A program made the translations under genes and the position numbers. Of a DNA stretch of 49,307 bases, positions 1-49,307 are shown one piece after another. The DNA is from Octopus bimaculoides (Eukaryota), in contig NC_068985.1 of assembly GCF_001194135.2 (NCBI RefSeq), forward strand, positions 13,239,537-13,288,843, given 5' to 3'. The notes beneath the pieces were generated by a model. The model was given only the letters and a program-made list of their open reading frames with translations, was not told the origin of the DNA and made no database searches. Position 1 is the first letter of the stretch; each line of letters starts with the position of its first letter.

Positions 1-26
1 TATATATTTATATATATATATATATG

Positions 27-372
27 TAGCAAGGTATGAGAGGTATTGGTATCCAGAAGATCCAAGGTGTCAGGTAAGGCTACGGAAGTGCTATGGAAGG
101 ACCGTAGTTAAACTCACGGTTCGTTAATAATACTGGTTAGGAGTCTAATGCGGGTCTTGTATAGGCATGTATACGTTAAATAAAGTCTGTGGAATTTTTA
201 GGAAAGAGAAAGTTAGTCTTACAGTTGCTTTTGGGACATCCCTTCATTAGAGACGATGTGAGACGGTTAAATAGAGGGAAATAGTAGAGTTCGATATAAG
301 GAGTTATTTTGGAAAAGAATGGAAATAAGAAGCATAAATGGAAATAAGAGAATAAAAGTAAATATAAAAAAA
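27..372. mobile_element. PLE-type non-autonomous repeat, left arm of an inverted pair; degenerate minimal HHR on minus strand at 217-253
   Basis: Starts at a (TA)n tract. Bases ~187-350 match the reverse complement of ~750-928. Minus strand reads TCT-CTAATGA-A-GGGA(TG)TCCC-AAAAG-CAACT-GTA-AGA. Confidence 0.55.
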
Positions 373-380
373 ATTAAAGT

Positions 381-623
381 AAAAATATAGGTGTCTTCAA
401 GACAAGGCTGGACCTCTTCCTGTCAGGTGTCCCAGAATAACCAACTTCACGGCAGGAGGCACAGATGAGAGCAGCTGCATCAAACTCTCTCATGCACCAA
501 AGGTCAATTCCTGAAGTAAAGTTCGTGAAGTAAAATTGTGTAGCAACACAAAATGGCGGTGCCCCAGCATGGCCACAGCTCATGAGCTGAAACTGAATAA
601 AATGAAAATGAAATAAAATGAAA
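381..623 (+). mobile_element. 3' end of a CR1/L2-like LINE (ORF2 C-terminus, 3' UTR and tail)
   Basis: Translates as IGVFKTRLDLFLSGVPE*PTSRQEAQMRAAASNSLMHQ, a typical CR1-group C-terminus. Ends in GGCGGTGCCCCAGCATGGCCACAGCTCATGAGCTGAAACT plus a short-repeat tail. Confidence 0.75.
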
Positions 624-749
624 TATATGTAGGATGTTATATTTGCTGTTCCATTATCCAAGGAAAGTGTTGTGTAGAATGGGTAGAAATGCTTCGTGTC
701 CATATTAAGTAAATTCCGACAGGAGTTCATATTTTGTCAATATAAACTG

Positions 750-928
750 AATTCTCTTTATACTTCTTATTTCCATCTTTTTCCAAAGTAACTCTTTATA
801 CTGAAGTCTTCTATTTCCTTCTATTTAACCATCTCACATTATCTCTGATGAAGGGATATCCCTAATATCCCAGAAAGAACTGTAAGAGTAACTTTCTCTT
901 TATAACTCTCCTGAAAATTCCACACAGC
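750..928. mobile_element. Inverted right arm of the 27-372 repeat; degenerate minimal HHR on plus strand at 842-887
   Basis: Reverse complement of ~187-350. Plus strand reads TCT-CTGATGA-A-GGGAT(9 nt)ATCCC-A-GAAAG-AACT-GTA-AGA. Confidence 0.55.
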
Positions 929-958
929 CTTGGCTTTGTTGTCTCATTTTATTTAGCT

Positions 959-1030
<72 letters not shown>

Positions 1031-1080
1031 GGCTGGGAGATAGATAGGCAAATAGATAGATAGATGGATAGCTAGATAGG

Positions 1081-1265
1081 TAGATGCATAGTTACATACA
1101 TATGTACGTATAAATATACATACGTAAATATATATATATATATATATACCTAAATTATAATATATATAATGCATTTATATGTTATATCCACAGATATACT
1201 AACGTATATGAAAATATATTTACATGTAAGTAAAATATATGGGTGTGTGCATTTATATATGTGTG

Positions 1266-1299
<34 letters not shown>

Positions 1300-1345
1300 C
1301 ATGTGAATGTGTATATAAATACATACATGTATAGGTATGAATGTG
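1081..1345 (+). repeat. Diverged local direct duplication (second copy ~2121-2395)
   Basis: GATGCATAGTTACATACATATGTACGTATAAATATACATACGTAAATATA...TAATGCATTTATATGTTATATCCAC recurs about 1040 bp downstream. Confidence 0.8.
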
Positions 1346-1353
1346 TGTGTGTG

Positions 1354-1462
<109 letters not shown>

Positions 1463-1825
1463 GGTCACATTCAGGTTTAGCGTCCCATTTCATATCATAT
1501 GTCGAAACACTGTTGTCACAGAATCCAGTGTTCATATCCAGTGCGATGAAACTCATCGCAAAACACAGAAGTTATTCTCTTATGACTAATATATTTTTTG
1601 TCTAAACATGCTTAGATCTATTGAGAAAGAATTCTGCGTTGGTGTTTATAATACTTTTGACAACCCATATTCATAACTCTATATCAATATAGTACTGTGT
1701 ACACCAAAATAACGAAATGGATTCTTCACACGACCAATGCACATACATGTGTATGTAATATAATATATATTATCTATGTTTTAAATATGTAATATATATG
1801 GTTAAATATAAATATATATATAGTC

Positions 1826-2022
1826 AATTCAAACATGAACAAGCAAGAAAAAACACGAAAAGACAACAACGCGAGGAAGTAGAATAAGTACAGTGTTATT
1901 GGACGCTCAGGAAAGGAAAGAAAAGAAAGACGATTTCACGTTTCGAGCGGAGCTCTTCATCAGAAAAAAAGGAAAAGTCCAAAGAAGGGAAGACAGAGAA
2001 AGAAAATCGCCAACGATGCACC
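1826..2022 (-). mobile_element. Short PLE-type repeat between microsatellites, with a minimal HHR motif at 1934-1966
   Basis: Minus strand reads TTT-CTGATGA-A-GAGC(TCC)GCTC-GAAAC-GTG-AAA. The core is perfect but the cleavage triplet is GUG (H17=G). Confidence 0.65.
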
Positions 2023-2065
<43 letters not shown>

Positions 2066-2075
2066 NNNNNNNNNN

Positions 2076-2124
<49 letters not shown>

Positions 2125-2420
2125 GCATAGTTACATACATATGTACGTATAAATATACATACGTAAATATACATACCTATATTATAGAATAATATATATA
2201 ATGCATTTATATGTTATATCCACACATATATACTAACGTACATGAAAATATATTTACATATGAGTAAAACATTCCTGTGTGCATCTATTTTTTTGTGTGT
2301 GTGTGTGTTTGTGTGTGTGTTTGTGTGTGTGAACGTGTATATAAATACATACTTGTGAGTGTGTGTGTAGGTATGAATGTATGTGTGTATATATGCGCTC
2401 ACATTTTATGTATACAACAG

Positions 2421-2821
2421 TTACGCTGAAGTCACGGGCAGTTACATTACATGTTCCTCGTTGATGTAAGTATTATGAGCAGCGAGAGAATTTATTAATA
2501 GTGTTGCATGCTTGTATTAAGAATTAACATTCTTCGCGTGTGTTAATCTATCCGCGTGTCTTTACGTATATTTCTATCCATTCCCACATTTACTTTATGT
2601 CATAGTAGCTGGGTAATAACAAGCATTGCATGGCTCATTTCCCATTGCTCATAGTTACATTAAGAGAAACTGGGAGTTATTATTATTATTATTAGTGATG
2701 TAAACTGGAAATTACATACATGTATTTAGATTCGTTTTTTTTTCTTTTTTTTTTGTATTTTTTCATTCTTTATTGCAGGTTTAATAAAATATGTCGAAAT
2801 CTACTACAAGGAACGAAATAA
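2421..2821 (+). other. Possible two-exon fragment (2421-2465 and 2779-2821) of an unidentified gene
   Basis: AG at 2419-20, donor GTAAGT at 2466, long polypyrimidine tract plus GCAG ending at 2778. The spliced frame reads YAEVTGSYITCSSLMFNKICRNLLQGTK*. No recognisable homology. Confidence 0.2.
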
Positions 2822-3539
2822 TATCGATTATACCCTCCCACACATATGACATCCTGGGCTGAATATTTTAAAAGCCATCATTATGGTTAATATTGTAGCA
2901 TATACTCGATAGCCATGATCTAATCACGCTTCCGCTAGCACATTCAGCCCAACACGCATGCGTGAAAATTCAACAAATATATCTATGCCTGCAAAAACTA
3001 ACAACTGTGTCCTAATTCTCTCGTTCAGCATGAATATTTCAATGCCGTTTGGCAGAATCTGTTCTACAGATTCCGCTAAACTGCATTGGAAAATGCACTA
3101 TTTCTTTGCACTATTTAATGGTTTGTCTTTTTTTTATCTACGTCCAGTCCGTCCTATTTTGTTTCTGTTACCGAATCTTGTACGAAACGCGATATGTTGA
3201 CGACAAGTCATCCCCACAATTATGAAACTATATCTTTCATGTCAGATCTCATATGCTCTTTGCTGTGAATAATCATCTTTCACACAGTGTAGGGAAAAAA
3301 GAATTGTTTGATGATTTTTACCTTTTAACACCTTTCTCAATGCCGAGAATAGAGAATAAAAATCATTGTCTTTCAACTTTCTGAATTATCTATGCACTTT
3401 AAGCAATTAGTCATTTGTGATATGTCTATGCATTGTTTCGTGCATTTCAAATGCATCGGCCCGTAGTGTTCCCTCCAGTGTTGGCAATTGAACATCTTGT
3501 CAGAACATCAGTGCTCTAATATCATTATTATTATTATTA

Positions 3540-3943
3540 AGACGGTGAGCTGGTAGAATCGTTAGCACGCCGGGCGAAATGCTTTGTGCTATTTCGTCTG
3601 CCGTTACGTTCTGAGTTCAAATTCCTCCAAGGTCGACTTTGCCTTTCATCGGGGTTGATTAAGTAACTACCAGTTACACACTAGAGTCGATGTAATCGAC
3701 TACCCCACCCCTCCTGTGGACAATAAAGAAATAAATATTTTTATTAAGACGGCACGCTAGCAGAATCGTTAGCACACCAGACAAAATACTTAGCATCATT
3801 TATTCCATTTTTACAATCTGAGTTCAAATTCCGCCGAGATCGACTTTTCTCTTTATTGCGTATGAAATAAGTACCAGTTGAGCATTAGGGTTGAATTCAT
3901 CAACCACCCTCTCCTCCTAAATTTGAGGTTTCGTGCCTATAAC
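3540..3943 (+). mobile_element. Two tandem tRNA-derived SINEs, family B (3540-3733 and 3747-3943)
   Basis: Head GGYGAGCTGGCAGAATCGTTAGCAC and B-box-like GAGTTCAAATTCC; the same body recurs more than 10 times in the window. Confidence 0.85.
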
Positions 3944-3951
3944 AGACACGG

Positions 3952-3996
<45 letters not shown>

Positions 3997-4376
3997 AGCA
4001 GCTGCACTAGTCGTAGGCGGTGGACCTGGAGTGGAACGAAGAGGAAGATGCAGATGAATGGAGGACAAAGGATTATACGGAGCAATAAAGTCCCTACTCT
4101 ATTTATCTCAATTTACATACTGTTTCTTGTCCTCGAGCCTATGTTCAAATTCAGCAATCATATCATTCCACTTATACACCAACAGAGGTGCAAAACATCA
4201 CCATTACTTTAACCTTCAATTCAACGATTCTCCGACCTTTAAATCCGCTTTCAAAAAATAACGTTTAGGAATACAGAATTAACCTATATTCGCTACAGAT
4301 TACAGGTTACACTATCTTACTGAGTGATAAAATGGACATAAGGACATATTAATTAAAAGTATTGTATATGATCGTA

Positions 4377-4840
4377 GGCACTGGTGTGGCTGTATGGTAA
4401 GAAGTTTGCTTCCCAAACACATGGTTCAGGGTTCAGTCCCACTGCATAACATCTTAAGCAAGTGTTTTCTACCGTTAGTTTCGAGTTGACCAAATCCCTA
4501 TGAATGGATTTAGTAGACAGAAGCTGAAAGGATATATATATGTGTGTGTGTGTGCGTGTGTGTGTATGTGCCACTTTGTGTTTGTCTCCCACCGCCGTTT
4601 GATAACCGTAGTTGGTATGTTCACGTCCCTATAACTTAGTGGTCGGGTAAAAGTATTGGGTTCGATTCATTTGACTTAAAAGAATTTTTCAAGACGGTGT
4701 CTCAGCATAGCAGTGGTCTCATGGCTGAATGTCTCAGCATAGCAGCGGTCTAATGGATGAATGTCTTAGCGTACCAACGGTCTAATGGCTGAATGTCTCA
4801 GCATAGCAGCTGTCTAATAGCTGAAACAAGCAAAAGAAAA
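4377..4840 (+). mobile_element. tRNA-derived SINE family A, with a 4x32-bp tandem expansion in its tail (4699-4826)
   Basis: Head GTGGCTGTATGGTAAG...GGTTCAGTCCCACTGC, internal (TA)/(TG) microsatellite, tail ending CTGAAACAAGCAAAAG. Confidence 0.85.
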
Positions 4841-5149
4841 AAAATTGCTCACCAGATTCTTTCTCTAAATACTTTTTTTCTCTACATTATATCATAAATG
4901 TAAACAATAGTGCCGTTGGACCAATCACTGCACTTCTAAAGATATGAATCCAAAAAGAAAAAAAGAAAAAACCAAACGCCGCCAATATTTATAACGGTCA
5001 TGATCTATCTGCGACTATCTGAGTGCCAAGCCTAACGAAAAATTACCTTAAACCTTTTTTTCTAGCGCAGCCCGCCAGATGATGATTCATGTCTCATGCC
5101 ACCTGCTTCTCGATAATGCTTGCCATACTTGGTTCATATGCTTCAGTGA

Positions 5150-5560
5150 ATAATTCTCTACATTATTTACATTTGACAGATATTTCTCCTCTTGTTTGTT
5201 GTTAACAGAACGTTTCGGCTGATATACCCTCCAGCCTTCGTTAGGTGTCTTGGGGAAATTTGGAACCTAGGTTCTCATTCCTAATGTATTTTTCGATGTC
5301 ATTATTATTATACAGGTCACTGCCGGGAATCGAACTCGGAATCTTGGGGTTAGTAGCCCGCGCTTTTGATCACTGCGCCATATGCCCGTGGGCAATTATG
5401 GGAGTGAATTTTTATGGCTTATAAAAGTAATATTTTCCTATCCTGAAGGCTGGAGCGTATATCAGTCGAAACGTTGTGTTAACAACGAACAAGATGAGGA
5501 CAAATATCCGTCAAATGTAAATAATGTAAATAATGTACATAATTGCTCGTCTTTTAAATA
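5150..5560. mobile_element. Palindromic composite element: ~85-bp inverted arms (5160-5240 and 5445-5527) with HHR-like motifs around a tRNA-like module (5314-5387, minus)
   Basis: The arms are reverse complements. The module has A box TGGCGCAGTGATC and B box GAGTTCGATTCC. Left arm on minus strand reads GACAC-CTAACGA-A-GGCTG(10)CAGCC-GAAAC-GTT-CTGTT. Confidence 0.75.
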
Positions 5561-5671
5561 TGGAACTGAATTCTCTCCATGATATCCATGTGTATGTTTA
5601 GATACGTATAAACATAGACAGATAATCAGGCAGTTAGTTACAGATAGATAGATAGATAGATACATAGATAC

Positions 5672-5723
<52 letters not shown>

Positions 5724-5776
5724 ATTGATGGATAGATGTGTGTGTGTTCACAAATGTATGTATATGTATATATATG

Positions 5777-5827
<51 letters not shown>

Positions 5828-6229
5828 TCAGCTGCACAAAGATACTGAAATTTCTTCATTTTAACTGTTAGCTTCTCTGTGTATATATATATATATATAT
5901 ACACACGTATATATACACAGAGAGAAAGTGAGGGAGGGAGTTATGTGTGTGTATATATGCAATTGTTACGTATGTATGTATGTTTGCTTGTGTGTATGTT
6001 TGTACGTAAGATCATTCAATGATCTTCAACACAGGTTACGTCTACGAATTACTCGAAAAACAATATTTGGAAAATTCATGCATGCTATATATAATATTTA
6101 ATGTCTCTTCCAAATGTATGCCCATCAATTGAAAAATTAAACATTTATAATTCATTCAAATTTATTTTATGATGTCTGTAACGAATATCGTTTCTCGAGT
6201 TATACATCGATCTATTGATTGTTTATGTA

Positions 6230-6677
6230 GAAGGGCTAGTACATAACTTCGGCATTGAGTGTTATAGAAATACCAGAACTGGCCGCTATTGTATTGTACC
6301 TAAGTTACCATCCACTCCATCTAAATTCAGGACCAGGTACTGCAATAGTCTAGGGTTCTGAGGCCCACAGAACTTCAGTACCCAGCCACAAAAATTAAGA
6401 TATCAGCATAAGGTAGAAGTAGATGTCTTCAAAAAGGAACTAGACATCTTCCTCTCCACAATACTGGTTGAATCAACAGCCCGGCATGAGATACAGACGA
6501 TAGCAGCGGAATCAAACTCCCTTATACATTAAATGGACTAACGTCTGGGACTAAGGCACATATAGGAATGGTGACACTTGCAGACAAATACTCCAGACCG
6601 AAGAAATCAAAACGACCATGGTGGTGCTCCAGCATGATCACCGCCACATCACTGAAACGATTAAAAGACTAAAAGAG
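6230..6677 (+). mobile_element. 3' end of a CR1/L2-like LINE
   Basis: Translates as GLVHNFGIECYRNTRTGRYCIVPKLPSTPSKFRTRYCNSLGF*GPQ...VDVFKKELDIFLS...AAESNSLIH. Tail is GGTGGTGCTCCAGCATG...ACTGAAACGATTAAAAGACTAAAAGAG. Confidence 0.8.
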
Positions 6678-6951
6678 TTAATTAGCATCTGTGTCATTAA
6701 AGATTAGCATTCAAACATTGTAGATTCTTTGGTGGCGTGACATAGTCGTTGTGCATAGCAACGGTGGAGTGGTGAATCGAACAGTTAAAATGGAGAAACA
6801 TTTTTCAACGTGGAATGATATCCCAAAAGGTGTTGAAGTTTTTATTCGTTTCGAAGCCAATCTGTCATTTTAATTCGGTTTGTAAAATTAATGTGTTGAG
6901 AGAAAAAAAACACCAGCATCACGACTATAGCAGCAACATTATTAATCCTTT

Positions 6952-7133
6952 CTAATATAGGCACAAAGCCTGAAATTTTTTGGCGGGAATAATCGATGGC
7001 AACGTTCCCAGTTTATCACTGGGACCTATGTAATTCATTGACCCCGAAAGGATGAAAGACAAAGTCAACCTCAACGGAATTTGAAATCAGAGCGTGAAGC
7101 CGCAAGAAATGTCACTAAGCATTTCTCTGCTCC
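6952..7133 (-). mobile_element. SINE family B
   Basis: Reverse complement of the family B body (AGGCACAAAGCCTGAAATTT...CCCCGAAAGGATGAAAGACAAAGTCAACCTC...AATTTGAA). A partial copy follows at ~7140-7230. Confidence 0.8.
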
Positions 7134-7231
7134 AGTTCTTGAATGGTACTCGTATTTTATTGACCCTGAAAGGATAAAGGAGGAACACAAACACGCCGTT
7201 ATTTGATCTCAGAACAACACCATCAATGTTG

Positions 7232-7309
7232 CTGCCGAGAGATTCTGCCGAGAGATTCTGCCGAGAGATTCTGCCGAGAGATTCTGACAAGAGATTCTGC
7301 CGAGAAATT
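7232..7309. repeat. 13-bp minisatellite (CTGCCGAGAGATT)x6
   Basis: Direct reading. The unit resembles the GATTCTGCC segment of the reverse-complemented SINE B head. Confidence 0.9.
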
Positions 7310-8442
7310 CTTGCAGTTGAATCGAAAAGAAAGTCTTAGTCACACCGCACTCATAAGATTATATTTGCAAGTGTTATCAATTATAATTAATTAATGCTTC
7401 TTAATCATTTTCTTCTGTAAGATGGCTCTAATTGCCTTTATAAGATTTCAGTTGAATCAATTCACGTTCTTATAAACACGATAAAAAAACAGCAATTGTT
7501 TTTAACTCTTATTCAATCTGGAGACATTCTGAAATGAAATGAAACACCTGTTGTATGCTTATGTCCTCGATTTTCCTTCTCTTTAATAAGCTTTATCGAT
7601 TAAGTGTTTGCTGTTTTTAACATGGAAGAGATTTTGCCAGACAGTAATGGAGACCCCCCGATGTTGCCTTCTGATCTGTTGGAAATATCGACCAGATCTT
7701 CAAACTGATGAAATGGGAAGGATATTAAACCAATGTGGTCCTTGCTGCATAATCCTTGCATTTAAATTAGAATATCCACGGCTGGAACGCCTTCGATCAA
7801 AAATATACCCGATTACATTAAACTCTGGCTGAACAACAATAAAAGAATGAGAGAGCATTTATATGAATACCTAACTATATGAATTGCTTTTACATTTTAA
7901 CTTGTTTCAGACATAACTGAAGAACATTCTACCTGTAATCACCCCATATTCATCTTATGTGCGTCTACGGATTAAATTAGATGAGTTGAGGATTGAATCG
8001 AAAATAAAAAGAAATTGTGAAGATGTTAAGTAGAAGAAATCAATGTTTATTATTACAATCCATTGCGTAGGTATAAAAGCTAATGGTTGATTGGTCTAAT
8101 ATTATTGTTACGTACCAATCGTTCTCTGATGGGGCTTGTAACAAATATACATACTGGAGTGTCGCCTCCTATTCACACAACTGGACTCTTGGTTATAAAA
8201 TCATCAGTTCGATTTGGTGCTCTGGAAGCTGTTTGGTTCTTGGCCGACAAACTTTACTTCCCGTTGCTGCAAGTAAATTAGCTTGCAAAATTGAGAGTAA
8301 GCCTGAGAGAGCGCCTGGTTTCTGTCGAGTTAGCACTCAGCATCTACACGTCAGTGTTATAACTGAAAACTTCCAGACATGGCGGAGGATATGCGTACAT
8401 ATATAATAGTGGTAATGAATATTCTGATTGTAAAGTTGTATA

Positions 8443-8930
8443 CGGATTGAGTCAAAAGTTATTTCAAGTTTTAATAGTTCAAAGAAATCACATATGAAAA
8501 GCGTTTATTCTTCAAAACATATCCCATCATATTTTATCGTCTGGTGACATCGTTGTACAACAAATTAAATTCAACGCTTATACCATTTAGTTAAGTTAGA
8601 AGCAAAAAACCCTGAGGGCCCGTTTTTAATCTCATCCACATTGTTGAACCTTCGACCGTGTAGGAAATGAGCCATCACTCGGAAAAGGGTTGTAGTCTAA
8701 TGTTGCAAGATCTGGACTGTAGGCAGGGTAAGGCAGCCCTTCCAGCCCCTAATGTTTCTTATGTTTGTGCTTGATAACATTAGCAGCGTGTGCTGGGGCA
8801 TTGTTTTGTTGCAGGAGTGTACCTCTTGGATGTACTTGTTGAGCATTAAGGTTAGCATTCATGGCATGACCACCCAAGACAAGCTGAAAGTGCAACATCT
8901 CCTGTAAGTTCCACCAAATACAGAACCTGG
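8443..8930 (-). mobile_element. Decayed mariner transposase C-terminus plus terminal inverted repeat
   Basis: Minus strand translates as LLQQNNAPAHAA...LPYPAYSPDLATLDY...MAHFLHGRRFNNVDEIKNG (YSPDLAP motif). The element ends at TA|CGGATTGAGTCAAAAGTTATT. Confidence 0.8.
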
Positions 8931-9210
8931 CCTTTTGTTCAAACCCAGCTGGTTCTGAAATCTAACCGGAACGTAATCACTGATTTCTCTCATTAGGATT
9001 ACGAAAATGCATCTATATTTTATCCCCACCTACAATTCGGTGCCAAAAACAGGTATCTCCAATATTTGCCAGCAGTTGTCTGCAAATATTCGCAAGTCGT
9101 TAAGCTTTAACTGCAGTTTTTTCGTCACTCATTATCAAACATGTAAAATAAACAATAAAGGAGACCGAGTGATCGATACGCAAAATCAATTTTACACACA
9201 CACACAAACA

Positions 9211-9249
<39 letters not shown>

Positions 9250-10282
9250 ATACACACCCACCCACATACACACACATATATAGATAGATAAATAAATAGA
9301 TACATAGATAGATACATACACATACACACACATATATATTGCGTACGTACTCAGGCTAAATCCCTTCCAATATGAAATTCCTTACATAGCTAACTAACGT
9401 GTAAAATTTCGTAATTATTCGTAATTCCTATTAACAAATGAAACAAAACACATGTAATGGTGAATACATAATACCAAACCTCATGTATACAGGAATTATT
9501 TACTTTGACCCAAAAGAGTTTGGTTTTCCCCACATGATATACCACTACATATATTATACCGAATTTATTTAAATATTAATACTTATTTCAACTATGTTTT
9601 ACGAGAACTGTATCAAATGTTGTTTGCTCAAAAAAATCTCCTATTATACGTGATTTTCGGGGTAAAATTACTATAGCTTACCGTTAACAGCCAAACCTAC
9701 TTCGGGATCTTTATTATCACAACATTTCCAAACGTAAATGTAAAAGTAGAAATGGGTTCCAGAGAAGAATATCTGGACTCCATTAAAGTTAAAAACATTG
9801 TCACCTGCGAGACATTTTAATTTGTTCTCCATTGCTTTTGTAATAACTCAGGATATCAAAATGTGTGAGCTTTCATTTTTTCTTTTTTTATCTTTCTGAA
9901 TATTAAGTTGCAAGTAATATGGCGTTGAAGCAAGTTACTTTTCAATAAATACACATTCACATTCATATATACATATATATATATATAGATAGATAGATAT
10001 ATTTATATATATACATACAAATATGTATGTGTGTGAGTGAGTGTATATATATATATATATNNNNNNNNNNNNNNNNNNNNNNNNNNNNNNNNNNNNNNNN
10101 NNNNNNNNNNNNNNNNNNNNNNNNNNNNNNNNNNNNNNNNNNNNNNNNNNNNNNNNNNNNNNNNNNNNNNNNNNNNNNNNNNNNNNNNNNNNNNNNNNAT
10201 ATATATCTATATGCATATATGTATGTACATGTATATATAATGGACGTGTATATTTACATATCTGTGTGTGTTTGCGTGTGTT

Positions 10283-10319
<37 letters not shown>

Positions 10320-11170
10320 TAAATGCTTTACATAGTAATGGCATTAATTAAAGTTTTTTTTTTATTTCACGCCATAACGGTTTTCAAACTAAAAGACAAA
10401 ATGACTCAACTGGTTTTAATATGTTAAATGTTTAAATTTTTAAAATTATTATTTGAAACGCTAACCATGTCCATGATATATGTGTGTCATGTGAGTGTGT
10501 GTGGCTGTCTGTGTCTGTGTCCATGTGTGCGTGAGTTTGTGTGTGTATAATCTTTCACATATTTTTGCATGTGGAAATATGCATTTGTGTCTATATGTAA
10601 GTAGGTATGCATGTATGTATGTATATTAAACTGAACCGAAGTTTTAAACATTCATTTGGAATTTTAAATATATTTCACGATGCTTTATTTTGTATTTATG
10701 GCTAAGATCAATAACAAAATAAATAATAAATTTAACATTTTAGAATATCTGAAAATGCGACATGTATAATATTATCAAGAGAAATATATAACTATCCTAC
10801 GAGATATAGGTTTTAACAGAATATATTTTTATACCACGATTTCACGAAATGAATAGAATATTAAAAGTTTTATGTTTTATCTGGTTACTACCATTCAGCT
10901 AACGCATTATGTAATTTTCAGTGTTACTTTCAAAATAGTTTAGCTATATATGTAACGGATCCATTTCATAGCTTTTTATTTATTTATACACTTATTTTCT
11001 GTGATGGAGGATTCTACAGAAAATTTTAGAGGCAATTAAATGCGTACACAAAAGAAAACATAAAACAAATCCTCTTTAGTTTTTTAAAGGAATATATGAA
11101 TATCAATGAACATAAATGTACAATATGTCTACGTTTTTATCTAACTCTCCCACCAGATCTACTCATCTAT

Positions 11171-11226
<56 letters not shown>

Positions 11227-11973
11227 GTGTGTGAGTGTGAGTGTGTGTGTGTGTGTAGATAAATATATTTATGAATGTACATAGATGATATATACGTGTT
11301 TGTGTGTCTGTGTGCGTGTGTATGTAGCTAAGAATATTTATGATTGTATATAGATTGTGCGTGTGTGTATGTGTGTTTTCTATATGGAATATTTACATGA
11401 ATAAAATAGCATAAATCTGCAAAATCTATTAGTCGACCTTTTTATCTACATCATTGCTTCTATGTATATACCTATCTATCTACACACACACATACACGCA
11501 CAATCATACACACACACATATACTAAAAGAGACACACAGATGTACATCGGATAGAAATATGCCTATAGAGATATATGTGTATGGATGTGCATGTGGTTTG
11601 TATATAAAATTAACATGAATAAAAGATATTAAAATTAGAAAATCCAAATTAAAAATAAACAAGTATATATGAATACCTAAATTATAATATTTAAATATTT
11701 GACTTCATATTTATACTTAAATGTAAATATCTGCATTTCTAATTCTAAGTCAAATGATTTTTCGCCGTTAATACTTTTAATACATAAATATACGTATGAT
11801 ACAGAGTCGCCGATCAAACTGATGGCCGATTGTGCATACGAAAGTATATAGTACAACTATATTTCCTATATATTTAATCATATTAAATTGAACCAAGAGC
11901 CACACCTGTCATTATGGAAACATCTTCTGTAACTATTTACGTATACACATACACCAAAACACGCGCACATACT

Positions 11974-12007
<34 letters not shown>

Positions 12008-12017
12008 NNNNNNNNNN

Positions 12018-12215
12018 TATACAAATAATAACAACAGACGAGGACAGGTGGTGTAAATAACAAAAGTATATATTAGTATGACGCTCGGGAATACGGAAAG
12101 TCTTTGACGTTTCGAGCTACGCTCTTCAACAGAAAGAATACGGAGACAAGGAGAAAAACACGGAGAAAAAAAATTGAATAGTGTTCAGTCAACGGTCAAT
12201 CATAATAATATATAC
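12018..12215 (-). mobile_element. Short PLE-type repeat with a minimal HHR motif at 12101-12137
   Basis: Minus strand reads TCTTT-CTGTTGA-A-GAGC(GTA)GCTC-GAAAC-GTC-AAAGA: 5-bp stem I, palindromic ACGT stem III, one core change (A6U). Related to 1826-2022. Confidence 0.7.
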
Positions 12216-12591
12216 GCACACATGGTCACAAGCAGGCAAATATGCATGCCTACATACATGTATGTATACCAGGTCGAATGTATATATGTGAGTATATATA
12301 TATACACATACATGCTTACGCCATACACGCAAACACACGTACACACACGCGCACAAGTATATACAGGTTTGCATGTTTGTTCTATATTTTTCATATATAA
12401 CCACATATTTTTGTATATATCTAAATAAACTATAAGTATAATGTATACATCCGCTCTTTTTGTCTCATTACATATGTATGTATATGTAGATACGATTGGA
12501 CATTCGTTGAGACATACATCTATGAATATAATGCATATACATATGTACATATATATATATATATATACATATATATTTTTTAATACACACG

Positions 12592-12623
<32 letters not shown>

Positions 12624-13344
12624 AACACACACACACAAACACACACACACACAAACTCTCACACACAAACACACACACACACAAACACACACACACGTAT
12701 GCACAGTCACACATACACATACATTTACATATGTGTAAATATACTCTTCCTTGTATATGTCTCTTTAAATAATTACAGTCTCTTTACATAATTATTCGGA
12801 ATTCTGAATATATTTATATATTTACATAATCTAGTTGCTTCCGGGTCCATTTAGCTATCTTAATATTTTTGGTATCATAGAAAGCTGCATATTGATTCTT
12901 TTAAATCCTCAGTCATTTTCTTTAAATGTTTTTACTTTTCATTTGTTGCTTTTTATTATTTTGAAGATTGCATTAATAATTTACAAATGGGTGTTTTAAT
13001 ACTGTTTCTCAAATTTGATCTTCGTTCAAAATTTCAAGCATAATTACTCGAGAGATGTCGAAATTGTCATAGAGTAATTGCGATCAACTGCATTGTCTAC
13101 ACTTTATACTTATCTCCAGCTCAGCCCTGGTGGGTCAGAGCTATGATAACTGGAGTTTCTCGTATGGTCATCTAAATGTTTATTGAAATATACTGCATCT
13201 GAAGTTACATCAATCTAATGATCCACATTCTTTTTAAACTAACCCATTTCGTTATATTTCAACACGTTTCATTCAGCATTAAGTCTTACAGAATGGAATC
13301 GTGTCTATATCTCAGTTTTCGGCTAAATCCAATTTATTGTACAT

Positions 13345-13565
13345 GTACCGTTAATATCGGTTTCAAATTTTGACACAGCAATTTCAGAGCAGGCAGTAAG
13401 TTGATTATATCGAACGCAGTTATCAACTTGTATTTATTGTGTAGTCCCCGAAGAATGAAAAATAAAGTCAACCTCGGCGGCATTTGAACTTAGAAAATAA
13501 ACTAGGAAAAACTGTCGCTAAGCATTTTGTTCGTTGCATTAGCGATTTTCCCAGCTTGATGCCTT
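13345..13565 (-). mobile_element. SINE family B, diverged
   Basis: CCCCGAAGAATGAAAAATAAAGTCAACCTCGGCGGCATTTGAACTTAG...GCTAAGCATTTT matches the family B reverse complement. Confidence 0.75.
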
Positions 13566-15914
13566 ACATGTGATGTTAACATCATTAAGTAAATCGCTAA
13601 TTTCATGCATTGATTTCTGGAATTATCTTTGGTTTTTGTCAGACAAATTTGGCTTAGAGATTTCAAACCCAGCATTCATTAATTAGCAAAATTTTTAACT
13701 GTAGTGTTTACGAGGGATTGTCTTTAGCACTGGATATAGAAGGAAAGCACAGGCATATAACAAATTTCCATATACACACGTACACGCACGTAACTTACAC
13801 AGGAACACATACTTACCGACCTGCACAGACAAAGACACGCACACAGACACATGTGCATGTGTGTATATATCTGTGAATGTGGATGTGCAAGTATGGTCCA
13901 TGTTTATGTTTATACTGCTTTGAAAACCGTTTTATTTTTGAAAGTTGTTTAATCGTGACTCACAAACTAGTGGCTCGACCAGACTGAAAACATATCTTAT
14001 TGTTTGATATTCAGTCAGTTCTTTGGTAGTTTGATTCCATCAGTACCATCGCTACTATTTACTACTCCATCCTTCTATGTTTAGCATAGTTGTTTGTCTC
14101 ATAAAACTTGTAATATTAACTTAAGAATTTTTTCTTCAAATACGATGCTTTATTTCTTTTAGAAATTTAAAATTACATTCCTATAGGGATTATTTCTATC
14201 AAAATTAATTTCCATTTTGCCGTTTTTTCAGTTTTCTTGCCATACAAGTTTTGCAATATTGTTATTTGGGATAATATTGACGAAGTCAAATCTTTATTCA
14301 AATTTTGTTGCACAAACAATAACGCAATTTCTTCGACAACTAAGTCACCTCATCTAACTATTATTCAACAGGTTATAATAATTTCGTCTGTGTTTAGATG
14401 TCTTCTGGTTTCAGTATAACAATCATCCTGAATTAATCTGGGCAAAATTGCCTTCAACATGCATTTAAAGCGGTTTGCATAATTTCATTAACTGTTGTAA
14501 AAATTATCTCTTCACATTGAAAGAGATTAATTTTTTTCATTAATTCTCAAACAATAAGTTTGTTTTCTTCCATATAATTCATCATATTTATAGTGATGTT
14601 TGATACAGCCTTATTTAAAATAAAAACTAAAAGCATTGAGCTAATATTTAGATAAGTGTTAGAGCATTATAACGTGGAAAGGACAGAACATTAGCGAGAG
14701 GTCATTCAAAATGGCAGACATGTGATGATGAGAGATTATGTATTATGTTAAGTCAATATTTTTTGTGTGAATTTAAGATTTGGGAAGACAGTTTTCATAA
14801 AAGCACTTTTTCGGATTTTGTAAGAAAAACCCACGATTTATATCCGGAGCAATGAACCTGGAGGCTCTTTTGTTAAAACCTCTCATTGTACATGGATTAA
14901 GACTGCTATTAATTATTTATGACATTAACTAACAGTCACTTAACAATTATGCTTTCAAACCTTGGCACAAGGAGGTAAGTTGATTACATCAACGCCTGTA
15001 TTTAACTGGTACTTATACCTAAGTGCAGCTTGAATATTAATAGTAAATTTCGATCTTTAGATGTTATCTATTCGCCAGCCATTTATTATGTTCCTGATCG
15101 TACTTCCTGGCAGTTTTATTCAGTATACATCTCTTCAAAAAGCTTTAAATATTTGCTTCTAAGAATAGGAGGCATCAATTATTCAACTATTACTTTAGCT
15201 ATTTTCTTATCGCTTGATCCACGTTCATCATTTTATTTGATATTGTATAGAAAGTACGATTAAAACGCTACCAAAAGAATCACACCCCAAATATCCAAGT
15301 TGTAGCTGCTTAAACATTTGTTTTGAAACGTTGATTTCATTAACAATTCATATCACTTGTCGCATACAAAATCATTTGTTTCCCGTTGAAACCAAATTAG
15401 TAAAGCTTTTTTTTTTCTACAGTTTCCATAATGTTTCAATGTAATTATTGTGTATATGTTGAACTTACTAAATAGATCCTGCGATTATATTGTCTCTGAT
15501 TTGGGTTTTTTTCTACTATTCTTTTTTATTATAGTGTTCTGTAGTTTGTGTAGAGCACTTCCTATTTTTAAATTCATTTATTATTTTTAAATATGTTGCT
15601 TTATTTCGAAAATATTTAACAAAATACGAAAAGAAAAAAAGATAACGTGGCGCCATTTACTATCGAACCTGTGAAATTAGAGAAAATAAAGGTAAAACAG
15701 AAACGGAAACGAATTCATATATATCCCCCATTGAAAATGCAAGGCTTCTTCAAGTGGTTTTGAATACCAAACCAGATTGGTGCCATGAAAAAGTCTTTCT
15801 TAGGCGCTTCTTGCGATTTGACACATATATAAATACCCCGGTGCATTTTCTATCCACACTGCATGACGAAGTTATCATCATCATCATGAGAATAATAATA
15901 GATAAATAAATAAA

Positions 15915-16001
<87 letters not shown>
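15915..16001. repeat. (TAA)n microsatellite abutting an R4/Dong fragment
   Basis: Direct reading. Confidence 0.95.
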
Positions 16002-16002
<1 letters not shown>

Positions 16003-16003
16003 T

Positions 16004-16575
16004 TAAAATGGAGCTGACCCAAAATACCGTTTCTGTAACGATGAAATTGAAATTATAGACCACCTAATCTCAGGGTGTAGAGTCTTAGCACCTGTAGAAT
16101 ATAAAGCAAGACATGACAGAGTCGGCCAGTATTTACATTGGACAATATGTCGGCATTATAAAATCAAAACCGATGACAAATGGTATAAGCACCGGAGAAA
16201 ATGTGTCGATTCTCTGGGATTTCCCCGTACCTACCGACAAAACTCTAAAATCTAATAAACCGGATATCATTATAAAAGATCAGACAAAAAAGATGTGTTT
16301 ATTAATTGACATGAGTATTCCTTGCGATCACAATATAGCGGCGAAAGAATTTGACAAGATCAGTAAATATAAAGACTTGCTAATAGAAATTGAAAAAAAT
16401 GTGGCATCTCAAGGCAACTGCCGTACCAGTGATTGTAGGATCTCTAGGAATGATTTAAAAAAAGGTACTGAAATCTATTTGAAAAGGATACCAGGCCTAA
16501 CATCCCTACAGGAAGTGAAAAAATCGTGTCAATTGTAACGACTCATGTACTGAGAAGAGCATTATCTCTGTGAAA
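16004..16575 (+). mobile_element. 5'-truncated R4/Dong-clade non-LTR retrotransposon (CCHC knuckle plus RLE endonuclease), decayed
   Basis: Translates as DPKYRFCNDEIEIIDHLISGCRVLAPVEYKARHDRVGQYLHWTICRHY...ILWDFPVPTDKTLKSNKPDIIIKDQTKKMCLLIDMSIPCDHNIAAKEFDKISKYKDL...VLRRALS*, with frameshifts. Confidence 0.85.
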
Positions 16576-16704
16576 ACAACATCCATTCATGAATTTTTTT
16601 TTTTAATACATATTTTACCTGTGAATTTGCGTGTGTAAACTGTTTCATGGCTGGCCAGTAACGTATTTTTCTGCATTATATGGATAATTTATCCNNNNNN
16701 NNNN

Positions 16705-16915
16705 ACTACTACTGCTACTGCTGCTACTACTACTACTGCTACTGCTGCTACTACTACTACTACTACTACTGCTACTACAACTACTACTACTACTGCTACT
16801 ACTGCTACTACTACTGCTGCTGCTGCTACTACTACTACTGCTACTACTGCTACTACTACTGCTGCTGCTGCTAGTACTACTACTGCTACTACTGCTACTA
16901 CTACTGCTGCTGCTG

Positions 16916-16965
<50 letters not shown>

Positions 16966-17045
16966 GCTACTACTACTGCTGCTGCTGCTGCTACTACTAC
17001 TACTACTACTACTACTACNNNNNNNNNNTACTACTGCTGCTGCTG

Positions 17046-17095
<50 letters not shown>

Positions 17096-17120
17096 GCTAC
17101 TACTACTGCTGCTGCTGCTG

Positions 17121-17160
<40 letters not shown>

Positions 17161-17218
17161 AGTTGTTATTACTGCAGCAACCACCACCACTAATAATAAC
17201 AACAACAACAACAACAAC

Positions 17219-17260
<42 letters not shown>
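16705..17260. repeat. Compound (CTA/CTG)n, (CAA)n, (TAA)n trinucleotide array with a small gap
   Basis: Direct reading. It explains the poly-S, poly-L, poly-V and poly-Y ORFs. Confidence 0.95.
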
Positions 17261-17262
<2 letters not shown>

Positions 17263-17858
17263 AAATTTGAAGAAAAATAATAAAAAAACATCATAATAAT
17301 AATAGGTCTTTTCTTCTATGGGTGCTAGGTTTGAAATTTTGTGAAGATTGAGATCGTTAATTAAATCAACTCCAGTGCTCAACAAGTATTTAAGTCATTT
17401 CACGGAGAAGAAAAATAATACAATTTAAATAGTAAAAAATTAAACGAAATCTAACTGCGGAGAGAGTGCTGGATATATGTGTAACGCCGGAGCATTTTGT
17501 AGAAAATTTATCACTCTTTACAACCTACAAAATATGTTCTACAAATATGCATATTGTTAGGCCATTGGCTATAATGTATAAACAAATTAACGAGATATCA
17601 GTCATATTAATCGAAGTCTGATTTAATGTCTCATGCAGAAAAGCGATAATGAATGTAAAGATCAAATCATATTATTCAGATAAGAGTGAAATGAAAAAAA
17701 TATGTGCTTGGAATTAAATGTAGAAATTATTCATGAAATGGAGTGTGAAACATTCTGTTATATCAGAAACAAATAAACAGGAGGCCGCCTAAAATGATGG
17801 CAACCGTCTGTAGAAAATTGAACCACTTATCTCCACCAAAATTATTACAAACTAAATA

Positions 17859-18065
17859 CAGGGTGTCCACAATGTCTGGGTACATGGAGTAAATAAAATC
17901 ATCAAAAATTAAATATAAGAAATAATAATTTCTTAAACTATGTGCTAATCCCCATGTAGGTAAATGGAGTAAATAAAATCATAACATAAACAATTAAATA
18001 TAAGAAGAAATAATTTCTTAAAGTATGTGTTAACCCAAATGTACCCAGACTTTGTGGACACCCTG
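17859..18065. mobile_element. Tc1/mariner-type MITE, 207 bp
   Basis: TIR CAGGGTGTCCACAA(T/A)GTCTGGGTACAT at both ends, TA TSD at 17857-58 and 18066-67, internal ~75-80-bp direct repeat. Confidence 0.9.
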
Positions 18066-18265
18066 TATAATGCCTTGCAAGTAATATACTAATATTCCTG
18101 AGGTTAAGTGAAAATCAAGAATGTGAGGACGGGTTCCAGTTTTGAAGTTTTTTTTTGCTTTTCCTTAACGTTTGCTCACTATTTGGAATGTCTTCCTCTC
18201 CTTCTGAAGTTCATTGCAATTTACTACAAGTGTTTATTACGTATTTCTTCTTCACCCTCTCAAAG

Positions 18266-18425
18266 TGCAGGAGTGACTGTGTGGCAAGCAGCCTGTTTAC
18301 GAACCACATGGTTCCGGGTTCAGTCCCACTGCATGGCACCTTAGGCAAGTATCTTCTATTATAGCCTCGGGAGGATAAAAGCCTTGTGAGTGGATATCGT
18401 AGGCGGAAACTGAAAGAAACCCGTC

Positions 18426-18456
<31 letters not shown>

Positions 18457-18659
18457 TGTGTCTGCGTCTGTCCCCCACCATCGCTTGAAAACTGATGCCG
18501 GTATGTTTACGTCCCTGTAACTTAGCATTTCGCCAAAAAGATACCGATTGAATAAGTACTAGGCTTACAAAGAATAGTCCTGGGGTCGATTTGTTCGACT
18601 AAAGACGGTGCTCCAGCATGGCCGCAGTCAATTGATTGAAACGAAGTAAAAGAGTAAAG
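18266..18659 (+). mobile_element. SINE family A, full length
   Basis: tRNA-like head, CCTTAGGCAAGT segment, internal (TG)n, tail GGTGCTCCAGCATGGCCGCAGTC...GTAAAAGAG. Confidence 0.9.
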
Positions 18660-19638
18660 TGTTTATTCGATACCGATGTTTACTTCTTGTGGATGAAGAA
18701 TGAAACCACTAGCCCTCGACATCTGGCACAGACTGACATCCTGCAAATAGCAGATTATTGCTTCTTAAGTTTGGACACCAGTGTATGGACAGAAATATGA
18801 GTCACAAACATGTTGGTGTCTTTCCTACATCCTTAGTTTCAAAAATTTGGCATACGATCTCAGAGGCCCTAACGTGACTCATAGAATCTATATTGCTTCT
18901 CACATCGACTAGACTTCTTTCTATCTGTTCTCTTGTGGCTATAGGAACACTGTGTTTCCACTAAACAGGCAGAATTAGGTGTTCATTTCTTTAAAATTAT
19001 GTCCATCAACTGTCTGGAATTGGCAATGTTAGCGACATGAAAGCTTACGTTTCTTCACTTTTGACCTGTTCTTTTCTATTGTTTCTTCATTTGTCAAGAG
19101 GTGCAGCTACGTGTTCATTACCATGGTTGTTGTTATTGTCATTATTAACCGTTAACCGTGTCGTTAGAGTTGTTCAAATGAATATCATTATCTGACAAGA
19201 GTCATTATTTTTGTGTGCCAAATATGTGCATTTTGCTGCATATTTAACTTTTACGTGTTTCGTCCTTTCTGTGCTCTGTTACTTCTTTTCGTTGTCTGGT
19301 AGACGTTGTGAATCAGTGAGAAAGCCAACTTCAGGAGAATCTCGTAATACAATAATAAGCGTAGTGTTTTTATATGCCTATACGGAGACGTAGTAGGAGT
19401 AGTATAAATAAAGGGAGGAGAGAGAAAATAGTAATTCAGTGAAGGAGAAGTAGTGAGAGTAATAGCCCTGACTAAGAGAGAGTGAGAGAAGTAATAGCAA
19501 TGAGAGAAAGGAAGTGGCAAAGACCGTGTCGTGTATCTTCTGTTTTTCTCCGTCACAACATACGATTGAAAGAAGAAGGAGTGATAGATGAATAACGAAG
19601 GCAGGGGTGGGAAAAATCAGCGTTTCAACTCTGTGTGA

Positions 19639-19671
<33 letters not shown>

Positions 19672-19768
19672 ATGGAAATGGGTTGGGGAACATTCAACAC
19701 TGAAAAGAAAAATCAAACAGCGTTTCAACTTTGTGTGAGTATATGTGTGTGTGTGTGTGGGTGGGTGG

Positions 19769-19801
<33 letters not shown>

Positions 19802-20174
19802 CATGTACACGGGAAGTATATGAATGTTTGTATCTGTGATTATTATGTTCCTTATTTTTGACGGCACGGAGTCAGCGAGTTAAGATATAATCATATCTAA
19901 AATAGGTTCAGACCTGAAATTTTCGTCTTCCCATTTATCGGATTTCCAACGTGTTCCACACAGATTCCCTTAAGACGTTACTCGAAAGAACTGTTTCTCT
20001 TACAGTTATATTCGATATATCCAAATTCTATGAATCAAGTAGAAACATGTTTAAAGGAGAGGTGGAAGAAGATATCATTTGTATGATCCTAAAAAAATAT
20101 ATTCTGAATTCCGACGAGGCCATCTTTGTTTCTCACGATTTTGTACGTGGGGGCGGTGGTCTATAAAAAAGGTA

Positions 20175-20340
20175 TCAGTCGAATACTGGGAACCTTGTAA
20201 TTGATTAGACTCTTTACGTTCTGAGTTCAAATTCTGTCGATGCCGTCTTTGCCCTTCATTCTTTCTGGGTCGAGGAAATAAATATCTGCTGAGCACCGGA
20301 GCTTATTTTATGGGCTAACACCCTCTTCCCGAATTTCAAG
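20175..20340 (+). mobile_element. SINE family B, partial
   Basis: TTACGTTCTGAGTTCAAATTCTGTCGATGCCGTCTTTGCCCTTCATTCTTTCTGGGTCG. Confidence 0.65.
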
Positions 20341-20342
20341 AT

Positions 20343-20533
20343 TTCTTCTTCTTCTTCTTTTTCTTCTTCTTCTTCTTTTTCTTCTTCTTCTTTTTCTTCT
20401 TCTTCTTCCAATTCTTCTTCTTCTTCTTTTTCTTCTTCTTTTTCTTCTTCTTCTTCTTTTTCTTCTTCTTCTTCTTCTTTTTCTTCTTTTTCTTCTTCTT
20501 CTTCTTCTTCTTCTTATTCTTATTCTTCCTCTT

Positions 20534-20614
<81 letters not shown>
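20343..20614. repeat. (TTC)n/(TTA)n microsatellite
   Basis: Direct reading. It explains the poly-K/poly-N ORF at 20336-20686. Confidence 0.95.
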
Positions 20615-21215
20615 TATAGACGTCGCATAGTATAGAATATCGTAAGGTTGTTGATTGAAGATATTGTGTCTACCGGGGGTAGACACGTAGGAAGTTTTCT
20701 TGACATCGTTTTATCATTGCATTCAACAGTTCTAGGTTTAGCTTTAATTTCACCTACTTTACAGACTTTCTTCTTTTTCTTAATAACTATCAATAGACTA
20801 CGGTGGATATTTTGTAATAGTTATCTGCAGGTAGAAAGAGCCTATCGCCTATAATTTGTAGTATGTATAACCTATATCAGATTTGGCGTGGTATATTCTA
20901 AAAGCAACCAATATTTTCCTTACTCCGTTGTCTAACCTGGTTAGTTTATTTACATATACGAGTATATTATAAAGGTTACATACCACACGTATAACTAGAA
21001 TATTGTGGACAATTTCTTTTTTTTTTTTAATTAGCTATGTTTTAAGTATTAATCAAATTCGCAAGAAAATATTCTTTCCGTTTCATTCTTTTCCTTTGTA
21101 CGTTGTACTCTATATTTCGTTGATTCCAAAGTATTTTACATATACGCACGCACGCACACATGCATGAATAAATACATACATACTTACATATATACATACA
21201 GACGCGCGCGCACGC

Positions 21216-21254
<39 letters not shown>

Positions 21255-21529
21255 CATACAGATAGACAGACAGATTGACCGACATAATTTCTAAGCTAGA
21301 ACTACGACAAGGGAATGCAATTATGACACCCAAACACTCTGAAATGTTCATATTGGAGCTTCCGACGCGAATGCCAAGCAGCACACTATGTCGTTTCCAA
21401 ATTTCTGGCATCATGGTACTCTTTTTCTCACAGATTTAGCCCAACTGACTCTACTACACTGTATAGTTGATAAAATCAAGAACAAAGCCCTGACAAAAAG
21501 CCCTTGCATGGCAAATACAGGAATAAGCT

Positions 21530-21911
21530 GTTGTTGGCACTCCGTCGCTTACGACGACGAGGGTCCCAGTTGATCCGATCAACGGAACAGCCTGCTCGTG
21601 AAATTAACGTGCAAGTGGCTGAGCACTCCACAGACACGTGTACTCTTAACGTAGTTCTCGGGGATATTCAGCGTGACACAGAGTGACAAGGCTGGCCCTT
21701 TGAATTACAGGCACAACAGAAACAGGAAGTAAGAGTGAGAGAAAGTTGTGATGAAAGAGTACAGCAGGGTTCGCCACCATCCCCTGCCAGAGCCTCGTAG
21801 AGCTTTAGGTGTTTTCGTTCAATAAACAAGCACAACGCGCGGTCTGGGAATCGAAACCGCGATCCAATGACCGCGAGTCCGCTACTCTAACCGCTGGGCC
21901 ATTGCGCCTCC
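21530..21911 (-). mobile_element. tRNA-derived SINE family C, full length with TSD
   Basis: Head GGAGGCGCAATGGCCCAGCGGTTAGAGTAGCGGACTCGCGGTC and tail CGTCGTCGTAAGCGACGGAGTGCCAACAAC. TSD ACAGG(A/T)ATAAGCT at 21517-29 and 21912-24. Confidence 0.9.
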
Positions 21912-23660
21912 ACAGGTATAAGCTATACGGGACTGAGAGAGACAAAATAACATTTCAACACTGACTGAGAAACGAAGGACACAGGGCAAACTGGCATACC
22001 ATCGAAACTTCTCCACTAGAAACGACTAGTTTTATGACAACTGCCATCATATCCTCAGATTACAAATAGGAAGATAAACGTTTTTGCATTTCTAGCAGCA
22101 ATTTATACTTTCGGATATCGAAATAGTATTACTGCTTCGCTTTGGTTCAGGTGAACTTGAATAGATACTCAGACAGCGTTAGAAAGAAAAAAATACTTTA
22201 TTCCAATTTTAACGTTTGAAGGAGCTATTAATATCAGTGTGATTAGCTATAATAGTTTCCCATTTCAATTTTGTGCATTTAATGTGTGTCCTTCGAAAAC
22301 GCTTCAACATAGAAAATTGGAAAAAATATTTTGACTGAGTCAATCCGTTGTCTCTATCCATGCATATACATGTATGTGCTGTCAGGTGTGAATTGGATGA
22401 TTTAGCAGGGATGCATACGTTATTCGTTCCAGTTGATGGGTTTTATATACTACACTTTCTTGAAATGGAAAGAGATGGGTGACGTTTTTTGCAATATTTT
22501 CTCATAAAATAGCATTTTACTACATCCGTGGGTACAGCACTAAGTGGACGCCCAGAAGAAAAAGCACAAAATATACATAACACTCATGTGAAGTTGTGTG
22601 TGTGTGTGTGTGTGTGTAGGGGTGAAAACTTACGTAGACGTGCCAAGGAACAGCTACGGCACGAATATACTAGGAAATACTTTTCTAGAACTTATATTGT
22701 GTAGAGATATTTATGATTTTCTATGTGATATCACTTTAAATTCTTAAATCCTGCTAAAGTAAAATTTTCGTTCCCTTCTGGAGTCGATAAATCGATAAAG
22801 TATCAGTCTTGCACTGGGATCGAAGACATGATGTAACCCCTCACTGAAATTGTCTCTAAATTAGAGAATTAGAAAGGATCTAGGGGCATACTGCCATGCA
22901 GAATTTGTTCCTGCAATTTATAGTCTCAGGTCAAATTCCATGGAATATCAATTTTGCTTGTGATTTCTGTGAGGACGATAGATATAGAATATATCATATC
23001 ATCGGCTTAAACCCACGCTTTTTTTTTTTCTTTTGCCTTGGGCATAGCATTTGGTAATTGTAGAGTTCAAAGTTTGAAAAATAAAAGCAAGGGATGGGTG
23101 TAAATGGCGGCGTCTTCCAGGATAATTTTGACATCGATGGGTCCAAACTGGAGGTTCTGAAAGATGTTAGGCCCAGTATCTACCGTGGATAAGTTTCAGA
23201 ATTACTTAGTATTGCAGTGCTACCGATGGGTACTGGCAAACTGAGATAAATTCTACAGGCACGGAAGTGTCCTGATGCAGGTCACTCCAACATGTAGTAA
23301 AAGAATTGAGACTGTCTTGAATATTGTTGTCTGATGGGGCTTTGACAAAGCTCTATTGTCGTGTATAAGGATCCGGATATCGGCCAAGTTCGTCTTGAAG
23401 ATTGTCTCACCGCCCTCCGTTCATAGAACTACGCAGTCAGATATTTCACCTGCCTGACAGCTGTGACAAAAGTTATGCTGTAAACATGGGAGAACTGACA
23501 ACCAACTACCTTTCGATAGTCTTTAACGATTGCCTCAGCGATTTGGAAGGGAAAGATAGGATGGCGAGGAAAGTTAGCGAATTTTTCAAAAGAGGGCCAA
23601 AATGGTTAAAGCGAAATACTCAAATTCCTCTACATACATACATACAAACATACGTGAGAT

Positions 23661-23892
23661 GGCGGCGAGCTGGCAGAAACGTTAGCACGATGGACGAAAT
23701 GCTTAGCGGTATTTCGTCTGCCGTTACGTTCTGAGTTCAAATTCCGCTGAGGTCGATTTTGCCTTTCATCCTTTTGGGGGTCGATAAATTAAATATCAGT
23801 TACGCACTGGGGTTGATGTAATCGACTTAATCCTTTTGTCTGTCCTTGTTTGTCCCCTCTATGTTTAGCCACTTGTGGGCAATAAAGGAATA
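23661..23892 (+). mobile_element. SINE family B, full length
   Basis: GGCGGCGAGCTGGCAGAAACGTTAGCACG...GAGTTCAAATTCC...TGTGGGCAATAAAGGAATA. Confidence 0.9.
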
Positions 23893-24174
23893 CATTCATA
23901 CGTGAAAACGCAGCTTTAAAAGTATAGCTTTAGTTTTAGTATTTATTTTCAGTTAACTGAAACCCCAGACTACGGGATAAACCAGACAAAAAATTCTTCG
24001 CACCAAATGTATTATTGCAGAAAGATACTTTCCTTGAGTTACTTTCATTTTGATATGAAATAGGTGTATAATTCGTATTTATACATTTTTTTAACTGTCC
24101 ACGTAATTTTATTTTTTATCGAACGAAAAAAATAGTTGTGTTATAGTATAATGTATCTAACATTACACAAAGGT

Positions 24175-24362
24175 AGGGTGGAATGCTGGTAGAATCGTAA
24201 GCACGCCGGACGAACTGCTTAGCAGTGTTTCATCCGTTTTTACATTCTGAGTTCTATTTCAGCCTAGGTCGAGTTCCGGGTTCGTTGAAAAAATACCGGC
24301 TGAATATTGGAGACCTCTCCCCCCACTTTGCTGGTCTTGTGCCAAAATTTGAAACCAATATT
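24175..24362 (+). mobile_element. SINE family B, diverged
   Basis: GCTGGTAGAATCGTAAGCACGCCGGACGAACTGCTTAGC...GTGCCAAAATTTGAAACCAAT. Confidence 0.75.
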
Positions 24363-25005
24363 ACACAAAAGTTTATTCATATTTGATATTAATTATAAAG
24401 AAACATCAATTTATAGAAGTGAGAAAATTGATGAAAGCTTCATCATAATTCTTTTGTCATTTAAATACATCTCTTGTATAGTTATTCTTGTGGAACTTGT
24501 TTTGGAATGTCTGATGATAAACTTCTTTCTAGATATTTCCCATACTATGAAAAGCATCTTTTATTCGATTAATTATTAAATGACCAATATGCAAACAGAT
24601 CTGTTTTCACAATAGCAGATGACTTAAACAATACGATAGTTCATATATATTGTATAAATTCAGAGATTTTTAATTGCCTTCTTGTTAATCATAAAGGAAA
24701 CAATATACATTGAAGTTACTGAGGTAGTGTTTCGAAGTCCAGTCACGGTTTAGCCTTAATGTGTTTTTTTTTTAATGCCTGCGAACCCCTTAACAAATCC
24801 ATGCGAATAACAGCTTCCCAATTCTTGCATTAATAACTCAATAGACAACAACATTAAAGGAAAGGAATGACAAAAAATTCGGTAAATATTCTCAGGTCTT
24901 CGATGTTAGCAACCATATTGCACGAGATTCAGAACTGTAATGTTTAAGTAGCATGGTCATAGTGCCCTTCGATAATATGAGCTCTAATAAATGCATACAC
25001 ATAAA

Positions 25006-25075
<70 letters not shown>

Positions 25076-26629
25076 CGTGCGCGTGTTGATGAAATCAATA
25101 TACGACGTTGAGATTATTACAAAACATTTGGTCATTCATTGGTCATTCATCGTGAGCGATGAAACCATATGAAGTAAATAAATAATCGACAACCATCAGA
25201 CAACTAAATGGTTTGATTATCAAATGTCATTCTGGGTGATCTAGCGAAATGTTTTTCATTGAGCGACACGTTGCAAAATATGACTTGAGACTTATAGAAT
25301 GAAATCCACAAGTGTGGTCACTAAGAACATCTGATTAATGTCACATTGTAAACACTGGTCATCAATTTTCGGTCAAACTGGAGCTATCAAGCAACTGGAC
25401 AATTCTACCTTGATGACAACAGTTGAACTATATCTCTGAACTCCAGTTAATTGGTATCACTGACTGCGATATGATGGGTTAAGTCATATATATTGCATGA
25501 GGCGACGAAGCTGTCATCTCGATAATTTCAGAGCATATGCACATGGTCTTTCAAAAAATATCATTCATAAACTGTGCTAGCTACTTCAGTTTCATTATTG
25601 TTACGGATTCATATATGAAACTTATATCGAGAAGGATGTACCATAGTTTAAAAGTGACTCCTTGTTCGAGGTTCGTGGTTGCTAATTGTAATGGATTCTT
25701 TGGGAGAAATCTAATCGAGATGGTTAAAAGTTTGCAATAATGGAATAGGACGTCTCAGAAGGGTTACTTACTATCACTGACGTAAAAATTGTAGATAAAA
25801 AAAATACTGCAGTCATATTGTTATGCATCTAATATTCATTTTGGCAGAATCAGAACTAGGTTTGTTAATTATTCCCAATTCATTATTAGCTGAATTAAAA
25901 GATAATAGCCAACAGTCCACATCCTTTTTTAAAAAAACACAGAAACTAATAACTAATAAACGACCACCAGCGATATAAACTATTGTCGATAAAGAGACTC
26001 TAAACGTCTAGAGATAGTGTAACTATGAGCCTTAATCAAACATTTCCAGTAACACTTATAGGGACATCAAATATTCGTCATCAAAGGAAGTTTCCTCTGA
26101 ACAGCTTCGAAAAACCTGAAGTCTCCCCGTTCAGGCTCATCAAATTGAACAAGACTCACCGATTAATCGCCCTTGATGGCAAAATACCTTGGCCTGGCTG
26201 TTATTGTCAACAGAACCGTCGATCTAGGAAACATTCAGCCAGATGCTCGGCATGGATGAACGAAATCGGGCTAAGAAAATATTTACCACCGTAGTTATAT
26301 TCACCATATATTCTCTGCATGTGTGTGCGTGTGCGCGTTTACCTGTGCATGTATGAGTTTGTGCGTGGATATATGTATGTATGTATGTATGTTTGTGTTT
26401 GTGTGCTGTGGCAAACGCATATCCATATTCGACAGTAGGTACCGACACATCAATTTTCCTTTAGATGCGCCAGTCTGCAGCTCACAAAACACTCTCCCAA
26501 ATGACTTGTTTTGAACCTTAGAATCAGCCTAAGATATACTTTACGGACAGAACAATATACACTACATATTGTCTACATATGTATATTACTGTATGTGCAT
26601 ACGTATGAATATGAATCTTTATGAGTGCG

Positions 26630-26665
<36 letters not shown>

Positions 26666-28164
26666 GAGAGAGGGTGGGGATAAACAGATATATGTATATA
26701 TATATACTTATATACATAAGTACATACATATATATACATGCATAACACACACATTTGCACACACAGTATTTCTAGGGATGAAAGCGAGTGACAGGGTTTT
26801 TTTAAATTCTCACGAACGGATAGCATTCATGTAATTCAAAATATAAGAACACAGGATATATCAATTTTTCTTTGATTTCTCCACGTCTACTGCATTATAG
26901 ATGTTGTTATTTATTTTTATTTTATAGTCGTCTGTCTTTCGTATATGACAGCTCTGTACCACATAACTGTTGTTTGATGTCTACACGTGTGATATGATAA
27001 ATTACTTAGTTTTTGTAAAGATTTGCTATTTCTGTATTAATAACTAACATTTTGTTTTGTCTTTTCTTTGCAGGTGACTTTGAATAAATATACACGTTCT
27101 GGGAACCCATCGTTATAACAACATGGAATCACCTGAACAACCAAATATAAATGCATTCAGTAAATCAATGACATTCGCAGAATTAGATTAGACTTAAAAG
27201 AAATACATCATCAGCAACATCAGCAGCAACAATAACAACTAAGCAACAATAAATAAAGAAAGACAATACAGATTGGTTCGTGATACCATAAGACCGTGAA
27301 AGAAAGAAAAAAAGTTTGAATGAGATGAAGAAATTATAAAGCGTTCGAAAAACACCATGTCACAACATTAAAAGCGATTATTTTATTTTCCAAGTTTCGA
27401 GATAATTCTCTTGATGAAACAATACACACTGTTAAATAAATTATCATTTAAGTTTATTGGGATTTCTCGTTTTTTTTTTTTTTTCTATTCCTGTCACTTT
27501 TTTTCTTTGTATAACTTATAACATAAAATTAAATTAGCTTCGGAAACAAAGTGAATTTTATTTCAGCAAATCAATCGAATAAAATCAAACAAAAATTTAA
27601 ACAAAAATTTGTTTAAAATCTCACTTTACATACTATCAAGATTATTTACTCTCTAATCTTTTGTTGAGGTGGTAATTTGTTTTTCTTTGTGTTGTATAGT
27701 ATAAGTCATTTTAGCAAATGTTTATTTCCTGCTTTTTATCTAATGTGCAAAAAGACATTTTCTTCACAACTTTGCCCTTCTCACATACAATTTGATTTCT
27801 ACCTTTAATATAGTTACTTCATCCATTTATATCTTCCATTCAACTAACATTTCAGCAGAAATTTTATTCAACATTCTTTATTGGTATTATGTGTTTGCAT
27901 TCTCTTTCTTTATGAATGATGAATTTTAAAAATTGTAGCATTATTCAACTCACACGGTACGGAATGGATATACTAGTTATTTGACGTACTTTCACACTAG
28001 GCAATCGGATTCTATTCACATTCTCTGCAAATTCTAAAGGACACAAAATATCTCTTCAAAACATTTTTGGTTAAGAAAACGTTAATTCATATAATATGGC
28101 GTACATGAAAACCTTAGGCGGGCAAGATTTCAAACTGATAAACTGTGTATAAAAATTATTAATA

Positions 28165-28300
28165 GCAGGAGTGGCTGTGTGGTAAGTAGCTTGCTTACCA
28201 ACCACTGCGTGGCATCTTGGGCAAATGTCTTCTACTATAGCCTCGGGCCGACCAAAGCCTTGTGAGTGGATTTGGTAGACGGAAACTGAAAGAAGCCCGT

Positions 28301-28379
<79 letters not shown>

Positions 28380-28608
28380 GTGTGTGTGTATTTGTGTGTC
28401 TGTATCCGTCCCCCTAGCATTGCTCGACAACCGATGCTGGTGTGTTTATGTCCCCGTCACTTAGCGGTTCGGCAAAAGAGACTGTTAGAATAAGTACTGG
28501 GCTTACAAATACTAAGTCCCGGGGTTGATTTGCTCGACTAAAGGCGGTGCTCCAGCATGGCCGCAGTCAAATGACTGAAACAAGTAAAAGAGTAAAAGAG
28601 TAAAAGAG
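28165..28608 (+). mobile_element. SINE family A with internal (TA)n(TG)n
   Basis: Head, body and tail match 18266-18659. Ends in (GTAAAAGA)n. Confidence 0.9.
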
Positions 28609-29326
28609 CACTCAAGACAGACAGGTTAATAATTCTAAATCAAATATAGAATTGTATAGGCTACATGCTAGTTATTGTTTGAGGACGTGTCAGAAGGACT
28701 GTGGTGATTTTTGGTAAAGCATAATTGAATAGTAACAATCCATCGGCATTTTAAAATTTCATTAGGTAAAGAAAGTTAAACATAATTACAGTTATGGCTA
28801 AATGAATGAATATTCCGCTATCCTCAAGCTTGATGAAAAATACCAAATAAATCATTTTTTTTCTAATGTTTTCTCAAGATGAGAAACATCACAAAGTGAA
28901 TTCGTTTATTTTGCACTTGATTTTAACATTCCCTCAATGTTACGAGTACTGTTGTATTTTTTCATTACCCTTTTTTTTTCTACTTGATTAAAAAGTCATT
29001 AAACTATTCACTAAAACGCAACTCGTTTCGTCTCTAGAGGATAGAAATCGAAATGTCTGACATGTCAAAAAGATGTTGGCCACTGCGAAATAGTCTTTTG
29101 ACATGATGTAGAATATCACTCTCGCTATTGTTTCTGGAGAAAACTGCACTGTAGGGCATCCGACGAATTATCGTGTGATCAATGCTATGATCTTTCAGAA
29201 TATGACCACATTTTTCGTAACTATGGGGTACCTAGCATAAGGAGTATGTTCACCTTCTCACAATGGATAAAATTATAAAGAATAATAGAAGTGTGTATGA
29301 AATTTAGCCATACAAAATATATAAGC

Positions 29327-29687
29327 GCAGGAGTGACTTTGTGGTAAGTAGCTTGCTTACCAACCACACGGTTCCGGGTTCATTCCCGCTGCGTTGCATC
29401 TTGGGCAAGAGTGGTTTTGGTAGACGGAAACTGAAAGAAGCCTGTCGTATATATGTATATGTATATGTTTGTGTGTGTGTGTATATGTTTGTGTATCTGT
29501 GCTTGTTCCCCCAACATCGCTTGACAACTGATGGTGGTGTGTTTACGTCCCCGTAACCTAGCGGTTTGGCAAAAGAGACCGATAGAATAAGTACTAGACT
29601 TACAAAGAATAAGTCCTGGGGTCGATTTGCTTGACTATATGCGGTGCTCCAGCATGGCCACAGTCAAATGACTGAAACAAGTGAAAA
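29327..29687 (+). mobile_element. SINE family A with an internal deletion
   Basis: Same head and tail as the other family A copies. Confidence 0.9.
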
Positions 29688-29787
29688 ACAAACATATTTC
29701 ACTTTATTCATCTAAGATGAATAAAACGAAAATTTGCTATCGAGACGCTATGGCTTTGCAATAAACCCGATTGTTGAACGTTCTTAA

Positions 29788-29831
<44 letters not shown>

Positions 29832-29946
29832 TATCCATAATTATAACAAGGGCTTGGTTGCGCCATATCAATCACTGAAAANNNNNNNNNNTGGCTTTGC
29901 AATAAACCCGATTGTTGAACGTTCTTAACTCTCTCATATATATATA

Positions 29947-30548
29947 TGGTGCGGTGAATCAACTGTCGTCTTAATTATGCAAAAGTGAAAGTAATACTGA
30001 TATCTCATTTCAACAGATATATTTAACCAAAATTACATAAAAAAAAATATCTTGGAATACTAAAGAATAAATCTATTCAATAAGATCGTCATTGGCTCCA
30101 ACCACAGCCACCAGACATCTTCGGTATCTCCTGAAACTCTTCTGGGTGGTCTCTTTGTTTAAGTTAGTGAATACTACCTTAAGTTGGTGAATCCTTGTCT
30201 TCAGTTTAACTTTGGCGTTACAAAGAGTTTTGTTGGTCTCTCGCTCAACTGAGCTTCACACATAATAATCAAAGGAGCTACAGTATAGGGAGTTAGGTTG
30301 CGAGATGTTAGAGGTGGTGTGGTGGCAGAAATTGTCTGACAGTCATGGCTTGGTTCTCCTGCTTGCGTGGCATATTCCCAGACACAGGATCTTCTAGCAG
30401 CCATCCTTTTGTCCCAGGGCAGCACTACCTCCTCCAGGCACTTGATGTAGGCTTCCGTGTTGAGTCTGAGGCCGTGTTGGAAGACGTATTGAAGCATAGC
30501 TTCGCCATCACTAATGATCACTCCAAGCACCATAATGTTGACTGGATG
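29947..30548 (-). mobile_element. Decayed Tc1/mariner-superfamily transposon 3' part (probably DD37D/maT-like) with terminal repeat
   Basis: Translates as HPVNIMVLGVIISDGEAMLQYVFQHGLRLNTEAYIKCLEEVVLPW...HTSRRTQS*LSDNFC...FDYYV*SSVERETNK. Terminus TA|TGGTGCGGTGAATCAACTGTCGTC lies in a (TA)n tract. Confidence 0.8.
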
Positions 30549-30964
30549 ACATTAGTTTAGATACATATTTCTAACATAAGCGGCTCGAGACCATACATAA
30601 TGTAGCCATGTTAATTTTTATTTAGCATGGGCTGCAATATCACACTCGAGTTTGACAATAGTTGAACCTTTCACATTTAATTAAACAATGGTATTATGCT
30701 GCGATAGTGATTCGATGTGAGCAAATTACCTCTCAATTGGTAGATATGGAGGCTATTATTTTTATTATCGCTTCATAGTTTAGATTAGATTTTGCAGAAC
30801 AAAACATTGATTGTAATTACAAGAGACTATATAGTCCACTTAATTGATCTTAGTGTTTTACTGATGATTATATATCGAATAGTGATGAAAAATTGGGTAA
30901 ACTGAACATGCAAAACCTGGAGTAAGTAAGTTCCGGTACAACATTTAATGTAAATTATAAATAT

Positions 30965-31150
30965 TGGTTTCGCATTTTGACACAAGGCTAGAATTTCAGA
31001 GAAGGTGGTAAGCCGATTACATCGAACCAAGTACTGAACTGGTACTTAATTTATCAACCCCGAAAGAATGACAAGTGAAATGGAACTCCGTGTCGAACTG
31101 AGGAAGTAAAGAGGGACAAAATGTCACCAGGCATTTCTGCCACCGGCGTG
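30965..31150 (-). mobile_element. SINE family B, diverged
   Basis: GACACAAGGCTAGAATTTCAG...ACTGGTACTTAATTTATCAACCCCGAAAGAATG. Confidence 0.7.
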
Positions 31151-31354
31151 ACATGGATTTTTCCAACTCACAGCATTAATGTACATTATGAAGATTTTAG
31201 AAAACACATTAAATGATGAAATATTTCCTTCTCATATCCGGTATATACTGATCTAGTTGACTCATAATGAGAAGCCTCTCAGCCGTTATGATGTATTTTA
31301 TTTTCAGCACCCAGGACAACATCTCGCAACGCTTTCATCTTAAAAATTAAAAGA

Positions 31355-31507
31355 CATGGCTGTATGGTAAGAAGCTTGCTTTCCAATCACATGCTTCCAA
31401 GATCAATCCCACTGCGTGACACCTGGAGCAAGTGTGTTCTACTATAGCCTCTGTCCAACCAAAAGACTTGTGAGTGGACTTGAGAGACGGATACTGGATG
31501 AAGCCCA

Positions 31508-31538
<31 letters not shown>

Positions 31539-32620
31539 NNNNNNNNNNNNNNNNNNNNNNNNNNNNNNNNNNNNNNNNNNNNNNNNNNNNNNNNNNNNNN
31601 NNNNNNNNNNNNNNNNNNNNNNNNNNNNNNNNNNNNNNNNNNNNNNNNNNNNNNNNNNNNNNNNNNNNNNNNNNNNNNNNNNNNNNNNNNNNNNNNNNNN
31701 NNNNNNNNNNNNNNNNNNNNNNNNNNNNNNNNNNNNNNNNNNNNNNNNNNNNNNNNNNNNNNNNNNNNNNNNNNNNNNNNNNNNNNNNNNNNNNNNNNNN
31801 NNNNNNNNNNNNNNNNNNNNNNNNNNNNNNNNNNNNNNNNNNNNNNNNNNNNNNNNNNNNNNNNNNNNNNNNNNNNNNNNNNNNNNNNNNNNNNNNNNNN
31901 NNNNNNNNNNNNNNNNNNNNNNNNNNNNNNNNNNNNNNNNNNNNNNNNNNNNNNNNNNNNNNNNNNNNNNNNNNNNNNNNNNNNNNNNNNNNNNNNNNNN
32001 NNNNNNNNNNNNNNNNNNNNNNNNNNNNNNNNNNNNNNNNNNNNNNNNNNNNNNNNNNNNNNNNNNNNNNNNNNNNNNNNNNNNNNNNNNNNNNNNNNNN
32101 NNNNNNNNNNNNNNNNNNNNNNNNNNNNNNNNNNNNNNNNNNNNNNNNNNNNNNNNNNNNNNNNNNNNNNNNNNNNNNNNNNNNNNNNNNNNNNNNNNNN
32201 NNNNNNNNNNNNNNNNNNNNNNNNNNNNNNNNNNNNNNNNNNNNNNNNNNNNNNNNNNNNNNNNNNNNNNNNNNNNNNNNNNNNNNNNNNNNNNNNNNNN
32301 NNNNNNNNNNNNNNNNNNNNNNNNNNNNNNNNNNNNNNNNNNNNNNNNNNNNNNNNNNNNNNNNNNNNNNNNNNNNNNNNNNNNNNNNNNNNNNNNNNGA
32401 GGGGGAGAGGGGAAAGGGGGAGAGGGGAGATGTATCTTTGAGTCTTTGTCTATCACCCACTACCGCATCACAAAAGTTCGCGTATTTACGTCCACATAAA
32501 CTTGAGGTTCGGCAAAAAGAGACCGATATAATAAATACCAGGCTTTAAAACAAATACATAATAGGGCCTATTTTCAAGGTGGTGCCCTAGCAAGGCTCCA
32601 GTTTAATAGCCAGTAGCATT
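31355..32620 (+). mobile_element. SINE family A split by an 860-N gap at its internal microsatellite
   Basis: Head and body at 31355-31508, then (TA)n and the gap; 3' body and tail at 32430-32620. Confidence 0.75.
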
Positions 32621-33069
32621 AATTAGTGCCGATTCTGAATTCCAAGCTCAATGTCTCCTAATTTGTTGACTGAATTTCAGTTTAACATGACAATGTAGAG
32701 TTGATAAAACTATGCAAAGTCGTGTTATTCCGGCACTCAGGCAACAATTTTCCTGATTACATTATTACATCGAATACAGACAAGACATTTATTTGACATT
32801 TCATCCAATTTAGCCAATACCCTGATGTTAATCAGGAATATAATGTAAAATAAACGGAAATGCGATACGTCATACTAAACGATATTCAGTATTTTAACAG
32901 ACCGCTTTTTTTTTTCCTTTATACGTATCTGTTCACGTACATTCTCTGTTCCATCTTGTAGTTTTCGTTTCATATTAAACATTAAGCAATCAGCTTAATC
33001 AGAATCTACCCAAATGAATGTTGCAAAATGAAATAGTGTCCTGATGTTCTAATCTCCTACCAATATAGA

Positions 33070-33585
33070 CGCAGACGTGGCTATGTGATCAGAAGTTTGC
33101 TTTCCAGCCACATGGTTCCGAGTTCAATCCCTCTGCATCTCACATTGGGCAAGTGTCTTCGGGGCGACCACAGCATTGTGTGTGGATCAGTAGACGGAAA
33201 CTAAAAGGCAGCGAGCTGGCAGAGGGGTTAGCACGCCGAGCGAAATGCTTAGCGGTATTTCGTCTGCCGCTACGTTCTGAGTTCAAATTCTGCCGAGGTC
33301 GACTTTTGTCCCCTTTATGTGTAGTCCTTTGTGGGCAGTAAAGAAATAGGAAACTAAAAGAAGCCTATCCTATATGTGTATGCATGTATGCTTTGATGTG
33401 TGTGTGTGTGTGTGTGTTTGTGTCTGTGTTCGACACCCAACTCCGCTTGAAACCGGTGTTGGTGTGTTTACGTCCCCATTACTTAGTAGTTCAGTAAAAT
33501 AATCCGATAGAATAATAGAATAAATAGGGTGGTGCCCCAGCATGGTCGCAGTCTAATGTCTGAATCAAGTAAAAGATAGAAGATA
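33070..33585 (+). mobile_element. SINE family A containing a nested family B SINE (33208-33348)
   Basis: 12-bp TSD GGAAACTAAAAG at 33196-33207 and 33349-33360 flanks the inner SINE. Confidence 0.9.
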
Positions 33586-34569
33586 CTTCATTTTACACCT
33601 CTCCTTAAAACCAAGGCAACCCTCACCTACAGCAGTTTCTTACTGGTTGCTAAGTCCTTCCTATCCTTTCGGCTACGAACTGCACTTCGTGATCTTATGA
33701 GCTTTCTTTATCGACAAGTTATCATGAAACCCTATGAACTCTGAGTTCCAGTTAGTTGGGGTTAAACTTTGCCTTATATATCTCATAATATCTCATTTCA
33801 TATTTACTTGTTTCAATCAAAAGACTGTGGCCACGATGTGTCCTGCCTTCAGGGGATAAATCAAACGCATCAACTTCATATTTAGTTTAAAGCATTGTAT
33901 TTATTCTGAGTACTTTAGTCGAACTGCTAACTGAAGGAGATCTAAACAAACCAGTACTGATAGTCAAAACGGTGGGCTGGGACACAAACAGAAAGACACA
34001 CATAGATGCCTGCACTCACACGCGCACACACAGACATATAGGCAGAGAGAGAGAGAGAGGGAGAGATAGATTGTGGGTGACAGGCTTCCACAGATTCTGT
34101 GTAGCAAATTGGCTTACAAGGCAATGGCATCCTAAGGCAAGAGTAGAATAGATTTGTCTAGCTCGATTTGCAACCACAAATCGAGCTTCTTAACCACACA
34201 GCTATCGCTGTGCCTGTTGAGATGAAATAATTTAGATTCTGAATTACGTTGATTCTACTGCAGAATCATGTAAATTTAAAAGGTCTTTAAATTATATACC
34301 ACCGTCCCGATATATTACGAGGATGGAGAATGGCTTTCCTCTGTCAATTGTAAATTAGGAGTTAATGGTGAGAAATGATTAAATTCATTATTAGATATTC
34401 TCATATGACAATAGCATAATTTTACGCACTTCATGAGATGTGTTCCTTATTAGATTATTTATAATGGTTTGATCTGAAGGAAGGATTACCGACAAGTATA
34501 TGTCTTCCACCCTGTGAGATCGATGCGGTCTCTGTTGTACCGAAGAAAATCGTTTCCACTGAAGAGAGA

Positions 34570-34588
34570 GGTGTCGAACACAGAGACA

Positions 34589-34634
<46 letters not shown>

Positions 34635-34918
34635 AACAAACACACACACACACACACACACGCACAAACATACATGATACACATGTAGGACAGGCTTCTT
34701 TTAGTTTCCGTCTACAGATCCGCATATAATACTGTGGTCGCCACGAATCTATGGTAGAAGACACTTGCCCAATGTGAGATGCAGGGGGATTGAACTCGGA
34801 ACCATGTGGTTGGAAGGCAAACTTCTGATCACATAGCCACGGCTGCGTCTATATTGGTAGGAGATTAGAACATCAGGACACTATTTCATTTTGCAATATT
34901 CGTTTGGGTAGATTCTGT
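34570..34918 (-). repeat. Inverted duplicate of ~33003-33440 (unique flank plus SINE A 5' part), lacking the nested SINE
   Basis: AGAATCTACCCAAA...GTGTCCTGATGTTCTAATCTCCTACCAATATAGACGCAG recurs as a reverse complement at ~34845-34918. Confidence 0.85.
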
Positions 34919-35591
34919 ATTTCTATTTTTTAATATATCATATGTATCTTAAAAAATATGTGGCTTTCTCCTTCACAGATAAAAAGTCGATATGTGATGT
35001 GAAACAGACGTTGCAGATATGTTTCGTAAATCGAACAATTACATTGAGGCTTTATTATTTGTTTTTATTCACATAAAATAAAATGCGGAATACAGAGGCG
35101 GTGGTGAAGTTTTGCGCAGGTAACAATAAAACAAAAAAGTGAATTCATTCGTTGAGTGAAGAATCTAATACCGAAGGACTTTGCTGGTGAACATATAAAA
35201 AGGGCTCTGAGTATAAGATTAATTACTAATCTGGCTAAACGAAGTAAAATACTTCGTCTAAATGGCTTAGTTTAATTTTAGTTCTTTTAGCCAAAGACTG
35301 TAACGATGCTGGAGCGCTAATTAGAAAAACTGAATAGCAGGTTGAAATAGTAAGAAGAAAAGTTTGAGCCAGTCGTAGGAGTGGGTTGTGATGATTTCAC
35401 TCAATTGAAAAATATAAAATGAAATATAGTCATGTTTTATATAACATTCTAATGTTTCCACAATTTGATTTGGAAAAGAATGTGAGAATGGTAGAGACAT
35501 CAGAATACCGAACACTATTGAATCTCTTACAAACTATAGCTCCATACATTACATTCTTTAACTTATTAGAGTAAAAATAATTCACATTTTA

Positions 35592-36007
35592 GGAATATCA
35601 ATATTTCTAAGTCTCTCTAAAGGAGACTACGGCAACGGTACTGGATATTAATAGTAATCGCCAAGCCAACATGGCAGTCGAAAAAATAGGACGAATGCTG
35701 CCGTTGATTAGCTCCAAGAGGCCATCGCCTCTAGCTAGCTATGTGACACACGAACCTGTGTCCATTATAACCTTCGAACAGGGGAGGTCAGCCGCTTCCC
35801 CTTGCTGGTCTGGCATCTACAGACTAGTTTCGGAGTATTGCCCCTTATCAATGTAGAGTAGCCGAACCCAGCAGGCGTCGCTACTGACCGTCTGTACGAA
35901 GAATTATTTACCTACATTCAGTGGAATACATCCACTGGTTTTCAAAAATAGGAATATTAGTATTTCTAAGTCTCGCCATGTTGGCTTGGCGATAACTATT
36001 AATATCC
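35592..36007 (-). mobile_element. Candidate HHR retrozyme / PLE-mobilised element: 359-nt unit, 26-nt terminal redundancy, 34-nt inverted end
   Basis: 13-bp TSD AATTCACATTTTA (35579-91 and 36008-20). 26-bp direct repeat at 35590-615 and 35949-974 (2 mismatches). 34-bp inverted repeat at 35642-675 and 35975-36008 (1 mismatch). Internal HHR. Confidence 0.75.
35803..35874 (-). ncRNA. Type I hammerhead ribozyme, U3-A8 core variant, predicted cleavage GUC between 35822 and 35821
   Basis: Minus strand reads TCTACA-TTGATAA-GGGG(CAATA)CTCC-GAAA-CTAG-TC/TGTAGA: 6-bp stem I extended past an internal loop, 4-bp stem II, palindromic ACTAGT stem III. Confidence 0.8.
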
Positions 36008-36119
36008 AATTCACATTTTATTCTTTCAGAATGCTTAAAGAGAAATGCACTAACAATGAGCTTCATGTTTATAAAGTTAACTGCGATAGGATCACTATGA
36101 AATATACGTAATACATATA

Positions 36120-36370
36120 TTGGGTTGGTGCATAATTATTGCGGCTTTTTTCAACAAATTTTATTCAACAAAAACAATAACAATATTTAACAAAAACATC
36201 TTTAGATGACGGTCTGACCGTCTGCCAAGCAAATGGGAAGCAGTAATTGAAGTAGATGGTGAATATGCTCCGGAATAATCATTTAAGGATGTTTTTGTTA
36301 CGTGTTGTTATTGATTTTGTTGAATAAAAATTTGTTGAAAAAAGGCCGCAATAATTATGCACCAGCCCAA
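36120..36370. mobile_element. Mariner-derived MITE, 251 bp, with Hsmar1/MADE1-like TIRs
   Basis: TIR TTGGGTTGGTGCATAATTATTGCGG with ~70-bp imperfect arms and TA TSD. The core encodes a transposase C-terminal remnant, DGLTVCQA/LPSKWEAVIEVDGEYAPE*. Confidence 0.9.
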
Positions 36371-36639
36371 TACATACATGAAACATAAGGTTACGTATTC
36401 GTTATAAATGCGTGGCCTGCCCGATACTTTTCTTTTACGTGGACTCAGGTCCACACTCGGGTTTCAATTATAACTGTCAAGGCACAAAGTTTACAAGCCA
36501 GTGGAATTGACGGCACTTGAAATTGATTATATCCATGACTTCTTACGATGTGTCACTAATTCTGCGTAGAATTATATTAGCTCACCAAACTTTTGACAAA
36601 TATTGAAAATATTCACATATTAATATATCATTTAACTTA

Positions 36640-36733
36640 GCCTATACATAGATACCTATACATAGATGCCTATACATAGATGCCTATACATAGATGCCTA
36701 TACATAGATGCCTATACATAGATGCCTATACAT
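36640..36733. repeat. 14-bp minisatellite (GCCTATACATAGAT)x~6.7
   Basis: Direct reading. Lies at the truncated 3' end of the CR1 fragment. Confidence 0.9.
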
Positions 36734-36754
36734 GCATGAATACATATCGACATG

Positions 36755-38180
36755 CATGTAAATACTCTGGAATTTTTCAGCATTAAACTGCATATTAGTT
36801 TCTTAAGCCCATCTGTAAATTGAGTTCAATTCCTGCTGCAGGTGTGCAACATCGCTGGGGTTCTTTATTTTCTGCGAGACTTTCGTATCGTCTGCGTTGA
36901 GGGAATATCTGAGAGGGCCACTATGAAAAGCAGTGGTCTTAAGACAGTGTCTTGTGGAACACCGCTCACTATTTCTGTTTTCAGAAAGTCATGTAACCAT
37001 TCTCCAAGTTTTCCAGCTATGCTGAAATCACGTAATTTCTGGCATATCATACCATGATCCACTTTATCAAAAGCTTTTGCAAAATCAAGTTATATTACGT
37101 CCACGTTTGAGTTGTTGAGTAACTGCCTCAACACCCAGTCATAGTTCTGTAAGAGCTGGATCAGGCAGCTCCTACCTGGTCGAAAGCCATGCTGGGTATC
37201 ACTCAGCAAGTTATTTTCTTCAAGGAATGCGATTGGTTTCCCTCTGACTATCTGTTCCATGACTTTGCTTATGTGTGAAGTCAGAGAGATAGGCCTATAG
37301 TTTTGTGGCATCTGCTCTGCTTCTCCCTTTATGGATTGGGCATATTATTCCCTCCTTCAGCTTGCTTGGCATCCTACCATTTGCAAGAAGGCTCTGGAAG
37401 AAAATCTGTAGAGTTTTTGCCAGGGCACGCTTACACGATTTGAGGAGGATTTCTGGGAAACCATCAGGACCAGCAGTTGAGTCTCCATCCACCTCATATA
37501 TGGCTAGTAGTATATCGCCTTTGCTAATGTCGTTGCATTCCATTGTAAGTGCCTCCCTAGTTATTGGTGAGGCAGCAAAGAAATCCACTGGTTCGTTCAC
37601 TTGTCTGTGTTCCAACGACGTGGTAAAGATACTTTTGAACTGGTCACTCAGTACGTCACTGATCCTGGTTGGACTATCTGTGAAGGAGCCGTCCTTTTGG
37701 AAGAGGTTTCCTATCATGCAGCCTACTGAGGCTGTTTATTTCGTATAATGAAAGAAGGCCTTTGGTTTTGCCTTGATGCTTTTTTATAACCCAAGCTTCT
37801 TTGTCTGCTCTCTCCCACACATAGGATTGAGGCAGGCTTTTTTTCAATCTCCATCAGAGTTGTTTTTAGGCGGGACCTTCCGCTACTTTTCGAATGTTGG
37901 TTGAGGTGATTTGCAGCCTTCGTCCGTGGTCTCATGAGGATCTTCCTCTCTCTTAGAATCTTGTTCATTTTTGTGTTGGCCTTGTGCTCTGGGACATAGT
38001 TCTGGCATATGGTTTGCATAACAGGCGTGAAATATTCTAGTTCCATGCCAATGTCTTGTGTGGAGAGACGTTTCGGCCAGTCTTATCTGAGGATCTCTTT
38101 TTGGATCGATTTCCAGTCTGCTTTGTGGAAGTTCAGATTGCAGAGATCTTGGGTGTTTCCTTTCGGCTGTATGTCTCTGG
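36755..38180 (-). mobile_element. Decayed CR1/Jockey-group LINE ORF2 (reverse transcriptase), internal fragment
   Basis: Translates as NLNFHKADWKSI...AGPDGFPEILLK...NYRPISLTSHISKVME...QHGFRPGRSC...LDFAKAFDKVDH...SGVPQDTVLRPLLF...ADDTKV...MQFNAEKFQ, with stops, frameshifts and deletions. Confidence 0.92.
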
Positions 38181-38640
38181 CTGTACACAGCTTCTCTTCT
38201 CTGTCCCAAATCATTATATCAGGTCTGTTGTACTTCCATTTTATTGAATTTTCACATGGAGATTCCACTAGCTCGCCTTTTTATTATGACTGGCTATGGC
38301 ATCTACCATACAGTGGATTCTTATTTCTTTGTCCTCGAGGTTATCCTTCCAGCGGATTTCATTATAGAGTGCCCTAGCTACACCATGTCTCATCGGTAAA
38401 TAAAACCGTGATGACGTTTTCGGACAACTGCTTATGTGGGTGATATCTTCGGTTTTAACCCAGCGAAGTCTACACCAGTTGCCACATTTTACTGCTTTTC
38501 CTGCATTTCTATCACTTTTGTGCTTTAGATACTTGGTTGATATTTCCTGTTCCTCAATTGCAAACACATACCCTTCAAAGTGGGAGGTAGTGACCCGGCT
38601 ATTGGTCCATGATAAACTCCCTTGATGATCGGTGTTATTA
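38181..38640 (-). mobile_element. Decayed R4/Dong-like RLE retrotransposon fragment joined to the CR1 fragment
   Basis: Translates as SHFEGYVFAIEEQEISTKYL...NWCRLRWVKTEDITHISSCPK...RHGVA...KYNRPDIMIWDREEKLC (zinc knuckle plus PD motif). Confidence 0.75.
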
Positions 38641-39509
38641 TCAACTGTATGTATGTATGCATGTATGTATGTATGTATGTATGTATGTATTTATGTATAT
38701 ATGTATACAGGGTATTGGTGTGTCCAACTTGATTTTGTTCACCAGTGATCTAGTGTTTCCTTTGCCTGAGTATCTAGTCAAATAATTTGTTCATCATACA
38801 TTCTGGTAATTTATTATAAAATTGTCCGACTCTCGGTTCAAATCTCGATCGGCTACTTACTCAAATACCTCACCAGATTTTGCCCGCTTGTGGTTTAACG
38901 TTCTGGCTTACTCAATGCCAGTTGACATCATTCTTTTATCACGTGTTCTAATCAGTCGATATTTCAAACTACAGTCTACCATTATGACTGGATGGTAGTC
39001 TGTGGACGCCATTTGTTCGTTTATCAAGTATCCTGGTTATTATCAGTGTAGGTTTCAAATTGACTGATTCCCCTCGGACGTAGTTTTCTAATGCCCTGAC
39101 AAGACGAATGCTAACTGAAAATCCTTTGTGGATTTCATTATTTTTTGCTCAAAGGCCATTTTTAATCAATATCATAATCCAGTTATTCAATCTTGGCCAG
39201 AATTCAGCAAAATGAATCGGAACAATATAATTACACATTGATTTTAATTTAGGATTTTGAATCCCGGATGAAAGCCCTTTATGTTCTTTTAGTTGTGTAG
39301 GTATTTCGAATATACATATACAGTGTTTATTTATTCTCCCTTGTAATAAAGTATTTATTTTAAGTAGGGATAAATATTACCTCTTAGTTTTGATTTATAT
39401 TTCTTAATAAGCATGGTTCTTATATTTAGTAGTAACTGGACTGAAGCCTTCTTGATTCATTAATATAAAAGCAAAGTTTGGAACATTTGTTTATTGGACA
39501 AAATTTTAT

Positions 39510-39552
39510 ATGGCGGTGCATCAGCATGGCCCCAGCTCTGAGCTGAAACTAG
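39510..39552 (+). mobile_element. Orphan CR1-type LINE 3' tail
   Basis: ATGGCGGTGCATCAGCATGGCCCCAGCTCTGAGCTGAAACT matches the tail at ~554-595. Confidence 0.6.
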
Positions 39553-39752
39553 GGGAAAAAATATGATTAGTAATGAGTATAGCTTGTGGTGTTGGGTGTT
39601 GAGTGTTGGGTCCTCTTATCTGTTGAAGACAGACCCTCATTCTGTGTCTTATACTCAATGCAGTTTGTACTATATACTTTTCACTACAAACTTGTATTTG
39701 AAAACATAGTTCCAATTTCCTAATGGGAAATTATGGATGTATATACGTATGT

Positions 39753-39807
<55 letters not shown>

Positions 39808-40790
39808 NNNNNNNNNNNNNNNNNNNNNNNNNNNNNNNNNNNNNNNNNNNNNNNNNNNNNNNNNNNNNNNNNNNNNNNNNNNNNNNNNNNNNNNNNNNNN
39901 NNNNNNNNNNNNNNNNNNNNNNNNNNNNNNNNNNNNNNNNNNNNNNNNNNNNNNNNNNNNNNNNNNNNNNNNNNNNNNNNNNNNNNNNNNNNNNNNNNNN
40001 NNNNNNNNNNNNNNNNNNNNNNNNNNNNNNNNNNNNNNNNNNNNNNNNNNNNNNNNNNNNNNNNNNNNNNNNNNNNNNNNNNNNNNNNNNNNNNNNNNNN
40101 NNNNNNNNNNNNNNNNNNNNNNNNNNNNNNNNNNNNNNNNNNNNNNNNNNNNNNNNNNNNNNNNNNNNNNNNNNNNNNNNNNNNNNNNNNNNNNNNNNNN
40201 NNNNNNNNNNNNNNNNNNNNNNNNNNNNNNNNNNNNNNNNNNNNNNNNNNNNNNNNNNNNNNNNNNNNNNNNNNNNNNNNNNNNNNNNNNNNNNNNNNNN
40301 NNNNNNNNNNNNNNNNNNNNNNNNNNNNNNNNNNNNNNNNNNNNNNNNNNNNNNNNNNNNNNNNNNNNNNNNNNNNNNNNNNNNNNNNNNNNNNNNNNNN
40401 NNNNNNNNNNNNNNNNNNNNNNNNNNNNNNNNNNNNNNNNNNNNNNNNNNNNNNNNNNNNNNNNNNNNNNNNNNNNNNNNNNNNNNNNNNNNNNNNNNNN
40501 NNNNNNNNNNNNNNNNNNNNNNNNNNNNNNNNNNNNNNNNNNNNNNNNNNNNNNNNNNNNNNNNNNNNNNNNNNNNNNNNNNNNNNNNNNNNNNNNNNNN
40601 NNNNNNNNNNNNNNNNNNNNNNNNNNNNNNNNNNNNNNNNNNNNNNNNNNNNNNNNNNNNNNNNNNNNNNNNNNNNNNNNNNNNNNNNNNNNNNNNNNNN
40701 NNNNNNNNNNNNNNNNNNNNNNNNNNNNNNNNNNNNNNNNNNNNNNNNNNNNNNNNNNNNNNNNNNNNNNNNNNNNNNNNNNNNNNNNNN

Positions 40791-41623
40791 TAGGTGTGCG
40801 CTAGGGTGAACTTCCACAATATGAAGCCAATACAGTGTTTAATTTACTATCAATCATTTTGGTACCGTTTTGAATTTAGATTATGAAATGAAGCGAATAT
40901 ATATGTGTGTGTGTGTGTGTGTTTGTTGATATACCGAGTGTATACCAAGTTATACACTTTATATGCACATATATATGTCTTATGCACCTCTTTCAATTAT
41001 CGCTTCGTCACAAGCACGAACTCATCAATTTTCTTTCTAAACATGTTTTATACATTTCTCCGCCACAGCCTTCTGTCATTTACTTTCCTTGCTCCTCCGA
41101 CTTCTCTTCCTCTATGATTTATTTTCTATCACTCTATGTAGTGTTCCTTTATTCATTGCTACCCCACTAAACCTATGTTAACCCTCTCTCTTTCTCTCTC
41201 TTTCTCTCTCCCTCTGCTTTCTTATACTTTTCTTCCTTCTCTCACCTCGAAGTATGTTGTGACAAGAGAAATCATTCCAGTACCCAATGTAACATACAGC
41301 ATTGTTGTATTGTATACATTTGTATATGCGCTTATATATTTGCATATATANNNNNNNNNNTATATATATATAAACACAATGATGAGAGTGAAATAGAGAC
41401 ATGGTAGGTGTGCGCTAGGGTGAACTTCCACAATATGAAGCCAATACAGTGTTTAATTTACTATCAATCATTTTGGTACCGTTTTGAATTTAGATTATGA
41501 AATGAAGCGAATATATATGTGTGTGTGTGTGTGTGTTTGTTGATATACCGAGTGTATACCAAGTTATACACTTTATATGCACATATATATGTCTTATGCA
41601 CCTCTTTCAATTATCGCTTCGTC
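40791..41623 (+). repeat. 219-bp identical direct repeat (40791-41009 and 41405-41623), bounded by gaps
   Basis: Base-identical by eye, period 614 bp. Tandem array or assembly artefact. Confidence 0.8.
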
Positions 41624-43159
41624 NNNNNNNNNNNNNNNNNNNNNNNNNNNNNNNNNNNNNNNNNNNNNNNNNNNNNNNNNNNNNNNNNNNNNNNNNNNNN
41701 NNNNNNNNNNNNNNNNNNNNNNNNNNNNNNNNNNNNNNNNNNNNNNNNNNNNNNNNNNNNNNNNNNNNNNNNNNNNNNNNNNNNNNNNNNNNNNNNNNNN
41801 NNNNNNNNNNNNNNNNNNNNNNNNNNNNNNNNNNNNNNNNNNNNNNNNNNNNNNNNNNNNNNNNNNNNNNNNNNNNNNNNNNNNNNNNNNNNNNNNNNNN
41901 NNNNNNNNNNNNNNNNNNNNNNNNNNNNNNNNNNNNNNNNNNNNNNNNNNNNNNNNNNNNNNNNNNNNNNNNNNNNNNNNNNNNNNNNNNNNNNNNNNNN
42001 NNNNNNNNNNNNNNNNNNNNNNNNNNNNNNNNNNNNNNNNNNNNNNNNNNNNNNNNNNNNNNNNNNNNNNNNNNNNNNNNNNNNNNNNNNNNNNNNNNNN
42101 NNNNNNNNNNNNNNNNNNNNNNNNNNNNNNNNNNNNNNNNNNNNNNNNNNNNNNNNNNNNNNNNNNNNNNNNNNNNNNNNNNNNNNNNNNNNNNNNNNNN
42201 NNNNNNNNNNNNNNNNNNNNNNNNNNNNNNNNNNNNNNNNNNNNNNNNNNNNNNNNTATATATATATAAATGTTCTGTATTTTTGTAATTCTCGTCAGTA
42301 TTATTGTGTAACACACTGGATAATCAACGCCTCAGTAATGGAATCTGTAGCATTAAAGATTACACAAGGTTTAGAGAGTTCACTAACACAATATAAGATA
42401 TTATAATAGTTTATCTGTCCTTAGGAATTTATATCGGTTCAACAGTGCAAACACTTTGCTTTATAAATTGTTCTCTCTTGAACAATCAGAACTTAGAACT
42501 GGGGCTTCACCGAAAGAAATTGAAGTAGGCTTCAGGTTGTTTGCTAATGTTCGTTGGACAATTTCACATCGACACCTTCACTAGTTTAATCCCTTTGAAT
42601 AACGCATCTAAAACGATTTGTGAATTATATTGTGTTCCCTTGATTCGCCATTTCTCTAAGATAAAATACTCAATTCATTTATTTGATTAACGTAACGATT
42701 TTCGGAAAGCCTTGTGTACATTCAGCTAGCAAACGCTACATATTATAAGAAGAACTATAATTGATGCCTCGTCTTCAGCGATGTGTGCTTTAGCTGTGTG
42801 GTCAATTGGAAGATCGACTCATTGAATTATATTGAATTTTGGATGTGTACACCATAGACACCTCTTCGCATGATGTAATCTTCAAGTTGAACGAGCCTGG
42901 TGTCGTGTGGAGCAAAGTTGACTTTTGAAATATAGATATAGTCATCGAGTGCGCTTTCACAGTTTCAGCCTATGGAATTTCAATAAGAAAAATTGGATGC
43001 ATCCGAGAATAGTGTGACAGTCATTTGCCTGAGATCGCACGTAATAGTATTCAAAACGGTTTTTTTTTAAGATTCTTAGGAAAACTTCCTCACAGTTCGG
43101 TGTCTCACACATACATATATATGTACATACAATACACACAGACACACACCGATATAGAT

Positions 43160-43192
<33 letters not shown>

Positions 43193-43590
43193 NNNNNNNN
43201 NNNNNNNNNNNNNNNNNNNNNNNNNNNNNNNNNNNNNNNNNNNNNNNNNNNNNNNNNNNNNNNNNNNNNNNNNNNNNNNNNNNNNNNNNNNNNNNNNNNN
43301 NNNNNNNNNNNNNNNNNNNNNNNNNNNNNNNNNNNNNNNNNNNNNNNNNNNNNNNNNNNNNNNNNNNNNNNNNNNNNNNNNNNNNNNNNNNNNNNNNNNN
43401 NNNNNNNNNNNNNNNNNNNNNNNNNNNNNNNNNNNNNNNNNNNNNNNNNNNNNNNNNNNNNNNNNNNNNNNNNNNNNNNNNNNNNNNNNNNNNNNNNNNN
43501 NNNNNNNNNNNNNNNNNNNNNNNNNNNNNNNNNNNNNNNNNNNNNNNNNNNNNNNNNNNNNNNGCTTTACCAGTAAGCTACCAGGGGAAA

Positions 43591-43960
43591 GTGGAGGCGC
43601 AATGGCCTAGTGGTTAGGGCAGCGGCCTCGAGTCATAGGATCGTGGTTTCGATTCCCAGACCGGGCGTCGTGAGTGTTTATTGAACGAAAACACCTAAAG
43701 CTCCACGAAGCTCCGGCAGGGGATGGTGGCTAACCCTGCTGTACACTTTCACCACAACTTTCTCTCACTCTTACTTTCTGTTTCTGTTGTGCCTGTAATT
43801 CAAAGGGTCAGCCTTGTCACTCTGTGTCACGCTGAATATCCCCGAGAACTACGTTAATGGTACACGTGTCTGTGGAGTGCACGTTCATTTCACGAGCAGG
43901 CTGTTCCGTTGATCGGATCAACTGGAACCCTCGTCGTCGTAAGCGACGGAGTGCCAACAA
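43591..43960 (+). mobile_element. SINE family C, full length with TSD
   Basis: Same element as 21530-21911. TSD ACCAGG(G/T)GAAA at 43580-90 and 43960-70. Confidence 0.9.
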
Positions 43961-43990
43961 CCAGGTGAAAACCATTCGTTTTATTAACTA

Positions 43991-44023
<33 letters not shown>

Positions 44024-45474
44024 AATATATGTATACATATATATACATGTATACACACTTACACTCACACACACAAACAAGGCAGATTAAATATCGTTTC
44101 GTGGATCACATAAAAAGTGTAGTTTTCAAATAGTTCACTACATGAGACTCTTCACTATATTGCTTACAAGATGTCATTTGCACTGGTGGAGCGCTTGATT
44201 ATAATAACAATTTGGCAAATTGCCGACTCGAGCAAATGGTTTCGAAGCAAAAGGAAAAGAAATGTTACTACCCACTCTCTCCTACAAATACTTTTTGACA
44301 TGTGACAGCAAATGTGGGCTGGTGTAATATTCACCGTAAACAAATACTGAAATGAATATTTGTTATTCATTTTCATTTTATGACTCGTCTCTGAAGCGAT
44401 TTTTTCTCTCAGACCCATCCGACATTTGCATTGCGATCCATAATATATGGTTCTGTTTTACTAGACACAAGTAACGCACTTACAATTCATAGACTGTAAT
44501 ACGAGCAATCTAGTAAAAGACAACATATGTTCTATAACATATCTGACAGCTATCGTCTGAACATCTCCCAAATAGTAGTTTGTAATGGGAATATTGGATA
44601 TTAGGAAGCGATATATGAAGGCGGTTATTAGAGTTTTCCGCTACTTTTTCAACTCAACTCGCAATAATGGTGGTGTATTGATTATAAATACAGCAACAAA
44701 ATTATCCAAATAAATTGGATTAGGTTTAGGAGAGCTAGGCTTATCTCAGCAAAAACAGGTATAAAAATAACACTCAAATTCATATTGCTGAACAATCATA
44801 TAGGCATCCGTTTGCATGGACAATACTTTCATGAATCGAATGCCCTTGCATAAACAATATGAAATATATTTAGCTTAAATCTGCAGATCCAGTATAAAGC
44901 AACAGAAGCAGGAATCACAATGAGATTCGTTAAAAGGAAAATTCACAAATTATACTTTATCAATAAAAAATAATGTCGGCTGCAGCATGTTATTTCAAGC
45001 GATATACAGCGATAAATTTGCAAAGTTGCACTACATACTCCAACCATTATTTATTGTTTGAATAACATTTACTCTGTTTGTCGTATAAATAATTCTCTAG
45101 CTGTCTCCGAAAATTATAATGTAAAGATGTTAGGGATTTTATCATACAAATAAACCCCTAGGTTCTATGCAGTAAATATGATATCACCCTACATAACAGG
45201 AATGAGAGCAGCTTAATTATTAATCGACACAGTTCTAGAAAATAACTGTGATATAGAAGAGGAGTGGAATTAAAGGGTATTAATCTGCATCGACCAAGTT
45301 ACTGCACTGGAAGCATTATTACGGTTTCCGTTAATAAGCAGGGGCACGTTGTAGAATATATCAATAATTGGATCTGGAATGTAACAGAAACACGTCTCAC
45401 AGAGCATTTAACATCGAAAATTTTCTTGGCGCATTTCTAACAACAACAACAACAATAGCAATAATAATCCTTTT

Positions 45475-45660
45475 TACTAAAGGCACAAGGCCTAAAGTTT
45501 GCGGGAGGGGACTAGGCGATTATATCGACCGTAGAATTCAAAAAGTACTTAATTTATCGACTCCCAAAAAGATGAAAGGCAAAGTAGACATCGGCAGAAT
45601 TTGAACTTAGAACATAAAGACAGACAAATGGCGCTAAGCATTTTATCCGGTGTGCTAAAG
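45475..45660 (-). mobile_element. SINE family B
   Basis: AAGGCACAAGGCCTAAAG...GATGAAAGGCAAAGTAGACATCGGCAGAATTTGAACTTAG...CTAAGCATTTT. Confidence 0.8.
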
Positions 45661-45665
45661 TAATG

Positions 45666-45720
<55 letters not shown>

Positions 45721-45721
<1 letters not shown>

Positions 45722-46170
45722 TGGTACGACCATAAACCCGAATGCATCATCGAAAATGATAATGCAAAGATGCTCTGGGATTTTATGATTCAGTGCAACC
45801 ATGAGATAGAGAATAGGAAGCCGGACATAGTCTTAATTGAGAAAGAAAACAAACTATGCTGGATCATAGATATAGCATGCCCAGCTGACAACAAGGTATG
45901 CGATGAGGAAGAAAGAAAAGTCGAGAGATACGACAGGTTACCTTGGGAAGTTAAGAAGTTGTGGTCGATGAAAAACGTAGCAGTAGTACCAATAATTGTC
46001 TGAGCCCTGGGAACAGTGAGCAAAAATCTCGAGAAGCACGTGGAACAAATAGGGGCTGCAATAAGGATGGAGCACTTGCAGAAAACAGCACTGCTTGGAA
46101 CCACCCGAATACTCCGGAAGGTGCTCGAAAAATAAGAGGTGTTAGCTTAGTTCACTGGTAGTGAACAGCT
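45721..46170 (+). mobile_element. 5'-truncated R4/Dong-clade RLE fragment directly after (TAA)n at 45661-45720
   Basis: Translates as WYDHKPECIIENDNAKMLWDFMIQCNHEIENRKPDIVLIEKENKLCWIIDIACPAD...VVPIIV*ALG...ALLGTTRILRKVLEK*. 3' UTR hairpin GTTCAC-TGGTA-GTGAAC. Confidence 0.88.
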
Positions 46171-46285
46171 GACATAATTGCGTGCAACACATGGTTTGCG
46201 GACGGCTGTTCTACGGGGCAGAGGACCAGATTAATCTGCTTGAAACAGACATAGCATATAATAGACACATTATTTAATTATTTCT

Positions 46286-46692
46286 ACTTAAGGCACAAGG
46301 CCTTGAAAATTTGGTGGGTAACGGTGCTAGCCGATTACATCGACTCCAGTGCGTAACTGGTACTTATTTCATCGACCCCGAAAGGATGAAAGGCAAAGTC
46401 GACCTCGGCAGAATTTGAACTCAGAGCGTAGCGGCAAACGAAATACATCTAAGCATTTCGCCCGGCATGCTAGATACGTTATATAATATTCTCTACTCTA
46501 GGCACAAGGCCCGAAATTTGGGGGGAGGGGGCCAGTCAATTAGATCGACCGCAGTACGCAACTGGTACTTAATTTATCGATCCCGAAAGGATGAAAGGCA
46601 AAGTCGCCCTCGGTGGAATTTGAACTCAGAACGTTGCGGCAGACGAAATACCTCTAAGCATTTCACCCGGCGTGCTAGATACGTTATATAAT
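46286..46692 (-). mobile_element. Two adjacent 5'-truncated family B SINEs
   Basis: Both have family B bodies and share an identical 20-mer, TGCTAGATACGTTATATAAT (46468-87 and 46673-92). Confidence 0.85.
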
Positions 46693-47087
46693 GTACAACT
46701 GGATAAGACCTAATTGTACAAAACTACTCTATTATTATACGTCTGCTGCCCTGAGGGTTGGTCAAAGTATAAACACCCAAAACAGCCACGAGAATGTAAA
46801 ATTAACATATTATTAAAGAAACGGGGAAAAATGTGACATGTGCGTTATCATTCCGTGACAGATGAACGAAAATGTCGGCCTAAGCTGGATTTGAATTAAG
46901 AAAACATACCGACGTAGCTAAATGCCTTAATGAAGCGCATCCAGGTCGCTACAGATACACCTGCAGCGCCACCACTCTGCTTGATTTGATGGTATTAGTT
47001 ATAGTCACAATATATGCACACATAATGTGGCACACCTAGTGACTTATGACGATTGAATGGAGCCTACAGAACACATTCACACACACA

Positions 47088-47143
<56 letters not shown>

Positions 47144-47574
47144 GAAAGGAATAAATCATGCACAGATACAAAGCAGATAAAAGTTTTACGATCAGTACTA
47201 AAGAAATATGTGTAGAGATGAATTGGAATCGAGGTGGTGACCTTTGCTTAATCTTAACTAAAATTTCTGAAATACAATTTAAAGCTATAAAATATAATGG
47301 AGATATCAGATCTTCGTGTAATAAAGACATCCTGATATGCATTATAATAAATGGACTACAGGTTAGTTTTGGTACTAAGAGTGGAAAAGCAATTAATATT
47401 TTCGCGGATATAAAGATTTCTGAGGTAAGATATAATACCTTGGAAAGGAGAGCTATTAAGATGTACGAGAACATAGTTAAAATATGCTCAGGAGAAAGAA
47501 ACTCATAGTATCGAGTGGTGTCTGTGCTAGTATTTAAAGATATTTTAGTGTATGATTCTATGTGTGCACAAATG

Positions 47575-47605
<31 letters not shown>

Positions 47606-47749
47606 GTAAGTGTGCGCGTGTATGTGTGTGTGTATGTGTGTATGTGCATGTGGGATGGGGTGTGCATGCATGATTGTGTTTTAAGATATTGATACCACAA
47701 CTACCTGGTTTCGGGATTTTTTGAGTACACATCTCTTTTACTTTACAGT

Positions 47750-48800
47750 ACGTGTGTAGATGACATTAATGTCCTAGTTAACACCAACTCTAGTAATGAT
47801 AATGTTGAAACTGAGAGAAACATAACGGAGAGCACCCAGCAAGTAGCTAACTCCATCCACCTAAGTATCAAGGCAACTATAGATTACCCCACTAGGCACC
47901 CCAACAATAGATTCCCCATTCTTGATACCGAACTTCGGGTAGAGACTGTGAACAACAGAGTGCAGCTCCTCCACTCCTATTATATGAAACCCATAGCTTT
48001 GAAATATGTCGTTCACAAGAACTCAGCTTTGTCACATGACATGAAAATTAACATACTGATAGCAGACTTAGTTAGGATAATGAAGAACGTGTCCCCTCTA
48101 TGCAAATCCTATGAAACGGAGAAACATGTACAGAACTTCATGTACTACATGCAATTCTCGAGATATGATCAGAATGACAGGGTTCGAATATATAGGGGTG
48201 CTACAAAGAAGTTAGATAACATTATATGTAATGAAACCAGTGGTACCGGCCCTAGATATAGAAACAAAAACTGGAATAGGATACAAAGAGCTTATGACAA
48301 AGAAAACAGGGTGAACATGTGACATAAAACCGACAAATATCAAGGAGTGGTGTTTGTAGAGGCCACAGCCCATGAAGAACTAGGCCGTAGCTTTTGTTAA
48401 GCTCTGAATGAGACCAAACTCAACATTAAGATTGTTGAAAAGCTCGGGAACTCCGTCAGATCGCATCTATGTAGAACGCACCCCTTTGAGAATACCATAT
48501 GCACCAATGATAACTGCCTGCTATGTAGGATTAACCTTGGCATTAACTGTAGAACTAGAAATGTAGTCTACAGCACAAGATGCATAGAAGGTGCTTGTAA
48601 AACATGAACATGACATACATAGTGGAGACATCTAGGAGCATTGCGGAGAGACTAAATGATATTTGAGACAATATGACGGCAAAAAAATGTCCTCCATAAT
48701 CTACCAGCATGCCAAGGACCAACATAGAGGCAACCTGGGTCAACTTCACATCCACATTTTATCCAAGCTCCGAAAGGACCCAACCTTTCAAATACAGTAG
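47750..48800 (+). mobile_element. Decayed Penelope-like element (RT C-terminal part plus GIY-YIG endonuclease), probably Neptune-like
   Basis: Translates as VDDINVL...ANSIHLSIKATIDYPTRHPNNRFPILDTELRV...YYMKP...ILIADLVRIM...CRTRNVVYSTRC...YIVETSRSIAERL, with stops. Confidence 0.85.
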
Positions 48801-48883
48801 TACTTCCCCAGTACTAAATAGGAAATATACGTAGTAGGTAACCATACCCTATCCCCACGGTTTGTATTTATATACAGATAGAA

Positions 48884-48963
<80 letters not shown>

Positions 48964-49307
48964 CTGTGCACATGCTTGTAGGCAAATGGATATGAATGTA
49001 AACAGACATGCAGACGGATAGGTACATAGGAAATATGAACAGACAAGCACACATACACACACATGCATGCGCAAATGAAGACTGAAACACATGACCATAT
49101 ACACACACGCTTCACTTGAGACACGCACACACTGACACACACACATGCGCACAAACAAACAAAAAGAACGCAACTCGGGTAACGTCCAGAACGAACGCCG
49201 ATTGAAAAGTTTGCAACGACAATTTTAGAAAGACTAAAGAAGTTAGTGAGTGGAAACTTTACCGGTGATTGTGTTAAATAATGAGGCACATGTATATATA
49301 TATATAT

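What the first reader, a model, noticed from the sequence alone, without database searches (positions are those of the whole stretch)
35592..36007. Candidate retrozyme: TSD-flanked 359-nt hammerhead unit with terminal redundancy
Seen in sequence: a 13-bp TSD encloses, on the minus strand, one 359-nt unit followed by 26 more nt of the same unit's start, with a 34-nt inverted copy of an internal segment at the other end. The unit is dense in hairpins: CAGTGGA-ATACA-TCCACTG (35919-37), AGAGGC-CATC-GCCTCT (35717-32), GACACA-CGAACC-TGTGTC, GTCTC-TCTAAAG-GAGAC, plus an HHR. Established knowledge: metazoan non-LTR retrozymes are few-hundred-nt repeats with type I HHRs that yield circular RNAs and are thought to use Penelope-like element machinery. 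Inference: a copy slightly longer than one unit is what reverse transcription just past one round of a circle or multimer would leave. I am not aware of this family being described in cephalopods but cannot check.
Basis: partly seen in the sequence, partly recalled or inferred. Interest (0 to 1): 0.85.

Follow-up and report, generated by a model that had tools for sequence, protein, structure and literature searches.

The report
Hammerhead-ribozyme retroelement copy in octopus DNA
A 416-base insertion in what looks like an octopus genome is one dispersed copy of a small non-coding mobile element that carries a self-cleaving hammerhead ribozyme motif and was pasted in the way Penelope-like retrotransposons are; this is a known kind of element (animal "retrozyme"), apparently not yet described in cephalopods.

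Summary
A perfect 13-bp duplication (35579-35591 / 36008-36020) brackets 416 bp. These hold one 359-nt unit, 26 nt of terminal redundancy and a 34-nt inverted copy of an internal segment.

On the minus strand there is one type I hammerhead motif with the classic animal geometry:
- a 6-bp helix I with a UAC/U internal loop;
- a 4-bp helix II with a CAAUA loop;
- a palindromic ACUAGU helix III;
- cleavage after C35822.

Its core reads UUGAUAA, the U3-A8 covariant of C3-G8, which is already known in nature and active in vitro. Rfam does not detect the motif, but Rfam also misses a clear Penelope-element hammerhead used as a control. A descriptor scan gives about 0.003 chance hits per window.

The partial tandem, the inverted 5'-truncated fragment, the tail and the long duplication are the published hallmarks of Penelope-like integration. 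A degenerate Penelope-like element lies 12 kb away.

Best reading: a monomer-type copy of a non-LTR retrozyme, copied from an RNA that was continuous across the cleavage site. Copy number, tandem arrays and circular RNA could not be tested, because no cephalopod genome was searchable. It is a new member of a known kind, of moderate interest.

The parts
35579..35591 (.). Target-site duplication, left copy (AATTCACATTTTA)
   Evidence: family D4: 13/13 identical to 36008-36020. It abuts the insert exactly.
36008..36020 (.). Target-site duplication, right copy
   Evidence: family D4. Base 36008 could equally belong to the inverted arm (1-nt junction ambiguity).
35592..36007 (-). The insertion (416 bp). 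In sense (minus-strand) order it reads: 34-nt inverted fragment, 26-nt repeat, 273-nt body with the ribozyme, 34-nt segment, 26-nt single-copy segment, 26-nt repeat.
   Evidence: No other copy in the window. The longest ORF is 61 aa and has no relatives among 5.8 billion proteins.
35949..35974 (-). 5' copy (in sense orientation) of the 26-nt terminal redundancy
   Evidence: family D1: 24/26 identical to 35590-35615, spacing 359 nt.
35590..35615 (-). 3' copy of the 26-nt terminal redundancy. Its last two bases (TA, 35590-35591) overlap the duplication, which is possible microhomology at the priming site.
   Evidence: family D1.
35975..36007 (+). Inverted, 5'-truncated fragment: the reverse complement of 35642-35675, placed at the 5' end of the sense copy
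   Evidence: pair I1: 34 nt, 97% complementary. It matches the 'inverted 5'-truncated copy' hallmark of Penelope-like insertions (PMC8557442).
35642..35675 (-). Sense copy of the 34-nt segment. Its end (...UAUCCA-3') is the likely canonical 3' end of the unit.
   Evidence: pair I1. Inference: the inverted fragment starts exactly at this end.
35616..35641 (-). 26-nt segment present once. It is missing between the inverted fragment and the sense copy, like the junction deletion left by twin priming. Together with 35592-35615 it forms a 50-nt 'tail' beyond the presumed 3' end.
Evidence: tail feature described in PMC8557442.
35812..35863 (-). Type I hammerhead ribozyme motif: GGC-UAC-UCUACA / UUGAUAA / GGGG-CAAUA-CUCC / GAA / ACUAGU / C^ / UGUAGA-U-GCC. 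U3 = 35851, A8 = 35846; cleavage falls between 35822 and 35821.
   Evidence: Read. Only descriptor hit in the window; 0.0033 expected per window. Helices I and II appear in the minimum-energy fold. The homodimer's minimum-energy fold is the double hammerhead.
47693..48800 (+). Context, not part of the insert: a degenerate 5'-truncated Penelope-like element (RT motif C, CX4CxxC linker, GIY...YIG endonuclease motifs, three in-frame stops and a frameshift)
   Evidence: 54% identical to an Octopus bimaculoides protein, and 43% identical over 98% of the query to P0006. The P0006 gene is followed directly by a minimal hammerhead.

Best explanation
This is one dispersed, slightly longer-than-unit ('monomer-type') copy of a small non-coding retroelement of the animal non-LTR retrozyme kind. 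Its unit is 359 nt and carries one type I hammerhead ribozyme on the minus strand.

Proposed life cycle:
1. Tandem source copies elsewhere in the genome are transcribed.
2. Two neighbouring ribozymes pair through their palindromic helix III (ACUAGU) and cut after C17.
3. The unit-length RNA is ligated into a highly base-paired circle.
4. A Penelope-like element's reverse transcriptase and GIY-YIG endonuclease copy this RNA into a nicked chromosomal site.

At this locus:
- Staggered nicks 13 bp apart gave the duplication.
- First-strand synthesis ran for 385 nt, more than one unit.
- A second priming event from the other DNA end gave the 34-nt inverted fragment, with a 26-nt loss at the junction.
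- The ribozyme site lies inside the insert and is uninterrupted. The template was therefore continuous across the cleavage site: an uncleaved multimer or a religated circle, not a linear self-cleaved monomer.

Shown here: the sequence anatomy, the statistical non-randomness of the ribozyme motif, the predicted folds, and the presence of Penelope-like elements in the same window and in octopus genomes.

Inferred: ribozyme activity, circular RNA, the identity of the mobilising enzyme, and the order of priming events.
For: Duplication, redundancy and inverted fragment:
- All three are confirmed.

Hammerhead geometry:
- The motif is read. It has a 6-bp helix I, a 4-bp helix II, and a 2-bp helix III with a 2-nt loop that together form a palindrome.
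- This is the stated architecture of canonical metazoan type I hammerheads (PMC4209133).
- From my own knowledge, the UAC/U internal loop six pairs from the core and the CAAUA loop 2 mirror the Schistosoma and newt ribozymes (UAC/U and CAAAUA).

Core variant:
- U3-A8 is a compensated pair. It is known in natural hammerheads and active in vitro (PMC3088659).
- About 1,300 examples occur in Schistosoma Penelope-related motifs.

Chance:
- The motif is the only descriptor hit in 49 kb, against 0.0033 expected.

Folds:
- The circular 359-nt RNA folds at -117.6 kcal/mol, z = -4.3, 64% paired, with helices I and II kept.
- The homodimer's best fold is the double hammerhead, 5.6 kcal/mol better than two monomers.

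Family traits:
- Unit size, GC below 50% and long duplications match published retrozymes. Mussel units are 350-390 bp.

Insertion style:
- Partial tandem, inverted 5'-truncated copy, tail and variable duplication are the Penelope-like hallmarks.

Helper elements:
- A Penelope-like remnant lies at 47693-48800.
- O. vulgaris has 31 recently active Penelope-like families (PMC13282606).

Published models:
- The published model predicts cDNAs longer than one unit.
- Dispersed monomers are common in vertebrate retrozyme families.
Against: - Only one copy was seen. There is none elsewhere in the window or in 43 kb of two octopus genomes.
- There is no tandem dimer at this locus.
- No Rfam hammerhead match appears even at E<=10. 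This is weakened by the control: Rfam also misses the evident Penelope hammerhead in L002.
- The U3/A8 core could in principle be two decay mutations rather than a family trait.
- The unit shows no sequence similarity to the Penelope-like remnants available.
- Ribozyme activity and circular RNA are untested.
- The assembly has many gaps, so the true number of units at the locus could differ.
Confidence: 0.68

Rival explanations
1. The insert is a heavily 5'-truncated fragment of an autonomous Penelope-like element, essentially its pseudo-LTR with the ribozyme, and not a separate non-autonomous family.
For: - Penelope-like elements carry hammerheads in their pseudo-LTRs, and most genomic motifs are solitary remnants of truncated elements (PMC4209133).
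- The insertion architecture is that of Penelope-like elements.
- Vertebrate retrozymes are sister to pseudo-LTRs, so the two can look alike.
- Penelope-like elements are present in this genome.
Against: - The 26-nt redundancy is spaced 359 nt apart, so the template repeated every 359 nt. An autonomous element would repeat every 3 kb or more.
- The ribozyme has the canonical 6-bp/4-bp looped architecture typical of retrozymes. It lacks the minimal long-helix-II form seen in autonomous elements, including L002.
- There is no similarity to the Penelope-like remnants at hand.
Confidence: 0.15
2. The insert belongs to an unrelated short interspersed element or unclassified repeat, and the hammerhead-like motif arose by chance or is long dead.
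For: - No Rfam match.
- Two core positions differ from the consensus.
- Only a single copy was seen.
- O. vulgaris has about 900 unclassified SINE families.
Against: - The chance rate of the relaxed descriptor is 0.0033 per window. No random hit had a palindromic helix III. The UAC/U loop and the CAAUA loop were not even required by the descriptor.
- The two core differences are exactly the pairing partners, changed in a compensating way.
- There is no tRNA- or 5S-like head and no poly(A) or simple-repeat tail.
- The inverted fragment and partial tandem are not LINE/SINE features.
Confidence: 0.07
3. The insert is a cut-and-paste DNA transposon or MITE with short imperfect terminal inverted repeats.
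For: - The two ends are 12/17 alike in inverted orientation (GGAATATCAATATTTCT vs TGGATATTAATAGTTAT; and direct reading).
- A mariner-type MITE sits 110 bp away.
Against: - From my own knowledge, a 13-bp duplication fits none of the common DNA transposon superfamilies.
- The right 'repeat' is really a 34-nt copy of an internal segment.
- The similarity of the ends is weak in AT-rich sequence.
- The model does not explain the 359-nt direct redundancy or the ribozyme.
Confidence: 0.04
4. The terminal redundancy and inversion, or the unit count, are artefacts of a short-read assembly that collapsed or mis-joined a tandem array.
For: - The window holds 3,045 N in several gaps.
- Complex Penelope-type insertions are known to be mis-assembled in short-read assemblies (PMC8557442).
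Against: - The duplicated pieces differ at 2/26 and 1/34 positions, so they are distinct sequences and not one read placed twice.
- The perfect duplication closes the structure neatly.
- No gap lies within 35300-36300.
Confidence: 0.06

Closest known systems
Metazoan non-LTR retrozymes (Cervera & de la Pena 2020, PMC7229834; e.g. the Mytilus galloprovincialis 350-390-bp repeats)
   Same: - A non-coding unit of a few hundred nt (359).
- One type I hammerhead per unit.
- GC below 50%.
- A long target duplication.
- A predicted highly self-paired circle.
- Coexistence with Penelope-like elements.
- An insert longer than one unit, as the circular-template model predicts.
   Different: - Only 1.07 units are present here, not a dimer or multimer.
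- The core is U3-A8.
- Helix III is too short to form in a monomer. That resembles the amphibian type more than most invertebrate types.
- Expression as circular RNA is unknown.
- The host would be a cephalopod, for which the papers searched report no retrozyme.
Classic animal type I hammerheads (newt satellite 2, Schistosoma Sm-alpha)
   Same: - 6-bp helix I followed by a UAC/U internal loop.
- 4-bp helix II with a CAA(A)UA loop.
- Short palindromic helix III that needs a dimer.
The architecture is stated in PMC4209133. The sequence comparison is from my own knowledge.
   Different: - U3-A8 in place of C3-G8.
- Loop 2 is one A shorter.
- The rest of the unit is unrelated.
Penelope-like element insertions (Penelope/Poseidon/Neptune; Craig et al. 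2021, PMC8557442)
   Same: - Partial tandem giving terminal redundancy.
- Inverted 5'-truncated fragment at the 5' end.
- Extra tail at one end.
- Target duplication of variable, longish length.
- A hammerhead inside the repeated part.
   Different: - No RT/endonuclease ORF.
- The unit is about ten times shorter.
- The ribozyme has the canonical looped form, not the minimal form.
L1 twin-priming inversions (Ostertag & Kazazian 2001; cited from my own knowledge)
   Same: The 5' piece is inverted relative to the 3' piece, with a small deletion (26 nt) of template sequence at the inversion junction. Both pieces sit within one target duplication.
   Different: - The enzyme family differs.
- There is no poly(A).
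- The template here repeats, so the inverted piece also occurs in sense orientation within the same insert.

Membership tests
Hammerhead ribozyme, type I | Conserved core C3-U4-G5-A6-N7-G8-A9 ... G12-A13-A14 ... H17 | tested here: inconclusive
   The core is U-U-G-A-U-A-A ... G-A-A ... C17. All positions are consensus except 3 and 8, which changed together to the U-A pair. That pair is documented as natural and active in vitro. Catalysis was not tested.
Hammerhead ribozyme, type I | Three helices around the core, with helix I open and helices II and III closed | tested here: met
   - Helix I has 6 bp, then 3 more bp after a UAC/U loop.
- Helix II has 4 bp (one G-U) with a 5-nt loop.
- Helix III is 2 bp plus a 2-nt loop, which can form only as the intermolecular palindrome ACUAGU.

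Hammerhead ribozyme, type I | Match to curated covariance models (Rfam Hammerhead_1 and relatives) | tested here: not met
   No match at the gathering score or at E<=10. As a control, Rfam at E<=1 also misses the Penelope-element hammerhead at L002 11366-11405. This failure therefore has low weight.
Hammerhead ribozyme, type I | Covariation across homologous copies | not testable with these tools
   No second copy could be obtained.
Metazoan non-LTR retrozyme | Short non-coding unit (about 150-400 nt) carrying a type I hammerhead, without LTR, PBS or PPT | tested here: met
   The unit is 359 nt. The longest ORF is 61 aa with no relatives. One hammerhead motif is present.
Metazoan non-LTR retrozyme | Tandem arrangement (dimers to multimers), so that two ribozymes flank a unit | tested here: not met
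   This locus holds 1.07 units and one ribozyme. Monomer copies are a recognised part of such families, so the feature may hold elsewhere in the genome. That could not be tested.
Metazoan non-LTR retrozyme | Multi-copy family in the genome | not testable with these tools
   No cephalopod genome is searchable. There are zero extra copies in the window plus 43 kb of octopus DNA. That only excludes extreme abundance.
Metazoan non-LTR retrozyme | GC below 45-50% and, when present, target duplications longer than 4 bp | tested here: met
   GC is 46%. The duplication is 13 bp.
Metazoan non-LTR retrozyme | Expressed as abundant, highly self-paired unit-length circular RNA | not testable with these tools
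   Only the fold could be predicted: -117.6 kcal/mol as a circle, z = -4.3, 64% paired.
Metazoan non-LTR retrozyme | Co-occurrence with autonomous Penelope-like elements | tested here: met
   - A Penelope-like remnant lies at 47693-48800.
- The O. bimaculoides homologue is P0005.
- Active families are reported in O. vulgaris.
Penelope-type (GIY-YIG, target-primed) insertion | Partial tandem, inverted 5'-truncated copy at the 5' end, tail extension and variable-length target duplication | tested here: met
   - 26-nt redundancy.
- 34-nt inverted fragment.
- 50-nt stretch beyond the presumed 3' end.
- 13-bp duplication.
(compared.)
Penelope-type (GIY-YIG, target-primed) insertion | Sequence similarity of the non-autonomous unit to the end (pseudo-LTR) of an autonomous partner | tested here: inconclusive
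   There is no similarity to the three Penelope-like remnants available. However, all three are truncated or degenerate, and one is not from an octopus.

The most novel reading that the evidence does not exclude
Octopuses may harbour an active retrozyme family whose canonical-architecture hammerhead uses the U3-A8 core and which yields abundant ~360-nt circular RNAs. This insertion would then be a direct structural footprint showing two things:
- Retrozyme cDNAs are integrated by Penelope-like RT/GIY-YIG machinery, as indicated by the twin-primed inverted fragment, the tail and the 13-bp duplication.
- The RNA template was continuous across the cleavage site.
The link to Penelope-like machinery has so far been argued only from co-occurrence and pseudo-LTR similarity.
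Probability: 0.3. Interest if true: 0.6.

Novelty: new member of a known kind. Interest (0 to 1): 0.45.

Why it matters
- **Host range.** If the family is confirmed genome-wide, it would extend ribozyme-bearing circular-RNA retroelements to cephalopods. Their genomes are rich in SINEs and in active Penelope-like elements, and their transcriptomes are heavily studied.
- **Mechanism.** This copy is informative because it is bounded by a clean duplication and keeps the cleavage site intact inside the insert. It therefore records what the reverse transcriptase copied: more than one unit, across the cleavage site. It also records how the cDNA was joined, in the Penelope style with an inverted fragment.
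- **Annotation.** The copy shows that Rfam-based annotation misses such ribozymes. Counts such as '235 hammerheads' in the giant squid genome are probably underestimates.

Tried and rejected
- **Rfam.** Searches at the gathering score and at E<=10 found no hammerhead. I kept the motif because of the descriptor statistics and the L002 control.
- **Other copies through proteins.** The 61-aa ORF had no exact record and no homologue among 5.8 billion proteins.
- **Other copies through DNA patterns.** A family-specific hammerhead pattern gave zero hits in the metagenome, prokaryotic-genome and viral collections.
- **Generic pattern.** A generic canonical-geometry pattern in metagenomes gave 6 hits. 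Five are chance. L005 has helix II and the same CAAUA loop but no helix I. It was not pursued.
- **Octopus loci.** I fetched octopus genomic loci through transposon proteins: L001 from O. sinensis and L003 from O. bimaculoides. They share many interspersed repeats with the window at 75-89% identity, which supports an octopod origin. Neither holds a copy of the unit.
- **Paralogous empty site.** None was found.
- **Pfam.** It does not recognise the Penelope-type endonuclease. That identification rests on motifs, homology and the adjacent hammerhead in L002.
- **Ideas rejected.** A tRNA- or 5S-derived SINE: no such hit. A DNA transposon: the duplication is too long and the right end is an internal copy.

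Full report
**1. What is there**

- AATTCACATTTTA occurs at 35579-35591 and again at 36008-36020, 13/13 identical.
- Between these lie 416 bp. Their first 26 nt (35590-35615, sharing TA with the duplication) recur at 35949-35974 (24/26 identical, spacing 359 nt).
- The last 34 nt (35975-36008) are the reverse complement of 35642-35675 (33/34).
- No N gap lies within 35300-36300.
- The unit has no other copy in the 49-kb window.

**2. The ribozyme**

On the minus strand the sequence reads as follows.
- GGC (35863-61), UAC (35860-58)
- Helix I 5' strand UCUACA (35857-52)
- Core UUGAUAA (35851-45)
- Helix II GGGG / loop CAAUA / CUCC (35844-32)
- GAA (35831-29)
- Helix III ACUAGU (35828-23)
- C17 (35822), then the cleavage site
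- UGUAGA (35821-16), U (35815), GCC (35814-12)

This is the architecture that Cervera and de la Pena give for canonical metazoan type I hammerheads: helix I of 6 bp, helix II of 4 bp, and helix III of 1-2 bp capped by a small palindromic loop (PMC4209133). From my own knowledge, the UAC/U internal loop six pairs from the core and the CAA(A)UA loop 2 are the tertiary-contact elements of the Schistosoma and newt ribozymes.

The core departs from the consensus only at positions 3 and 8.
- These two positions pair with each other in the active fold, and here they have changed together from C-G to U-A.
- That covariation occurs in natural hammerheads and is active in vitro (PMC3088659).
- It is frequent in Schistosoma Penelope-related motifs, with about 1,300 hits.
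- The duplicated pieces of the insert differ at only 3 of 60 positions. Two independent decay mutations hitting exactly these two partners in a compensating way is therefore unlikely. I infer that U3-A8 was already in the template.

**3. Is the motif chance?**

- A descriptor asked for a core with C3-G8 or U3-A8, a 6-bp helix I, a 4-bp helix II, GAAA, and U16.1 followed by a non-G. It finds this one site in the window on both strands.
- In 300 dinucleotide-matched random sequences it finds 0.0033 sites per 46 kb. None of those had a short palindromic helix III.
- The descriptor did not require the UAC/U loop, the 3-bp extension or the CAAUA loop, so the true chance rate is far lower.
- Rfam reports no hammerhead even at E<=10. 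As a control, a looser descriptor finds an evident Penelope-element hammerhead directly after an RT/endonuclease ORF in locus L002 (11366-11405). Rfam misses that one too at E<=1.
- The Rfam negative therefore weighs little.

**4. Folding**

- The circularised 359-nt RNA has a minimum free energy of -117.6 kcal/mol. Shuffles give -93.3 +/- 5.6, so z = -4.3. It is 64% paired.
- Helix I is prolonged into a long stem, and helix II is retained.
- The 2-bp helix III with a 2-nt loop cannot close within one molecule.
- The best predicted fold of two copies of the 52-nt domain is the classic double hammerhead, with an intermolecular ACUAGU/ACUAGU helix. It is 5.6 kcal/mol better than two monomers.
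- Any cleavage would therefore need two ribozymes, in tandem or in trans. This locus has one, so it cannot release a unit by itself.

**5. How it was inserted**

Published hallmarks of Penelope-like insertions are these (PMC8557442):
- high 5' truncation;
- partial tandems (pseudo-LTRs);
- an inverted 5'-truncated copy abutting the 5' end;
- a 30-40-bp tail at one end;
- target duplications of variable length;
- a hammerhead in the repeated part.

In sense orientation the insert reads: duplication, inverted 34-mer, 26-nt repeat, 273-nt body, 34-mer, 26-nt single-copy segment, 26-nt repeat, duplication. This fits the hallmarks point by point.

Inferences from this layout:
- The inverted piece begins with the complement of ...UAUCCA-3'. 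That is probably the canonical 3' end of the unit, and the 50 nt beyond it in the sense copy are the tail.
- On a repeating template, the inverted 34-mer lies 26 nt upstream of where the sense copy starts. This is the geometry of twin priming with a small junction deletion. The template span is 445 nt, or 1.24 units.
- The cleavage site is internal and intact. The template was therefore not a linear self-cleaved monomer. It was an uncleaved multimer or a religated circle.
- The published retrozyme model predicts exactly such cDNAs longer than one unit (PMC7761336).

**6. Context**

- The window is AT-rich, gap-ridden eukaryotic DNA.
- A LINE ORF's only named relative is from Octopus sinensis.
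- Fetched O. sinensis and O. bimaculoides loci share many interspersed repeats with the window at 75-89% identity. An octopod origin is therefore well supported.
- At 47693-48800 lies a degenerate 5'-truncated Penelope-like element. It has RT motif C (CVDDI), a CX4CxxC linker and GIY...YIG endonuclease motifs with cysteines between them. It also has in-frame stops and a frameshift, and is flanked by microsatellites.
- That element is 54% identical to an O. bimaculoides protein and 43% identical over 98% of its length to P0006.
- Pfam does not recognise this endonuclease.
- O. vulgaris is reported to have 31 recently active Penelope-like families (PMC13282606).
- The giant squid genome paper lists 235 Rfam hammerhead hits without further study (PMC6962438).
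- None of the papers found mentions retrozymes in cephalopods.

**7. What could not be done**

No cephalopod genome or transcriptome is searchable with the tools. Attempts to reach other copies all failed:
- through ORF look-ups;
- through DNA patterns;
- through 43 kb of octopus DNA fetched via transposon proteins.

Copy number, tandem arrays, permuted ends, covariation and circular RNA remain open.

**8. Verdict**

All single-locus features fit a non-LTR retrozyme copy integrated in the Penelope style, but the family-level criteria are untested and the tandem criterion is not met at this locus.
- The main rival is a truncated pseudo-LTR of an autonomous Penelope-like element. The 359-nt periodicity and the canonical, not minimal, ribozyme form argue against it.
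- This is a new member of a known kind, with two modest points of interest. It would be a likely first for cephalopods. It is also an insertion whose anatomy links retrozyme cDNA to Penelope-type integration and to a template continuous across the cleavage site.

Noticed in passing
window 47693-48800 (+): Degenerate, 5'-truncated Penelope-like element. It has RT motif C, a Neptune-like CX4CxxC linker and GIY/YIG endonuclease motifs. In-frame stops lie at 48320, 48398 and 48605, followed by a frameshift. Microsatellites flank it on both sides. Its last ~55 codons and any 3' hammerhead are missing.
   Followed up: partly
window 36121-36371: Mariner-type MITE with long terminal inverted repeats (TTGGGTTGGTGCATAATTATTGCGGC... 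/ ...GCCGCAATAATTATGCACCAGCCCAA) and flanking TA, about 110 bp from the insert.
   Followed up: no
window 36840-38700 (-): Frameshifted LINE reverse-transcriptase remnant (weak RVT_1 matches). Its closest named relative is an Octopus sinensis uncharacterised protein at 50% identity.
   Followed up: partly
window 35592-35608, 35642-35658 and 35991-36007: Both outer ends of the insert, and an internal site 50 nt from the left end, carry a similar motif (GGAATATCAATATTTCT / TGGATATTAATAGTWAT; 12/17 between the ends). This may be a preferred start site for reverse transcription, or a coincidence in AT-rich sequence.
   Followed up: partly
L002 11366-11405 (+) (ENA ERZ25066847 contig; not octopus, shares no repeats with the window): Minimal Penelope-type hammerhead (CTCA CTGATGA G GCTGCC GATG GGCAGC GAAATAT T TGAG) that starts right after the stop codon of an RT/GIY-YIG ORF. 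Rfam does not detect it at E<=1.
   Followed up: partly
L005 1203-1241 (-) (JGI metagenome contig Ga0315913_1054932): Hammerhead-like motif CTGATGA GACC CAATA GGTC GAAACCGGTC with the same loop 2 as the octopus motif and a palindromic helix III, but no recognisable helix I. It scores 24 bits against Rfam Hammerhead_3, below threshold.
   Followed up: no
window 36650-36735: Tandem array of about six copies of a 14-nt unit (ATAGATGCCTATAC). The window also has many (CA)n/(TA)n microsatellites and several ~1-kb N gaps (3,045 N in all), typical of a short-read draft assembly.
   Followed up: no
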